64,000 bases of DNA from an uncultured Candidatus Saccharibacteria bacterium (lineage in GTDB: Bacteria > Patescibacteriota > Minisyncoccia > Phycocordibacterales > UBA12445), in contig CAZYTH010000001.1 in NCBI GenBank assembly GCA_964649715.1, positions 9,245-73,244 of the forward strand, written 5' to 3'. The notes below the pieces were generated by a model. That model had not been told where the DNA came from, ran no database searches, and saw only the letters and a program-made list of their open reading frames with translations. Below are positions 1 through 64,000 of the stretch, one piece after another (position 1 is the stretch's first letter; the number at the start of each line of letters is the position of its first letter). Both the position numbers and the translations under genes were made by a program.

Positions 1-1798
1 GGAGGCCTCTGTTACAAATAAACCTAATATACCAAACAAAAAAGACTCTCTGTCTAATACTAAAACAAAAACCGCAGAGGAACTTAAAATTGAAACACAA
101 AGAAAAGTAGAACAACAAAAACAAGCGGAGGAAACCGCAAGGAAGTTGGCGGAAGAAAAATTAATAAAACAACAAGAAGAAGCTAGAATTAAGGCGGAAC
201 AAGAACGGAATTTTGAAGCTCAACGATTAGTAGATAAACTGGCTACAGAAGAAAAGCAGAAAGAAGCAGAAAGACAACAGCGATTGGAAGTTCAACGTTT
301 AACAGAAGAAAAAGCTAAAGCTGAGCAAGAACGGATTCTTGAAGCTCAAAAATTAGCAGATCAACAGGCCGCAGAAGAGAGACAAAAAGAAATTGAAAGA
401 CAACAACAGTTGGAAAATAAACGTTTGGCAGAAGAAAAAGTAGGCACTAAGGTACAGGGAATAATATCGCAAAATACTATCTGGACATTAGAAAATAGTC
501 CGTATTTAGTTGTTGGAAATTTAAAAATAGAGAAAGGGGTAACCTTAGAAATAAATCCGGGAGTGGTTATACGTTTTGATGGCAATTATTATTTAATGGT
601 AGCAGGAGAACTAAAAAGTAAAGGAACACCCCAAAATCTGGTTACTTTTACTTCAAACAAAACGAATCCACAACCTGGAGATTGGGAAACGATTGAATTT
701 ATTAATTCTGCAATACCCACTACATTTAATGAAAATGGGGAATATACGAGCGGGAGTATAATTCAATTTACCAAAGTTGAATATGCCAAAACAGGAATAA
801 CTTACAAAGAAGGAAATGGACTTTTAATTGATAATAATATTATACAAAATAATGGAGCAACTTCTTGGGGAGGCGGAATCTATCTAGCAAATATATCTTG
901 GTCAAAGATTACCAATAATACTATCCGAAATAATTCGGCGGGGACAGGTGGGGGTTTATATTTGGAATCATTCAGGGGAGAGGTAACAAATAATACTATT
1001 TCCGATAATTCCTCAATGACTTTTGGGGGTGGTGGAATTTTTGTTGAGATTCATCGCGGAAAAATAGAAAATAATATTATAAATGATAATAAAGGAAAAC
1101 GTAATGGGGGTGGACTAGAAATATACAATTCTTGGGTTGCAGAAACAACTTATTCTCAAATCACGATAAAAAATAATCATATAAAAAATAATTTTGCTGA
1201 ACAAGGAGGTGGTGGAATATATTTAGAAGAATCTAAACTAATAAATCTATCTGGTAATACGATAGAAAACAATACCGCAGTGGGTGGCGGAGGAATAGCA
1301 TATTTAAATTTAGATGGGCAAATAATAAACAATATAATACAAAACAATACGGCTAAATTTAGTGGTGGAGGAATATCTGGAAATAATTGGAGTAGTTGGC
1401 GTACAAAACTTAGTATTAGCCACAATAATATATTGGCGAATACCTCTGAAATAAATACTTCACACTGTGGTGGGGGTGGCATATATATTGACGATAGTGC
1501 TCTGATCGAAAATAATATTATTAAACAAAATAAGGCTTTGTCGGGAAATGGCGGTTCCATTTATATATACGAAGAAGGAAATATACAAATCAACAATAAT
1601 ATGTTCGTTGGCAATGGTAGTATTAATGAAATATATACTGATACTGCCAATATAGATGTTTCAAATAACTGGTGGGGTACAACTGATACCTCTGTTATTG
1701 AGTCAAGGATCTATGATTACACAGATGATTTTAAACGGGGAAAAATTACTTATATTCCCTTTGCGACATCAGAATTAGCAGGAGCAGGAGTTCAGTAA
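1..1798 (+). CDS. Secreted/surface protein, 5' partial. N-terminal Glu/Lys/Gln-rich coiled-coil repeats (KAEQER / EAQRL), then right-handed parallel beta-helix repeats (recurring NNxIxxN...GGGIY).
   Basis: The frame is open from window position 2 with no upstream stop, so the gene starts before the window. The N-terminal repeats have a ~22-aa period. There are more than 10 beta-helix-like repeats with the GGG(I/L)Y motif, typical of pectate-lyase-fold adhesins. Confidence 0.6.
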   Translation, partial: EASVTNKPNIPNKKDSLSNTKTKTAEELKIETQRKVEQQKQAEETARKLAEEKLIKQQEEARIKAEQERNFEAQRLVDKLATEEKQKEAERQQRLEVQRLTEEKAKAEQERILEAQKLADQQAAEERQKEIERQQQLENKRLAEEKVGTKVQGIISQNTIWTLENSPYLVVGNLKIEKGVTLEINPGVVIRFDGNYYLMVAGELKSKGTPQNLVTFTSNKTNPQPGDWETIEFINSAIPTTFNENGEYTSGSIIQFTKVEYAKTGITYKEGNGLLIDNNIIQNNGATSWGGGIYLANISWSKITNNTIRNNSAGTGGGLYLESFRGEVTNNTISDNSSMTFGGGGIFVEIHRGKIENNIINDNKGKRNGGGLEIYNSWVAETTYSQITIKNNHIKNNFAEQGGGGIYLEESKLINLSGNTIENNTAVGGGGIAYLNLDGQIINNIIQNNTAKFSGGGISGNNWSSWRTKLSISHNNILANTSEINTSHCGGGGIYIDDSALIENNIIKQNKALSGNGGSIYIYEEGNIQINNNMFVGNGSINEIYTDTANIDVSNNWWGTTDTSVIESRIYDYTDDFKRGKITYIPFATSELAGAGVQ

Positions 1799-1810
1799 TC
1801 TTCCAAAACT

Positions 1811-2299
1811 ATGATAAAGATAAATAATAAACAAAAACATGTGGAGGTATTAGTGGCTTCTACATCACCAATAGTCTGGGAAAAAGTTGTTACCAAAGAC
1901 AACCTTGCTACACAAAGAGAAAATACAGCAGATGCCGAGTATGTTGCTTTTTTGCGTATTCATCTTAAAGATAATAATTTAGGGAAATCAGTTATTACTC
2001 ATATTGCCAAAGTGAAAGAAATCAAAAAAGCACCACTCAAAGAATATTTTAAAAAATATCCAGAGATATTAAAATATTCTAAAGAAAAAGGTAAAAATTG
2101 GGACAAATATGAATACCACAAAGAATATGAACTTGAAGAATTAATAGAACTACCTAACCAGATTAGTTGTAGAATAGGAACTGGGGAAGGAAAAAGATGT
2201 CAAGAAAGACTCTATACGACACGTGAGGAATTAAATAAGGCAAAGTATTTAAGTGATATAAAGACAATATCGCAACTCAAAAATCATCTTGAGGCATAG
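1811..2299 (+). CDS. Hypothetical protein (162 aa).
   Basis: ORF with a plausible start just downstream of the previous stop. No recognisable motifs. Confidence 0.4.
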   Translation: MIKINNKQKHVEVLVASTSPIVWEKVVTKDNLATQRENTADAEYVAFLRIHLKDNNLGKSVITHIAKVKEIKKAPLKEYFKKYPEILKYSKEKGKNWDKYEYHKEYELEELIELPNQISCRIGTGEGKRCQERLYTTREELNKAKYLSDIKTISQLKNHLEA

Positions 2300-2530
2300 T
2301 ATTTTCTGCTTCTCTATGGAATTCACTCGTTTCAGTGCTTTCTCTGGAAAAGTTAACAAAACGATACAGAATGTCCGACGAGCATATATCTGCCGCCCGA
2401 TTAGGATAGGACGGACACCTCGGTTACTCTCTGAGTTCACTCGATGGCGACAGAGGCCTTCGGAATATGAAAGTAATGGTATCTATTATCTTTGACTTAC
2501 CGACTTACGTGGCGGTTCATTCTTTATAAC

Positions 2531-2574
2531 TTTATAGACCCCTAGTGTTTCATAAAGTTATAAAGTTCCAAATT
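2531..2574. repeat. Perfect 14-bp inverted repeat, CTTTATAACTTTAT ... ATAAAGTTATAAAG, with a 16-bp spacer, upstream of gene 2622.
   Basis: Read directly from the sequence. The same 15-mer CTTTATAACTTTATA recurs at 8076-8090. Confidence 0.6.
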
Positions 2575-2621
2575 GACTTTGCAATTGGACAACTACTAGA
2601 TAGTACTGTAATAATACTCTC

Positions 2622-3383
2622 ATGGAATTTTCAAACATAGACTTTAAATATACAAACCAAATTAAGCGTTTGATTAACGAAATGCTTGATTACTGGAATG
2701 TTCGCAGACAACAGGGAGCTACTCCAGATAAAATAAAATATCTAGACCCACTTAAAACTGATTTTTTTACAGATTATGAGAATAAAGACATTTCAGAATA
2801 TACAAATACTATTAAATTCTTAATGTGGTTAAGAAACAACAATGCTATCGAACACGGAGGAGACATGGATGAAGGAAGACTTGCTATATTTGACGACCCT
2901 GAGGAGTACTACGATTATCCGAAGGTTATGGAGATAAAGATCAGAGACAATAAACCGATTGAACGTCTTCGTTGTTATTTCCTTGGACAATCTCCAGAAG
3001 TGAAAGTTATAGAAAATCATTACTTCTTTATAGATGATAATAGGGATTTCTCTTATGGAGAGGAAAATAAAAGAAATGCAATAAAATTTAAAAACAAGGG
3101 AACTATATATTACAAAGTTTTTAGGGCATTATATGAACTTGATGGCGGTAATAATCGCATTGTTACACATACCGAAATAAATAATAAATTATTAGAATTC
3201 GGAGAGAAAGATAAGGATACTGAAAGTAAGCGTATCAGTAGGATAAAAACAGCTATATTGCATTTGAAAAATAATATAGCCAAAGAAATAGGATTACCAC
3301 TGAAAATAAAAGGAAGAGAAGTTATAACAGTAAAAAGAGGTGAAGGTTACAAATTTTATAACCCCCTCAACGGTTTATACTAA
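2622..3383 (+). CDS. Putative DNA-binding protein with a C-terminal OmpR/CadC-type winged-helix.
   Basis: The C-terminus reads ...KGREVITVKRGEGYKFYNP, resembling the trans_reg_C wing motif (I.TVRGVGYR). The N-terminal part has no match. Confidence 0.45.
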   Translation: MEFSNIDFKYTNQIKRLINEMLDYWNVRRQQGATPDKIKYLDPLKTDFFTDYENKDISEYTNTIKFLMWLRNNNAIEHGGDMDEGRLAIFDDPEEYYDYPKVMEIKIRDNKPIERLRCYFLGQSPEVKVIENHYFFIDDNRDFSYGEENKRNAIKFKNKGTIYYKVFRALYELDGGNNRIVTHTEINNKLLEFGEKDKDTESKRISRIKTAILHLKNNIAKEIGLPLKIKGREVITVKRGEGYKFYNPLNGLY

Positions 3384-3425
3384 AAGAAGATTCAGAAGAA
3401 AAGAACAATAAATCTTCTATGAAGA

Positions 3426-3459
3426 ATACGGCTTGATAAGGCCGTATTTTTGTTTTTTT
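3426..3459 (+). terminator. Rho-independent terminator.
   Basis: Hairpin ATACGGC-ttgataag-GCCGTAT followed by TTTTTGTTTTTTT. Confidence 0.5.
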
Positions 3460-3612
3460 ATCTACCAATTCTGCCAATTCTTCCAAAGGCATATCGGCCA
3501 GCTTCAAGCATACTAATCATATGAAAAGGGAATATGAAACAAAAGTGGTCGATATTAAATCATTTATATTTTCTTGTAAGTTTTGGGAAAGATATTTTTA
3601 AATTAGTTTTTT

Positions 3613-3801
3613 ATGCAACTTACACAAAAATCTCTAGACAAATATAAAAAACTTTATCTCAAGATTTTTGGTGAGGTAATTTCTGACGAAGAAGTAGGAA
3701 GGAAGGCAACATACCTATTAGAAATTTTCAGGGTGGTGTACGGGATGTCTATTGCAGGAGAGACTAGTGTGGCGGTGAGATATGGAGAAAAAGACTATTA
3801 A
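3613..3801 (+). CDS. Small hypothetical protein (62 aa).
   Basis: ORF only. Confidence 0.25.
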   Translation: MQLTQKSLDKYKKLYLKIFGEVISDEEVGRKATYLLEIFRVVYGMSIAGETSVAVRYGEKDY

Positions 3802-3828
3802 AAAGAGTAATTAATAAAATATAATTTT

Positions 3829-5682
3829 ATGCAAGATGAAAAAATAGATGAGCCTTCTGTTGTGAGTAACTTACTAAAAACAGCGTTAAGTTACCTACAA
3901 ATGGGGTTTAGTATTATTCCAGTAAGCGGAAAAGAATCTATGGTTAAATGGAAAGAGTTCCAAACGAGATTACCAACAAAAGAGGAAGTTGAAAAATGGT
4001 TTTTTGAATTAGAGCCGACTGGGATAGCCATTGTTTGCGGAAAAGTATCTAACGTGGTTATTTTGGATATCGAAGCGAGTCACGGTGACATAACAAACTT
4101 AAATATTCCAAAAACCCCAACCGTTCGGAGTGGCGGTGGAGGCTTCCATTTCTATTTTAAATATCCAGAATCAGGTTCGATAAAATCCATCAACCTTCGA
4201 CAGAAAATGAAAATAGAAGGTGAATTGAAGTCTGATGGAACAATTGTGGTCGTTCCGCCGTCGCGACACCCATCGGGTGGGATATATAAATGGCAAGTTC
4301 CCTTTGAAGAAGCCGATTTAGTTGATATTCCAGAATGGTTATTAAGTCCACAAATGGAGGAGAGGGAAGTAGAAGTTAATCAACAAAATGACTGGGAATA
4401 TCTACTTGAAGGAGTCGACGAGGGCTCTCGAAACACCTCTGCTACAAAAATAATTGGAAAGTTATTGAGATATATTCCCCCACACAACTGGGACGAATTC
4501 GTTTGGCCATTAGTGGAGATGGTTAACGATAAAAATAACCCACCGCTTCCAGATGAAGAATTGAGAGTAATTTTTGAGAGTTTGGTTAGAAAAGAATCCG
4601 CAAGGCAAACTACGGAAAACAATCTATCCCACATTCAAGAAATCCTATCGGATGAAAATTTTAAATTAAAACCGATAAGTCTCAATGAGTTGCTTATACG
4701 AGAATTACCAGAAATACAATGGACGATCGACCAACTTATTCCTGAAGCCGGTCTTGCTGTGTTATCGGCTCCGCCGGCACACCATAAAACTTGGATGGCA
4801 TTATATTTTGCAATTCAAGTTGCAAACGGCGATAAAATATTTGATAGATTTGCAACAAAAAAATGCAATGTATTGTTCGTAGAGGAAGACTCGAATGACA
4901 GACTTATCACTTTACGAGTTAAAAAACTGTCTTCTCTCGATAAAGATGCATCTCTCCATTTTTTATTTCGATGCGGTCTTAAATTTGATGATTCACGAAT
5001 GATGGATGAATTTATTAAATTTATTAAAGAAAATAATATCGGATTTGTAGTTTTCGACTCCTTAATTCAATTTCATAACAGAGACGAGAATATTAATAAA
5101 GATATGGCACTGGTCTTTGGTCCTCTAAAGAAGATAACCAACATGGGAGTATCTGTTTTAGTCTTACACCACCACAGAAAAGAGAGTGGCGATGAAAATA
5201 ACTTGTCTTGGCGAGACAGATCACAGAGTCTTCGAGGAGCTTCAATGATTCTCTCATTACTAAATTCGCACCTTGTGATTCATCGCCAGAGTCAAAATAA
5301 ATCAATCCTTAGGCAGACTAAACTTTGGGAGAGAGAGGAAATGAAACCACTGGAATTCGAATTAATTGACGAGGGAGAGAAAGTGGTTATCAGATGTCTG
5401 GGTGAGATTGAGAAAGAGAAAGATAAAAAAACATTAGCAAAAGAAGCAATACTCGCAAATTTGAATGAAGAGTCCCTTACCAGAAGCCAACTTGCGGAAA
5501 AACTAAAGGATATCGCGAGCGAAAGCATTGTTGCCAACTTGGTTGCCGAAATGAAAAGAAACAAAGAAATAATTGTTGTAATGAAAATTGGCAAAAAAGG
5601 AAGAGTCGAACAGTATGGATTACCTGACGATGACCCAGATTTTAACAACAAAGAAGCGGCTAGTAACAAGCAAGCTTTATAA
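3829..5682 (+). CDS. Bifunctional primase-polymerase (Prim-Pol N-terminal domain) fused to a RepA/AAA_25-like P-loop helicase domain. A plasmid/phage-type replication initiator.
   Basis: N-terminus: GFSIIPVSGKESMVKWKEFQ ... VVILDIE ... GGGGFHFYF (bifunctional DNA primase/polymerase signature). Middle region has a degenerate Walker A (SAPPAHHKTW) and a Walker B-like VLFVEED. It lies next to a serine integrase. Confidence 0.65.
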   Translation: MQDEKIDEPSVVSNLLKTALSYLQMGFSIIPVSGKESMVKWKEFQTRLPTKEEVEKWFFELEPTGIAIVCGKVSNVVILDIEASHGDITNLNIPKTPTVRSGGGGFHFYFKYPESGSIKSINLRQKMKIEGELKSDGTIVVVPPSRHPSGGIYKWQVPFEEADLVDIPEWLLSPQMEEREVEVNQQNDWEYLLEGVDEGSRNTSATKIIGKLLRYIPPHNWDEFVWPLVEMVNDKNNPPLPDEELRVIFESLVRKESARQTTENNLSHIQEILSDENFKLKPISLNELLIRELPEIQWTIDQLIPEAGLAVLSAPPAHHKTWMALYFAIQVANGDKIFDRFATKKCNVLFVEEDSNDRLITLRVKKLSSLDKDASLHFLFRCGLKFDDSRMMDEFIKFIKENNIGFVVFDSLIQFHNRDENINKDMALVFGPLKKITNMGVSVLVLHHHRKESGDENNLSWRDRSQSLRGASMILSLLNSHLVIHRQSQNKSILRQTKLWEREEMKPLEFELIDEGEKVVIRCLGEIEKEKDKKTLAKEAILANLNEESLTRSQLAEKLKDIASESIVANLVAEMKRNKEIIVVMKIGKKGRVEQYGLPDDDPDFNNKEAASNKQAL

Positions 5683-5843
5683 GATTATATTTTTATAGAG
5701 GTCTGTAAACTTATAAAGTTGAATTTGTTTTTAAAAGGTTAAAACATCGGTGGGTTTAATATATAAAAAGATGGTACGACCTGTACTTTGGTGACACACA
5801 TAATAATATAAATATATTATTATATTTAGCCATATTTTAAGTT

Positions 5844-6005
5844 ATGAATAGTATCGAAGAATTGAGAGACTACGCGATTGCTGATGAAATCTTAAGAATT
5901 AAAACATTGTCTCGAGAGGAACTTATTAGCGAATTGGTGGCGGTAAAGTCTGAAATGATAGAGTCCTTTACTGACTTGAAAGAAATAAGAAAGTATGGAA
6001 ATTAA
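5844..6005 (+). CDS. Small ORF (53 aa) overlapping the integrase start. Candidate excisionase/RDF-like accessory protein.
   Basis: ATG at 5844, translating MNSIEELRDYAIADEILRIKTL...; it ends 11 nt inside the integrase ORF. It is absent from the supplied ORF track because it is shorter than 60 aa. Confidence 0.25.
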   Translation: MNSIEELRDYAIADEILRIKTLSREELISELVAVKSEMIESFTDLKEIRKYGN

Positions 6006-7674
6006 AAATCAAAAACTTAAATATTTTGTTTATGCCAGGAGGTCAATTGAAAAGAAAGATAAAGAAGAACGAGTGGCTTCTGTTGAGTCTCAACTTTTTG
6101 AAGTTAAGGAGATTGCAAAGAGAGAAAATTTAAAAATTATTGACACTTTCACAGAAACAAAATCAGCTAAAAGACCAGGTCGTCCGTACTTCGGAGAGAT
6201 GATGGACAGAATAGAAAAAGGACAAGCAAATGGAATTTTGTGTTGGAAGATGGATAGACTAGCTCGTAACCCTATCGACGCTGGGAGGATACAGTATCTA
6301 TTACAAACAGGAGTTCTTCAAAACATAAAAGCATCTGACAGGGATTGGTATCCAGACGATAACGTACTTATCTCTTCAGTTGAGTTCGGTGTTTCCAATC
6401 AATACTCAATAGACTTGGCAAAACATATAAAGAGAGGACTCAGAGACCGTTTGAATTCGGGAGTTAGACCGAGTATTGCTCCGATTGGTTATTTGAACAG
6501 TAGATATCATGAAAAAGGCTCGGAAGAAATTCTTGTCGATGAAGAGAGATTTTTCAAAGTTAGAAAATTGTTTGATTTAATGCTTACGGGACAATATTCT
6601 CCACTCCAGTTGGTTGAAATTGCAGATAAAGAATTACAACTTACAACTCGAGGGGTCGGGAGACATCAGAGTAAACCAATGGGAAAGTCGAATATGTATC
6701 GGGTGCTTACTAGTACTTTCTATTATGGAAGTTTTGAGTATCCAGCGGGAAGCGGAAACTGGTATGAGGGGAAACACAAACCTATTATCACCAAGGAAGA
6801 ATATGACAAGGTTCAATTTCTTCTCGGTCGTGGTGGAAGACCAAGACCAAAAACTCATATATTTGCTTATACAGGGCTTATGAGATGTTCCTGCTGTGGG
6901 GCCAGAGTGACCGCAGAGGAGAAATGGAAACATCAAAAGAATGGGAACTCTCATAACTATATTTATTATCATTGTACGGGCAGTGTGTCTCCAGACTGTA
7001 CTGGAAAGTGTGTCGAGGTGAAAGTTTTGGAAAAACAAATTGACGAGTTTCTTTCCAAGATTGAAATTCCTCCAGAGTTTCATGAATGGGCTATTGAGGA
7101 ATTGAAAAAACTTCACGGAAAAGAAAAGGGTGATAGAAATTCATTGATTAATAATCATGAACGTGACTATAAGGATTGTGTTTCTCGTCTTGATACTTTG
7201 GTTGAGCTCCGACTTAACAGAAAGATTTCTGACGAAATGTACGAGAGAAAGGAAAAGGAACTATTGGATAAAAAAAGAGAGTTGAAGCAATTGTTTGATG
7301 GAGATGATAAGAGGGTAGACGATTGGCTCGTTAGACTTGAAAGCACCCTTACTTTTGCAGAGAGAGCAAGAGAAGAATTCAAAAATGGTGATATCACCAA
7401 GAGAAGACAAATCATGACGGCTCTCGGGACTGAACATATTCTTAAAGACAGGGAAATTATTATCCAAACAGAAAAACCACTCCTTATACTTCAAGAAGTG
7501 GTTTCCGAGAACAATAAGTTATTAGATCCATTAGAACCTCCCAAAAGTGTTGGAAACAATGGGCGAATCAAACAAATCTACAACAAAAGTTCATCAATGT
7601 GGAGATGGGGGGAATCGAACCCCCGTGCAAAGGATTTCTCTAAGCTACCAATAGAAGACGTAGTTCGATTTTAA
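5995..7674 (+). CDS. Large serine recombinase (resolvase/invertase N-terminal catalytic domain, recombinase domain, Cys-rich zinc ribbon).
   Basis: YVYARRSIEKKDKEERVASVESQ carries the catalytic serine. A CxxC...C cluster (CSCCGARVT ... HCTGSVSPDCTGKC) follows. The C-terminal ~25 codons overlap the tmRNA 3' end. Confidence 0.85.
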   Translation: MEIKNQKLKYFVYARRSIEKKDKEERVASVESQLFEVKEIAKRENLKIIDTFTETKSAKRPGRPYFGEMMDRIEKGQANGILCWKMDRLARNPIDAGRIQYLLQTGVLQNIKASDRDWYPDDNVLISSVEFGVSNQYSIDLAKHIKRGLRDRLNSGVRPSIAPIGYLNSRYHEKGSEEILVDEERFFKVRKLFDLMLTGQYSPLQLVEIADKELQLTTRGVGRHQSKPMGKSNMYRVLTSTFYYGSFEYPAGSGNWYEGKHKPIITKEEYDKVQFLLGRGGRPRPKTHIFAYTGLMRCSCCGARVTAEEKWKHQKNGNSHNYIYYHCTGSVSPDCTGKCVEVKVLEKQIDEFLSKIEIPPEFHEWAIEELKKLHGKEKGDRNSLINNHERDYKDCVSRLDTLVELRLNRKISDEMYERKEKELLDKKRELKQLFDGDDKRVDDWLVRLESTLTFAERAREEFKNGDITKRRQIMTALGTEHILKDREIIIQTEKPLLILQEVVSENNKLLDPLEPPKSVGNNGRIKQIYNKSSSMWRWGESNPRAKDFSKLPIEDVVRF

Positions 7675-8011
7675 TTTGTATCATAACTTCACCTAAGTGA
7701 GTTAGACACTGTTTCGGAACTATTCTGATAGTAATCGAACAACAGCAGATTGTTCCTATTTCCTTAAATTTTGGAAAATCATCGGAAACATAATTTTCCT
7801 ATCCCGATTTTATGACGCCTGATCGAAATTATCGGAAGTCATCCGACCAAACGGTTACGCTAAAACGTAAACTGGAGCGAAAGGGGATACAATCCTCTTC
7901 GCTACATCTGACAAGTTTGCACTTATCGTTCCTAAGTTTATTTAACGAGCCTCTTAGGGTCCTCGGTCTTCAGTAGATTAGATACGACCAATGTCTAGGC
8001 CGATCATCCCC
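7600..8011 (-). ncRNA. ssrA: tmRNA (ssrA), one-piece, ~412 nt.
   Basis: The minus-strand RNA starts GGGGAUGAUCGG and ends ...CGGGGGUUCGAUUCCCCCCAUCUCCA. The 7-bp acceptor stem GGGGAUG/CAUCUCC includes a G3:U70 pair (Ala identity) and an A discriminator, and the T-arm is GGGGG-UUCGAUU-CCCCC. The gene sits immediately downstream of smpB on the same strand. A candidate tag ORF begins with a GCA resume codon and reads ANLSDVAKRIVSPFAPVYVLA-stop. Confidence 0.7.
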
Positions 8012-8033
8012 AAAATTTTGCATAGTAAAATTT

Positions 8034-8090
8034 AGTTATAAAGTTTTTAAATTATAAGTGTTCACTTGGGGCGAACTTTATAACTTTATA
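8034..8090. repeat. 12-bp inverted repeat AGTTATAAAGTT ... AACTTTATAACT with a 28-bp spacer, plus the tandem ACTTTATA ACTTTATA. It lies in the ssrA promoter region.
   Basis: Read directly from the sequence. It shares the 15-mer CTTTATAACTTTATA with 2531-2545. Confidence 0.55.
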
Positions 8091-8119
8091 CTTGATAACA
8101 TTATAACTTTTAACTAATC

Positions 8120-8566
8120 TTACCTTCCTTCTTTGATTATTCTTTCAATGTTCTTCTTCGCCTCCCTATTTTTTATTGTTTCTCTCTTGTCGAACTCTTT
8201 CTTTCCGCGGGAAACAGCAATTTCAATCTTTATTTTATTCCCTTTATTATACATTGAAAGGGGCACTATTGTCAAACCCTTTTGGTTGGTTGTATTTGAT
8301 AGTTTGAGTATCTCTTTTTTTGTAAGTAATACTCTTCTTAGTCTTGTCGGGTCATAGTCTTTTGGCGCGTTCTTTGGCTGATAAGAGGGAATATCGGCAT
8401 TTATTAGATACGCTTCACCGCCCCGAAGTATCACATAAGATGCATCTAACACACCATGGCCTTCCTTTATGGACTTGACCTCAGTTCCCAAAAGTTCTAT
8501 TCCAGCCTCGTATTTGTCTATCTGTTCGTATTTTAGGCCGTATTTTTTGTTTCGAATAAGAGACAT
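8120..8566 (-). CDS. smpB: SsrA-binding protein SmpB.
   Basis: 148 aa. MSLIRNKKYGLKYEQIDKYEAGIELLGTEVKSIKEG...LDASYV...GEAYL is the canonical SmpB N-terminus. It is adjacent to the tmRNA. Confidence 0.9.
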   Translation of the reverse strand: MSLIRNKKYGLKYEQIDKYEAGIELLGTEVKSIKEGHGVLDASYVILRGGEAYLINADIPSYQPKNAPKDYDPTRLRRVLLTKKEILKLSNTTNQKGLTIVPLSMYNKGNKIKIEIAVSRGKKEFDKRETIKNREAKKNIERIIKEGR

Positions 8567-8799
8567 GGCATTATGATAACAAAAGCCAAGATTATAAGTA
8601 AGTCATAGGGGACAGAAGAGGTGTTTTGAGTGTTTATGATTTATGATTTATGATTTATGATTCTTTTTAAAATGCCCTAAAATAAGGTTATAATAAAGTT
8701 TTTGGTGCTCATAGAGAGAGGCCATTGACAATAATGTGCGACGATGATAGTGTTTTTTAAAATTAAGTAAGTTCTTTGTTTTTAAGATATTGGAGGTAA

Positions 8800-9135
8800 A
8801 CAAAATAAAGTGAAAAGTTCGGAGGCCGACTGTTAGGTTAATCGTGCTCGAAGCGTACTGGTGTTTCGAATACCGCATTCAAAGAAAGGAGGTTCGTTCA
8901 CCCATGAAGAGCGCTCTCGAAAAGGCGAATCTACCCCACGAGGAGATAAGTCGAAGTAGGGAGACAGCAACAGGAAAATAAAGGAAACCAAAACCAATTG
9001 AAAAGTTTTAAATCGCCAGCCCAAAAAGTCCGACTAGGGCAAGAAAAATGTCGGATAGGTTGCCAGTCTGCAATTCGGCACCTCCAAGCGTTAAAAAAGG
9101 CGCATCACCCTTGACAATATGTCGGGGGTTTTTTC
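8800..9135 (+). ncRNA. Candidate structured ncRNA or long leader of unknown family, ending at an intrinsic terminator.
   Basis: GC-richer non-coding stretch; the only ORFs here are short minus-strand ones (8833-9024, 8648-8878) that look spurious. It ends with the hairpin CCCTTGACA-atat-GTCGGGGG followed by TTTTTTCTTT (9093-9135). Internal hairpins are present, e.g. GTCCGAC...GTCGGA. Confidence 0.3.
9093..9135 (+). terminator. Rho-independent terminator.
   Basis: 9-bp stem CCCTTGACA/TGTCGGGGG (2 G-U pairs) followed by T6CTTT. Confidence 0.5.
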
Positions 9136-9201
9136 TTTACTTTTTTACTAAAAGTAGTATCTTAGTTATCGGTACCAGCTCTTTGATGAAAGGAAAAAAG
9201 A

Positions 9202-9405
9202 TTGGACAATAAAAAAGAATTTTTCCAAAAACTTGCCTCTGTTTTAGAAAAGATGCCAAATAGTGTTTTTGCCAGATGGGTCAAAAACAGAAAAACATGC
9301 GACTATGAAAAAATAAGGAAATTTATTGAAGAAAATATTTCTTGTTGTTATTTGGACGACCCTAACCTTTCTAAAAAAGAAGAAGAATCACCAAACTGCT
9401 GCTGA
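9202..9405 (+). CDS. Small hypothetical protein (67 aa).
   Basis: ORF only; Cys-rich C-terminus. Confidence 0.3.
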   Translation: MDNKKEFFQKLASVLEKMPNSVFARWVKNRKTCDYEKIRKFIEENISCCYLDDPNLSKKEEESPNCC

Positions 9406-9414
9406 GGAGGGAGA

Positions 9415-9627
9415 ATGGAAAAAGAAAATATTTTAGGTATTTTGAATGAAGTTCTTGATAAAACTGATATCGAATTACTGAAAACCATCTTCGCCGAGAA
9501 GGATGAATTAAGAAAAGAATTTGCTTCTTCTATAAAAAGGATTCATGACAAAATTCAAGCAAAAAAGGATGTGGAAAAACACCTAAGGTCTGATCCGACA
9601 AGTTTTCCCTTCAACTTCGGGTGCTGA
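9415..9627 (+). CDS. Small hypothetical protein (70 aa).
   Basis: ORF with an RBS-like GGAGGGAG upstream. Confidence 0.35.
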   Translation: MEKENILGILNEVLDKTDIELLKTIFAEKDELRKEFASSIKRIHDKIQAKKDVEKHLRSDPTSFPFNFGC

Positions 9628-9632
9628 TTACA

Positions 9633-9662
9633 ACGACCGCCTTTTATGGCGGTTTTCTCATA
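9633..9662 (+). terminator. Rho-independent terminator.
   Basis: ACCGCC-tttta-TGGCGGT followed by TTTCTCATATTT. Confidence 0.45.
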
Positions 9663-9768
9663 TTTCTGTATAATTAGTTTTGTTATTAAGATGTAGTTAA
9701 TATCGTCTGAAATAATTTTAATATTCGTTTTTGGTAACTATTTTTACAAGTTTTAATTTAAGTAAAAA

Positions 9769-11697
9769 GTGCAAAAAAATAATAAAAATCATAAGAATGG
9801 TAATGCAAATTTCAAGAAGGTTTTTGGTCAGTTCAGTAGAAATATATTCGGTGTTCTTTTGCTTTTTCTTATAATAATCGGTGTCTATTCCGGTTTCTTG
9901 GAGGAAAAAAGAAGTAATCCAGAGGTTGCTATTTCAATTATCGCAAGCGATATAAGCTCTGGTTTGGTAAAAAAAATATCCATAGAATCAGACGACCTAA
10001 GTATCGAATATAAAGACGGGACAAGAAAGAGGTCAAAGAAAGAAGCGGAGGCTTCTTTGACTCAAACTCTTTTAAATTATGGTGTTTCTGCCGAGGGATT
10101 AAAAAGTATTGAGGTGGAAGTTGTAAGAATGTCCAGTTTTTTCTTTTGGTTTCTTAACTTGGCTCCTTTTTTGATTCCGATAATATTCATTGGGTTTTTG
10201 TTTTGGATGATAACGAATCAGCTGAAAGGATCATCGATGCAAGCTTTTTCTTTCGGTCAATCTAAAGCGAGGATGATAGACCCAAACGATGAAAAGCAGA
10301 AGGTAAGATTCAAAGATGTGGCTGGCGTTAAGGAGGCAAAGGAGGAACTTACAGAAATCGTGGAGTTTTTAAAGAGTCCTAAAAAATTTATAGATATAGG
10401 AGCGAAAATACCAAAAGGTGTATTGCTTATGGGTCCACCCGGATCTGGAAAAACTCTTCTTGCTAGAGCCGTTGCGGGGGAGGCGAATGTTCCTTTTCTC
10501 TATCTGTCTGGTTCTGAATTTGTAGAGATGTTTGTTGGGGTTGGTGCTTCTAGGGTGAGAGATCTTTTTAAAATGGCAAAGAAAGCTGCCCCAGCTATAA
10601 TTTTTATTGATGAAATAGATGCAGTTGCAAGACACATGGGTACCGGTATGGGTGGAGGAAATGACGAAAGGGAACAGACTTTAAACCAAATTCTCGTTGA
10701 GATGGACGGATTTGAGCCGACAGAAAAAGTAATAATAATGGCTGCGACAAATAGGCCGGATGTTTTAGATCAGGCACTTTTGCGCCCAGGAAGATTTGAT
10801 AGAAGGGTAACTCTTGATCTTCCGGACATCAAAGATAGGGAAGATATCATGAATATTCACGCGAAGGGCAAACCTTTTGCGGAAGATGTAAACTTGAGAA
10901 TTATTGCGGAAAGGACACCAGGATTTTCGGGCGCAGATCTTGCAAATGTTATGAACGAAGCTTCTATTTTGGCTGCGAGAGAGAATAGAACAACTGTCGG
11001 ACAATTCGATCTTATCCGCTCTGTAGAAAAAGTGATGCTCGGTCCAGAAAGAAAGAGTCATATACTTTCAGATAAAGAAAAAAACATAACTGCTTATCAT
11101 GAAATGGGTCATGCTCTTGTGGCCTCACTACTTCCTCACTCAGATCCGGTGCACAAAGTTTCTATAATTTCGAGGGGTAGGGCTGCCGGATATACCCTCA
11201 AGCTTCCTTTTGAAGAAAAGAAATTACATTCCAAGAAACAATTTTTAGATGACATCGCTGTTTCTCTCGGTGGTTATGCCGCGGAGAAAATAGTTTTTGG
11301 TGATATTACGACGGGTGCTTCTAACGATATCATGGTTTCAACTGCTCTCGCGAGGGATATGGTCTCAAGATTTGGAATGTCAGATGAAATAGGTCCTGTC
11401 GATTTTGGAAGTTTAACCCGCGAAGTGACGAACGTCGGAATTCTTAATCAGGTTTATTCTGAAGAGTATGCCGCCAATATGGACAAAGAGGTCTCAAAGA
11501 TTATGAACAATGCTTTGAAGAGGGCGGAGAAGATTCTTTCTGAAAAAAGAGAGGTTTTGGACAATATGTCTGCTGAATTGAAAAAGACCGAAACTTTGGA
11601 AAGGAAAGATTTTGAGGATCTTTTAATTTTAAATGGTATCAAACCAAAAAAAATGGAAGATGATGTTGATATCGCAGAGGAGAACCAACTTCTCTAA
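9769..11697 (+). CDS. ftsH: ATP-dependent zinc metalloprotease FtsH.
   Basis: Two N-terminal TM helices, Walker A GPPGSGKT, the AAA SRH region, and the HEMGHA zinc motif. Confidence 0.95.
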
Positions 11698-11759
11698 ATC
11701 ACAAAAGTTAATCAATGGTGTAATAAAATACGCTACTATAGAATTATTATTTTTTTAAA

Positions 11760-13319
11760 ATGGAAGTACCTAAAAAAAGTGATTATTTAAAAGAAGAGGT
11801 TCAAAATAAACATACGAAACTGTCATTAGACACAAAAAACACTCCTATTTTTGTGGCTATTTTTATTATTTTTGTTGTTTCTTCGATTATGACCTTCTCT
11901 TTATATTGGTTTATTAGCATGAAAAGAGATAAAGAATATGACGATAAATTAAATAAAAATCTTGAGAGAGTAAAAGTTGTTGGGAGTATGAGTGAGGACG
12001 GAGAAGTAATCAATTCAAAAATTGTGTTTCTTTCGCCTCATTGGCAAGAGGAAGTAAAGGTTGGTTCAACTTTAATTATCTCTTGGGAAATTAATATGGA
12101 TGAGCCGGATCAATACCAAATTTTTGTTGGTAATGATAAAACGAAAACAGAAAGGGAAATTTACGACAAGGTTTCTACTCTATCTCTTTTGAATGGAACA
12201 TCAAGAAGTTTCAATTGGAATGTTCCCGATCTTATTAAAGATTTTACAGAGGGGAATTTATTAACCCCAAAACAAATAAAAGATCATTTTTATTTGGTAA
12301 TAAATGCTATAAAAAAAGATCGTGTTGGAGGTGGAGTGATTGCTTCTTCAGATAAGGTTTATTTTTCAGTATTGAAAATGGATATAAATGTAAATTCAGG
12401 TTTGGCTTGGGGTCCATCAGATTCCGCGGGGGATATTATTTTTAATAACGGCAATATCGGTGGCGTAGGCAATCTTCCGACAAATGAGACTGCTTTTATT
12501 TTGGATAAATCCCACATAATTACGGTAATAACAAATTATCATTGGAATGATGGAAGGGGTAGCGCCCCCGGTTTTATAGAGGTAAGAGACGGTTCGGGCA
12601 AAGTATTCGGCAGATGGACTCCAAAGACCAGAAACGGTCAGGGTGCTGTTCTGAATGCTTATTGGGATGTTTATCCTAATATAATTCTTCCTCCTGGACG
12701 ATATCTAGTAATAGATTCTGATCCTGCTACTTGGTCTCAGAATCATTATTCGGGAAATAGTGGTCATTCTTTGGTTAAGGGCTTCCCTCAAGAGTTGCCA
12801 GAGACCTGTTTTATTCTTGGAAGTGAACTTCGTTATCTATCAAAAGATGAAGGATCGTCCGAAGATGTTAGAATTTTACAAGATTTTCTTAAAAACGAAG
12901 GCTATACTAATGATACGCCTGATGGATTTTATGGTCTTTCGACAGTCTCCTTGATAAAAGAATTTCAGAAGAATTTTAATCTTACTCAGACGGGCAATGT
13001 AGATGGAGAAACAAAAGCAAAAATCGAAGAGATGAGTTGTTATAGCAATTATTTAGAGCCGGATGCAATAATAATAAAATCTGACTCAAAATGTATAGAT
13101 ACTGATGGTGGTAGAGATTATTACACAAAAGGAACTGTTTCTGGGGAAGATCAGACTGGTGGTACTGATTATTGCATAGACTCATGGAACGAAATGGGAA
13201 AGATGGAATATTATAATCCACCCAAATTATTGGAATATTATTGTGTTGAGGGTAGTAATCATTACACAATTGAAAAAATTGATTGTCCCAACGGTTGTCT
13301 AGGCGGAGCCTGCATATAA
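11760..13319 (+). CDS. Membrane-anchored extracytoplasmic protein with a putative peptidoglycan-binding domain (PG_binding_1-like).
   Basis: N-terminal TM segment (IFVAIFIIFVVSSIMTF). The segment DVRILQDFLKNEGY...DGFYGLSTVSLIKEFQKNFNLTQTGNVDGETKAKI matches the PGBD consensus. Confidence 0.55.
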   Translation: MEVPKKSDYLKEEVQNKHTKLSLDTKNTPIFVAIFIIFVVSSIMTFSLYWFISMKRDKEYDDKLNKNLERVKVVGSMSEDGEVINSKIVFLSPHWQEEVKVGSTLIISWEINMDEPDQYQIFVGNDKTKTEREIYDKVSTLSLLNGTSRSFNWNVPDLIKDFTEGNLLTPKQIKDHFYLVINAIKKDRVGGGVIASSDKVYFSVLKMDINVNSGLAWGPSDSAGDIIFNNGNIGGVGNLPTNETAFILDKSHIITVITNYHWNDGRGSAPGFIEVRDGSGKVFGRWTPKTRNGQGAVLNAYWDVYPNIILPPGRYLVIDSDPATWSQNHYSGNSGHSLVKGFPQELPETCFILGSELRYLSKDEGSSEDVRILQDFLKNEGYTNDTPDGFYGLSTVSLIKEFQKNFNLTQTGNVDGETKAKIEEMSCYSNYLEPDAIIIKSDSKCIDTDGGRDYYTKGTVSGEDQTGGTDYCIDSWNEMGKMEYYNPPKLLEYYCVEGSNHYTIEKIDCPNGCLGGACI

Positions 13320-13356
13320 TAATTTTAGTAGTAATAAATATTTAAAAAATAATTAT

Positions 13357-14568
13357 ATGAAAAAATATATTTTACTGATTTTATTATTATTGCCGATACT
13401 TTCTTTTGCTGATGGTGGTTTCTTCGTTTATGATCCGCTGGCGGGTCGTTTTGATACACACAAAGAGACAGACCAGACCGTTTACATTAATTACGATAAC
13501 GGTTTTGAAAAAATGATATTAACGGTCGGGGCCGAAGGCGACTTGAAGAGCGATGCTTTTTGGATATTTCCGGTCCCGGCCTCTCCCGAGAAGATTGTAA
13601 TCGATATAATAAAAGATATTCCAAAACTTGATGGGGAAGAAGTTTTCAATGGTGCAAGTAAAAGAATGTCTCAAATGAGAGAAAGTTTTCTTGTGAGAGT
13701 CTTTCCACCTCTTTTAGTCATGCAAGGCGCTTTTAAAATGGACAGTGTGGCATTGCCTCATTATCCTGGTGCCAGTGGAGTGGTTGTTCATGAACGCATA
13801 GAAAAGGAAGGCATGATATCTGAGATAATATCCGCAAAAGACCCCATCTCTCTCGATAACTATTTTATGGGACGAGGTATTAGTGCGAGTAAGGGTTCAA
13901 TACCTGTATTGGGGCTCTATACCGATAAAAATTACTCTTTTGTTGTTTCGTGGATAAATAAGGATTATCAGCAGTCTGCTTCTAAGAGGGGCATATTTGT
14001 AACATTCCCAACTGAATATATTTATTTTCCTTTGGTTCCAACAAGTGTTTATGGAAGTGAGGTTGTACCGGCAGAAATAAAAGTTTTAGGTCATATAACC
14101 CCCGAAATATTCGATAATATTAAGAATTATTCAAAAATCTATTATTATACGGCAGGTAGTTATGGTGGACCATCGGAGTTTTATTCAAGTATTAATAATA
14201 AAAAACTTGATTACACAAGAATAAAACTAGATCCTCCTTCAAAATATTTGACGGAGGATTTGTGGATGGAAAATAAGACGCCGGCAAAAATATTATTGCC
14301 AAGAATGATTGTTAATAATTACAGTATTTTAGAGTTAGTTTTGTTTCTTCTATTATCGGCAGTGTCAAGCATTTTTGCCGGTATAATAGTGTCTCCATCT
14401 TTTAGAAATAAATGGGGCATTGGAAAATTGGCACTTTTGGGGGTTACCAATCTATTTACGGTTTTTGTTTATTTTATTGCATTGATTTCTCTCGGTGAAA
14501 ATTATTCAGAGACAATAGAAAATAGAGATCTTAAAAAATACCCATGGAAATCTCTAAGAAAATATTGA
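13357..14568 (+). CDS. Secreted protein with a signal peptide and a C-terminal membrane anchor; hypothetical.
   Basis: N-terminal MKKYILLILLLLPILSFA; two C-terminal hydrophobic helices. Confidence 0.5.
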   Translation: MKKYILLILLLLPILSFADGGFFVYDPLAGRFDTHKETDQTVYINYDNGFEKMILTVGAEGDLKSDAFWIFPVPASPEKIVIDIIKDIPKLDGEEVFNGASKRMSQMRESFLVRVFPPLLVMQGAFKMDSVALPHYPGASGVVVHERIEKEGMISEIISAKDPISLDNYFMGRGISASKGSIPVLGLYTDKNYSFVVSWINKDYQQSASKRGIFVTFPTEYIYFPLVPTSVYGSEVVPAEIKVLGHITPEIFDNIKNYSKIYYYTAGSYGGPSEFYSSINNKKLDYTRIKLDPPSKYLTEDLWMENKTPAKILLPRMIVNNYSILELVLFLLLSAVSSIFAGIIVSPSFRNKWGIGKLALLGVTNLFTVFVYFIALISLGENYSETIENRDLKKYPWKSLRKY

Positions 14569-14808
14569 TAACAATAATTTTTTCGATAACCTTCGGTGCA
14601 TTGTCGTATTTGATTTTTACTCCTCTTGAAAAATATTTTAGTCATCCTGAACTTTTAGAATATGTTTCTCAAACCGAAAGGCCGTTTCCATCACCATTTG
14701 ATTTTTAGTTTTTTATCTGTTTGTGGTCGATTTTATTTCTGTTAATCGCTTAAGTGGTTTTCTATTTACTTATTTCCTAACTTGAATTATATTGTTATTT
14801 GTTGAAAT

Positions 14809-14881
14809 GCACGTATAGCTCAATTGGTAGAGCAATCGTCTTATACACGATCGGTTCTAGGTTCGAGTCCTAGTACGTGCA
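14809..14881 (+). tRNA. tRNA with a UAU anticodon (tRNA-Ile reading AUA); CCA not encoded.
   Basis: Manual fold: acceptor GCACGTA/TACGTGC, D-arm GCTC/GAGC, anticodon stem ATCGT/ACGAT with loop CTTATAC (anticodon TAT at 14842-14844), T-arm CTAGG-TTCGAGT-CCTAG, discriminator A. Confidence 0.75.
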
Positions 14882-15038
14882 CACTCATGGGAGAGGTTCA
14901 GGGTCCGAGAGGGCTCATATTTCCTCTGCCCATATTAATAAATTTTTATCTTCCATTGATTAAGTTATAGATAATTTCAAGAAAGAAAACTATTTTCTAA
15001 TAATATCTTTTTGAAATAGTTATTTTTGTTGTACAATA

Positions 15039-15926
15039 TTGGTAATTATGGCTGAGGAAGAAAATCAAAATCGAAAAAATATTACAAAAAAGGAGAAGAT
15101 TTCTCCCAGCATCTTTGTTTATAGAATTAATGACGATATCTTTATTCGAGATAACGAGAAAATATTTGAATTTAAAGATATAGAGAACATTGAACAAGTA
15201 ATTTTTTTTATTAATAAATTAACAAAAGGATTAGATATCATCTCTTTTAAAGATGGTTTAGGAAAAAAAGAAAAGGATAATTTTTTACAGATATATGATT
15301 TTTTAAAGAAGAATAATTTTTTGGTTGAGTGTGATTGCGCTGATTGCAAAGAACATGGGGAAATAAGAAAACAGCCGTTAAAAATAAAAATTACATCAAA
15401 AGATAAAAATTTTTCCAGGATTTTAAATAATATTGCCTTAGAAAATGGGTTATCGGAAATTGTAGAGACAGATATGGACGATTATGATTTATTAATATTT
15501 GTTAAAGAAAAAGATACTAACGAAGATGTTCTTAAGAAGATTAATTTAGAAAGTATAAAAAATCATAAGATTTGGCTTTTGGTAGATTTAAGTATCGGTA
15601 ATTATGCATCAATTGGTCCGTTGGTTAGATTAGGCGGAAATCCTTGCTATGAGTGTTTTGTCGAAAGAAAAAAAATAAATAATGATATCCTTACCATTCA
15701 TGAAGACGATAAAAGGGTGTCTATAAAAGAAGGTGTTATTTCTTTCTTGCCATTTCAATATAGTTTTGTTTCATCTATTTTGACCGATTACATTTTAAAT
15801 TTATCAAAAGAAGAGTATGTTTCTTTGGATTTTAATAGTATAATTTACATTGATCTTAACAATTTTAAGATTTGGAAAGAGAGTCTTTTAAAGTACCCAA
15901 ATTGTTCAATTTGTAAAAAATTATAA
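15039..15926 (+). CDS. Putative TOMM cyclodehydratase partner protein (E1-like / ocin-ThiF-like, SagC-type); the assignment is tentative.
   Basis: It lies immediately upstream of the precursor and the YcaO gene. It has CxxC-type motifs (CDCADCKEHG, GGNPCYECF, NCSICKK). No firm family match can be made by eye. Confidence 0.4.
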   Translation: MVIMAEEENQNRKNITKKEKISPSIFVYRINDDIFIRDNEKIFEFKDIENIEQVIFFINKLTKGLDIISFKDGLGKKEKDNFLQIYDFLKKNNFLVECDCADCKEHGEIRKQPLKIKITSKDKNFSRILNNIALENGLSEIVETDMDDYDLLIFVKEKDTNEDVLKKINLESIKNHKIWLLVDLSIGNYASIGPLVRLGGNPCYECFVERKKINNDILTIHEDDKRVSIKEGVISFLPFQYSFVSSILTDYILNLSKEEYVSLDFNSIIYIDLNNFKIWKESLLKYPNCSICKKL

Positions 15927-15940
15927 GTTAAAATATTTAG

Positions 15941-16381
15941 ATGAAAATTTCAAAACTAGATAATAATTTTGAAGACAAAAAGAGTTCTACAATTACTTTA
16001 TATAATACTTGTTGCTGCTGTTGTTGCTGTTGTATCTTGACACCCATAGGGGGGTATCTGGCAGAAAAAGCTGTTCAGCGAAGTTACAATTATAATCATA
16101 ATTTAGCCTTTAACACCTTTATTAATTTTATTTTTCTAATAATTTCTTTGTTGCCCGCTTATTATTGGATAAACGATATGGGATTTCCAGCTCTAACAAT
16201 TTCCGCAGCGATTTACAGCATTCTTTTAGGTATCTTTTCTTTTTATTGGATACCACCAGAAGAATCTTTGGAGGTTAGATTCCAAGCAGTAGCATATCAA
16301 GTCCTTGTTTCTATTGTTTTATATGTTATTTTCTTTTTCGCCTCCTTCCTACTACTTTTCCTATTGCCTCTTTTCGGTTAA
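15941..16381 (+). CDS. TOMM/streptolysin-S-like precursor peptide with a poly-cysteine core (8 contiguous Cys), apparently fused to a ~100-aa hydrophobic membrane domain.
   Basis: MKISKLDNNFEDKKSSTITLYNT-CCCCCCCC-ILTPIGG... The Cys codons at 16010-16033 alternate TGT/TGC. The organisation leader + Cys tract + Gly resembles SagA. The C-terminal 100 aa contain 3-4 predicted TM helices. Confidence 0.55.
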   Translation: MKISKLDNNFEDKKSSTITLYNTCCCCCCCCILTPIGGYLAEKAVQRSYNYNHNLAFNTFINFIFLIISLLPAYYWINDMGFPALTISAAIYSILLGIFSFYWIPPEESLEVRFQAVAYQVLVSIVLYVIFFFASFLLLFLLPLFG

Positions 16382-16390
16382 ATATAAAAA

Positions 16391-17689
16391 GTGATAGATG
16401 TAAATAAACTTATAGGCCGAAGAAATGGCCTCGTAAAAGAGGTTATCGAAACCTATATAGATGAAAACGAACCAAAGATATACTCCTTTGCGGCTCAAAG
16501 GGGGTTTTTAGATTGGGAAAGAGATAAGGGCTATCGTTCTCTTGCTGTTGGTGGAGGAGGAGGTTTAACAAAAGAAGAAGCCCTCTTGAGATCTTGTGGT
16601 GAGGTTGTTGAAAGATACTGCAGTAGTTTTTTGAGAAACGAAGAATTCATAAGAGGTAGTTTTAATTCTTTAAAAAATAAATATAATCTTTTGAATCCTC
16701 AATATTTGACCATTTATTCAAAAAAACAGTACAAACAAGATAATTTTGTATTTAGAGAATTCACCCAAGATTCTCACACAGAATGGGTTTCAGCATATTC
16801 TTATAAAAATAAAAAAAATAAGTATATTCCGGCTTTCTTGGTTTATCTTCCATATAGTGATTTTGAAAAAGGAGGGAAATACTACCCCTCTTCTTCCACT
16901 GGGCTATCATGTGCTCCTTCTTACGAAGAGGCGGTATTGAAAGGACTCTTAGAAATTATTGAAAGAGATGCGTTTTCTATCTCTTGGATAAATCAGCTTT
17001 TCCCACCCAGAATAGATATAAATAATATTGATGAAAAATACGAAGAACTTTTAAGGGTATTTAATTTTGAAAATATTAATTATAATATTTTTGACATAAC
17101 CTCTGATTTTGGGATACCGGTTATTGCAGCTCTTTCTTTTGGCAATTCTTCTTTTGGATATGTAGCATCCTTGGGTCTTTCTTGTTCAACAGATTATTAT
17201 AGGGCAACAAAGAAAGCCTTGATAGAAAATGCACAAGGAAGAGTATCTGTCGCTTTTCAAAGAAAAAGAGAACCGGACAAAAAGTATAGAGATGATTTTA
17301 AAGATGTCGTTAATTTTGACGATCATTCGTATATATATTCTACAGATCCGACACTAAAAGATAAGCTAAGTTTTTTGAGGGGCTCTAATAATGAAATAAA
17401 ACCTAATAAGTTAGACAAAGGCAAAAACCTAGATGAAATTATTGAAATATTCTTAAAAAAGGGTTTTGATGTGTATGCTAAAGATCTTACAACCCCTGAC
17501 ATAGAGGACGTTGGACTAAAAGTTGTTAGGGTGTTTGTTCCTGGTATGGTTTATTTACACGGCACACATAGTAACCCTTTTTTGGGAAGTGGTAGAATGT
17601 ATAAGCCATCAGATATTTTTAAATGGTGTAATATAAAAACAAGTAGAGAGGAGGATATTTCTTCTTTTCCACCGCATCTTTTAGGCTAA
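16391..17689 (+). CDS. YcaO-domain cyclodehydratase (TOMM D protein).
   Basis: SLAVGGGGGLTKEEALLRSCGEVVERY matches the YcaO ATP-binding motif (GxGxTxxEAxxSxxxExxER). A second YcaO motif is SSSTGLSCAPSYEEAVLKGLLEIIERDAF. Confidence 0.85.
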   Translation: MIDVNKLIGRRNGLVKEVIETYIDENEPKIYSFAAQRGFLDWERDKGYRSLAVGGGGGLTKEEALLRSCGEVVERYCSSFLRNEEFIRGSFNSLKNKYNLLNPQYLTIYSKKQYKQDNFVFREFTQDSHTEWVSAYSYKNKKNKYIPAFLVYLPYSDFEKGGKYYPSSSTGLSCAPSYEEAVLKGLLEIIERDAFSISWINQLFPPRIDINNIDEKYEELLRVFNFENINYNIFDITSDFGIPVIAALSFGNSSFGYVASLGLSCSTDYYRATKKALIENAQGRVSVAFQRKREPDKKYRDDFKDVVNFDDHSYIYSTDPTLKDKLSFLRGSNNEIKPNKLDKGKNLDEIIEIFLKKGFDVYAKDLTTPDIEDVGLKVVRVFVPGMVYLHGTHSNPFLGSGRMYKPSDIFKWCNIKTSREEDISSFPPHLLG

Positions 17690-17690
17690 A

Positions 17691-18482
17691 ATGAGGGAAT
17701 TCAAAGATATATTTAAAAAAGATTTTAACAACAAGAATGAATTTTCTCTTGCTGATTTTTTTAATGAGAATACAGAACTAAGCAAAAAAGATATTTCATC
17801 TCATTTCCAAAGAATAGCAACGTATTACGATTTTAAAAAAGAGAACTTAAAAATAGCTGAAGATAAATTTCCTTTTGCTAAAAAGATTTCACTTACAAAT
17901 ATTAAGACAAAATTATTTTCATCGTTTAAAAAAGTTTTAAATAACAGAAGATCAAGAAGGATTTTTTCTGATAAAAAAATTTCTCTTTCTGAAATATCGA
18001 GTCTTTTAAAACTTAGTTATGGAAAAATAGAAGTAGATGGTCATCCTTTTTCAACAATTCCTTCCGCCGGAGCTATTTTCCCTCTACACCTATATTTGTT
18101 AAGTGAAAATACAGAACTAACTAAGGGGGTTTATCACTATCATTATGTGAACAATTATCTTAATCAGGTACTTGTTGATATTGGAATAAAAGAAAAAGTT
18201 GAAGATTCTGTTGTGTTAAAAAATTTAGATTCGTTCCCTTCGTTATTGTTTGTTATAACAGCAGACCTTAGAGATATCTGTACGAAATACGGAGACAGAG
18301 GATATCGCTTTTCTCTAATCGAAAGTGGGCATTTAGGACAAAACCTTCTTTTGTCAGCTGAATATTATAATATGAATGCAGTGGCCCTTGGTGGTTTTTT
18401 TGATAAAGAATTGGCTAGTCTAATTAAGGTCAACTATGAGTTTGAGAAACCTTTATATGTGATAGCAATGGGTAAGAAATAA
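17691..18482 (+). CDS. SagB-type (McbC-like) FMN-dependent dehydrogenase (TOMM B protein).
   Basis: Nitroreductase-fold signatures NNRRSRRIF and PSAGAIFPLHLYLL, plus Y-rich YHYHYV. Its start overlaps the YcaO stop. Confidence 0.8.
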   Translation: MREFKDIFKKDFNNKNEFSLADFFNENTELSKKDISSHFQRIATYYDFKKENLKIAEDKFPFAKKISLTNIKTKLFSSFKKVLNNRRSRRIFSDKKISLSEISSLLKLSYGKIEVDGHPFSTIPSAGAIFPLHLYLLSENTELTKGVYHYHYVNNYLNQVLVDIGIKEKVEDSVVLKNLDSFPSLLFVITADLRDICTKYGDRGYRFSLIESGHLGQNLLLSAEYYNMNAVALGGFFDKELASLIKVNYEFEKPLYVIAMGKK

Positions 18483-18508
18483 ATTACCGTTAAATAATAT
18501 TTTTTATT

Positions 18509-26969: not shown

Positions 26970-29294
26970 ATGGTAAAGAAAGAAAATCCCATTAAAAGTA
27001 TAAAAAAGTATGTCCGAGCGGCGAATTATTTAACCGCTTCCCAGATATATTTACAGGACAACTATTTGTTAGAAAGAGAACTTTCCCGTGACGATATTAA
27101 ATCGAGACTTTTGGGTCATTGGGGTACCTGTCCTGGAATAAATTTTGTTTATGCGAATTTGAATTATTTTATAAAGAAGACAGGAAAAGAAACGATATTT
27201 ATTCTTGGTCCTGGTCATGGGTTTCCTGCTCTTCAGTCAGGTCTTTTTATTGACGGAACTTTAAAAAAATATTTTCCCGAGGCCACTCAAGACGAAAATG
27301 GAGTTGCTTACATATCAAAAAATTTTAGTTGGCCGTATGGCTTTCCCAGCCACAGTAGTCCCACAACCCCAGGGGTCATTGCAGAGGGGGGTGAACTCGG
27401 ATATTCGCTTTCCACTGCCTACGGTGCTGTTTTAGATAATCCAGAACTTTTGGCTGTGTGTCTTGTGGGTGATGGTGAGGCTGAGACAGGTCCGCTGGCG
27501 ACATCTTGGCATTTGAATAAATTTGTAGACCCAGCAACCAATGGAGTTGTTCTTCCGATACTTCATTTAAACGGTTATAAAATATCAGGGCCGACTATTT
27601 TTGGAAGAATGGGGAATAAACAATTACTCTCGCTATTTAGGGGATATGGATATCATCCCATAATTGTAGAGGGAGAGGGGGATATTGTTTATAAAAAAAT
27701 GCTCAACGCCATGGATAAAGTAGATCGAATGATTGGTACACTGAAGAAAAAAGCCAAATTGGGAAAGAAATTTGATTCGCTCCCTTATCCAATGATTATA
27801 TTAAGGACTCCAAAGGGTTGGACAGGAATAAAAGAACTTCATGGAGAAAAAATAGAAGGGAATCATCTTTCTCATCAGGTTGTCGGGCATGATGCAAAAA
27901 ATAACACAGAAGAATTAGAAGCTGTAGAAGAATGGTTGCGGTCGTATCATTTTGAAGAACTTTTTGATAAAGAGAAAGGTTTTTGTGATGATATAGATTC
28001 AATCATTCCAGATGGCGAATTGAAAATGGGAGATAATAAACACACTTTCTCGGATAAAGTCAGAAAGAATCTTATTGTTCCAGAAGTAAAAAAGTTTGAA
28101 AATAAATTAGAGGAAAAGGGGGGGGTTGGTCATGGAAGTATGTTGGTCGCTGGTAAATTTTTTAGAGAGGTATTTGAGAATAATAATAATTTTAGGATTT
28201 TTTCTCCGGATGAAACATATTCAAATAAGATAAACGAGGTATTTATGGCTACAAAAAGGGCGTTTATGCTTCCTACAATGCCCTGGGACAAAGATATTTC
28301 AAGGGATGGTAAGGTAGTCGAGATGCTTTCTGAACACACCTTGCAGGGCCTTTTACAGGGTTACCTGCTTACGGGAAGATATGGTTTTTTTGTTTCTTAT
28401 GAATCTTTTATACAAATAGTAAGTAGCATGGCGGACCAATATTCAAAGTTTTTGAAGATTGCGCGAGAGATACCGTGGAGAGGAGACATTCCTTCAATGA
28501 ATTATATTCTTACTTCTACTGGTTGGAGACAAGACCACAACGGCTTTTCACATCAAAATCCTGGATTTATAAGTGAGATGCTACAAAAAAGGGGTTCATT
28601 TGTTCGTGCTTATTTTCCGGCTGACGAGAATAGCATGTTGGCTGTTTTGAGAGAATGTTCGGGTTCCACTGGACAGATGAATATAATCGTTGCTGGTAAG
28701 ACGCCTGAGCCCAATTGGCTGACACTTTCTGAGGCCGAGAAAAGCGTAAAGGAAGGATTGATGACATGGGATTTTTTAACCGACGAAGAACCCGACATCG
28801 TTTTTGTCGGAATCGGGGATTATCTTACAAAAGAGGCAGTTTCTGCGATTAAGATCATTAAAGAATTAGCACCCGAAGTTAAAATTAGGTTTGTGAATGT
28901 TGTTGAACTCTCAACTTTTGGTTTTGGTAATACTGAATATAAAATGTCGAATGAAGTTTTTGAAAATTATTTTACCGAGGACAAGCCAGTTATTTTTAAT
29001 TTTCACGGTTACCCCGAAGTTATTCAGGCGTTACTTTTCGGAAGAGGAGACACGTCTCGTTTCTCTGTTCATGGCTATATAGAGAATGGTTCCACAACAA
29101 CTCCATTTGATATGCATGTAAGAAACGGAACAAGTAGATATCAACTTGCGATGGAGGCATTGGATAAGATGGCGGATAATGGTGTTATCTTAAAAGAAAA
29201 AGCGACGAATGCTATCAATGAATTAAACAAAAAGATAAAAGAACACAGGGAATATATAATTAAAAATGGAGATGACCCAGTAGGCGTTAGATAG
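26970..29294 (+). CDS. xfp: Xylulose-5-phosphate/fructose-6-phosphate phosphoketolase.
   Basis: GHWGTCPG signature; 774 aa; the TPP-binding region is conserved. Confidence 0.9.
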   Translation: MVKKENPIKSIKKYVRAANYLTASQIYLQDNYLLERELSRDDIKSRLLGHWGTCPGINFVYANLNYFIKKTGKETIFILGPGHGFPALQSGLFIDGTLKKYFPEATQDENGVAYISKNFSWPYGFPSHSSPTTPGVIAEGGELGYSLSTAYGAVLDNPELLAVCLVGDGEAETGPLATSWHLNKFVDPATNGVVLPILHLNGYKISGPTIFGRMGNKQLLSLFRGYGYHPIIVEGEGDIVYKKMLNAMDKVDRMIGTLKKKAKLGKKFDSLPYPMIILRTPKGWTGIKELHGEKIEGNHLSHQVVGHDAKNNTEELEAVEEWLRSYHFEELFDKEKGFCDDIDSIIPDGELKMGDNKHTFSDKVRKNLIVPEVKKFENKLEEKGGVGHGSMLVAGKFFREVFENNNNFRIFSPDETYSNKINEVFMATKRAFMLPTMPWDKDISRDGKVVEMLSEHTLQGLLQGYLLTGRYGFFVSYESFIQIVSSMADQYSKFLKIAREIPWRGDIPSMNYILTSTGWRQDHNGFSHQNPGFISEMLQKRGSFVRAYFPADENSMLAVLRECSGSTGQMNIIVAGKTPEPNWLTLSEAEKSVKEGLMTWDFLTDEEPDIVFVGIGDYLTKEAVSAIKIIKELAPEVKIRFVNVVELSTFGFGNTEYKMSNEVFENYFTEDKPVIFNFHGYPEVIQALLFGRGDTSRFSVHGYIENGSTTTPFDMHVRNGTSRYQLAMEALDKMADNGVILKEKATNAINELNKKIKEHREYIIKNGDDPVGVR

Positions 29295-29302
29295 ATAAAA
29301 TT

Positions 29303-30490
29303 ATGGAACAAAAAATTTTAATAATAAACCCAGGGAGTGCTTCAAAAAAATATGCTTTTTATGTTGGCGATGAAGAGGTTTTAAGAGCGCATTTCGAGGC
29401 TGAAAATGATGTTTTTTTGGTTTCTTGGTTAGAGAAAGGACAGACAGAAAAAGAAATTCTTTCTGATTATGATTACAAGAAAAGCACGGAAAAATTTTTA
29501 AAGAAGGTTGTTTATGGTGAGAAAATAAAAGAATATGGAGAAATAACAGGGGTTGCAATAAGGACGGTTGCATCAGGAACTTATTTTTTGGAGCATCATT
29601 TAATAGACGAGGATTTTCTGGATAAGATATCAGAGGCGGAAGATAGAGCTCCACTACATCTTTCATCTTTCTTGCACGAAATAAGAGAATTGCAAAATAT
29701 TTTGCCGGAGGTTAAAAAATATTCAATATCTGATAGCGCTTTTTATTCAAAAAAAAATAAACCGTCTAAGTATTATGGTCTACCGGTTCAAATAGCGGAA
29801 GAATATGATATGTATCGATTCGGTTATCATGGCATATCTGCAAGTTCGGTTGTTAGAAAATTAAAAAAAGAAATGGTTGTTTTGCCTTTAGATACTATTA
29901 TCTGTCATCTCGGTAGCGGAATAAGTGTCATTGGGGTTAAAAATGGAATTGGGTTTGATACTTCTATGGGTTTTACGCCACTTGAGGGAGCTGTAATGAG
30001 TACTAGATCTGGAAATATTGATGCTGGGGCACTTTGTTATCTTTTGAAGAGAAAGGGTTTTTCTTCCGATGAACTTATTTCTTTTTTGAACAAAAAGTGT
30101 GGTCTTTTGGGTCTATCGTCAGGGAAGACCGATGATATGAGAGAGCTCATAAGAGGAGAAGATGGCGGAGACGAAGACGCAAAAAGAGCGATAGATGTTT
30201 TTGTTTATCGCATCAAGAAAGAGATCGGTTCAATGGTTTTTGCCCTTGGGGGAGTGGAACTTGTTGTGTTTACAGCAACAATGGGAGAACGTTCCAACAT
30301 AATAAGAGAAAAAGTTTGCACTGGAATGAAAGACCTCGGTATTGTTCTGAATAAGGAAAAAAATAAAAAAACAACAGAAATGAATGGGGTGATTAGTGAA
30401 GACGATTCTCCTGTAAAGGTGGTTGTTGTTAAAACAGATGAGATGGGTGAAATGTTTGAAATCTTTAAAGAAATCATACAAACGAGTTAA
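29303..30490 (+). CDS. ackA: Acetate kinase.
   Basis: ILIINPGSASKKYAF at the N-terminus, ICHLGSGISV, GFTPLEG. It follows the phosphoketolase directly. Confidence 0.85.
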   Translation: MEQKILIINPGSASKKYAFYVGDEEVLRAHFEAENDVFLVSWLEKGQTEKEILSDYDYKKSTEKFLKKVVYGEKIKEYGEITGVAIRTVASGTYFLEHHLIDEDFLDKISEAEDRAPLHLSSFLHEIRELQNILPEVKKYSISDSAFYSKKNKPSKYYGLPVQIAEEYDMYRFGYHGISASSVVRKLKKEMVVLPLDTIICHLGSGISVIGVKNGIGFDTSMGFTPLEGAVMSTRSGNIDAGALCYLLKRKGFSSDELISFLNKKCGLLGLSSGKTDDMRELIRGEDGGDEDAKRAIDVFVYRIKKEIGSMVFALGGVELVVFTATMGERSNIIREKVCTGMKDLGIVLNKEKNKKTTEMNGVISEDDSPVKVVVVKTDEMGEMFEIFKEIIQTS

Positions 30491-30723
30491 TGGAAAATAA
30501 TTTTTGGGCTTGGAAAATTTTTAATAAAATTTATTTTTTTATATAATCATAGATGAGCTTCTAAGTTTCGACAGATAAGACAAAGACACTTAATACATTT
30601 TAAAGTATTGACAGAGCCTCAACATCGCTAAAAGACCTTTTAAAAAGGTTTTTTAGTTTTTTATGGGACAAATTCAAATAGAAATGATATAATTGATAAA
30701 GTTGAAGTTAACATTTTAAAATT

Positions 30724-30945
30724 ATGACAGGAATGAGTTTATCGTTTGGAGGTTTATTTATACCGTTTCTAATCTGGTCAATTTTTTGGAAAGGAATGGC
30801 TTTATGGAGATCAGCTAGATTAGGTCAAAGAAATTGGTTTATAGCTATTCTTGTTTTAAATACGATTGGTGTTCTAGAAATAATATATCTTTATTACATA
30901 ACAGAACCGGAGAAGAAAGAAATTTTAAGAGAAAATAAAGAATAA
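30724..30945 (+). CDS. Small membrane protein (73 aa).
   Basis: Two predicted TM helices. Confidence 0.4.
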   Translation: MTGMSLSFGGLFIPFLIWSIFWKGMALWRSARLGQRNWFIAILVLNTIGVLEIIYLYYITEPEKKEILRENKE

Positions 30946-30987
30946 GCAAGATAGAATATTCAGACTTCAGTATCTTTTTAATTTTAG

Positions 30988-31512
30988 ATGTTCAAAAATT
31001 ACAAAGATGCAGTGACGATAATACTGGGAGTCATTTCGGTAACAGGTAGTTTTGTTTTTGTGGAAAAGTTGTTATTTTTCTATAATAATTTTGATATCAG
31101 AGACTTGTCTGTGGGTGAAGTGTCTCGTGCATTCAATACAATTTTGGGCGAAAAGAGTTTTAATTTTGGTAAAGTCAATAATAGTGTCGGTTTTATATCA
31201 CACAACTTTGAATTAAAAAATAATAATACTTCTCCCATTTTTATTTCTAGAATTTACACCTCTTGTGGTTGTTTATCTGCAAGAATTTTTACAAACAAAG
31301 GTGTTTTTGGTCCGTTTGATATTCAAAATTATTTTAATCTGTGGGGTGGGGGAGTTGTTGTTGGTGTTGGAGAAAAATTTATTGTTGAGGCAACATTGTA
31401 TCCTGGAAAGATAGGTCCTGTTCCAGCGGGAATAGTTGATCCGAGAATAGTTTTAAACGGAAGAGATGGGGGTAATATAATTTTAAGAGTATCAGCTTTG
31501 ATTTTTCCTTAA
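30988..31512 (+). CDS. DUF1573-like protein.
   Basis: FNFGKVNNSVGF...F.LKNNNTSPIFISRIYTSCGC matches the DUF1573 core (f.fG.v...N.G..pL.I.....sCGC). Confidence 0.5.
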   Translation: MFKNYKDAVTIILGVISVTGSFVFVEKLLFFYNNFDIRDLSVGEVSRAFNTILGEKSFNFGKVNNSVGFISHNFELKNNNTSPIFISRIYTSCGCLSARIFTNKGVFGPFDIQNYFNLWGGGVVVGVGEKFIVEATLYPGKIGPVPAGIVDPRIVLNGRDGGNIILRVSALIFP

Positions 31513-31617
31513 TTATTTATTTATAAAATGATTAATATTTTTTGGGTAAAGAATCTGCACTAAAGGATATATATAATATATTTTTGTAATAATTAAGATT
31601 GTGATATTATTAGGAGT

Positions 31618-33000
31618 ATGAGAAAAAAAATATCCATTTCTTTTTTGGTTTTAGGTGTTTTGGTAACTTGGGTAAATATTACAAACGCTTTAGATGTTTC
31701 TCAAGAAGTTACACCATCGTCTTCTGGAGACAATGGTCTTATTGTTGTGACACCTCAACAAAATACACCCCCAATAGACCCACCAGTCCCTCCACCAGTT
31801 CCTCCGATTGAGCCACCTGTTTATCCAATAGATCCACCGGTCCCTCCACCAGTCCCTCCACCAGTTCCTCCGATTGAGCCACCTGTTTATCCAATAGATC
31901 CACCAGTCCCTCCACCAGTTCCTCCGATTGAGCCCCCTGTTTATCCAACAGAACCATCAGTTTTTTCAGTAATTTATCCTGAGATAAGCGTTCAGATAGA
32001 GAAAGTTTTTGAAACTGCGAGGGAAGCTGTTGTGGGTCCGGTTGGAAAAATAATTACGCGAGTTGCTCAGCCAGCGGGGGTTATAGCAGGAGCGGGGGTT
32101 ATAGCAACGCAGGCAATATTAACTGCCGCCACAATGACAGTAACCTCTTTTGGTGATGTTTATCTTTTGGCCTGGAGGTTGCTCGGTCTGATATTTGGCG
32201 CAGGCAAAAAGAGAGGCAAACCATGGGGAACGGTTTATGACTCAATAACAAAAAGACCTCTTGATCCAGCATATGTTGTGGTTAAAAAAGCCACAGGAGA
32301 GGAGGTTGCTGATGCTATAACTGATCTTGATGGAAGGTATGGTTTTCTTGTTCCTTTCGGGAGCTATAGATTAGAAGCAAGCAAAACAAATTATTCTTTT
32401 CCAACTAAAAATCTTGAAGGTATAAACAAGGACGAACTTTACGATAATATTTATCATAAAGAGGTTATCGAAACAAAAGAAGGGGATGTTATCCTTAAAA
32501 ATATACCACTTGACCCAATTGGGTTTGATTGGAATGAATTTCAGAAGAATAAACAAAATTTGTTTAGAATCTATTCTGACAGAGAGAAGGTCTGGGTTAA
32601 GGTATTCAATTCGCTTTATTTTATTGGTTTTGCGTCAGCTCTTATTGCGACCATTTTTGATCCCAGAAAAATTAATTTTTTGTTTTTAGGTTTTTATCTT
32701 CTATTTGTGATCTATAATATTATGTTTGGTACACAAAAAAGGAAGGCTGTATCTATCAAGTATGCAAAAACAAAAGAACCCATACCATTTGCTATCGTGA
32801 AAGTTTTTTTTGCCGAACTTAATAATCAGGTTAAAACAGTTGTAGCGGACCATTTAGGTAGGTTTTATTTCCTAATTGGCCCTGGAAAATATTATTTAAC
32901 GATAGAGGAAAAACAGCCTGATGGAGGTTACAAAATGGTTCACAAGACACCCCCGATGGTTTTGGGGAGCGGTGTTATTACTGAAGATATTTTGGTCTAG
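31618..33000 (+). CDS. Secreted/membrane protein with a proline-rich tandem repeat (PPVPPIEPPVYPIDPPVPPPV, 3 copies) and two carboxypeptidase-regulatory-like beta-sandwich domains.
   Basis: Signal peptide. Near-identical 60-nt DNA repeats at 31783-31957. Motifs GTVYDSITKRPLDPAYVVV and PFAIVKVFFAELNNQV. Confidence 0.55.
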   Translation: MRKKISISFLVLGVLVTWVNITNALDVSQEVTPSSSGDNGLIVVTPQQNTPPIDPPVPPPVPPIEPPVYPIDPPVPPPVPPPVPPIEPPVYPIDPPVPPPVPPIEPPVYPTEPSVFSVIYPEISVQIEKVFETAREAVVGPVGKIITRVAQPAGVIAGAGVIATQAILTAATMTVTSFGDVYLLAWRLLGLIFGAGKKRGKPWGTVYDSITKRPLDPAYVVVKKATGEEVADAITDLDGRYGFLVPFGSYRLEASKTNYSFPTKNLEGINKDELYDNIYHKEVIETKEGDVILKNIPLDPIGFDWNEFQKNKQNLFRIYSDREKVWVKVFNSLYFIGFASALIATIFDPRKINFLFLGFYLLFVIYNIMFGTQKRKAVSIKYAKTKEPIPFAIVKVFFAELNNQVKTVVADHLGRFYFLIGPGKYYLTIEEKQPDGGYKMVHKTPPMVLGSGVITEDILV

Positions 33001-33003
33001 CTT

Positions 33004-33882
33004 ATGAAGAAAGAATTATTTTATTTGATAAGTCTTTTGTTGCTTCTGCCATTTTCGTTATATGCTTTTTCTGTTGAGAGATTAGGCGACGTGCCAGTAG
33101 TAAATGACTTTGTAATTTCCCCTGCAAAGGTAGAGTTTGATATAAGACCAGGAGAAAATATCATAAAAAATATTTTAGTTACTAATAGGTCTGGAGAAAA
33201 AGCAACTTTCTGGATAGAATTTGAAAAACTTGAGATGGGTGAGGGTAGTCGTTCTTTAGCAGAGTTTATGCATTCTAGTGTTCGTGAATTTTCTCTTTTT
33301 CATGGAGAGACGGCCAATATTTCAATCTCTATTAATATACCCAATGATGAAAAAAGTGGTGGTATGTATGGTGTCGTACTTATCTCCAGTAAACGTTCTT
33401 CTGTAAAAGATAATAGTGGAGGTGCAAATATTATAACGAGGGCGGGATCGGTTTTTTTGTGTAGGATTGATGGAGAGGACGTCTTACAGAGCGGTGAATT
33501 TTTAGGGTTTGAAAAGGTGGAAAATGGATTTAAAATGGATTTTAAAAATAACGGAGATTCCCATTTAAACCCATATGGAACCATAGAATTAAAGGATATT
33601 TTCGGAAGAACTTTTAAGAAAATAGGAGTTGACCCATGGTTCGTTCTTCCAAAAACACAAAGAACCAGAGAAATCGTGTGGGAAGATGAATCATATTTTT
33701 ATTTCTATAAAGTATCAGCTTTATTGTATCCAGGTTATGGGGGAATGGATAATATAAAAATTTATAAAGTATGGGTATATTCAGAAAAGACAGCGTATTT
33801 TATTTCTGCGGTTTTGGTTTTTTCTTTAGTGATGATATTGTATTTTTTTAAAAGAAAGAAAAAAATAAAAAATGAAAAATAA
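33004..33882 (+). CDS. Secreted protein with a C-terminal TM anchor; hypothetical.
   Basis: Signal peptide MKKELFYLISLLLLLPFSLYAFS and a C-terminal hydrophobic helix followed by KRKKKIK. Confidence 0.5.
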   Translation: MKKELFYLISLLLLLPFSLYAFSVERLGDVPVVNDFVISPAKVEFDIRPGENIIKNILVTNRSGEKATFWIEFEKLEMGEGSRSLAEFMHSSVREFSLFHGETANISISINIPNDEKSGGMYGVVLISSKRSSVKDNSGGANIITRAGSVFLCRIDGEDVLQSGEFLGFEKVENGFKMDFKNNGDSHLNPYGTIELKDIFGRTFKKIGVDPWFVLPKTQRTREIVWEDESYFYFYKVSALLYPGYGGMDNIKIYKVWVYSEKTAYFISAVLVFSLVMILYFFKRKKKIKNEK

Positions 33883-34624
33883 AAAGATATTTTATTTCTT
33901 GCCTGTTGCCTTGCTGTCTTTTGTTTTTACAGCACAAGCATATGTTGCAAGTAGTACGAATTTTAGGATAGAAAGTGATGTTGTTTCTATGGGTGGCGGT
34001 TTTTCTACATCTACCAATTTTAGTGTTCAGGATAGCTTGAGCGACAGGGTTTTGGGGATGGTGTCAGGAACGACAAGCGGAATAAATACAGGATATCTTC
34101 CAATGCTTTCTTCTTCTATTTCGGTTACATATCCTTCTTCTGTGGCTTTGTTACCGGCAATTAAATCAGGAGAAGGGGGGCAAGGAAACGGTTCTGCGTC
34201 TGTTACGGTAATAACTGATAATCCCGGTGGTTATTCTCTTTCAGTTAAAGCATCAACCGAGCCAGCCTTGAAAAGTAATACTGATAGTTTCGCAAATTAT
34301 AATCCAGCGCTTTTGGGTACCCCAGACTTTAACTGGTCTGTGGTCTTAGCTGATTCTAGATTTGGTTTTAGTCCAGAAGGAATACATATTCATCAAAAAT
34401 ATAAAGATGATGGGATATCTTGCAACGCTGGTATCGGCGATACAATAAATAAATGTTGGGATTCTATTGACACTGTGAATAAGGTGATATCAATATCAAA
34501 TTTAAACAATCACCCATTGGGAACGGCGACAACTCTTAAATTAAGATCTGAGGCAGGATCAGGAAGAAGACAAGGATCGGGAACTTATGTTGCGAATATA
34601 ATAATAACAGCAATCGCTCTATAG
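33872..34624 (+). CDS. Secreted hypothetical protein (250 aa).
   Basis: Signal peptide; Ser/Thr/Gly-rich. Confidence 0.5.
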   Translation: MKNKKIFYFLPVALLSFVFTAQAYVASSTNFRIESDVVSMGGGFSTSTNFSVQDSLSDRVLGMVSGTTSGINTGYLPMLSSSISVTYPSSVALLPAIKSGEGGQGNGSASVTVITDNPGGYSLSVKASTEPALKSNTDSFANYNPALLGTPDFNWSVVLADSRFGFSPEGIHIHQKYKDDGISCNAGIGDTINKCWDSIDTVNKVISISNLNNHPLGTATTLKLRSEAGSGRRQGSGTYVANIIITAIAL

Positions 34625-34933
34625 CCAAATAAAGTATTCCTGTAATCTTAAAATTACAAAAACAAAGGTATTTTTTTATTTAAATAGATAATTATTTTAA
34701 ATAATTATCTATTTTTCTGTGTGTGGTTTTTATTTTTAAAATATATTGCGTTGCTTAAATATATTTTGTGATTAGTTATCCACAGTTTTGCTTTTTTATT
34801 TGTGGTTATTTGGTTATAATAGTTTAATGGCTGAGGAGTCTTTATTGATGGAGTCTGTTCCTTCGTCAAGATGCATGTAACTGATGGAAAAAAGAAAATT
34901 TTATTTTAAAATCGTTCTCATATTTTATTTGTA

Positions 34934-37900
34934 TTGGGAATTTATTCTAATGCGAATTCTTTTTCCGTAAAAGATGTTTTAATTGATCATGATATCAAAG
35001 GAAAGATGATTGCTCTTGTTTCTGAAAGTTTTTCTAAAACATTTTCAACGGTTACTTCTTATTTAAAAGAAAGAATTTATTCTGTTGCCAGCAGAATAAA
35101 TAGTGGTTTTGTTTCGAGCGATGGTTATTCATTGGAGAATATAAACGAATATACAGAGACAGAGAAGAGTAAGTTTGATTTCATAAGAAAAGAAATAGGT
35201 GGCGCCATTGAAAGCGGATATTTTAAAATAGAAACTTCTTTGCCGTTGGTATCAACAGGAGACAATACTGAGAATACAATTGTCTCAGATAGAAAAATTG
35301 TGGTAGAAAAAGAATTTGTAAGCATTCCTGTAACTAGAGAAATTGTATCATCGCTCGGTTTTTATAACAGAGAAGAAGTTGACGAAGCCATACTTAAAAT
35401 GAGTTTGGCTCATAAAAATGAATTACTTTCGTTGATAAATAATTTATCAACGGTATCTGATTATCGCTATTCAGGAAATACTCAAGCGATTGCGCTCACA
35501 AATAAAATAGATAATTTAAGCAACGTAACAATATCAAACGCAATTATGTCTGGAGTTTCTGGTCTAACAGATGCCGATATTCCAGACGGTATAACGGCTT
35601 TAAATTACTTTCCTTTGTCTGGAGGGAATCTAACGGGAAAACTTGGTATCGGAACCACATCACCTTATGCCCCTCTTTCTGTCGTTGGTGAGGCGGTGGC
35701 TTCTTTTTACACATCCACAGGAAAAAGCACCTCAACTTTTGCTTCGGGTATTGAGCTTACGGACGGTTGCTTCTCTATTAATGGAATTTGTGTTGCCGGT
35801 GGTTCTGTATCTGACGGAACTTTCTCCACCACCTCTGCAGATAATTGGTTTGCCTCAGCAGACAGATTCTCCACTACATCTACAAATTTTGCTGTTAATA
35901 CTTTTGTAAGTTCATCAACAACGATTCCCAAGACATACACAGCCAACACATTTACGGGTATAAATAATTTTAATGGTAAAACAAATCTTACAAACGCATC
36001 CTCCACACTATTCTCTGTAACAGGTTCAGCTTGGTTGGGGACACTCACAGGTCCTATTCAAGCAATCAACGGTTTAGTATCAGCGACAAATACGTTATCT
36101 GTTTCTTATGGTGGTACAGGTATTTCAACTCTTCCTACTTATGGACAAGTACTTTTGGGTAATTCTTCGGGTGGATATACATTAACAGCTACATCATCTC
36201 TTGGGATAACGGCAGTAGGCGATGGTACATTCTCTACAACTTCGGCTGATTACTGGTTAACCTTAAATCAGGGAGATGCTTTCTCTACCACCTCCGCTCA
36301 ATACTTCTTAAGCACAGCTACTGGTATTACAAGAACGTTAGCAACAGCTAGCTCTACTTCCAATGTTTCATTACAGACAACTGAAACATTAATTCAATCA
36401 GTAATATTCACTCCAGCAAGTTTATCTAACAGTATTGTAATCAATATGGATTTGTTGTTGCAGGCAAACACAAATCAAGCAAGAACAGGAACTATCTACC
36501 TGAGACGTGGTAGTTGTACGACGGGGACTCTCATTGGTTTTCCTATGCAATATAATTCCCCCGGTAACAATATTGGAATTACACTATCTCAGGGATTTAC
36601 TTTGGTTGATAAACCAAACACCATATCTTCTGTTACTTATTCGGTTTGCGGAACAGCATCCCTCAATAATTCAATTTCGGCTGTAGATAGGACATTGCTT
36701 TTGACAGAAATAAATGGAGCTGTTGTCGGTGCCGACTTGGCTGAAATTTACCCTACAAATGACCCAACCCTGAAGTCTGGAGAAATTGTAAGCATAGACA
36801 AGGAATCAATTTATAGTGGTGTAAAGAGAAGCTCTGGTTCATATGATAAAGATGCGATTGGAATAATAACCACCAAGCCAGGTTATATTTTGGGTGATGA
36901 CACTTCGGTTTCCGATATAAGTATTGCAACTGTTGCGCTTGCGGGACGAGTCCCTCTTCTTGTAAATAATGAAAACGGTCCAATAAGGATTGGCGACATG
37001 TTAACTTCTTCATCAGAGGCGGGTGTTGCCATGAGGGCAACGAAAGCTGGACAGGTTATCGCACAGGCTCTTTCCGGATATGGTGGCGACAATTCGGGGA
37101 TTGTTATTGCTTTTATAAAAATGGAAGACTTTGGGGGGGCTGATATAGAAGATATTATTCCTGGGCTTTCTGTCGATGGAAATAGTATCAACTCAATAAA
37201 CTCAGAATCTACGTTAAAAACAAGCAAGGAAATTCTTTCTTGGCTTAAGAATACTTCAGAATCAAATACTTCCAATATTGAATCGGAAATATTCACAGAT
37301 AGAATTTCTGCTGGTCTTGAAATAATATCACCAAGAGTTGTCGCAAGTGGACTTATTTTAAATAGTATTAGTGCTGTTGATAAGGAGATAATTTTCAATG
37401 ATGATATTATGTTCTTTGGTAGGCCTTACTTTAACTCTGATACTGGTGGTTTCGCTATTATAAAAACTGGCGCAAGAAAGGTTAATGTTGAATTTGAAAG
37501 AGAATTTGTAAATAATCCTGTCGTTAATGCTTCAATAACTACAGATGACTCATTTGATTCTGCCTCAGTTGAATCACTATTCTCTGGAAACATTAAATAT
37601 GCCATTACAAATTTAACCTCAAAAGGATTTACTCTAACAATAAACAAAACATCTGATTCCGATATTCATTTCAGTTGGATGGCCCTTGCTATAAAGAATG
37701 CAAAAACCTTCTCAAGCAAAACTGAAGATTTTGTAGCTCCTTTAGTTTCAAGTCAGACAGCTAATCTTTCATCTTCAGAAATTAATGATGAAAACAAGAT
37801 ACCCCCAGTTATAACTTTAAATGGAAATAATCCAGCAAGGTTAAGCGTAGGTTCTGTTTATTCAGACATGGGCGCGATAGTCACAGACAATAAAGATGAA

Positions 37901-38356
37901 AATCTAGGGTATTCAGTATCTACATGGAAAGATGGTGGTCTGCTCTATGAAGGAAATGCTGTTGTTGACACTTCAACAGAAGGGTTATTTGAAATCCACT
38001 ATAGGGCAAAAGATTCTGATGGTAACGAGGCAGTTGAAGTTATAAGACAGGTTATCGTTGGCGAGGAAGATATTATTATAAATGAAAAAGAGATTGGAGC
38101 CGAAGACGCCACTTTGGAAGAGCCACTTGTTTTGGAAAGCGTTGACGTGCCGGATGTTATAGAAAACGAAAATATTGACACTCCTGAATTAATATCTGCA
38201 GATATGTCAAATGAAGAAGATATTGTCACTGAAGAGGATATATCAAACAATTCTCAAGGGGATAGCGTGAATGGCGGGACAAATGAGGCAGAAGAAGATG
38301 CATTAAATACTCAACTTGAGGATAAAATCGAATATGAATTCCAGGATATAATTTAA
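34934..38356 (+). CDS. Giant Ser/Thr-rich surface protein (1140 aa). It contains a conserved domain (ADLAEIYP...GEIVSID...GIITTKPGYILG...LAGRVPLLV..GPIRIGDMLTSS) and a C-terminal acidic tail.
   Basis: Low-complexity T/S-rich segments. The N-terminus as annotated lacks a signal peptide, so the start may be mis-set or the gene truncated. Confidence 0.5.
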   Translation: MGIYSNANSFSVKDVLIDHDIKGKMIALVSESFSKTFSTVTSYLKERIYSVASRINSGFVSSDGYSLENINEYTETEKSKFDFIRKEIGGAIESGYFKIETSLPLVSTGDNTENTIVSDRKIVVEKEFVSIPVTREIVSSLGFYNREEVDEAILKMSLAHKNELLSLINNLSTVSDYRYSGNTQAIALTNKIDNLSNVTISNAIMSGVSGLTDADIPDGITALNYFPLSGGNLTGKLGIGTTSPYAPLSVVGEAVASFYTSTGKSTSTFASGIELTDGCFSINGICVAGGSVSDGTFSTTSADNWFASADRFSTTSTNFAVNTFVSSSTTIPKTYTANTFTGINNFNGKTNLTNASSTLFSVTGSAWLGTLTGPIQAINGLVSATNTLSVSYGGTGISTLPTYGQVLLGNSSGGYTLTATSSLGITAVGDGTFSTTSADYWLTLNQGDAFSTTSAQYFLSTATGITRTLATASSTSNVSLQTTETLIQSVIFTPASLSNSIVINMDLLLQANTNQARTGTIYLRRGSCTTGTLIGFPMQYNSPGNNIGITLSQGFTLVDKPNTISSVTYSVCGTASLNNSISAVDRTLLLTEINGAVVGADLAEIYPTNDPTLKSGEIVSIDKESIYSGVKRSSGSYDKDAIGIITTKPGYILGDDTSVSDISIATVALAGRVPLLVNNENGPIRIGDMLTSSSEAGVAMRATKAGQVIAQALSGYGGDNSGIVIAFIKMEDFGGADIEDIIPGLSVDGNSINSINSESTLKTSKEILSWLKNTSESNTSNIESEIFTDRISAGLEIISPRVVASGLILNSISAVDKEIIFNDDIMFFGRPYFNSDTGGFAIIKTGARKVNVEFEREFVNNPVVNASITTDDSFDSASVESLFSGNIKYAITNLTSKGFTLTINKTSDSDIHFSWMALAIKNAKTFSSKTEDFVAPLVSSQTANLSSSEINDENKIPPVITLNGNNPARLSVGSVYSDMGAIVTDNKDENLGYSVSTWKDGGLLYEGNAVVDTSTEGLFEIHYRAKDSDGNEAVEVIRQVIVGEEDIIINEKEIGAEDATLEEPLVLESVDVPDVIENENIDTPELISADMSNEEDIVTEEDISNNSQGDSVNGGTNEAEEDALNTQLEDKIEYEFQDII

Positions 38357-38398
38357 AATATGAATATAAGTGAAAAAATATCTGAATAATTTTAAAAA

Positions 38399-38764
38399 AT
38401 GATAATAAGAAAGAAAAACAAAAATAAGGTTTTTTTTATAGTTGTTTTTTTGTTGTTGGTTATTATCATTATTGGATACGGTAAAAATAGCGATAATGAT
38501 AATAAACTTTCAACTAAAGATATCATTGAAAGTGTCGGTAAGTTAATGGTGTTGCCGACAGAGGAGCCGACGATTGCCACTGTTTCAGACCCCGAGTCTT
38601 TAAAAGGTCAGCCTTTTTTCATGAATGCGAAAATAGGAGATAAGGTTCTTATATATTCGACGGCAGGAAAGGCTATTATTTACAGACCAAGCATAAATAA
38701 GGTAATAGAAATTGCTCCATTTTATTTTGATAAAGAAAATTTAAATGCTCAACAAAGTAATTAA
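38399..38764 (+). CDS. Small membrane-anchored protein (121 aa).
   Basis: N-terminal TM (FFIVVFLLLVIIIIGYG). Confidence 0.4.
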   Translation: MIIRKKNKNKVFFIVVFLLLVIIIIGYGKNSDNDNKLSTKDIIESVGKLMVLPTEEPTIATVSDPESLKGQPFFMNAKIGDKVLIYSTAGKAIIYRPSINKVIEIAPFYFDKENLNAQQSN

Positions 38765-41700
38765 AATTTTATTTTTATTTTTTTTAGCGCTTCCTTTCTC
38801 TTTGGAGGCTGTTTCTCTTAGTAATTCGATATACGATAAAGGTTCTGACATAGAAATAAAAGATGTTTTTGATAATACAAACAGATTGACGGTATACCAT
38901 TTTGATAGTTTAGATACAAGGTACTGCCAGACAAATAAAGAAGAGGTAGACGAGATTGGGGGATTAAGGGAAACATGCTCTGGTGATTATTACAGTTTTG
39001 ACATTGGAAGATATTCCATAATTGAACACTCAGCCCTAGGGATAATTTGTAATCGTTTAAATTATGATGATTGTAAATTATTACCGTCTTTTATAAATGA
39101 ATTTATTTTTGAAGTTAAAAAAGCGGAAGGTGGTGGAGGATGGTTTAGCCCTCCCGTAATTTCTGAACCTACTCCTGCTGGTGGAGGAGGGGGACCTACC
39201 GCATATAGGCCAGAGATAAGGATAATAAGTCCAGAAGAGGATGGTGTTTATGGAAAAATATTGGATATAAACTATGAAGCTACTGACAAAAATGATGAAC
39301 TGGGTCAGTCTAGCCTGGGTTTACCCCAAGCTCCAGTTACGATTTATTATTCTAAAGGTTCTGATACAAGGCAGAAGGTTCAGCTTGGTGCCAACCTTCC
39401 TACGAAAGGAGTTTTTAGATGGGACACAAAAGACCTAAACCAGATAGAGACATATAGAATAATTATAGAAGCTAAAGATAACAGTGGGGAGACGGGGGAG
39501 GCGATATCTGGTGAATTTTTATTAGACCACACAGAACCCTTTTTCTCGGTTTTTACAGAACCTTCTATCTCAAAAGGTGAAAACGTTAAGATAATTGTCG
39601 AATCAACAAAAGATCTCAAAGAACCACCCAAAGTAAAAGTAGCTCAGAAAGATTTTAATAATTTTAACGTTGAAATGGTTGGTGAGGGTAAAAGGTTTGA
39701 GGGAGTTTATTCAGTTATAAGAGGTTATGACGGCCACGCGAGCATCACCGTTTCTGGAACAGATGTTTCGGGTAATTTTGGAGATGTGGTCGTCGCCGGA
39801 GGTAGGTTTAGCGTCGGTATAGAGCCACCCCCCAAACCAATAATACTTAGTCATTTAGATAAGGACATACTTTTTTCCGGAACAATAGATGTCGGTGGTA
39901 AGGCGAGAGCTGAAACTGAGGTTATTCTTTCTGTAAATGGGAAAGAAAAATATAGTAAGTTTGTTGATAGTGAGGGGAATTTTCTTTTCACAAACATAAA
40001 ATTAAGAGAGGACGTAAATATGGGGTCCAATTTTCTAAGTATTATATCAAGGGATGCTGCTGATAACATAAGCGAATCGGCTGATATATCTTTAAAATTT
40101 AACGCTGAACCAGAGGTTTTTATAACTTTTCCTATAACAGGACAGGTTCTTGGAACGACAACCAAGATTATAATAAAGGCCAGCGATAAAAATAGAGATA
40201 AATTAATATTTGATTATGAGGTAAGCAGGGACGATGGGGTGTCGTGGAGTTTTTTAGCAAAAGGTTTAACAAAGAAAGAGTATCTCTGGGACACAACACT
40301 TTTATCGGATGGGGAGTATCGTCTTAGAGTTACGGCGGATGATGGGACAACAAAGAAACAATCTGTTGTTGGTAAACTTATTATAAAAAATTTTTTGCCG
40401 TTGATAACTTTTTCTGTTCCAGAAAAAATAATCACAAATCAGAATACTTATAAAATAAGTGGTGTTGCAGACAACTCGCCAAATGTTGATAAAAAAGTAA
40501 ATATTGTTTCTTTGGAATATAGTCTGGATGGTGGTAAAAACTGGACAATATCTTCTGCTGACGACGGAAAATTTGATTCTCCCTCTGAGAAATTTACCTT
40601 GGATATAGGACTTCTCCCTGAAGGTGTGCATTCAGTATTGTTTAGAGTTTGGGATGAAAGAGGTATTTTTGGTAGGGCGCAAAGAACTCTCATTGTTGAT
40701 TTTGGACCGCCACCTCCGCCTGTAGTTAATTCATTTAAGGATGGTGAAATAGTAAGTTTGGCGATGGATGAAGATAGAAATTTAGCTGGTGTCCAGTTGA
40801 ACATAGGAGGAACATCGGAGAAGAATAGCAAGATAGTTTTTGTTGTTAATGACAAACAATTTTACGGGGAGACACTACCTTCCGGTATTTTTTCCGCAAA
40901 AGGAGTGACAATAAGAGAACACGGAAATAATAAAATAATTTATTATGCTGAAGACGAGGCTGGAAATAAAAGCCAATCATCTGAGATGACTATAATCTAC
41001 AATAATCCCCCTAATATTAAATTCATAGAGCCAAGATCGGGTCGGGGTATAAGTAAGAAGTCCACTTTATCTTTTGAAATATATGATCCAGATTCTGATC
41101 CAATAAAAAGCTCGGTTCTTTCTTATAAAGCACCTGAAGCAACAGATTTTGTGGTTTTAGACACAAATCCTTCAAGTGGAAAATTTGAGTTTGATGCATC
41201 TTATCTTAAAGAAGGACCAGGGTATCAATTAAAAATAGATGCGAGCGATGGGTTCAGTTCATCTTCAAAGACGATACAGTTTTTTGTTGACACGACTCTT
41301 CCGAGTATTTATGTCGATCCTATAAAAAATAAAGTTTTCAAAAGAGAACTTCATTTTGAAGCAAGCGGTTATGCAACAGATTCTTTATCGGGAATTGATT
41401 TTGTCGAATATAGCCTAGATGAGGAACATTGGTGGAAGGCTATAATAACAAGCGGTTATATGTCTAAGAAGGCTTATTTTAGAATTAAGCACCCATTTAG
41501 CCTTGATGACGGAGAATATGAGATAAAGTTTAGATCTGTGGATGGTGCGGGTAATTTTTCTAAGGTGTGGTCAGAGAGTATCGTTGTAGATACAATGCCT
41601 CCAAGAATTGGCGGTTATGAGCTTTCTTATGCTGGCATCCAGATATACCCGGAAAATAGTAAATTTGTTGTATTGCAAGGTTCGCAGATTGCCATTAGGA

Positions 41701-42266
41701 TGTCTTTGGAATTTGATACAAAAAAAATGGAATTGAGTGCGGGGGATAAAATAATTGAAATTAAAAAAAATATGGCAAGTGGATTGTGGGAAGGTGTTAT
41801 AATGACTCCAGAAAAAGGCGATTTTGTATTAAAAATAAACGCAGAAGACATTTATTCTAACAGAATAGAAGGAAAAGAAATAGGAGTAATATCTGTTTTT
41901 CCTTTGGGTACTGTTACAGAGAGAATTGGAGAGGACGATGGAGTTAATATTAACTCGGCGAATATTCAGGATGCAGAAATTAATGTTTTAGTTTTTGATG
42001 AAGACGGACAAAGGTTTGTGAGGTGGCCTGGAGAGGCTTATGGTATTAAAAACCCTATTTCTTCAGACGAAAATGGTGAATATCGATTATTTTTGCCAGC
42101 GGGAAAATATAAAATATCTGTAAAGGGTGATGGGCTGGTCAATTATTCAACAGATGTTTTTTCCCTAGAAAGACCTGAGTTTATCGACATGAGGTTTAAA
42201 ATGAAGAAAAGAGAGGGTGTTAGGGGTTTCTTGGAAAATATTTTAGAAAAGATAACTGTTATATAA
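38745..42266 (+). CDS. Giant secreted protein (1173 aa) with multiple Ig-like/fibronectin-like beta-sandwich domains and a C-terminal carboxypeptidase-regulatory-like domain.
   Basis: Signal peptide; repeated ~100-aa beta-rich modules; GGGGGP linkers. Confidence 0.55.
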   Translation: MLNKVIKILFLFFLALPFSLEAVSLSNSIYDKGSDIEIKDVFDNTNRLTVYHFDSLDTRYCQTNKEEVDEIGGLRETCSGDYYSFDIGRYSIIEHSALGIICNRLNYDDCKLLPSFINEFIFEVKKAEGGGGWFSPPVISEPTPAGGGGGPTAYRPEIRIISPEEDGVYGKILDINYEATDKNDELGQSSLGLPQAPVTIYYSKGSDTRQKVQLGANLPTKGVFRWDTKDLNQIETYRIIIEAKDNSGETGEAISGEFLLDHTEPFFSVFTEPSISKGENVKIIVESTKDLKEPPKVKVAQKDFNNFNVEMVGEGKRFEGVYSVIRGYDGHASITVSGTDVSGNFGDVVVAGGRFSVGIEPPPKPIILSHLDKDILFSGTIDVGGKARAETEVILSVNGKEKYSKFVDSEGNFLFTNIKLREDVNMGSNFLSIISRDAADNISESADISLKFNAEPEVFITFPITGQVLGTTTKIIIKASDKNRDKLIFDYEVSRDDGVSWSFLAKGLTKKEYLWDTTLLSDGEYRLRVTADDGTTKKQSVVGKLIIKNFLPLITFSVPEKIITNQNTYKISGVADNSPNVDKKVNIVSLEYSLDGGKNWTISSADDGKFDSPSEKFTLDIGLLPEGVHSVLFRVWDERGIFGRAQRTLIVDFGPPPPPVVNSFKDGEIVSLAMDEDRNLAGVQLNIGGTSEKNSKIVFVVNDKQFYGETLPSGIFSAKGVTIREHGNNKIIYYAEDEAGNKSQSSEMTIIYNNPPNIKFIEPRSGRGISKKSTLSFEIYDPDSDPIKSSVLSYKAPEATDFVVLDTNPSSGKFEFDASYLKEGPGYQLKIDASDGFSSSSKTIQFFVDTTLPSIYVDPIKNKVFKRELHFEASGYATDSLSGIDFVEYSLDEEHWWKAIITSGYMSKKAYFRIKHPFSLDDGEYEIKFRSVDGAGNFSKVWSESIVVDTMPPRIGGYELSYAGIQIYPENSKFVVLQGSQIAIRMSLEFDTKKMELSAGDKIIEIKKNMASGLWEGVIMTPEKGDFVLKINAEDIYSNRIEGKEIGVISVFPLGTVTERIGEDDGVNINSANIQDAEINVLVFDEDGQRFVRWPGEAYGIKNPISSDENGEYRLFLPAGKYKISVKGDGLVNYSTDVFSLERPEFIDMRFKMKKREGVRGFLENILEKITVI

Positions 42267-42269
42267 AAA

Positions 42270-42845
42270 ATGAAATCTGATTATTCTGATATTTTAAAAA
42301 TAATTTTAAAAACATTGGTTGTCTTTATTGCAAGTTTTATTGTTTTAAATATTGCAGGCAAGTTTTTAATAGAAGAGATAACAGAGCCTCTTTTGCTAGA
42401 GAGAGAAATAGAAGAAAGTGCTGTGGTTGAGATGGGAGAGCAATCACCAGATTTTGAAATTTATGATATTCGTGGAAAATTTATTACGAAGAATGAATAT
42501 CTCGGGAAACCACTGGTTATCTTTTTTTGGAATACATGGGGAAAAGATTCTCGTAACATTTTGGATGTGATTGAAGATTTGTCATCAGAAGATGAAATGA
42601 TATTTAATATTGTTTCTGTTAATGTTCAAGAAGGGAAAAAAGATATTCAAAATTTTATAGATAGGGGAGGATATGATCACTTGGAAATTCTTTTAGATCT
42701 AAATGGTGTCATGTTTGAAAGCTACGAATCAATAACAATGCCTTCATTCTATTTTATCGATAAAAGCGGTGTTTTAAGAGATGCTTATTTTGGACAGCTT
42801 AGTAAAGATGAGATAATGAATAAAATTTCAAAAATTATTAATTAA
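42270..42845 (+). CDS. TlpA/redoxin-like thioredoxin-fold protein lacking the CxxC active site.
   Basis: N-terminal TM. GKPLVIFFWNTWGKDSRN sits where WCxPC is expected. There are no cysteines in the motif. Confidence 0.5.
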   Translation: MKSDYSDILKIILKTLVVFIASFIVLNIAGKFLIEEITEPLLLEREIEESAVVEMGEQSPDFEIYDIRGKFITKNEYLGKPLVIFFWNTWGKDSRNILDVIEDLSSEDEMIFNIVSVNVQEGKKDIQNFIDRGGYDHLEILLDLNGVMFESYESITMPSFYFIDKSGVLRDAYFGQLSKDEIMNKISKIIN

Positions 42846-42947
42846 ATATGTTGTAATTAAAGAATAAGAATATGGAGGGTAGAAAGTATTTATAGAGATA
42901 TTCATTTTAAATACTTTCAATTTTCCACTTTTTATTATCAAAAAAAT

Positions 42948-44453
42948 ATGTCTCCCTTTTTTATTTTTAATAATATATATTTCGCCGAGCAAATGTTCGG
43001 AGCGCTTGTTTTTGTAATGGTAGCCTGGCTTGCTTTTGACGCGTATTCCATTAGAAAGGATTTTCTTACAGCATCAAGAGGGATTGGCTTTTTATTTCTT
43101 GCCTTTTCTCAAGTTATGAACGTTTTTTCTTTTGAAGCAGAGACATATCAATATATTGGATTTTCTCTATATTTATTTGGACTAGTCCTTGTTGTTTGGA
43201 ACTTATTCTTAGAGAAACCAGTAGAGAGACCGTCTCTTTCTAATTATGCGATATTAGTTTTACCTCCCATAGCCACCTTGGCCTTTTATATTAATTTTTG
43301 GGTAATCATTCTGCATTTTTTAATTGCATTTTTATCTTATAAACAATATAAAAAAGAGGACAAGAAAACTCTATATCCCTTTATTCTTGCCTTTTCTCTT
43401 CTTACTATAAGTAGTTTTTTTGGATTTTTTTATACAAAAGGTTATTTTAATACTGTTTGGGTTATTGGTAATATTTTTCAATTTTCTGGTTTTGTATTTC
43501 TCGCAGTTTGGGTATGGCAGTACATGCAACTCAGAATAAGAGAAGAGATGGTTATGATATTCTTTTCGTTTACACTTCTTATTTCGATTGTCGTTACTTT
43601 TGCTTTTTCTATGATATTGGTTGACCAAATAGAAACTGCGATTAAAACAAATCTTGTAATTAATGCAAAAAGTATGGATTATTTGATTTTGCACCTAAAA
43701 GAAGAGGCGCTATCAAAATCTAGACTTTTTTCTTCCAACGTAGAGCTAAGAGAAGCGATTTATAGGAATAATTTTTCAAAGATAGAGAGTCTCTCTGATG
43801 AGTTTATGAAGAAAGAGAATCTTGGGTTTCTAACGGTGGCGGACAGCGAGGGTAACGTAATATTGAGAGCTCATGCCACAACCAAGAGGAATGACAATAT
43901 ATTAAAAGAGAGTCCTCTGTCTAAGTCAGTAGATGGATATTCTGTTTCTACGATAGGTCCTTCGGATGTGGAGGGATTTTCGATAAGATCTTCATCTCCT
44001 GTTATTCTTAACGGCAAGGTGATTGGTTTTGTGTTGGCTGGATTTCCTATGGATAATCCTTTTATAGATAATTTGAAAAAAATTACAGGTTTAGATATTT
44101 CAGTTTTGGAAGGAGATAAATTTATTTCTTCTACAATAATAGGACCTGACGGCAGGAGCAGGATATCAGGTATTAAATTAAATGACCCTCTAATGATTAA
44201 AGAGGTTTTGGTTAACGGAAATATTGTTACATCAAGAAGTGAGATTGTTTACAAACCGTATCTTGTAAGTTATTTTCCTTTAAAAAATATAGATAATAAT
44301 ATTGTCGGTATGTTTTCCATTGCTAGATCCCAAAGAGAAATATTTGCTATCGCGAACACAACGAACATACTTACGCTAGTATCTGTTATCATAATAATGT
44401 TTATATTGGCGTTCCCAATATTTGTCATTACGAAGAGACTTTTGAACGATTAA
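42948..44453 (+). CDS. Membrane sensor protein: N-terminal 6-7 TM helices plus an extracytoplasmic Cache-like domain; no kinase core.
   Basis: Hydrophobic N-terminal 230 aa; the periplasmic domain is followed by a final TM helix. Confidence 0.5.
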   Translation: MSPFFIFNNIYFAEQMFGALVFVMVAWLAFDAYSIRKDFLTASRGIGFLFLAFSQVMNVFSFEAETYQYIGFSLYLFGLVLVVWNLFLEKPVERPSLSNYAILVLPPIATLAFYINFWVIILHFLIAFLSYKQYKKEDKKTLYPFILAFSLLTISSFFGFFYTKGYFNTVWVIGNIFQFSGFVFLAVWVWQYMQLRIREEMVMIFFSFTLLISIVVTFAFSMILVDQIETAIKTNLVINAKSMDYLILHLKEEALSKSRLFSSNVELREAIYRNNFSKIESLSDEFMKKENLGFLTVADSEGNVILRAHATTKRNDNILKESPLSKSVDGYSVSTIGPSDVEGFSIRSSSPVILNGKVIGFVLAGFPMDNPFIDNLKKITGLDISVLEGDKFISSTIIGPDGRSRISGIKLNDPLMIKEVLVNGNIVTSRSEIVYKPYLVSYFPLKNIDNNIVGMFSIARSQREIFAIANTTNILTLVSVIIIMFILAFPIFVITKRLLND

Positions 44454-44479
44454 TTAGTATTTATAGAATTGAAATAAAA

Positions 44480-44878
44480 ATGGAAGAAAATAAAAAAGCC
44501 AAAGTTCTCGTTGTTGACGATGATCCGCTTATAATGAGGATGTATGAATATCGATTAAAACACGATGGTTATGAGGTTTTTTTGGCTTTTGACGGTGAGG
44601 GGGCAATAATGAAAGCAAAAAAAGAAAAACCAGGCATAATACTTCTTGATCTTATGATGCCAAAAATGAACGGAGTTGAAACTTTGAAGTTTTTAAAAAA
44701 AGAATCTGATACTAGAAATATTCCGGTTATTATTCTTACAAACCTTGGGGACGATCCCGCATACATAGATCTAACAAAAGAGATGGGTGCTGATGATTAT
44801 CTTGTAAAGGCGGATACTAGCTTAAAGGAACTCACAGCCAGAGTTGAAAGTATTCTTGGTAAAAAAACAAAGAGATAA
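44480..44878 (+). CDS. Stand-alone CheY-like receiver domain protein (response regulator).
   Basis: KVLVVDDDPLIMRMYEYRLKHDGYEV...LLDLMMPKMNGVETLKFLK. The phospho-acceptor Asp and the Lys (YLVK) are conserved. Confidence 0.85.
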   Translation: MEENKKAKVLVVDDDPLIMRMYEYRLKHDGYEVFLAFDGEGAIMKAKKEKPGIILLDLMMPKMNGVETLKFLKKESDTRNIPVIILTNLGDDPAYIDLTKEMGADDYLVKADTSLKELTARVESILGKKTKR

Positions 44879-44924
44879 TGATTTTTGTTCGATATGATAT
44901 TTAATTTTTTTAACCTTCAACACA

Positions 44925-45122
44925 ATGAAAAATATAAAAAAAATAGTTTTAGATGGAGAGAGGCTAAGCATAAAAGATATTGAGATAATTCTTTCTAGCG
45001 ATGATGTTTTGACTGAGGTCTCAAAAAAATCTCTGGAAAAAATGGGAGGAAGTATCGGTTTTGCGTCTGTTGAGGGGGAGGGAACTACTTTTGCGGTTGC
45101 GTTACCAATAGCCAATAAATAG
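44925..45122 (+). pseudogene. Remnant of a histidine kinase (C-terminal HATPase_c G2-box fragment only).
   Basis: The 65-aa ORF ends ...MGGSIGFASVEGEGTTFAVALP, the G2 box/C-terminus of a GHKL ATPase. No HisKA or N/G1 boxes lie upstream. Confidence 0.45.
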
Positions 45123-45178
45123 TTGGAAAAGAGCCGTAAAATTTATAATAAATTATTTTAATAATGTAAATAATGTAA

Positions 45179-45550
45179 ATGAATAAAAAAGCGATTCTTT
45201 TAATAGAAGATAATCCTCTTTTGACCGGTTTGTATGCTTCTGGTTTTAAGAAAAAAGGATTAGATGTTGTAATTGTTCATAATGGGGATGAGGGAATAAA
45301 AGCAATAGAAGAGCACCAACCTGATATAGTTTTGCTTGATCTTTTTATGCCGGGTATGAGTGGCTTTGATGTTCTTAAGAAAATAAGGGATAATCCCAAA
45401 ACAAAGGAATTAAAAGTTGTTATTCTCACGGTAAGTAATGAGGAGGCACATAGAAAAACAGCAAACGACCTTGGTGTTTTGGATTATATTTTAAAGCAAG
45501 AACTTCATCTGAATGATATTATTGATAGGGTTTTGTCTCATCTACTGTAG
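45179..45550 (+). CDS. Stand-alone CheY-like receiver domain protein (response regulator).
   Basis: AILLIEDNPLLTGLYASGFKKKGLDVV...VLLDLFMPGMSGFDVLKKIR. Confidence 0.85.
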   Translation: MNKKAILLIEDNPLLTGLYASGFKKKGLDVVIVHNGDEGIKAIEEHQPDIVLLDLFMPGMSGFDVLKKIRDNPKTKELKVVILTVSNEEAHRKTANDLGVLDYILKQELHLNDIIDRVLSHLL

Positions 45551-45564
45551 TATTAAAATGATTT

Positions 45565-45597
45565 AAATCCGCCAATATGGCGGGTTTTGTTCATCAT
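45565..45597 (+). terminator. Rho-independent terminator.
   Basis: AAATCCGCC-aatat-GGCGGGTTT followed by TGTT. Confidence 0.4.
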
Positions 45598-45850
45598 GAG
45601 ATCTCTTTTGTTTAATATCAATTTCTAGTGTCTTTAATCTAATTTATATTATTGCAATCCGTTCGAGATGAATCAGTATCCATGCGTTTAAATCTGGATT
45701 CATGATTGAGTCGAAAATAACAAAAATATGTTCAACGGCAAAAATTATACAGTGAGAGATGTACCCCTTTCCTTGTTTATTTGATTTGTTCCTCTAAAGA
45801 ATCTATTATGTTTAAAAGTATTAATTTATAAATTAAGGGAGATATAAAAA

Positions 45851-47299
45851 ATGTTTAAGAATTTATACATATTTTTTGGAGCATTATTTGTTTTATTTTT
45901 GGTGATTGCTTTTAGCGGTCAAGATAACTCAAAAAAGATTGATGACATTACTGAGCTTCCGATTTCTGGTGGATGGATAGAGATTTTATATGGAAAGGCT
46001 TTTTTAACAAGACAAGCCGAGATGAAAGAACTGTTTTCTGGGGATATTATTTCAGGTGGTGATAAAATAGAAACAAAAGATTCGACAAGAATAGTTATTC
46101 ATTTGTACGATGGTTCTGTTTTGAGGGCCGAGTCAAATACGATTTTCACAATAGAAGAAGCAATATATGGTAATTCCGATGGGAAGGTTGTCCTCTCGGC
46201 GGAGCTTTCTTCTGGAAAAATATGGTCAAAAATAGTTGAATTAGCAACACCAGACTCTTTGTGGCAAATCAAAACTTCAAATGCAGTTGCTACTGTAAGA
46301 GGAAGCGCTTTTGGAGTTGTTTCAGATGGAAAAACTTCAGAGATTGTCGGCTCGGAACATGATATCGCAGTTTATTTAATAGACCCCATTACCAAAGAGA
46401 ATCTTCTAGAGACACCGATTGTTGTCGCTGAGGATACTTATTTTGAAATTTCTGATAGAGAGATAAATACTGCTAAAAATATCTCTTTAGCAGTAAAGTC
46501 CGCGAAAAACAACACAGACAAAGAAACTATTGTCCAGGAAGCCGAGAAAAAATTTAGTCCCATAAAGATAGATGAAAAAAGAAAAAAGGATAATTGGATT
46601 AACGAAAATGAAAAAGGAGACATGGAAATCAGGGATATCGTGGATATCATAAGAAAAGACACAAAAGAGGATAAAAAGGCACTTAAAGAGAAAATTCATG
46701 AAAAAGTTAAGGAGAGATTTAAGGAGGTAATAAATAAAAGTATCAAAGAGGAATTTGTAGATAGAAAAGAAAAGGATGGAGAAAAGGGAGAAGGGGAACT
46801 AAAAGTAGCGGAGCTTGAGAAAAAAGAAAACTTGGTCAAACAAGACAATATTATTAAGGATATAGAAGAAATAAAAACAGAACCACTTCTTCAGAAAACA
46901 CCCGAAACCAGCACAGAAACGAAACCTTCTTTAACGGAAGAGAAGTGGGGTGAAATCTCAATCATTACTCAGGGTAATTTAAATAATGTTTCCGAGGGGC
47001 AAATTATATCCTTCAGGGCTATTCTTAAAGGAGACAAAGGTACCGAAAAAGATATTACGAGAGAGGCTTTGTGGAAAGTGATCGGTTCTATCGGTATTAT
47101 GGAAAAACCGGGATCATTTTTTGCAAAATTAGGTCAGGATGTTGCAGAATATGGTGAGGGGGTTGGGGTTGTTGTGGCTACATGGAAAGACCCTGTCTCT
47201 GGAGAGGAAAAGTTGGGAACAAGTTCCCAGATAAATGTTTTTATGAAGTTTGATAATTTAACTGCCCCCATAGAAGAAACCGAAGTTTTCCTTAGGTAA
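45851..47299 (+). CDS. FecR-domain protein with a Glu/Lys-rich linker.
   Basis: Signal/TM at the N-terminus. GDKIETKDSTRIVIHLYDGSVLRAESNTIF matches the FecR domain. Confidence 0.5.
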   Translation: MFKNLYIFFGALFVLFLVIAFSGQDNSKKIDDITELPISGGWIEILYGKAFLTRQAEMKELFSGDIISGGDKIETKDSTRIVIHLYDGSVLRAESNTIFTIEEAIYGNSDGKVVLSAELSSGKIWSKIVELATPDSLWQIKTSNAVATVRGSAFGVVSDGKTSEIVGSEHDIAVYLIDPITKENLLETPIVVAEDTYFEISDREINTAKNISLAVKSAKNNTDKETIVQEAEKKFSPIKIDEKRKKDNWINENEKGDMEIRDIVDIIRKDTKEDKKALKEKIHEKVKERFKEVINKSIKEEFVDRKEKDGEKGEGELKVAELEKKENLVKQDNIIKDIEEIKTEPLLQKTPETSTETKPSLTEEKWGEISIITQGNLNNVSEGQIISFRAILKGDKGTEKDITREALWKVIGSIGIMEKPGSFFAKLGQDVAEYGEGVGVVVATWKDPVSGEEKLGTSSQINVFMKFDNLTAPIEETEVFLR

Positions 47300-47303
47300 G
47301 ATA

Positions 47304-49283
47304 ATGAAAAAAATAAAAGCCCCGTTAATAATATTTTTTTTGACGTTTATTTTAGTTTCCGCGTCTTATTCGATTGGTTTATTCTACGGTATAGAAAATT
47401 TCTTTAGCGACATTCTTTATGATAGAAAACTAACGGATGAAAGAATCGTCGTCGTAAGCATTGATGACGAATCCATAAACAAGATAGGACAATGGCCTTG
47501 GAAAAGAAGCATTTTTGCTAAATTTTTTGAAAAATTAAATGAAAAGCCCCCATTGTCTCTTGGGCTAGATGTTTTAATGTCAGAAAATTCTGGTTATGGA
47601 ATCAAAGATGATGAAAGTCTGCAAAATGCATTTCAAAAAACCAATTACCCTATAGTTTTACCTGTTGAAGCTTTAAATTTAGAAATAAGAGAAAAAAACT
47701 CATACTCAGAGAAATTCTTAAGACCAATATTTTCAGAAATTTTAGATAAAATATATTATGGTCACGTTAATCTCATAAGTGATAGAGATGGGGTTGTTAG
47801 GAGCTTCCCTCTAACAATAGAAGATAATTATGGAGAGGCTTTTGATTCTTTCGCGAGGAAGACGTTGGTTGCTAGTGGTCTAGAAATTAAAGAAAGGTTT
47901 GGGGGAGATATTCAAAAGATAGTTTTTTCCGGCCCAAATGGAACCATAAGAAGGATTCCATTTTGGAGAATATTTAATGGCGATATGGATCCGAAAGCTC
48001 TCGAGGGTAAAATAATCTTTTTAGGGGCTACTGCTTCAAATTTACACGATGAGAAGCAGACCCCCTTTGATCGGGGGACACAGATGAGTGGGGTTGAGAT
48101 ACAAGCACAAGTAGCAAATATGTTTCTAAAGGGTTACGAGATAATAAGGTTGTCTAAATTGTCCATGTTGTTGTGGGTTGCTATCGCATCTATCCTTTCT
48201 GTTATTGTATTCTTTTTTTCATCTTCAACCTCGCTTGCGATAGTAATCAATTTATTTTTAGGTTTATTGCACACAATATTTATCATTTATCTTTTTGGTT
48301 TAGGATATTCTGCGAGCTTGGTTCACATAACGATGTCTTGGGTATTGGCAACCATTTTTTCTTTTTTTTATAAATATATGACGTTGGATAAAGAAAAAAG
48401 AGAGATGAGGAATGTTTTTTCAAAATATGTTTCAGGGGATGTTTTAAATGAGATTTTGCGTGATCCAAAAAAGATAAAGCTTGGGGGGGAAGACCGAGAT
48501 GTGACTGTTTTCTTTTCGGACGTGAGAGGGTTTACGACTCTGTCTGAGGGTATGACCCCCTCGCAATTGACCAATTTTTTAAACAAATACCTTACGAAGA
48601 TGACGGATATTGTTTTAAAGAATAAAGGTGTCGTCGATAAATACATAGGAGACGCAATCATGTCTTTCTGGGGTGCTCCCGTTGATAATAGAAAGCATGC
48701 CTTAGATGCGATAATTACATCTCTTTCTATGGTTGATGCCTTGGCAGATTTTAACAAAGAAAGCAGAAATACAGGCGATCCAGAGATAGACATTGGTATC
48801 GGCTTGAACTCTGGGAAGGTTACTGTTGGAAATATGGGTTCAGAAGCTCGTTTTGATTATACGGTTATGGGTGATACGGTTAATCTTGCGTCTAGACTAG
48901 AGGGTCAAACCAAGACCTATGGCGTAAAAATAATAATAAGTGCAACAACAAAAGAAAGATTGTCGTCCGAGGATATTAAAGAACACGATATAGTTTTTAG
49001 AGAAATAGATAGGATAAAGGTTAAGGGAAAAAATAAACCCGTGGTTATTTTTGAGGTTGTCCCAAATGGCGTTAAGGATATTGTTAGGGGCATTTTACCT
49101 CTTTTTGAAAAGGTTCGAGAAGATTATTATATTGGTAAATGGAAAGAGGTTGTTATGGGTGCCAAAGAGATAATGAATATAATGTCAGATGGGCCAACAA
49201 AAGTTTTAATGGATAGAAGTGTTTATTTTTTGGAATTTCCTCCGAAAGAATGGGTCGGGGTTTACGAAATGAAGACAAAATAG
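47304..49283 (+). CDS. CHASE2-sensor adenylate/guanylate cyclase (class III).
   Basis: N-terminal CHASE2 domain with TM helices. Catalytic domain: VTVFFSDVRGFTTLSE ... KYIGDAIMSFWGAP ... GIGLNSGKVTVGNMGS ... YTVMGDTVNLASRLEG. Confidence 0.85.
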   Translation: MKKIKAPLIIFFLTFILVSASYSIGLFYGIENFFSDILYDRKLTDERIVVVSIDDESINKIGQWPWKRSIFAKFFEKLNEKPPLSLGLDVLMSENSGYGIKDDESLQNAFQKTNYPIVLPVEALNLEIREKNSYSEKFLRPIFSEILDKIYYGHVNLISDRDGVVRSFPLTIEDNYGEAFDSFARKTLVASGLEIKERFGGDIQKIVFSGPNGTIRRIPFWRIFNGDMDPKALEGKIIFLGATASNLHDEKQTPFDRGTQMSGVEIQAQVANMFLKGYEIIRLSKLSMLLWVAIASILSVIVFFFSSSTSLAIVINLFLGLLHTIFIIYLFGLGYSASLVHITMSWVLATIFSFFYKYMTLDKEKREMRNVFSKYVSGDVLNEILRDPKKIKLGGEDRDVTVFFSDVRGFTTLSEGMTPSQLTNFLNKYLTKMTDIVLKNKGVVDKYIGDAIMSFWGAPVDNRKHALDAIITSLSMVDALADFNKESRNTGDPEIDIGIGLNSGKVTVGNMGSEARFDYTVMGDTVNLASRLEGQTKTYGVKIIISATTKERLSSEDIKEHDIVFREIDRIKVKGKNKPVVIFEVVPNGVKDIVRGILPLFEKVREDYYIGKWKEVVMGAKEIMNIMSDGPTKVLMDRSVYFLEFPPKEWVGVYEMKTK

Positions 49284-49435
49284 CTTTAAATCGAAGCCCT
49301 TTTTAAAGGACACCATAAATTTGTCTTTTATAATTTTTCTTTTAAAATATTTAAGACAAAAATTATATTTTGAATTCATTATTTATTTTGTGTTATACTT
49401 TATTTTGTTTATTAGAAGTTTAATTTATTTTAGCG

Positions 49436-49669
49436 ATGAAAAATGTAATTGTTTACGGAACAGAGGCTTGTGTTTATTGCAAGATGGTAAAAGATTTTTT
49501 TAGAGAAAATAAGATAGAATACACAGAAAAGGATGTTTATATGGATGAAGAGGCGAGGGGTGAAATGACAAAGCTCACGGGTCAGTCTGGTGTTCCTGTT
49601 GTCGTTATTGGCGATTCTGTTGTTATCGGTTTTGATAAACCAAAAATAAAAGAACTTTTGGGTTTATAG
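49436..49669 (+). CDS. Glutaredoxin-like protein (NrdH/YruB family).
   Basis: VIVYGTEACVYCKMVKDFF (CxxC) and the C-terminal GVPVVVIGDSVVIGFDKPKIKELL. Confidence 0.8.
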   Translation: MKNVIVYGTEACVYCKMVKDFFRENKIEYTEKDVYMDEEARGEMTKLTGQSGVPVVVIGDSVVIGFDKPKIKELLGL

Positions 49670-49675
49670 TTTTTT

Positions 49676-50608
49676 ATGGATGATAAGAATAAATACGATA
49701 TTGCGATAATCGGGGGAGGACCTGCGGGTCTTTCTTCTGCGATATACGCAGGAAGATCTAAACTAAGGACAATAGTTTTTGGAGATGGATGGGGGGGCGA
49801 AACTGCTCTTTCTGGTATTATTTGGAATTATCCAGGTGCAAAGAACATCGACGGGTATGATTTAATAAAAATAATGCGTGAACAGGCAAAGGATTTTGGT
49901 TCTGATTTTATGGATGAAAGGGTTGACTCCGTCTCAAAAGAAGGTGATTTTTTTAAACTTAATTTTAAAAATAACAGTCTTTTTTCAAAGACGATTGTTT
50001 TTGCCACAGGAACAAAAAGAAAAAAGCTCAATATTTTAAGAGAAGATGATTTGAAAGGTAGGGGGGTTCATTATTGCGTTATTTGTGATGGGCCTGTTTA
50101 TTCTGGGAAGGAGATAGCCATGATTGGGGGAGGTAATTCTGCTATTAAGGGTGCATTGATTGCGATTAATTTTGCAAAAAAAATATATATTATCAATAAG
50201 AAGGAGAATCTATCTGGTGAGCAGATGAGTATCGACGAACTTAAAAAATATGGAGATAAAATAGAAGTTATCCATAACACAAAGGTGGAGGAATTGATTG
50301 GGGAGGAAAAACTGGACAAGATATTGTTAAGTAAGGATTTTAAAGGTTCTCGCGAGCTTAAAATAGATGCGATTTTTGTTGAGGTGGGAACTTCTCCAAA
50401 CAATGAATTATTGAAAGAAATTGGTATTGAGACGGATGAGGGTGGGTATGCCAAAGTAAACAAGGACATGTCAACGAATATTGCCGGAGTTTTTGTCGCT
50501 GGAGATATTGCTGATATTTTTAACGGTTTCAAACAGAACATTGTCGCTTCCGCTATGGGGTCTGTAGCTGCAAATTCCGCATCCAATTTTTTGAAAAATT
50601 TAAGTTAA
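49676..50608 (+). CDS. trxB: Thioredoxin-disulfide reductase.
   Basis: YDIAIIGGGPAGLSSAIYAGR (FAD), HYCVICDG (redox-active disulfide), IGGGNSA (NADPH). Confidence 0.85.
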   Translation: MDDKNKYDIAIIGGGPAGLSSAIYAGRSKLRTIVFGDGWGGETALSGIIWNYPGAKNIDGYDLIKIMREQAKDFGSDFMDERVDSVSKEGDFFKLNFKNNSLFSKTIVFATGTKRKKLNILREDDLKGRGVHYCVICDGPVYSGKEIAMIGGGNSAIKGALIAINFAKKIYIINKKENLSGEQMSIDELKKYGDKIEVIHNTKVEELIGEEKLDKILLSKDFKGSRELKIDAIFVEVGTSPNNELLKEIGIETDEGGYAKVNKDMSTNIAGVFVAGDIADIFNGFKQNIVASAMGSVAANSASNFLKNLS

Positions 50609-50633
50609 ATAGAGTTTCTTGGAATCTATTGAG

Positions 50634-50690
50634 TTTGACATATTTATTTATGGGGGTATTATGTTAAATATCACCCGCGAGGGTGTTTTT
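50634..50690 (+). promoter_or_regulatory. Sigma70-like promoter (TTGACA, 16 nt spacer, TATTAT) immediately followed by the hairpin CACCCGCGAGGGTG plus T5. Either the trxB terminator or a leader/attenuator for secE-nusG.
   Basis: Read directly from the sequence. Confidence 0.3.
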
Positions 50691-50711
50691 AAAAACATAA
50701 TTTTATCTTAA

Positions 50712-50897
50712 ATGAACTGGTTAAAGAATTACATAAAAGAAACAAGAGCCGAATTCAAGCACGTAAGCTGGCCCACAAAAAAACAGACCACCAGTTTTAC
50801 TGTGGCTGTAATAGTTATTTCTGTTGTTACTTCATTCTATTTAGCATTTTTTGATAAAGTTTTTATGATGGCTCTTCAAAAGGTATTATTCGGTTAA
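50712..50897 (+). CDS. secE: Preprotein translocase subunit SecE.
   Basis: NYIKETRAEFKHVSWPTKKQTTSFTVAVIVISVVTSFYLAFFD. It lies upstream of nusG. Confidence 0.8.
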   Translation: MNWLKNYIKETRAEFKHVSWPTKKQTTSFTVAVIVISVVTSFYLAFFDKVFMMALQKVLFG

Positions 50898-50910
50898 TTT
50901 TAACGATAAA

Positions 50911-51456
50911 ATGTCAAAACAAGAGATACAAACCGAAAGGAACTGGTACGCCATACATACATATGCCGGTTATGAGAATGCGGTTCAAAGAAATTTAAAA
51001 CAGCGTATTGAATCGCTCGGTATGGAGGATAAGATTTTCAGTGTTGTCGTCCCAACAGAAAAGAAAGTAAAGATAAAGGGAGGAAAAAGAGTTGTTGTTG
51101 AAGAGAAAATATACCCAGGTTATGTTTTGGTGGATATGATAGTTACCGATGATTCGTGGTATGTTGTGAGAAATACACCAAGGGTTACAGGATTTGTGGG
51201 GGCGGGGGTAAAACCGGTCCCTGTTGATAAGGCGGAGGTTGAAATGCTATTTAAGAAAATGGGAGCTGAAGCACCAAAACACAAGGTTGATATTTCCGAA
51301 GGTGATTTGATAAAGGTAGTAGATGGACCGTTCAAGGATCTTGAAGGCAAAGTTAGTGGAGTCGACAATGAGAGAGGCAAGGTAAAGGTTCTTGTCTCAA
51401 TGTTTGGCAGAGAAACAGCGGTTGAGCTTGATTTCTTGCAGATAAATAAAGTTTAA
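50911..51456 (+). CDS. nusG: Transcription termination/antitermination factor NusG.
   Basis: WYAIHTYAGYENAVQRNL (NGN domain) and KOW GDLIKVVDGPFKDLEGKV. Confidence 0.9.
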   Translation: MSKQEIQTERNWYAIHTYAGYENAVQRNLKQRIESLGMEDKIFSVVVPTEKKVKIKGGKRVVVEEKIYPGYVLVDMIVTDDSWYVVRNTPRVTGFVGAGVKPVPVDKAEVEMLFKKMGAEAPKHKVDISEGDLIKVVDGPFKDLEGKVSGVDNERGKVKVLVSMFGRETAVELDFLQINKV

Positions 51457-51527
51457 AATTAATTACGGAATATAAAGCTTCTATTTATAATTCGTAATTT
51501 GTAATTAGCAATTCGTAATTAATTAAA

Positions 51528-51956
51528 ATGGCAGAAAAAAAAGTTGTTAAAAAAATAAAATTGCAGATCCCTGCGGGTAAGGCGGTTCCTACACCTCCAG
51601 TTGGTCCCGCTTTGGGTCAGGCAGGTGTTAACATTGGAGAATTCATAACCAAATTTAATGCCGCGACAGCCTCGATGGTCGGCAGTATAATACCAGTAGA
51701 GATATCTGTTTATGATAACAGGAGTTTCGATTTTATTTTAAAGACCCCACCTGCAACAGACCTTCTTTTAAAGGCCGCTAAAGCCGAAAAAGGCTCTGGA
51801 ACGAACGTTAAATCAAAGGTTGGTAAGGTGACAAGGGCACAGCTGAGAGAGATTGCAGAAAAGAAAATGGTTGATATGACAGCTTCTTCCGTTGAGGCCG
51901 CTATGAATACTATTGCGGGAAGTGCAAGAAGTATGGGAATTGAAATTATAGATTAG
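51528..51956 (+). CDS. rplK: 50S ribosomal protein L11.
   Basis: [35 protein letters not shown]. Confidence 0.95.
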
Positions 51957-51981
51957 TTTTTATTCAGTAGTAGCTAAATTT

Positions 51982-52017
51982 AAAACCCGCAAAATTGTTT
52001 GCGGGTTTTCGATTTTT
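51982..52017. terminator. Strong bidirectional intrinsic terminator after rplK.
   Basis: AAAACCCGCAAA-attgtt-TGCGGGTTTT, flanked by T/A runs on both strands. Confidence 0.6.
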
Positions 52018-52157
52018 GATAGATCAGATAAACAGAAAGAAAAAAATGAAAAGGAAGAAGAAAACAATACAGGACAAGATAATAACTCTGTGCCAAGTCT
52101 TCAGTGGGGGGCGACTTTTGGGCAGAACATCAAGTTCCTCATTTGTTATTTTCATTT

Positions 52158-52316
52158 TATCTCCTTTGATAATTTTGGTTTATTTCAAAAACAAGTGTTC
52201 CTAGGATTATCAGTATCGGGGCGGTATCTGGTGATGCCTTCGGGCCATCAATAATTAAAGAAACTGAAGCGCTGATGCATACAATTGCTCCAAGCAAATC
52301 ATAAATATATTTCATT
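52158..52316 (-). CDS. Small hydrophobic protein (52 aa) with a perfect RBS.
   Basis: AAAAAAGGAGATAAA-ATG; product MKYIYDLLGAIVCISASVSLIIDGPKASPDTAPILIILGTLVFEINQNYQRR. Shorter than 60 aa, so it is not in the ORF track. Confidence 0.4.
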
Positions 52317-52329
52317 TTATCTCCTTTTT

Positions 52330-52482
52330 TAGTTTGTGAATTTTTCTATTATTGAACCAATAGAAGAGGTAAGGCAGATTGCCACCAAGATTATATCAAA
52401 AGTGTTTTTTGAGCTAATGACGATAGGGACAAATATGAGGGTGATTATAAGCAGTATTATTTCACTTGCATATTTTTCCATT
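52330..52482 (-). CDS. Small hydrophobic protein (50 aa), upstream in the same minus-strand mini-operon.
   Basis: MEKYASEIILLIITLIFVPIVISSKNTFDIILVAICLTSSIGSIIEKFTN. Its stop is followed 13 nt later by the RBS/ATG of the next small ORF. Confidence 0.35.
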
Positions 52483-52641
52483 TTTCTCTTTTGTTACCTA
52501 CCTTTTTAAAAGAACTTGAATTAGTAGTTTATACATTATTGTTTCGATTGAGTCAATAACACCATGGACTTATTTTTTGGAAAATGATATTACTATTCAT
52601 AGATATTTTGTTTTTTGTAAATCAAAGATACAATTAAGGAG

Positions 52642-53298
52642 ATGAAAGTGGAAGAAAAAAGAAAAGGTAAATATATAGTCATTGAAGGTCCTGGCAAGGC
52701 GGGAAAGAGTGTTGCTATTAAGTATTTGAAAAAGACGTTACCGGAAGATAAGTTTCATTTTGTTAAAGAGCCAGATGGGCCGATTAGAAGTATTTTACTT
52801 GATCCAAAATTTCAGGATATGGATCCTTTTACGGAGCTTTGTCTTTTTACCGCATGCAGATGTGAGCTTGTCAGGAAGGTAATTACAGAGAAGCTTAATT
52901 CTGGTATTCATGTGATAAGCGATAGGAATTTTTTGTCATCAAAGATGCATCAGATCAAAGGTTCAGAAAGAAATGATCTTAGCGCTATTTTTAATGCGAT
53001 GACAGAGACTGCTGTTGGTTTCTGCCCACCAGATATGTACATTTTGATTATCGCAGAGGTGAATGAATTGTTAAGAAGGAACGGAAACAAAGACAGAAAG
53101 GGTCAGATTGATAAATTTGATGACCGAGATGCTTGTTTCCAGCGCAGAGTAGTCGATGCATACCACGAGCATTTCCCCAAAGGTAAACCACACAGAATCA
53201 TTGATACGACATCTTTTCCTCCGCCAGACGAATCTGGTAAGGGAAGAACTGGTGAAGAAGTGCTTCAAATAATTTTATCTTTTATTGATAAAGAATAG
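52642..53298 (+). CDS. Deoxynucleoside kinase (dAK/dGK/dCK family).
   Basis: P-loop IVIEGPGKAGKS; ~218 aa; the dNK fold length. An RBS-like AAGGAGATGAAAGTG precedes the start. Confidence 0.75.
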   Translation: MKVEEKRKGKYIVIEGPGKAGKSVAIKYLKKTLPEDKFHFVKEPDGPIRSILLDPKFQDMDPFTELCLFTACRCELVRKVITEKLNSGIHVISDRNFLSSKMHQIKGSERNDLSAIFNAMTETAVGFCPPDMYILIIAEVNELLRRNGNKDRKGQIDKFDDRDACFQRRVVDAYHEHFPKGKPHRIIDTTSFPPPDESGKGRTGEEVLQIILSFIDKE

Positions 53299-53394
53299 AT
53301 GATTTGGTTTTGAAATCATACACACACTCGCATAAAAATGCGGGTGTTTTTGTTTTCCTAGAAGCTCGGCTTCTGGGAAATAACGTAACCCTTT

Positions 53395-56300
53395 ATGTGT
53401 AGTGATAATTATGATAGCATTTCTTTTATGAGTGAAAATATAGACAAAAACAAATTAGCCACCGCTGGGCTTGGTAATTCGGAGACTGTCCCGCAGAAAG
53501 AAGAGCGAGTTCTTGCGTTTTGGAGAGAGAATAAAATTTTTGAAAAAAGTTTGGAAAAAAAAGCCACAAAGGGTGATTTTGTTTTTTACGACGGACCACC
53601 TTTTGCTACAGGGCAGCCTCACTACGGACACCTGCTCCAGAGTGTTCTTAAGGATGTAATTCCAAGATACAAAACAATGTGCGGATATAGAGTTCCTAGG
53701 ACATGGGGGTGGGATTGTCACGGCCTCCCGATAGAAAACTTGATTGAAAAAGAATTGGGGTTGAAAAGTAAAAAAGACATAGAAGAACTTGGAGTTGATA
53801 AGTTCAATCAATCCGCGAGGGATAGTGTTTTTAGATATGCCGATGATTGGAAAATAACAATACCCAGAATAGGACGTTTTGTCGACATGGAAAATGATTA
53901 CAAGACAATGGACTCTTCTTATACGGAATCTATCTGGTGGGTTTTTAAGACCCTTTACGACAAAGGACTTGTTTATTTGGGCCATAAGTCTATGCATATA
54001 TGCCCTAGATGCGAGACCACGCTTGCTAATTTTGAGGTCAGTCAGGGATACAAAGACATAACTGATCTCTCTGTTACGGTCAAATTTGAGCTCTTGAACG
54101 CACAAATAAACTCTGAATCGTCAAATGAAGGAGTGAGAACATATATCTTGGCCTGGACTACAACTCCTTGGACACTGCCAGGAAACGTAGCTCTTGCTGT
54201 TGGTGAAAATATTGATTATGTAAAAATAGAAAATTCTTTAATTAGTGGAGAGTATCTGATATTGGCGAAAGAAAGACTTTCAATGATAGACGGTGAATAT
54301 AAAATAATCGAAGAATTTAAAGGAAAAGAACTTGTTGGGAGATCATATAGACCGCTTTTTAATTATTATTCTGATAGAGAAGATACAGGGAACAGGGAAA
54401 ATGGGTGGAAGATATATCCTGCAGACTTTGTAACCACAGAAGATGGGGTTGGTGTTGTTCATATTGCTCCAGCCTTTGGTAGTGACGATATGAGACTTGG
54501 GAAGGAAAATAATTTACCTTTTATTCAACATGTCGGAATGGATGGCAGATTCAGATCCGAGGTTACTGATTTTTCGGGAATGTTGGTTAAACCAAAAGAT
54601 GATCACCAGAGCGCCGATGTTTTAATCATAAAAAATTTAGCGGGTCGAGGATTACTTTTTGCAAAAGAAAAGATAACACACTCTTATCCTCACTGCTGGA
54701 GATGCGATACGCCTCTTTTGAATTATGGTACATCATCTTGGTTCGTGGATGTTCCAAAGATAAAAGAGAGCATGATTGCAAATAATCAGAAAATAAATTG
54801 GATACCTGAGAATGTGCGAGATGGAAGATTTGGTAAGTGGTTGGAAGGAGCATCTGATTGGGCAATATCTCGTTCGAGATATTGGGGAGCACCACTTCCT
54901 GTTTGGTCTTGTGAATTGTGTGGAGAGAAAAAAGTAATAGGTTCGATAAACGAATTAAAAAATGAGGTTTCTTCTGGTAATAAATATTTTGTTTTAAGGC
55001 ATGGAGAAGCAGATTCAAATGTTAAAGGTTATTTGAGTTCAGATAAGATACAAAAAGAGAATCATCTAACAGAAAATGGTAAAAAAATAGTTTCCGAAAC
55101 AGCTGATAAAATAAAAAATGAAAAAATAGACTTAATAATTTCTTCTGATTTTGTGAGAACAGCGGAGACAGCAAAGATCGTTGCCGAAAAAATAGGTATA
55201 CCTGAATCAAGTATTATTTGGGAACCAAGGTTGAGGGAGCTCAGAGTCGGCGATTTTGATGGAATCAAAGTTGAGGAGTATGGTCGTTATTTTTCTTCAT
55301 ACGAAGATAGGTTTTATAAAAATTCCCCAAATGGAGAAAATCACACCGATACAAAGAACAGAATTACAGAATTTTTATTTGAAACTGATTTAAAGTACAA
55401 GAATAAAAATATTTTAATAGTTAGCCATGGTGATCCGATATGGGTTATGTTCGCAGGAGCTTCTGGTCTTACGCCCAAAGATGCTGTATCTATAAAAGAG
55501 GATGTTTATCTCAAAAATGCTGAGTATCGTGAATTAAATTTTTCACCATTTCCGCATCGTGAAAATTATGAATTAGATCTTCATAAACCTTTTATTGATG
55601 ATGTGTATTTAGAATGCAAATGCGGAGGAAAGATGAATAGAATTCCAGAGGTTTTTGATTGTTGGTTTGAGTCGGGTGCTATGCCTTACGGACAGATGCA
55701 CTATCCTTTTGAGAATAAAGAAACTTTTGAGAAAAATTTTCCAGCAGATTTCATCGGAGAGGCACTTGATCAAACGAGAGGATGGTTCTACTCCCTCCTC
55801 GTTCTTTCCACGGCTTTATTTGACAAGCCCGCTTATAAAAATGTCATTGCGACTGGGCTTATTTTGGCGGAAGATGGTCAAAAAATGAGCAAGCGGTTAA
55901 AAAATTATCCTGAAGTATCTTATATAATAAATAAATACGGAGCTGATGCTACAAGGTATTATCTTTTAACCTCACCAGTTGTAAGGGGAGAAGAGATTAG
56001 GTTTTCCGAGAAAGGTGTGGACGAGGTTTACAAGAAAATTATCTTAAGACTTTATAATGTCGTTTCTTTTTTGGAGATGTATGAAGATAAAACAAAAGCC
56101 AAACCGGTCCAAACTGATGGAACCGTTCATCCTGGCACAAATCATAAACCAAAAATAGACTCGAAGAATATCCTCGACAGGTGGATTTTGGCGAGACTCG
56201 AAGAGATAGGCAAAAATACTACAGAAGCTTTAGAAAAATATGAACTAGATAAGGCATCTAGGCCGATAGAGGGGTTAATAGACGATCTTTCTACATGGTA

Positions 56301-57006
56301 TCTAAGACGTTCAAGAGATAGGTTAAAGGGTGATAATTCTGAAGACAAAGAAAATGCGTTAAAAACAATATGTTTTGTGATAAGGGAGTTGTCTTTAATA
56401 ATGGCTCCTTTTATGCCTTTTATCGCGGAAGAAATATATAAAAAAATGAATGGAGAACTAGAAAGCGTTCATTTAGAAAGTTGGCCAGAAGACAAAGAAG
56501 GAAATGATTCTAAGAAGATACTCATAGAAATGAAGAAAACAAGAGAAGTGGTATCTTTGGGATTGGAGGCTCGTGTCAAAGCCGGTATTAAAGTAAGACA
56601 ACCGTTGAATAATTTGTCTATAAAGGATACTTTTTTGTCTGGCAAAGAAGAATATTTAGAACTTATAAAAGATGAATTAAATATCAAGAAAGTAATTTTT
56701 GATAATAAAATACTAAACGATGTTGAGTTGGATCTAAATATTACAGAGGAATTGAAGGAAGAGGGGAGGTTGCGGGAATTTTTTAGAAATATTCAGGAAA
56801 TAAGGAAGGATATGGCATTAGATCCGTCACAGAAAGTTGTTATGGAAGTTCGCGCGGGGGATGTTGAGAAAAAATTTTTCGATAAGTTTTCAAAAGAGAT
56901 AGAAAAAGCAGCAGGGGTTTCCAAAATTGTTTTTAAAGAAGATATAAAAGGTAAAATTATCGAAGTGGGAGAAATGTCATTTGAAGTCTATCTTACTGTG
57001 TGTTAA
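53395..57006 (+). CDS. ileS: Isoleucyl-tRNA synthetase (type 2) carrying an inserted ~190-aa histidine-phosphatase (PGAM-like) domain. The true start is probably a few codons downstream (MSENIDK...).
   Basis: HIGH-region PFATGQPHYGHLL, WGWDCHGLPIE, editing-domain TTTPWTLPGN, KMSKRLKNYP (type-2 KMSKS). The insert (~54985-55560) has YFVLRHGEADSN (the RHG catalytic motif) and LIVSHGDPIW (the second His). Confidence 0.9.
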   Translation: MCSDNYDSISFMSENIDKNKLATAGLGNSETVPQKEERVLAFWRENKIFEKSLEKKATKGDFVFYDGPPFATGQPHYGHLLQSVLKDVIPRYKTMCGYRVPRTWGWDCHGLPIENLIEKELGLKSKKDIEELGVDKFNQSARDSVFRYADDWKITIPRIGRFVDMENDYKTMDSSYTESIWWVFKTLYDKGLVYLGHKSMHICPRCETTLANFEVSQGYKDITDLSVTVKFELLNAQINSESSNEGVRTYILAWTTTPWTLPGNVALAVGENIDYVKIENSLISGEYLILAKERLSMIDGEYKIIEEFKGKELVGRSYRPLFNYYSDREDTGNRENGWKIYPADFVTTEDGVGVVHIAPAFGSDDMRLGKENNLPFIQHVGMDGRFRSEVTDFSGMLVKPKDDHQSADVLIIKNLAGRGLLFAKEKITHSYPHCWRCDTPLLNYGTSSWFVDVPKIKESMIANNQKINWIPENVRDGRFGKWLEGASDWAISRSRYWGAPLPVWSCELCGEKKVIGSINELKNEVSSGNKYFVLRHGEADSNVKGYLSSDKIQKENHLTENGKKIVSETADKIKNEKIDLIISSDFVRTAETAKIVAEKIGIPESSIIWEPRLRELRVGDFDGIKVEEYGRYFSSYEDRFYKNSPNGENHTDTKNRITEFLFETDLKYKNKNILIVSHGDPIWVMFAGASGLTPKDAVSIKEDVYLKNAEYRELNFSPFPHRENYELDLHKPFIDDVYLECKCGGKMNRIPEVFDCWFESGAMPYGQMHYPFENKETFEKNFPADFIGEALDQTRGWFYSLLVLSTALFDKPAYKNVIATGLILAEDGQKMSKRLKNYPEVSYIINKYGADATRYYLLTSPVVRGEEIRFSEKGVDEVYKKIILRLYNVVSFLEMYEDKTKAKPVQTDGTVHPGTNHKPKIDSKNILDRWILARLEEIGKNTTEALEKYELDKASRPIEGLIDDLSTWYLRRSRDRLKGDNSEDKENALKTICFVIRELSLIMAPFMPFIAEEIYKKMNGELESVHLESWPEDKEGNDSKKILIEMKKTREVVSLGLEARVKAGIKVRQPLNNLSIKDTFLSGKEEYLELIKDELNIKKVIFDNKILNDVELDLNITEELKEEGRLREFFRNIQEIRKDMALDPSQKVVMEVRAGDVEKKFFDKFSKEIEKAAGVSKIVFKEDIKGKIIEVGEMSFEVYLTVC

Positions 57007-57081
57007 TCTTATCGACGAAATGGTTTTTTGAAATTTGCTCACTTTTCTTTTTGACAAAAGGAGTGAGAACAAGGAGTTCTT

Positions 57082-57438
57082 ATGAATCCAATCATTTCTG
57101 GAGAGTTGGATAAATTAAGGTTTGTGTCAGAAAGTCTTGTTTCTTTTGAGGGAGAAATAAAATCAGTTTTTAGAGATGACTTCGTGCGTTTCATTCGTTC
57201 GGAAGTGTTGACGACTGTTGACATTATTATTTCCCCTTTAATTTCCGAGAAAGATAAAAGAATGAAAATGATTAAAGTTCTTGGTCGATTGAACGGCATA
57301 GAGAAAGCCATCGATTTTTTAAATATTAGTAGTTTTGAGTCCGATAAACTACAAAAAGTTTTCTTATTCAGAACAGAACTGACAAAAATAGAAGAATCCT
57401 TGATAAAAATTTTGATGAATTACTGGGTGGCCAATTAA
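57082..57438 (+). CDS. Hypothetical protein (118 aa).
   Basis: ORF only. Confidence 0.4.
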   Translation: MNPIISGELDKLRFVSESLVSFEGEIKSVFRDDFVRFIRSEVLTTVDIIISPLISEKDKRMKMIKVLGRLNGIEKAIDFLNISSFESDKLQKVFLFRTELTKIEESLIKILMNYWVAN

Positions 57439-57497
57439 TGGTCGCCCTTTTATTATAGTTACTTTTTTATGTTAAAATAATTCCATCAAAATTAAAA

Positions 57498-58085
57498 ATG
57501 TCATATCATATTTATCAGACAGAAGGTTTTATATTAAGTTCTATATCTGTAAACGAGGCTAGCCGTTATCTTTCTATTTACACAAAAGACCTCGGTCTTA
57601 TAAGGGCACTCGCACAGGGTTCAAGGAATTTAAGATCAAAATTAAAACACTCTTTACAAGATTTATCTTTTTCAAAAGTTTCTTTCGTCCGTGGGCGAGA
57701 AATATGGAGGATCGTTAATTCCGAATGTATATATTTTCCTAATATGAATTTGGAAAGAAGTAAAAAAGATTTACTTGCAAAAACCTCCTTACTTTTGAGG
57801 AGACTTATAAACGGAGAGGAGGCTGATCCTCGTAACTTTGAAGACATAATGAAGGGTTTTTATTTTATGATAAACGAGGATTTGACTTCGGAGGAGTTGT
57901 CTTTGTTTGAACCAATTTTTATTTTAAAAATATTAAGAAATCTTGGTTATGGTCCTTTTGAAAAAGAATTGCAAAATGTTGTTGATTTTGAAGAATGGGA
58001 GAGGAGTAGGTTGTTTCAGGATAAAAACGTTTTGGCGATGATGTTTTCACATATTGATAAGGCTTTAAAGCATAGTCATCTATAA
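57498..58085 (+). CDS. recO: DNA repair protein RecO (short form).
   Basis: MSYHIYQTEGFILSSISVNEASRYLSIYTKDLGLIRALAQGSRNLRSKL matches the RecO N-terminal OB-fold consensus. Confidence 0.65.
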   Translation: MSYHIYQTEGFILSSISVNEASRYLSIYTKDLGLIRALAQGSRNLRSKLKHSLQDLSFSKVSFVRGREIWRIVNSECIYFPNMNLERSKKDLLAKTSLLLRRLINGEEADPRNFEDIMKGFYFMINEDLTSEELSLFEPIFILKILRNLGYGPFEKELQNVVDFEEWERSRLFQDKNVLAMMFSHIDKALKHSHL

Positions 58086-58164
58086 AATTATTATCATAAC
58101 TTTTTCCTTAAATATTAAGTGATATAATTTAGCGTAATTTTTCTTTTGTTGTATAATCTAAGAT

Positions 58165-60090
58165 ATGGAAAATTATGAAGAAGAGGGAGTCATAAAAAAA
58201 GCGGAAAAAAAACTATACTCGATAGAACCGGGCAATTTAGAGCGCAAAAGAAGCCCTTTATCTAATTTCAGACAAGAAGAAAAGGGTTCCTGGGCAGGAG
58301 AAATTAACGTTGAAAATGAAATGAAATATCCAAATAAAAAAAGTTTTTCTTTTTTAACTATTATGCTAATTTTTTCCTTTTTATTTTTTGTTGGGGCAGT
58401 TGGTTTTGCTTATTATCTTTTTTCGGGAGGGGTAAACACTATTTCTCCCGACAACGTCAGTGTCTCGATTGTCGGTCCTGTATCAGTTAAAGGAGGAGAA
58501 GAGTTCAATTTACAAATAACGATAACCAATAATAATAATATTTCTTTAGAATACGTTGACCTCATCGCTACCTTTCCAGGTGGCTCTAAGATATCTTCTG
58601 TTGGATCCACGGGTAGTCAATTCAGAAAAAATTTGGGCACCATAAACCCAAATCAGGTTATAAATGAGACGATAAAAGGAACTCTCTTTGGGGAAGAGAA
58701 GGCAGAAAGAGATATCTATGTAACGTTGGAATATAGAAACAAGGGTTCAAACGCGATTATCGAAAAGGAAGAATTATTTAAAACAACAATAAGCTCTTCT
58801 CCTTTATCGCTTTTTTTTGATATACCTAAAGATGCCAATTCAAATCAAGAGATAGTTCTCAATGCTAAGTTGACATCAAATTCGAAAGAAACGCTGAAAG
58901 ATGTTCTTCTGAATTTATCTTATCCTTCTGGTTTTATCTTTAAAAGTGCCAATCCTACTCCCACATCAGGTGATGGAGTTTGGGAATTTGGGGATATGAA
59001 GCAGGGGACAGAAAAGAAAGTAAAAATAACCGGCGTTATTCAGGGACAGAACAATGAAGACAAGACATTCAGAGCTTCTGCGGGAACAAGAACCAATAAA
59101 GATTCAAATAGGGTGGAAGTTCCTTTTGCATCATCGCTGAAAACTATCGCCATCAAAAATCCATTTATAGGTGTAAATTTAGTATTAAACGGTAGTTCGG
59201 CCGATACTTATGTTTCAACCGACGGTCAATCCATAAGAGGTGATATTGAGTGGACAAACAACCTTCCCGTTAAATTATTGCATAGTGAAATAACCGTTTC
59301 GGTAAACGGAGAGATCTTTAACAAGTCTTCTGTCCTCGCGAATAATGGATTCTTCCGTTCAGGAGATAATACTTTGTTATGGAATCAGAGTACCGGTGGT
59401 ATCCCTGACTCCATAGAGCCTGGACAGGATGGCAGGGTTTCTTTTTCTTTTTCCCCTTTTTCTCTTTTGTCAGGCAAGCAGACCATCTTCAAAAATCCTG
59501 AGTTAGACATTGCTATTCGATTTAGGGGTGTTAGGTTTTCTGAGGAGAGGGAAGAGGGTTCCTTTATAGAAACGACAATGAAAAGAAAAATAAAAATGAC
59601 GTCAAACCTTCAAGTTGCTCCTAGAGCTCTCTATTTTGCTGGTCCTTTCAAAAATACAGGGCCACTTCCGCCTGTTCACGACAATGAAACGACATATACT
59701 ATAATTTGGTCTTTGGTAAATTCGTCTAATGATGTTTCCGGGGTGAAAGTGAAGACAACCATCCCTCCTTATGGAAAATGGCTTGGCGTTATTTCCCCAA
59801 CAAATGAAAAAGTAACATACAATCCGTTGGGAGGAGAAATAATTTGGGATGTCGGATCTGTTAAGGCTGGCAGTGGGGTAAATATTCCGGCAAAAGAAGT
59901 TGCTTTTCAGGTTTCTATAACTCCAAGTCTTTCACAGGTGGGCACTTATCCTATATTAATAAATGATTCTATCGTATCTGGTGTAGATGATTTTACGGGT
60001 GCTACGATCAATTATTCTAGAAGAAGTATTAGCTCCAAGATAACGGCAGATCCTGCTGTTCGGGATGAGCTAGCTACGGGCGTAAAATAA
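58165..60090 (+). CDS. Membrane-anchored extracytoplasmic protein (641 aa); hypothetical.
   Basis: TM helix at ~residues 60-85; beta-rich remainder. Confidence 0.5.
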   Translation: MENYEEEGVIKKAEKKLYSIEPGNLERKRSPLSNFRQEEKGSWAGEINVENEMKYPNKKSFSFLTIMLIFSFLFFVGAVGFAYYLFSGGVNTISPDNVSVSIVGPVSVKGGEEFNLQITITNNNNISLEYVDLIATFPGGSKISSVGSTGSQFRKNLGTINPNQVINETIKGTLFGEEKAERDIYVTLEYRNKGSNAIIEKEELFKTTISSSPLSLFFDIPKDANSNQEIVLNAKLTSNSKETLKDVLLNLSYPSGFIFKSANPTPTSGDGVWEFGDMKQGTEKKVKITGVIQGQNNEDKTFRASAGTRTNKDSNRVEVPFASSLKTIAIKNPFIGVNLVLNGSSADTYVSTDGQSIRGDIEWTNNLPVKLLHSEITVSVNGEIFNKSSVLANNGFFRSGDNTLLWNQSTGGIPDSIEPGQDGRVSFSFSPFSLLSGKQTIFKNPELDIAIRFRGVRFSEEREEGSFIETTMKRKIKMTSNLQVAPRALYFAGPFKNTGPLPPVHDNETTYTIIWSLVNSSNDVSGVKVKTTIPPYGKWLGVISPTNEKVTYNPLGGEIIWDVGSVKAGSGVNIPAKEVAFQVSITPSLSQVGTYPILINDSIVSGVDDFTGATINYSRRSISSKITADPAVRDELATGVK

Positions 60091-60233
60091 TTTTTTTGGG
60101 GTTGTCTTTTGGTCTAGTTCATATAATATGTTGTTTGTGTTTATGTTTTTTAATTTTTCGAGATGCAACAACAGATAAAATTGCAATAAAATCATAAGTA
60201 ATAAAGGATATTTTAAAATTTAGGATAATAAAA

Positions 60234-61544
60234 ATGAAAAAAGAAGAGACTCTAATGGACAAAATAAGTTCTCTCGCAAAGAGAAGAGGTTTTTTGTATC
60301 AAGGTTCTGAAATATATGGAGGACTTGCGGGGACTTGGGATTATGGCCCTCTTGGTGTTACGCTTAAAAACAATTTAAAGAATTATTGGTGGAAAAAATT
60401 TGTAAGTGAACGTGATGATATGTATGGAATTGATTCTGCAATTTTAATGAATCAGAGAGTGTGGGAGGCATCTGGTCATGTGGCCACTTTCACTGATCCT
60501 CTTGTGGAATGTGTCGGATGTAAGAGAAGGTTTCGTGCCGACCAACTAGAGTCGGATAAGTGTCCTGAATGCGGAGGGAAAATGGGCGAGGCAAGACAAT
60601 TTAATATGATGTTTAAAACGAATATTGGCTCTCTAGAAGATTCTTCCTCTGTTTCTTATCTTAGGCCTGAAACTGCTCAGGGTATATTCGTTAATTTTAA
60701 AAATGTTATAGATTCATTTCACCCTGACTTACCTTTTGGCTTGGCTCAGATAGGTAAGGCTTTTAGGAATGAGATCACACCAAGGGATTTTATTTTCAGA
60801 TCAAGAGAATTCGAGCAGATGGAGATTGAATATTTTATAAGGGAGAATGAATGGGAGAAAAATTTTGAGGCGTGGAGAGAAAGAGTACTTGAATTTATTT
60901 CCGAGGTGGGTATTGACGTTAGTAAAGTTTCTGAACTGGAAGTTGAAAAAGACAGTCTCGCACATTATTCAAAAAGAACGATAGATTTTGAATTTGAATT
61001 TCCATTTGGGAAAAAGGAGCTTTATGGTCTCGCGTATAGGACAGACTATGACCTTAGAAGTCATTCGGGATATAGTGGTACAGAATTAACATATTTTGAC
61101 GAAATATCTGGAGATAAGTTTATTCCTCACGTTATTGAGCCTTCTTTTGGTTTAGACAGGACAGTTTTGGCAGTTTTGGTAAGTGCATACAAAGAAGACG
61201 TGATGGGTGAAGGGAAAAGAGTCTATTTAAAACTAGATCCCAAAATAGCACCGATAAAAGTTGCGGTGTTCCCTCTTCTTAAAAATAAGCCAGAATTAGT
61301 AGAAAAAGCAAAAGAAATATATAAAAACATCCGTGCAGAGATACCAGAAGCAATTTTTGATGATAACGGCAACGTTGGTAAAAGATACAGGAGACAAGAT
61401 GAGATAGGAACACCTTACTGCATAACCGTTGATTTTGAAACTCTCGAAAATGGTTCAGTTACATTAAGAGACAGAGACTCGGGAAAGCAGAAGAGGGTGG
61501 CTTGTTCGGAGCTTTTATCGGAAATCTCTTCAAGGTTAAGGTGA
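60234..61544 (+). CDS. glyQS: Glycyl-tRNA synthetase (class II, alpha2-type).
   Basis: RRGFLYQGSEIYGGLAGTWDYGPLG, the motif 2 region FRNEITPRDFIFRSREFEQMEIEYF, and a C-terminal anticodon-binding domain. Confidence 0.9.
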   Translation: MKKEETLMDKISSLAKRRGFLYQGSEIYGGLAGTWDYGPLGVTLKNNLKNYWWKKFVSERDDMYGIDSAILMNQRVWEASGHVATFTDPLVECVGCKRRFRADQLESDKCPECGGKMGEARQFNMMFKTNIGSLEDSSSVSYLRPETAQGIFVNFKNVIDSFHPDLPFGLAQIGKAFRNEITPRDFIFRSREFEQMEIEYFIRENEWEKNFEAWRERVLEFISEVGIDVSKVSELEVEKDSLAHYSKRTIDFEFEFPFGKKELYGLAYRTDYDLRSHSGYSGTELTYFDEISGDKFIPHVIEPSFGLDRTVLAVLVSAYKEDVMGEGKRVYLKLDPKIAPIKVAVFPLLKNKPELVEKAKEIYKNIRAEIPEAIFDDNGNVGKRYRRQDEIGTPYCITVDFETLENGSVTLRDRDSGKQKRVACSELLSEISSRLR

Positions 61545-61592
61545 TATTGACCGTTTCCATTAATTCTATTAGCCTTATATATAATAAGTTCT

Positions 61593-62348
61593 TTGAGAAT
61601 GAACGCTATGAATAATAGGGGGTTATATGAATTATTTTGTAACTTGGGTGGAATCCCTGGCGTAGCTGAACCTTTTATTTTGACCGACTTTCAAATTTTC
61701 TTTAACTCAAAAACACTTCAAACAAAATTTGAGACATACAAAGATAAGTCCGATATTTTAGGTCCAAATCCCATAATTGAGCATTACAAGTTGAAAAAAG
61801 ATGATGCCAAAATCTTCACGGTTGGTGATATTTGGGATAACAGGAAGATTCACCCCAAGGTTGCAGAAATGATCAAAGAATTTGCTCGTTATTTTAGTTA
61901 CACTTTTTCTTACGGACTTATTCCAATTGAGCAGTTAATGCACATTATTGAAGACGTGCCAGAGAATAAAGCACAATGGTACGGTTGGCGTAAAAAATGT
62001 TGGGATCAAATGCTTCAACAAAAACCAACTTTACGACAATTTGTTTTCTTCTTTGAGTGCAATTTCGTTACTACGAAAAATAGAAAGTTGACCGATGAGT
62101 GGAAAGACAGATTTGCAGAAAAAATACTTTCTTACACAGAAGATGAAGTTAAGGTTTATTCCAATTTCTTTTTTACATCCAAATGGAGAGACCCTAATGC
62201 AAAGACTCCATCTGTTGATTTCTGGGGTCTTTGTCTAATTGAAAGGGTATATGGCCACCTTCATGCTTATCGTACAAAGTCCGCCTCTATTCGTAAAAGT
62301 TATTCTAATGCAATCACACTTGCGAAAAAAAAGTTGACAGGTAAGTAG
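61593..62348 (+). CDS. Hypothetical protein (251 aa).
   Basis: ORF only. Confidence 0.45.
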   Translation: MRMNAMNNRGLYELFCNLGGIPGVAEPFILTDFQIFFNSKTLQTKFETYKDKSDILGPNPIIEHYKLKKDDAKIFTVGDIWDNRKIHPKVAEMIKEFARYFSYTFSYGLIPIEQLMHIIEDVPENKAQWYGWRKKCWDQMLQQKPTLRQFVFFFECNFVTTKNRKLTDEWKDRFAEKILSYTEDEVKVYSNFFFTSKWRDPNAKTPSVDFWGLCLIERVYGHLHAYRTKSASIRKSYSNAITLAKKKLTGK

Positions 62349-62351
62349 CCA

Positions 62352-62382
62352 ACCACGGATTTATTCCGTGGTTTTTTATTTT
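62352..62382 (+). terminator. Rho-independent terminator.
   Basis: ACCACGGA-tttatt-CCGTGGT followed by TTTTTATTTT. Confidence 0.5.
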
Positions 62383-62411
62383 ATGCTATTCTAAATTGAA
62401 TATTAAAAAAT

Positions 62412-63680
62412 ATGAAATACAATAAAAAAGTTTTAGATAATGGTCTTCGGGTCATAACAATACCGGAAGAAAATAGTCTTGCTGTTACTGTTTTGGTTTT
62501 AGTTGAGGCTGGTTCTAAATATGAGTCTAAGGATATGAGTGGCGTATCTCATTTTCTTGAGCATATGTGTTTTAAGGGTACAAAGAATCGTCCAAAAGCC
62601 ATACTTATAAGTGGAGAGCTAGATTCTATTGGTGCACAATATAATGCTTTTACCGGACATGAATTAACTGGCTACTATGCGAAAGTTGCTCCAAACCATT
62701 TTGAAAAGGCCATTGATATTGTGTCTGATCTCTATTTGAATCCTCTTTTTGACGAGAACGAGATAGAAAAGGAAAAGGGGGTTATATGTGAAGAAATAAA
62801 TATGTACGAGGATCTTCCTCAGCACAAAGTTCAGGATCTTATTATGCAAGCTCTTTATGGTGAGCAGCCGGCAGGGCGTAGTATTGCTGGCGAGAAAGAA
62901 AATGTTAAGAAGTTAACAAAAGATGATATTTATGGATACAGAGAGGAGCATTATGTTCCTTCTGCAACAACAGTCGTTGTCGCTGGAAATTTTAAAGAGG
63001 AAGATGCTCTGAAAAGTATTAAAGATAAATTTTCAAGTATGAAGATGGGTAAGAAGTCAGGAAAAGTCCCTGTTTCTGATGAACAGAAAATACCCGGAAT
63101 GGTTTTGAAGGACAAATCTTCCGATCAAACACATTTAGTTCTTGCTTTCAGGTCATTTGATGCAAAAGACGAGAGAAATTATGCGATAGATGTCCTTTCT
63201 CAGGTAATGGGAGGAAGCATGAGTTCTAGACTCTTCCAGAGAATCAGAGAAGATATGGGTGCCGCATATTATATAAGATCAGGAAATAACTATTTCACAG
63301 ACCATGGATTTTTTGAGGCTTCTGCGGGAGCAGACAATACGAGAGCAGAAGACGTTATTCGGGCGATATTGGAGGAGGCGGTAAAACTTAAAAAAGAATA
63401 TATATCAGAAGAAGAACTTTCGAGGGGCAAGGAGAGTATTATTGGTAATCTTTTTTTGGGGTTGGAAACTTCCGATTCACTCGCCAATTTTTATGGCTCT
63501 CATGAATTGATACGAGGAGAAATAATAACTCCCGAGGAATATGCTGAAAAGATAAGGAAAGTAACAAAAGAAGATATAAGAAATGTAGCAAATGATATTT
63601 TTAGGGAAGATGGGTTAAACTTAGCTCTTATTGGGCCAATGGGGGATCGTGAAAACTTTGTCAAAATCTTAAAATTATAG
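62412..63680 (+). CDS. M16-family zinc peptidase (insulinase-like).
   Basis: HxxEH motif SHFLEHMCFKGT; ~420 aa with two M16 half-domains. Confidence 0.85.
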   Translation: MKYNKKVLDNGLRVITIPEENSLAVTVLVLVEAGSKYESKDMSGVSHFLEHMCFKGTKNRPKAILISGELDSIGAQYNAFTGHELTGYYAKVAPNHFEKAIDIVSDLYLNPLFDENEIEKEKGVICEEINMYEDLPQHKVQDLIMQALYGEQPAGRSIAGEKENVKKLTKDDIYGYREEHYVPSATTVVVAGNFKEEDALKSIKDKFSSMKMGKKSGKVPVSDEQKIPGMVLKDKSSDQTHLVLAFRSFDAKDERNYAIDVLSQVMGGSMSSRLFQRIREDMGAAYYIRSGNNYFTDHGFFEASAGADNTRAEDVIRAILEEAVKLKKEYISEEELSRGKESIIGNLFLGLETSDSLANFYGSHELIRGEIITPEEYAEKIRKVTKEDIRNVANDIFREDGLNLALIGPMGDRENFVKILKL

Positions 63681-63692
63681 TATAATTATAAG

Positions 63693-64000
63693 ATGGATTC
63701 TGATAAAACCATAAATATAAACATAACAGGGGCAACTATTTTTAAGTTTTTCCTGATTTCTCTGCTTTTGTTTTCGGTTTATTATTTAAGCGAAATTGTG
63801 CTTGCCCTTTTGACATCAATTGTGATTGCATCAGCACTTGAGCCTTTTATTTTTTGGTTTACCGAAAAAAAGGTCCCAAGAGTGCTGGCCGTTATTGCGA
63901 TGTACGTTTTTCTTTTTGCAACGGTATTTCTTTTGTTTTCTATATTTTTACCATTGATATTTGATGATTTTTTGAAACTTCTTAACTCTTTTCCCTCTCT
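63693..64000 (+). CDS. AI-2E family transporter (PerM/YhhT-like), 3' partial.
   Basis: TM-rich N-terminus with the conserved ASALEPFIFWFTEKKVPRVLAVIAMY block. It runs off the window end. Confidence 0.65.
   Translation, partial: MDSDKTININITGATIFKFFLISLLLFSVYYLSEIVLALLTSIVIASALEPFIFWFTEKKVPRVLAVIAMYVFLFATVFLLFSIFLPLIFDDFLKLLNSFPS

Follow-up and report, generated by a model that had tools for sequence, protein, structure and literature searches.

The window (the whole stretch of DNA that was analysed, 64,000 nucleotides) carries a four-gene operon whose second gene, gene A, encodes a 146-aa membrane protein with eight contiguous cysteines close to its N-terminus. With a probability of about 0.6, this protein was judged to be a substrate of the azole synthetase encoded beside it, that is, a TOMM/LAP precursor whose leader and core are native to an integral membrane protein. 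The TOMM/LAP azole synthetase itself is known. A membrane-embedded TOMM/LAP precursor would be new, and no poly-Cys or membrane-fused YcaO substrate was found described in the literature searched, which was mostly without subscription journals. The features of the operon are given below in the coordinates of the window.

15039..15926, + strand: gene C, 295 aa, E1-like partner or presumed leader-binding protein of the cyclodehydratase
15941..16381, + strand: gene A, 146 aa, poly-Cys membrane protein, second gene of the operon
15941..16009, + strand: leader-like N-terminus of gene A, MKISKLDNNFEDKKSSTITLYNT, aa 1-23, with a conserved start and motif
16010..16033, + strand: Cys tract of gene A, C24-C31, eight Cys codons, presumed core
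16034..16066, + strand: hinge of gene A, ILTPIGGYLAE, aa 32-42, L33 and P35 invariant, G37 and E42 at least 90% conserved
16103..16375, + strand: three-TM membrane domain of gene A, aa 55-145, with a conserved N in TM1, W103 and S135
16391..17689, + strand: gene D, 432 aa, YcaO cyclodehydratase of the SagD/TOMM type
17691..18482, + strand: gene B, 263 aa, SagB-type FMN dehydrogenase

Translation of 15941-16381 (+) gave MKISKLDNNFEDKKSSTITLYNT-CCCCCCCC-ILTPIGGYLAEK..., in exact agreement with the initial annotation, in which an eight-Cys product with its cysteine codons at 16010-16033 had been described. The eight codons are TGT TGC TGC TGT TGT TGC TGT TGT; they are mixed and form neither a homopolymer nor a perfect tandem repeat, so that the earlier statement that the tract is no homopolymer holds while the statement that the codons alternate does not, there being no strict alternation. 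The ORF had also been said to run on into TM helices. It does so for 115 aa downstream of the tract, with hydrophobic segments by Kyte-Doolittle analysis and helices in the AlphaFold2 model. Together with T23 the eight cysteines make nine heterocyclisable residues in the window protein, and these are preceded by Asn. Gene A was the sole Cys/Ser/Thr-rich ORF (at least 20 aa) in 14400-18700, and the pattern C5-[ILV]-L-x-P-x-G, written as degenerate DNA, had one match in the window against 0.00 expected (100 shuffles). Pfam and NCBIfam gave no match for the window protein. Across the 24 members of the A family Pfam gave no consistent match and none to models of CPBP/Rce1-type proteases, and the idea that gene A encodes a CPBP-type self-protease was rejected. 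A "faint" precomputed match to PF27786, the streptolysin S precursor family, was found on one relative (P0133).

The four genes lie on the + strand in the order C-A-D-B, separated by gaps of 14, 9 and 1 nt, and span about 3.5 kb. Gene D matched PF02624 at 2e-74 and TIGR03604 with 279.9 bits (cut-off 219.25), its nearest solved structures being TruD (1e-25) and LynD. Gene B matched PF00881, as well as TIGR03605 with 103.8 bits (cut-off 78.4); McbC, CyaGox and a SagB-type dehydrogenase are its solved relatives, and its residues 199-200 are a Lys-Tyr pair. The match of gene C to TIGR03882 (TOMM precursor leader peptide-binding protein) was sub-threshold, at 31.3 bits against a cut-off of 36.9. 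A profile built from 10 orthologs of gene C matched the E1-like domains of TruD (2.9e-11), LynD, MusD and MccB, with values from 3e-11 to 8e-9, and the cysteines of a conserved CxxC...CxxC pattern (C203, C206, C289 and C292) were invariant among the orthologs. Residues 25-100 of gene C were modelled as three beta strands followed by helices, with pLDDT 60-74, in a poor single-sequence AlphaFold2 model (overall pLDDT 43). The beta3-alpha pattern in this low-confidence model is only suggestive of an RRE in the N-terminus of the protein. The location of gene A in a genuine TOMM/LAP enzyme cluster is supported by the scores of D and B, which both lie above curated thresholds. A Pfam search within about 10 kb of the operon in the window yielded no ABC transporter, CPBP protease or peptidase. 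Domains of SagE (CPBP protease), SagF and the SagGHI ABC exporter were likewise missing from some 10 kb around the operon and from the called genes of related loci, and no protease or exporter conserved with the cassette was found in the flanks of those loci. A promoter and terminator scan gave no clear difference from shuffled sequences.

Relatives of gene A were sought exhaustively with phmmer among 1.84 billion representative proteins. The search returned 24 clusters besides the query, of which 23 are real relatives; the remaining one (P0124) was rejected as a spurious eukaryote-like repeat protein. The real relatives are 142-199 aa long and have a common layout of leader, tract, hinge, basic loop and three TM helices. 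The N-terminus of about 22 aa has an MKI-like start, a conserved Asn and conserved hydrophobic positions, and ends in (T/V)(L/F)Y-x-G, for a consensus of MKIxPLxNxL...TLYxG. The tract, mostly Cys, comprises 5-10 residues from the first to the last Cys (12 in the paralog L012b) and is followed by the hinge [ILV][LF]xPxG, by a Lys/Arg-rich loop and by the three TM helices. In the same search the membrane domain was never found without the Cys tract; at the sensitivity of phmmer it is no detectable fusion of an independent module. The family is real, conserved and absent from Pfam and NCBIfam. One relative comes from a Patescibacteria MAG. The family extends beyond low-GC CPR bacteria, since the GC content of its loci runs from 29% up to 64%.

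Tract and membrane domain occur in one continuous frame in 23 related clusters, at 15 distinct loci and in four independent data sources. In the initial annotation a frameshift had been suspected of merging two genes. This suspicion was dropped, since the frame is unbroken and the MKI start conserved in all 23 relatives and at every related locus. An assembly artefact, named at the same time as something that would undo the Cys tract, is contradicted by the recurrence of the feature in independent assemblies (NCBI, JGI, ENA and Logan); from this recurrence and the comparison with shuffled sequences, gene A was taken to be neither a product of chance nor one of assembly. At one locus (L005) the gene caller had overlooked the N-terminus of the A gene, which was recovered by a six-frame scan. 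A word-indexed homolog search with gene A matched itself alone, and with the family alignment, where poly-Cys candidates crowded the search, it returned 4 proteins. A locus search with the pattern CCCCCC[IVL]L gave at least three true A loci among the matches listed. Scanning of metagenome contigs with a DNA pattern gave at least four such loci among at least 120 matches, most of those listed being unrelated poly-Cys stretches. The pattern scan of viral contigs gave 3 matches, none belonging to the A family and none near TOMM enzymes, and a phage origin was rejected.

HMMs were built for A, C, D and B, and all fetched loci were scanned with them. The A gene stood beside C, D and/or B at 12 distinct related loci (29-64% GC), which answers positively the earlier suggestion that Cys-tract homologs be looked for next to YcaO genes elsewhere. 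The order C-A-D-B was found in the window and in L001, L002, L005, L006, L007, L012 (63.5% GC) and L136, with two A genes in L002, L007 and L012. Four loci (L004, L008, L061 and L127) have the order D-B-C-A, and a distant member (L066) has A-C-D-x-B. Every locus with enough flank that was reached through YcaO homologs at 48-62% identity contained one or two A genes in a six-frame scan; for the eight supporting loci that were arrived at via YcaO, the adjacency is partly a matter of how they were found. Among the matches listed for searches seeded from A itself, TOMM enzymes adjoin A in six of nine distinct loci (L011/L128, L012, L061, L066, L127 and L136). Tandem A paralogs within one operon lie at 4949-5973 of L002, 5030-5988 of L007 and about 2190-3158 of L012. 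The flanking genes vary between loci, and for this reason the cassette appears to be mobile between genomic contexts.

Homologs unrelated to YcaO loci had been named beforehand as evidence against the association. Such copies are a minority: three orphan A genes (L013, L134 and L135) have no adjoining TOMM genes, and one of these has the cluster elsewhere in its genome. L013 shares a MAG with L012, whose contig carries the full cluster, and is a distal extra copy. In L134 (P0145) and L135 (P0144), on contigs of 2.7 kb and 1.8 kb, A lies upstream of groES and trmB, with a Ser/Thr kinase gene upstream of A in L134. No TOMM enzyme was seen on these short contigs, and the two may represent a subfamily with a different or distal partner. 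Both are divergent members, with the tracts SSSSTSSSC (L134, 1233-1730) and CCCCTSSSC (L135, 60-659). At 13071-13583 (-) of L066 a 170-aa C8 protein, MKINNKRDDFSHSKQVKLNVG-CCCCCCCC-LFWPGG..., with hydrophobic segments downstream of its tract, precedes genes for C, YcaO and SagB. It scored only 38 bits with the family HMM, and going by this locus, membrane-fused poly-Cys substrates may form a class larger than the 23 clusters.

The residues that interrupt the tract in relatives were 18 Ser, 2 Thr, 2 Gly and 1 Ala, with no others. Ser and Thr thus make up 20 of 23, and Arg, Tyr, Phe and Trp, though equally one mutation away from Cys, were absent. An exchange of Cys for Ser or Thr is tolerated by an azole-forming core and not by a thiolate metal site or an acylation site, and on this account the tract reads as a core. 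Gly stands directly before the tract in 15 of 24 members. Mean pairwise identity over the family was 29% for the leader, 63% for the tract, 52% for the hinge and 18-28% for the TM helices. Within one operon, paralogs shared 57-86% identity in the leader and 17-55% in the membrane domain, a pattern that would fit an N-terminus needing recognition by shared enzymes. The cluster contains an adjacent gene for an N-terminal leader followed by a Cys/Ser/Thr-rich core, namely A itself (aa 1-23 and C24-C31). Taken together, the exchange pattern, the leader-like N-terminus and the place in the operon make it quite probable that A is a substrate of the azole synthetase.

The AlphaFold2 model of gene A, computed from a 24-sequence alignment, had a mean pLDDT of 82.9 and a pTM of 0.69. 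Helices were modelled at 28-49, 55-80, 82-103 and 110-145, and residues 1-27 were disordered (pLDDT about 50). The hinge lies inside helix 28-49 (pLDDT 85-91), a fourth helix docked against the bundle. Polar residues conserved in the membrane domain are the N in TM1, W103, S135 and R and E around TM3, and loop 2 contains paired Cys in some members of the family. A Foldseek search of the PDB returned no solved fold of significant similarity (best E-value 0.32). Mean K+R counts in the family were 4.6 for the N-terminus, 3.5 for loop 1, 1.0 for loop 2 and 2.5 for loop 3, and the N-terminus had an average net charge of +3.2. By the positive-inside rule, the best arrangement would have three TM helices, preceded by a cytoplasmic stretch of ~55 residues and followed by a C-terminus on the outer side; leader and core would then lie within reach of cytoplasmic enzymes. 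A four-TM, N-out topology is still conceivable, given the packing of helix 28-49 into the bundle in the AlphaFold2 model and the stretch of residues 20-41, which is hydrophobic by Kyte-Doolittle analysis and long enough to span the bilayer.

If gene A is such a precursor, its maturation can be outlined from these observations. The C-terminal three-TM domain would insert in the membrane and leave the basic N-terminal ~55 residues in the cytoplasm, as the positive-inside rule predicts. Protein C, being related to the E1-like/RRE domains of TruD, LynD and MccB, would bind the conserved leader. As expected for members of their families, the YcaO protein (D) would use ATP to cyclodehydrate consecutive cysteines to thiazolines, and the SagB dehydrogenase (B) would oxidise these to thiazoles. 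As many as eight thiazoles in a row would result, a rigid and hydrophobic segment directly ahead of the LxPxG hinge, held at the membrane by the three-TM domain. Because the conserved cassette comprises neither a protease nor an exporter, the membrane-tethered form would be the functional product or a long-lived intermediate. The chance that the product of A stays anchored in the membrane was put at slightly under even. More tentative is the proposal that the mature product is an integral membrane protein permanently carrying up to eight contiguous thiazoles at the membrane face.

Gene A might also encode a substrate whose membrane domain is a mere carrier or immunity module, the latter raised in the initial annotation. 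Housekeeping proteases would then cleave at two sites, behind the leader at the Gly that precedes the tract and at the LxPxG hinge, releasing a short lipophilic, streptolysin S-like polythiazole that attacks other cells. Such a course is rather unlikely, although the layout is that of a cytolysin (a leader of ~23 aa, Gly, an uninterrupted heterocyclisable stretch and a C-terminal extension that lacks such residues), the invariant L33 and P35 with the conserved G37 form a potential processing site, and tandem paralogs are typical of toxin precursors. The weak conservation of the membrane domain (18-28% mean identity) is also what a mere carrier might have; yet the domain never stands alone, keeps specific polar residues and is modelled with a confident four-helix packing that includes the hinge helix. 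The predicted topology would leave the tract on the cytoplasmic side, the cassette has no conserved protease or exporter, and the A family has no CPBP/Rce1 match. A tethered product was favoured over a released peptide because of the polar residues and confident fold of the membrane domain and the cassette's lack of a protease or exporter. Substrate status itself would fall if A were an accessory or unrelated membrane protein whose cysteines bind metal or Fe-S or are lipidated, the true precursor being encoded elsewhere. Strings of Cys near membranes are acylated in eukaryotes, which lends this idea a precedent. Cys-rich membrane proteins handle metal in other RiPP-like systems, the MerC-bufferin chimaeras (PMC12452194), and of the three orphan copies of A found at a distance from YcaO, two share a conserved groES-trmB neighbourhood. 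The idea is nevertheless improbable: replacement of Cys by Ser or Thr, up to SSSSTSSSC, would abolish thiolate metal binding or S-acylation and keeps heterocyclisability, the disordered N-terminus is conserved in the manner of a leader, the operon has no other candidate precursor ORF, and the place of A between C and D is conserved across genomes of 29-64% GC.

Two further readings were rejected. Polycysteine short ORFs of mycobacteria have been described as Cys-responsive attenuators in a preprint (bioRxiv 10.1101/834739), and with this precedent of polycysteine leader ORFs the run in gene A could be imagined as a cysteine-sensing translational attenuator of the downstream genes. Gene A is no short leader ORF, having 146 aa with a conserved folded membrane domain; in the D-B-C-A loci it comes last and has no enzyme gene behind it to attenuate; none of the downstream genes belongs to cysteine metabolism; and Ser-rich variants exist. 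These points leave the attenuator a very slim chance. Slimmer still is the chance that a frameshift or misassembly fused a precursor of ~45 aa with the membrane protein gene downstream of it; the sole point in favour is that known TOMM precursors are short. This reading was discarded on the single ORF in 23 clusters and 15 loci, in which homologs keep leader, tract, hinge and TM domain together, and on the mixed Cys codons, which are not prone to slippage.

Other features of the window were recorded. The C-A-D-B operon is closely preceded by a tRNA-Ile gene with the unusual anticodon TAT (14809-14882, +). Converging on the 3' end of the operon is a gene (18509-19801, -) for a large serine recombinase with Resolvase, Recombinase and Zn_ribbon_recom domains. 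The presence of these two genes around the operon suggests a mobile island; no direct repeats linking the tRNA-Ile gene and the recombinase gene were found. Another large serine recombinase is encoded by an ORF that overlaps the tmRNA gene at its end, and smpB adjoins (5995-7674, +; 7597-8011, -; 8120-8566, -); this recombinase may belong to an element integrated at the tmRNA gene. The region 19800-20313, roughly 500 bp without a long ORF, has a GC content of about 0.40 against 0.30-0.35 in its surroundings and had no Rfam match at the gathering threshold, the Rfam scan having found tmRNA and tRNA only. Large secreted proteins with C-terminal PG_binding_1 domains are encoded at 11760-13319 and 20313-21887, one of them also with IPT/TIG repeats. 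Neighbouring proteins of 400-540 aa, at 13357-14568, 21941-23164 and 23491-25110, had no Pfam match.

Should the tethered thiazole product be confirmed, its thiazole run would be a built-in, rigid, conjugated prosthetic group that is ribosomally templated. It would be the first case of YcaO azole chemistry making a functional membrane protein instead of a diffusible natural product, and this chemistry would be located in ultra-small, uncultured bacteria. A fully processed tract would form a contiguous octathiazole, an unusually long linear polyazole, on a protein. Membrane perturbation at host contact, metal handling and electron handling are possible roles of a tethered polythiazole, all of them speculative. 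Such a product would bear on the purpose of the LAP clusters that are widespread in CPR bacteria and on the chemical fate of the contiguous Cys run in streptolysin S-type toxins; to our knowledge, the structure of streptolysin S is still unsolved. Genome-mining tools for RiPPs seek short precursor peptides, and a family with leader and core embedded in a membrane protein would escape them.

Among known systems the layout is most like the streptolysin S class (SagA with SagBCD; ClosA, LlsA), and the likeness to SagA pointed out in the initial annotation was upheld for the succession of leader and heterocyclisable tract, as was its remark that a membrane domain of roughly 100 aa sets this protein apart from known precursors. 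Shared with this class are a leader of ~23 aa, usually a Gly, a run of Cys/Ser/Thr and an extension without heterocyclisable residues, as well as a separate C protein, a YcaO protein of the SagD type and a SagB dehydrogenase. Cytolysin cores consist of Gly and then 10 or more contiguous heterocyclisable residues, with a variable C-terminal part (Cox et al. 2015, PMC4603692). The window protein has Asn and nine such residues, and most relatives have Gly and 6-9; the run of the A family consists almost wholly of Cys and, at 5-10 residues (12 in one paralog), is shorter than the 10 or more of the cytolysins. Where the streptolysin S type has a tail of ~20 aa, A has a domain of 110-140 aa with three TM helices. 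The A clusters have no SagE-like CPBP protease, SagF or SagGHI ABC exporter, the FXXXB leader motif is not evident in the A family, and the hosts are Patescibacteria-like and other uncultured bacteria. The usual LAP precursor is under 100 aa, has its leader released and is exported, unlike A with its 146 aa, three TM helices and a cluster without a conserved protease or exporter. In CPR bacteria 110 LAP clusters have been reported from 93 genomes, with YcaO and an adjacent nitroreductase-type dehydrogenase (Sharrar et al. 2020, PMC7298704). The present operon has the same pair of enzymes, whereas the example given in that work has an 84-aa soluble-type precursor and a peptidase.

TruD and LynD, which act with PatE-type precursors, are the closest solved homologs of C and D. 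Their E1-like/RRE domain recognises a leader, and there is a recognition sequence after the core. C and D are fused in these enzymes and separate here, and PatE-type precursors are soluble cassettes of small size, served by dedicated proteases and a macrocyclase that have no counterpart here. The closest precedent in concept for RiPP enzymes that modify integral membrane proteins lies in the MNIO superfamily, whose modified membrane substrates include MerC-bufferin chimaeras and TIGR04222 proteins (PMC12452194). In those systems RiPP-type enzymes act on Cys-rich low-complexity segments of integral membrane proteins, and some of the precursor genes lie away from the enzyme genes, as do some A genes. 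The MNIO systems differ in their 5-thiooxazole chemistry, their C-terminal periplasmic Cys-rich segment and their Sec signal peptides; the segment in A stands at the N-terminus, probably on the cytoplasmic side, and goes with YcaO and SagB.

What the first reader, a model, noticed from the sequence alone, without database searches (positions are those of the whole stretch)
54985..55560. Histidine-phosphatase (PGAM-like) domain inserted inside isoleucyl-tRNA synthetase
Between the conserved IleRS blocks WGAPLPVWSCELCGE and ELDLHKPFIDDVYLECKCGG...FDCWFESG there are ~245 residues where canonical IleRS has ~50-60. The extra segment carries YFVLRHGEADSN (the RHG catalytic signature of histidine-phosphatase branch 1) and LIVSHGDPIW (the second catalytic His). 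I do not recall an aaRS with an embedded phosphatase-fold domain. It could be an editing or regulatory accessory, or a moonlighting fusion.
Basis: partly seen in the sequence, partly recalled or inferred. Interest (0 to 1): 0.75.

Follow-up and report, generated by a model that had tools for sequence, protein, structure and literature searches.

The report
Phosphatase domain nested inside isoleucyl-tRNA synthetase
The enzyme that loads isoleucine onto tRNA in this bacterium, and in hundreds of related Patescibacteria, carries a complete and apparently active histidine-phosphatase domain in one of its surface loops; in sister lineages the same phosphatase is a separate gene directly beside the synthetase gene, a partnership I found described nowhere and whose purpose is unknown.

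Summary
ORF 53395-57006 (+) encodes a 1203-aa type-2 IleRS. Residues 527-722 (nt 54973-55560) are a complete His_Phos_1 domain (Pfam E 4e-29). It sits where P. megaterium IleRS2 has a 2-residue loop, between the two halves of the CP3 zinc knuckle.

It is not a chimera. All 80 closest species genomes, the 120 best database homologues and at least 150 clusters at 50% identity carry the same uninterrupted architecture, all from Patescibacteria (Paceibacteria).

The catalytic residues R535, H536 and H678 are invariant in 81/81 sequences, and N542, R588 and E615 are at least 95% conserved, although the insert averages only 40% identity. The synthetase motifs are intact.

The closest free-standing relatives lie next to an insert-less ileS in 31 of 35 informative metagenome loci, usually as argS-hp-ileS-recO. 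No fused locus keeps a separate copy nearby. Rare IleRS variants carry the domain at two other sites, or in two or three copies.

My best reading is a working PhoE/PspA-like phosphomonoesterase that functions together with IleRS. The substrate is unknown. I found no description in the literature searched. I class it as a new variant of a known kind, interest about 0.68.

The parts
53395..57006 (+). ileS: type-2 isoleucyl-tRNA synthetase with a nested phosphatase domain (1203 aa; an alternative start is M12 at 53428)
   Evidence: ORF. TIGR00392 scores 901 bits against a cut-off of 621. The best solved relative is P. megaterium IleRS2, 8c8u, E 6e-229. An identical protein, P0241, is in NCBI data on a 117-kb contig.
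53620..53631 (+). HYGH (HIGH) class I signature, aa 76-79
   Evidence: H76 is conserved in 80/81, G78 in 80/81 and H79 in 79/81 relatives.
54154..54174 (+). WTTTPWT threonine-rich motif of the CP1 editing domain, aa 254-260
   Evidence: 80-81 of 81 at every position; invariant in the 118-sequence alignment A3.
54856..54888 (+). CP2-CP3 linker DWAISRSRYWG, aa 488-498
   Evidence: It is the counterpart of the yeast IleRS linker 453-ARDWNVSRNRYWG-465, which lines the reveromycin A pocket at the tRNA binding site (PMC7955072). It is highly conserved in the 81-sequence alignment.
54883..54972 (+). N-terminal half of the CP3 zinc knuckle (Cys506, Cys509) and helix IGSINELKNEV, aa 497-526
   Evidence: C506 and C509 are kept in 46/81 relatives. 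CP3 carries a zinc motif in T. thermophilus IleRS (PMC7191050).
54973..55560 (+). Nested histidine-phosphatase (His_Phos_1) domain, aa 527-722
   Evidence: Pfam E 4e-29. Delimited against 8c8u. The AF2 model has pLDDT 93.9. Foldseek gives TM 0.80 to PspA 4ij6, and also finds Rv2419c, PhoE and CobC. The profile of alignment A2 matches PhoE 1ebb at E 2e-32.
54997..55005 (+). RHG motif: R535, the nucleophile H536 and G537
   Evidence: R is conserved in 81/81, H in 81/81 and G in 78/81.
55156..55158 (+). R588, the second phosphate-binding arginine (FVRT)
   Evidence: At least 95% conserved in 81 sequences; invariant in A2 and A3.
55237..55239 (+). E615, the presumed general acid/base (RLRE)
   Evidence: At least 95% conserved; invariant in A3 as E604 in 1192-aa numbering.
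55426..55428 (+). H678, the second catalytic histidine (SHG)
   Evidence: 81/81.
55561..55653 (+). C-terminal half of CP3: NYELDLHKPFIDD and the second Cys pair (C741, C743), aa 723-753
   Evidence: C741 is kept in 46/81 and C743 in 44/81.
55654..56034 (+). Second half of the Rossmann catalytic domain, with WFESG (55663-55677) and KMSKR (55882-55896)
   Evidence: K830 and K833 are conserved in 81/81.
56095..56139 (+). Disordered loop before the anticodon-binding domain; this is the second site at which some relatives carry the same phosphatase domain
   Evidence: pLDDT is below 50 at residues 890-904 of the 1192-aa model. P0239, P0206 and P0201 have the phosphatase domain here.
56176..56610 (+). 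Anticodon-binding helical domain (Anticodon_1), aa 928-1072
   Evidence: Pfam E 5e-33.
56722..56997 (+). Type-2 C-terminal domain (DUF5915), aa 1110-1201
   Evidence: Pfam E 3e-12.
57498..58085 (+). recO-like gene; part of the conserved ileS-recO-DUF11-class II aaRS order shared with the split-gene relatives
   Evidence: RecO_N E 3e-12. tblastn with the L081 RecO. Gene order in L081.
52642..53298 (+). Thymidylate-kinase-like gene directly upstream of ileS, where most relatives have argS
   Evidence: PF02223 E 1e-20. argS is absent from the window.

Best explanation
This gene encodes a functional type-2 isoleucyl-tRNA synthetase. Its CP3 subdomain is a zinc knuckle that begins at the active-site-lining linker DWAISRSRYWG, and it hosts a complete, independently folded histidine phosphatase of the small PhoE/PspA/CobC type.

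I infer that the inserted domain is a working phosphomonoesterase. H536 would take the phosphoryl group as a phospho-histidine intermediate. R535, R588 and H678 would hold the phosphate, and E615 would protonate the leaving group.

I also infer that it works in partnership with IleRS rather than being a passenger. It would most likely remove a phosphate from a small phosphorylated molecule (a nucleotide-type by-product, a regulator or an inhibitor) close to the synthetase. In sister lineages the same job would be done by a separate protein made from the gene immediately upstream of ileS.

Shown here: the architecture, its conservation, the intact catalytic residues of both enzymes, and the split/fused relationship. 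Inferred: phosphatase activity, functional coupling and the class of substrate.
For: The architecture is real and old.
- All 80 closest species genomes carry one uninterrupted ORF of about 1100-1230 aa where complete, with the insert.
- All 120 best database hits combine PF00133 and PF00300.
- An exhaustive phmmer search gave 237 clusters at 50% identity with E<=1e-30. Nearly all of the best 150 cover both flanks and the insert in one stretch.

The phosphatase is under purifying selection.
- R535, H536 and H678 are 81/81; N542 is 78/81; R588 and E615 are at least 95% conserved.
- This holds at a mean insert identity of only 40%.

The fold is complete.
- The insert alone models at pLDDT 93.9, with TM 0.80 to solved small histidine phosphatases.
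- The full-length model has pLDDT 90.2 and pTM 0.83.

The synthetase is intact: HYGH, KMSK and WTTTPWT are conserved.

Several lines point to coupling.
- Seven of seven looked-up contigs of six free-standing relatives place the hp gene next to argS and/or an insert-less ileS. In three of them neighbouring genes of the hp-ileS cluster overlap by 4-8 nt.
- In a metagenome scan, 29 free hp genes lie immediately upstream of ileS on the same strand and 2 lie convergent to it. That is 31 of 35 informative loci.
- None of the 121 fused loci keeps a free hp within 4-5 kb.
- The flanking order argS-[hp]-ileS-recO is shared by both forms.
- Rare IleRS variants carry the same domain at two other surface sites, in tandem, or in three copies (P0239, P0206, P0201, P0235, P0227). 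All retain RH[GAT] and the second His.

The host element CP3 starts at the linker that lines the tRNA-CCA/reveromycin pocket in yeast IleRS.
Against: - No activity and no substrate has been tested.
- No curated NCBIfam equivalog reaches its cut-off (best is dPGM_arch, 89 bits against 225), so homology does not name a substrate.
The distance and orientation of the phosphatase pocket relative to the synthetic or editing site are unknown.
- Gene adjacency could be inherited synteny, as for recO. Adjacency alone would also make local insertion into ileS more likely.
- Four of 35 informative free-standing genes are not next to ileS.
- The insert evolves faster (40% identity) than the catalytic core (66-68%).
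- Only neighbour-joining trees were made. Three or four fused sequences fall outside the main fused clade.
Confidence: 0.4

Rival explanations
1. Hitch-hiker. The domain is an ordinary housekeeping metabolic phosphatase or mutase (for example a short phosphoglycerate mutase, or a phosphoserine or sugar-phosphate phosphatase). Its gene happened to lie next to ileS and was captured into a permissive loop. The two activities are unrelated, and fusion only guarantees co-expression in a tiny genome.
For: - The best NCBIfam and fold matches are metabolic enzymes: dPGM_arch, CobC, PspA, Rv2419c and PhoE.
- recO and argS are equally syntenic without any known functional link.
- CP3 is the most structurally variable CP element among IleRSs, and so is tolerant of insertions.
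- Other unrelated enzyme domains (NUDIX, GNAT, AAA_18) are also found nested in patescibacterial IleRS.
- The inserts are not basic: median pI is 6.3.
Against: - The same domain family has entered IleRS at three or more different sites, and in up to three copies in one protein. One copy (the RHGETDWN type) looks like a different lineage of the family.
- The fused and split states are mutually exclusive locally.
- Adjacency holds in 31 of 35 informative loci.
- No equivalog cut-off for any metabolic enzyme is reached.
Confidence: 0.27
2. Macromolecular substrate. The domain dephosphorylates tRNA(Ile) (for example a 3'- or 2'-phosphate on the CCA end left by damage or by a toxin) or a phosphorylated residue of IleRS itself (for example a kinase-toxin mark near the KMSKS loop). 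It would then act as a built-in repair or antitoxin module.
For: - The insertion sites cluster on the catalytic body. CP3 starts at the CCA-pocket linker, site 3 lies just before KMSKS, and site 2 lies about 80 residues after it.
- A relative of the domain is fused to an AbiEii-type nucleotidyltransferase toxin domain (P0059).
- A Fic gene lies between hp and ileS in L087.
- From general knowledge, members of this superfamily act on proteins (SixA, PGAM5, Sts-1), and kinase toxins of the HipA type target class I synthetases.
Against: - I know of no histidine phosphatase that acts on RNA ends.
- The inserts are near-neutral rather than basic.
- The toxin associations are single cases.
- No geometry is available.
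Confidence: 0.2
3. Non-catalytic module. The domain keeps its phosphate-binding pocket only to sense a phosphometabolite and tune IleRS allosterically, or it serves as a structural replacement for part of CP3.
For: - The zinc knuckle it sits in has lost its cysteines in about 43% of relatives. The domain may therefore have taken over a structural role.
- The insert has high confidence within the full-length model.
Against: - The nucleophile His and the general acid Glu, not only the phosphate-binding arginines, are invariant or nearly so across 81-118 sequences.
- Free-standing orthologues keep the same residues.
Confidence: 0.08
4. Artefact: an assembly chimera, a frameshift fusion of two genes, or an intein-like element that is removed.
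For: None was found. One metagenomic fragment (P0001) shows a frameshifted C-terminus, but that concerns that contig only.
Against: - The same in-frame architecture occurs in 80 independent species genomes, 41 metagenome loci and more than 300 database proteins.
- There is no composition break.
- Pfam finds no intein domain.
- The junctions lie inside one folded CP3 element.
Confidence: 0.01

Closest known systems
Type-2 (eukaryote-like) isoleucyl-tRNA synthetase, e.g. P. megaterium IleRS2 (8C8U) and T. thermophilus IleRS (1ILE)
   Same: Everything outside aa 527-722 aligns end to end (E 6e-229). This covers HYGH, KMSKR, the CP1 editing domain, the CxxC...CxC knuckle of CP3 and the type-2 C-terminal domains.
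   Different: The solved enzymes have 2 residues where this protein has a 196-aa enzyme domain. None of the solved IleRS chains listed, nor the 2026 survey of 96,219 IleRS sequences that I read, mentions a phosphatase.
Small broad-specificity histidine phosphatases: PhoE/YhfR (1EBB, 1H2E), metal-independent phosphoserine phosphatase PspA (4IJ5/4IJ6), CobC (6NRU, 6E4B), Rv2419c
   Same: Same fold and size (TM 0.75-0.80 over about 195 residues). Same catalytic set: RHG, N, R, E, H.
   Different: Sequence identity is only 21-26%. None of the NCBIfam equivalog cut-offs is met. Those enzymes are free-standing, and none is linked to a synthetase.
Bifunctional RNase H / acid phosphatase (M. tuberculosis Rv2228c type, NCBIfam PRK07238)
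   Same: It is a precedent for a CobC-like histidine phosphatase joined to a nucleic-acid enzyme. The insert matches its phosphatase half (68 bits).
   Different: There the fusion is end-to-end, not nested in a loop. The partner is RNase H. The score is far below the cut-off of 326.
IleRS with an embedded N-acetyltransferase (NCBIfam NF040702 ileS_w_GNAT), and patescibacterial IleRS carrying NUDIX, GNAT or AAA_18 domains
   Same: It shows that IleRS can host a second enzyme domain. P0305, P0234 and P0219 combine such domains with the same phosphatase insert.
   Different: The domain and the site differ. The window protein scores 327 bits against a cut-off of 1999 for NF040702, and P0305 scores 321.
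6-phosphofructo-2-kinase/fructose-2,6-bisphosphatase
   Same: It is the classic case of a His_Phos_1 domain fused to another enzyme so that two activities are coupled on one chain. The profile matches its phosphatase half at E 2e-17.
   Different: That fusion is tandem and the substrates are known. The partner is a kinase acting on the same metabolite.

Membership tests
Isoleucyl-tRNA synthetase (TIGR00392), type 2 | Whole-protein score above the curated equivalog cut-off | tested here: met
   901.2 bits against a cut-off of 621.4.
Isoleucyl-tRNA synthetase (TIGR00392), type 2 | Class I signature motifs HIGH and KMSKS | tested here: met
   HYGH at aa 76-79 and KMSKR at aa 830-834. They are conserved in 79-81 of 81 relatives.
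Isoleucyl-tRNA synthetase (TIGR00392), type 2 | CP1 editing domain with the threonine-rich motif | tested here: met
   WTTTPWT at aa 254-260, invariant. The isolated T. thermophilus editing domain 1wk8 matches aa 218-433.
Isoleucyl-tRNA synthetase (TIGR00392), type 2 | Type-2 C-terminal organisation | tested here: met
   Pfam DUF5915 matches aa 1110-1201. The best solved relatives are IleRS2 and eukaryotic cytoplasmic IleRS (E about 1e-214 to 1e-229). Type-1 S. aureus IleRS scores E 5e-86.
Isoleucyl-tRNA synthetase (TIGR00392), type 2 | Isoleucine activation and tRNA(Ile) charging | not testable with these tools
   Needs enzyme assays.
Histidine phosphatase superfamily, branch 1 (PF00300) | Score above Pfam's gathering cut-off | tested here: met
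   102.1 bits against 21.7, E 4.1e-29, covering profile positions 2-170 of 194.
Histidine phosphatase superfamily, branch 1 (PF00300) | RHG motif with the nucleophilic histidine, plus the second Arg, the Glu and the second His | tested here: met
   R535, H536 and H678 are 81/81. G537 and N542 are 78/81. R588 and E615 are at least 95% conserved. The same columns are invariant in the free-standing relatives.
Histidine phosphatase superfamily, branch 1 (PF00300) | The alpha/beta fold of the family | tested here: met
   The AF2 model has pLDDT 93.9 and pTM 0.90. Foldseek gives 294 PDB matches with E<=1e-3; the listed ones are all family members, and the best TM is 0.80.
Histidine phosphatase superfamily, branch 1 (PF00300) | Phosphoryl transfer through phospho-histidine | not testable with these tools
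   Needs biochemistry.
Cofactor-dependent phosphoglycerate mutase (dPGM; NF038349, NF002339, PRK03482) | Equivalog score cut-off | tested here: not met
   89 bits against 225, 42 against 316 and 59 against 261 for the isolated insert.
Metal-independent phosphoserine phosphatase PspA (NF045917) | Equivalog score cut-off | tested here: not met
   63 bits against 350, although PspA is the best structural match.
Alpha-ribazole phosphatase CobC (TIGR03162) | Equivalog score cut-off | tested here: not met
   72.8 bits against 162.9.
IleRS with N-acetyltransferase domain (NF040702) | Exception-model cut-off and a GNAT domain | tested here: not met
   326.6 bits against 1999. Pfam finds no GNAT domain in the window protein.
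Intein or other self-removing insert | Hint/intein domain and splice-junction residues | tested here: not met
   Pfam finds no intein family. The insert is a complete His_Phos fold.

The most novel reading that the evidence does not exclude
The phosphatase would be a new, built-in step of tRNA(Ile) charging or its protection. It would act at the rim of the aminoacylation site, clearing a phosphate from the tRNA CCA end, from IleRS itself or from a phosphorylated IleRS-directed inhibitor. A whole bacterial class would then use a two-enzyme IleRS, fused or operon-split, as a repair or anti-toxin device. Related variants add NUDIX, GNAT or P-loop kinase domains to the same scaffold.
Probability: 0.2. 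Interest if true: 0.9.

Novelty: new variant of a known kind. Interest (0 to 1): 0.68.

Why it matters
Aminoacyl-tRNA synthetases are among the most conserved enzymes known. Extra catalytic domains nested inside their core are rare, and in bacteria they are almost always editing modules.

Here a second, unrelated catalytic centre has been kept inside IleRS across a large part of the Patescibacteria. In sister lineages it is kept as the gene immediately beside ileS, and it has been acquired again at other sites. That pattern is the classical signature of two proteins that work together, so it gives a directly testable lead to an unknown requirement of isoleucine charging in these ultra-small, host-dependent bacteria.

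It also has a practical side. NCBI names these essential synthetases only 'class I tRNA ligase family protein', or even 'GNAT family N-acetyltransferase'. Metabolic reconstructions of these genomes may therefore miss both the synthetase and the phosphatase.

Tried and rejected
- Assembly chimera or frameshift: rejected by the survey and by the flat composition profile.
- Normal part of type-2 IleRS: rejected by the alignment to 8c8u, 1ile and the yeast enzymes, all of which stop at about aa 523-526 and resume at about aa 723.
- Naming the phosphatase by homology (dPGM, PspA, CobC, GpmB, SixA): every equivalog is far below its cut-off.
- Nucleic-acid binding inferred from charge: inconclusive. 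Fused inserts have a median pI of 6.3, while the ileS-adjacent free-standing ones range from 5.7 to 10.3.
- Word-index homology search with the insert alone: it returned only one fused fragment and was misleading. The exhaustive search and the full-length search corrected this.
- Literature: seven searches found no description of this architecture. A 2026 survey of 96,219 IleRS sequences does not mention a phosphatase or Patescibacteria.
- Geometry of the insert relative to the active sites: could not be done, because model coordinates are not exposed and the afdb50 library was unavailable.
- Looking up the window protein's own contig: not on record.
- Single-origin test: the neighbour-joining trees put 77 of 81 inserts and 78 of 81 IleRS bodies in one fused clade, but they are too crude to count events.
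Full report
**What is in the window**

A single ORF, 53395-57006 on the + strand, encodes 1203 aa with no frame break and no ambiguous bases. It is an isoleucyl-tRNA synthetase: TIGR00392 scores 901 bits against a cut-off of 621. It is of type 2. Pfam finds DUF5915 at the C-terminus, and the best solved relatives are P. megaterium IleRS2 (E 6e-229), T. thermophilus IleRS and the yeast, Candida and human cytoplasmic enzymes. Pfam also finds His_Phos_1 (PF00300) at aa 532-701, E 4e-29, cutting the class I catalytic domain in two.

**Delimiting the insert**

Against 8c8u, the query residues 30-526 align with chain residues 8-479, and 723-1110 align with 482-860. So 196 residues (aa 527-722, nt 54973-55560) stand where the solved enzyme has two. 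Insert-less relatives have 73-85 residues between the anchor positions (window aa 497-765), against 269 here.

The insert lies between CxxC (C506, C509) and CxC (C741, C743). This is the zinc knuckle of the subdomain that the Candida and yeast structure papers call CP3. Those papers describe CP3 as structurally different in every solved IleRS and as zinc-bearing in T. thermophilus (PMC7191050). The P. megaterium paper's ranges for the catalytic core place it within the CP1/CP2 region (PMC10485003).

CP3 begins at the linker DWAISRSRYWG (aa 488-498). The yeast counterpart of this linker forms part of the reveromycin A pocket at the tRNA binding site (PMC7955072). The base of the inserted domain is therefore anchored next to the aminoacylation site. 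This is an inference from sequence correspondence, not from coordinates.

**It is not an artefact**

- A scan of one genome per species with the whole protein gave 591 relatives. The 80 best, all labelled Patescibacteria, Paceibacterota or 'Candidatus' Taylor-, Nomura- and Adlerbacteria and the like, every one contain the insert at 26-53% identity.
- In each of these loci the insert sits in one open frame, of about 1100-1230 aa where the gene is complete.
- The 120 best hits in the 5.8-billion-cluster protein collection all combine PF00133 with PF00300. They include the identical protein P0241.
- An exhaustive phmmer search with aa 480-775 found 237 clusters at 50% identity with E<=1e-30. Nearly all of the best 150 match both flanks and the insert as one stretch, at about residues 440-760 of proteins of about 1150-1200 aa.
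- Composition is flat across the junctions.

**Both enzymes look alive**

In an alignment of 81 fused proteins, R535, H536 and H678 are present in 81/81. G537 and N542 are present in 78/81. R588 and E615 are at least 95% conserved. The 118-sequence alignment A3 agrees. This holds even though the insert is only 40% identical on average, against 66-68% for the catalytic halves, 58% for the editing region, 52% for the anticodon-binding domain and 36% for the C-terminal domain.

HYGH, KMSK and the editing motif WTTTPWT are essentially invariant. The four knuckle cysteines survive in only 46 of 81 sequences.

AlphaFold2 folds the insert alone with pLDDT 93.9 and pTM 0.90. The whole protein gives pLDDT 90.2 and pTM 0.83, and the insert blocks are among its most confident, at 94-98.

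Foldseek puts the insert closest to the small phosphatase-type members of the family:
- metal-independent phosphoserine phosphatase PspA (TM 0.80, 26% identity);
- glucosyl-3-phosphoglycerate phosphatase Rv2419c;
- a riboflavin-pathway phosphatase;
- PhoE and CobC.

A profile search of PDB sequences ranks PhoE first, at E 2e-32. No curated NCBIfam equivalog comes near its cut-off, so the substrate cannot be named by homology.

**The split form**

The closest free-standing relatives of the insert are proteins of 187-216 aa from Paceibacterota and Minisyncoccales, at 35-47% identity. I looked up the contigs of six of them.
- In L081 and L086 the order is argS-hp-ileS, with recO downstream of ileS (in L086 after one small ORF).
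- In L083, argS-hp lies next to an oppositely oriented ileS.
- In L085, hp-ileS overlap by 8 nt.
- In L087 the order is hp-Fic-ileS-recO.
- In L088 the order is hp, a small P-II-like ORF, then ileS.
- The short contigs L082 and L084 show hp-ileS and argS-hp.

In each of these loci where ileS is present, it lacks the insert; the complete genes encode 938-975 aa.

A metagenome scan with a profile of the free-standing proteins returned 80 loci.
- 41 are fused.
- 29 have a free hp immediately upstream of ileS on the same strand.
- 2 have a convergent ileS.
- 4 have too little flank to tell.
- 4 are not adjacent to ileS. All four belong to one sub-branch.

argS precedes hp in most split loci and precedes ileS in most fused loci. 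recO follows ileS in both forms. The window keeps the downstream order ileS-recO-DUF11-class II aaRS that is seen in L081, but it has a thymidylate-kinase-like gene in place of argS. None of the 121 fused loci has a second, free hp within its 4-5 kb flanks. The split and fused forms therefore occupy the same chromosomal neighbourhood and exclude each other. This is a textbook Rosetta-stone pair.

**More than one event**

Among roughly 340 long phosphatase-bearing IleRS sequences in hand, about 330 have the domain at the CP3 site. The exceptions are informative.
- P0239 has none at CP3. It has one between the catalytic body and the anticodon-binding domain. It comes from a genome with 42% GC, has a GVHH signature instead of HxGH, and sits in a different gene context.
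- P0206 and P0201 have both sites filled.
- P0227 has two copies in tandem.
- The truncated P0235 has three copies. One lies in CP3 after the second Cys pair and has the canonical RHGETDWN motif of other family branches. One lies between HYPF.N and FIAEGLDQTRGWF, just before KMSKS. The third starts at the second site.

All copies keep RH[GAT] and, wherever the sequence reaches that far, the second histidine. The second site corresponds to the only disordered internal loop of the window protein's model.

Neighbour-joining trees place 77 of 81 inserts and 78 of 81 IleRS bodies in one purely fused clade, with split forms near its base. That fits one main ancient insertion plus a few later ones, but these trees are crude.

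**Interpretation**

The shown facts are these: the architecture, its breadth, purifying selection on both active sites, the split/fused relationship, and repeated acquisition.

From them I infer that the domain is an active phosphomonoesterase and that it serves IleRS, rather than merely sharing a transcript with it. Its fold class, its size and its near-neutral charge (median pI 6.3) favour a small substrate. The anchoring of CP3 at the CCA-pocket linker, and the clustering of the other insertion sites around the catalytic body, keep a macromolecular target possible, whether the tRNA end or the KMSKS loop.

A passenger role remains a serious rival. Adjacency alone raises the chance of local capture, CP3 tolerates variation, and patescibacterial IleRS also hosts NUDIX, GNAT and AAA_18 domains.

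I put coupled small-molecule action at 0.40, passenger at 0.27, macromolecular substrate at 0.20, non-catalytic module at 0.08 and artefact at about 0.01.

**Comparison with what is known, and novelty**

The protein is a member of type-2 IleRS and of His_Phos_1 by every sequence and fold test I could run. It is not a member of dPGM, PspA, CobC or the curated ileS_w_GNAT family.

Precedents for the idea exist: the Rv2228c-type RNase H/acid phosphatase, PFK-2/FBPase-2 and IleRS with a GNAT domain. None has a phosphatase nested in a synthetase core.

Seven full-text searches found no description of it. A 2026 study that annotated the domain architectures of 96,219 IleRS sequences mentions neither a phosphatase nor Patescibacteria.

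The sequences are public but under-annotated. NCBI calls them 'class I tRNA ligase family protein', and one is named 'GNAT family N-acetyltransferase'.

I therefore rate it a new variant of a known kind, real and widespread, with an unknown but testable function. Interest is 0.68.

Noticed in passing
window 14809-14882 (+): A tRNA-Ile gene with anticodon UAU (ARAGORN; Rfam tRNA 73.9 bits). From general knowledge, most bacteria read AUA with a lysidine-modified CAU tRNA, so a UAU tRNA-Ile is unusual. It may bear on how this type-2 IleRS recognises its tRNAs.
   Followed up: no
P0234 (MCX6807234.1), P0305 (MFC1801975.1), P0219: Other patescibacterial IleRS proteins carry a further nested enzyme domain in addition to the phosphatase. 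P0234 has NUDIX at aa 226-343. P0305 has GNAT at aa 285-415. P0219 has an AAA_18 P-loop domain at aa 747-863, just before KMSKS. P0305 is named only 'GNAT family N-acetyltransferase' by NCBI.
   Followed up: partly
P0239 / L169 5001-8822; P0206; P0201; P0235; P0227: Some IleRS variants carry the same phosphatase domain at other sites (before the anticodon-binding domain, or before KMSKS), in tandem, or in three copies. P0239 also has the non-canonical GVHH signature in place of HxGH, and it lies between uvrB and uvrC in a genome of 42% GC.
   Followed up: partly
window 52642-53298 (+): A thymidylate-kinase-like P-loop gene (PF02223, E 1e-20) sits directly upstream of ileS, where most relatives have argS. 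This is notable because one relative has a P-loop kinase-like domain inside IleRS.
   Followed up: no
window 51957-52641: rplK (51528-51956) is not followed by rplA. The 685-nt stretch has no + strand ORF above 70 aa, only two hydrophobic ORFs of about 50 aa on the - strand.
   Followed up: partly
P0059; L087 5807-6934; L088 5596-5916: A relative of the phosphatase is fused to an AbiEii-type nucleotidyltransferase toxin domain (P0059). In L087 a Fic gene lies between hp and ileS, and in L088 a small P-II-like ORF does. These are single cases that may hint at a conflict-system connection.
   Followed up: no
window 7597-8011 (-) and 47304-49283 (+): A tmRNA gene (tag peptide ANLSDVAKRIVSPFAPVYVLA), and a protein combining a CHASE2 sensor with an adenylate/guanylate cyclase domain.
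   Followed up: no
method: The word-index homology search with the 217-aa insert alone returned one fused fragment and 90 free-standing proteins. It hid the fact that hundreds of fused IleRS exist. The exhaustive search and the full-length search revealed them.
   Followed up: yes
L112 4418-5585: Two tandem free-standing phosphatase genes lie upstream of an insert-less ileS. This is the only locus of 160 with two separate copies.
   Followed up: no
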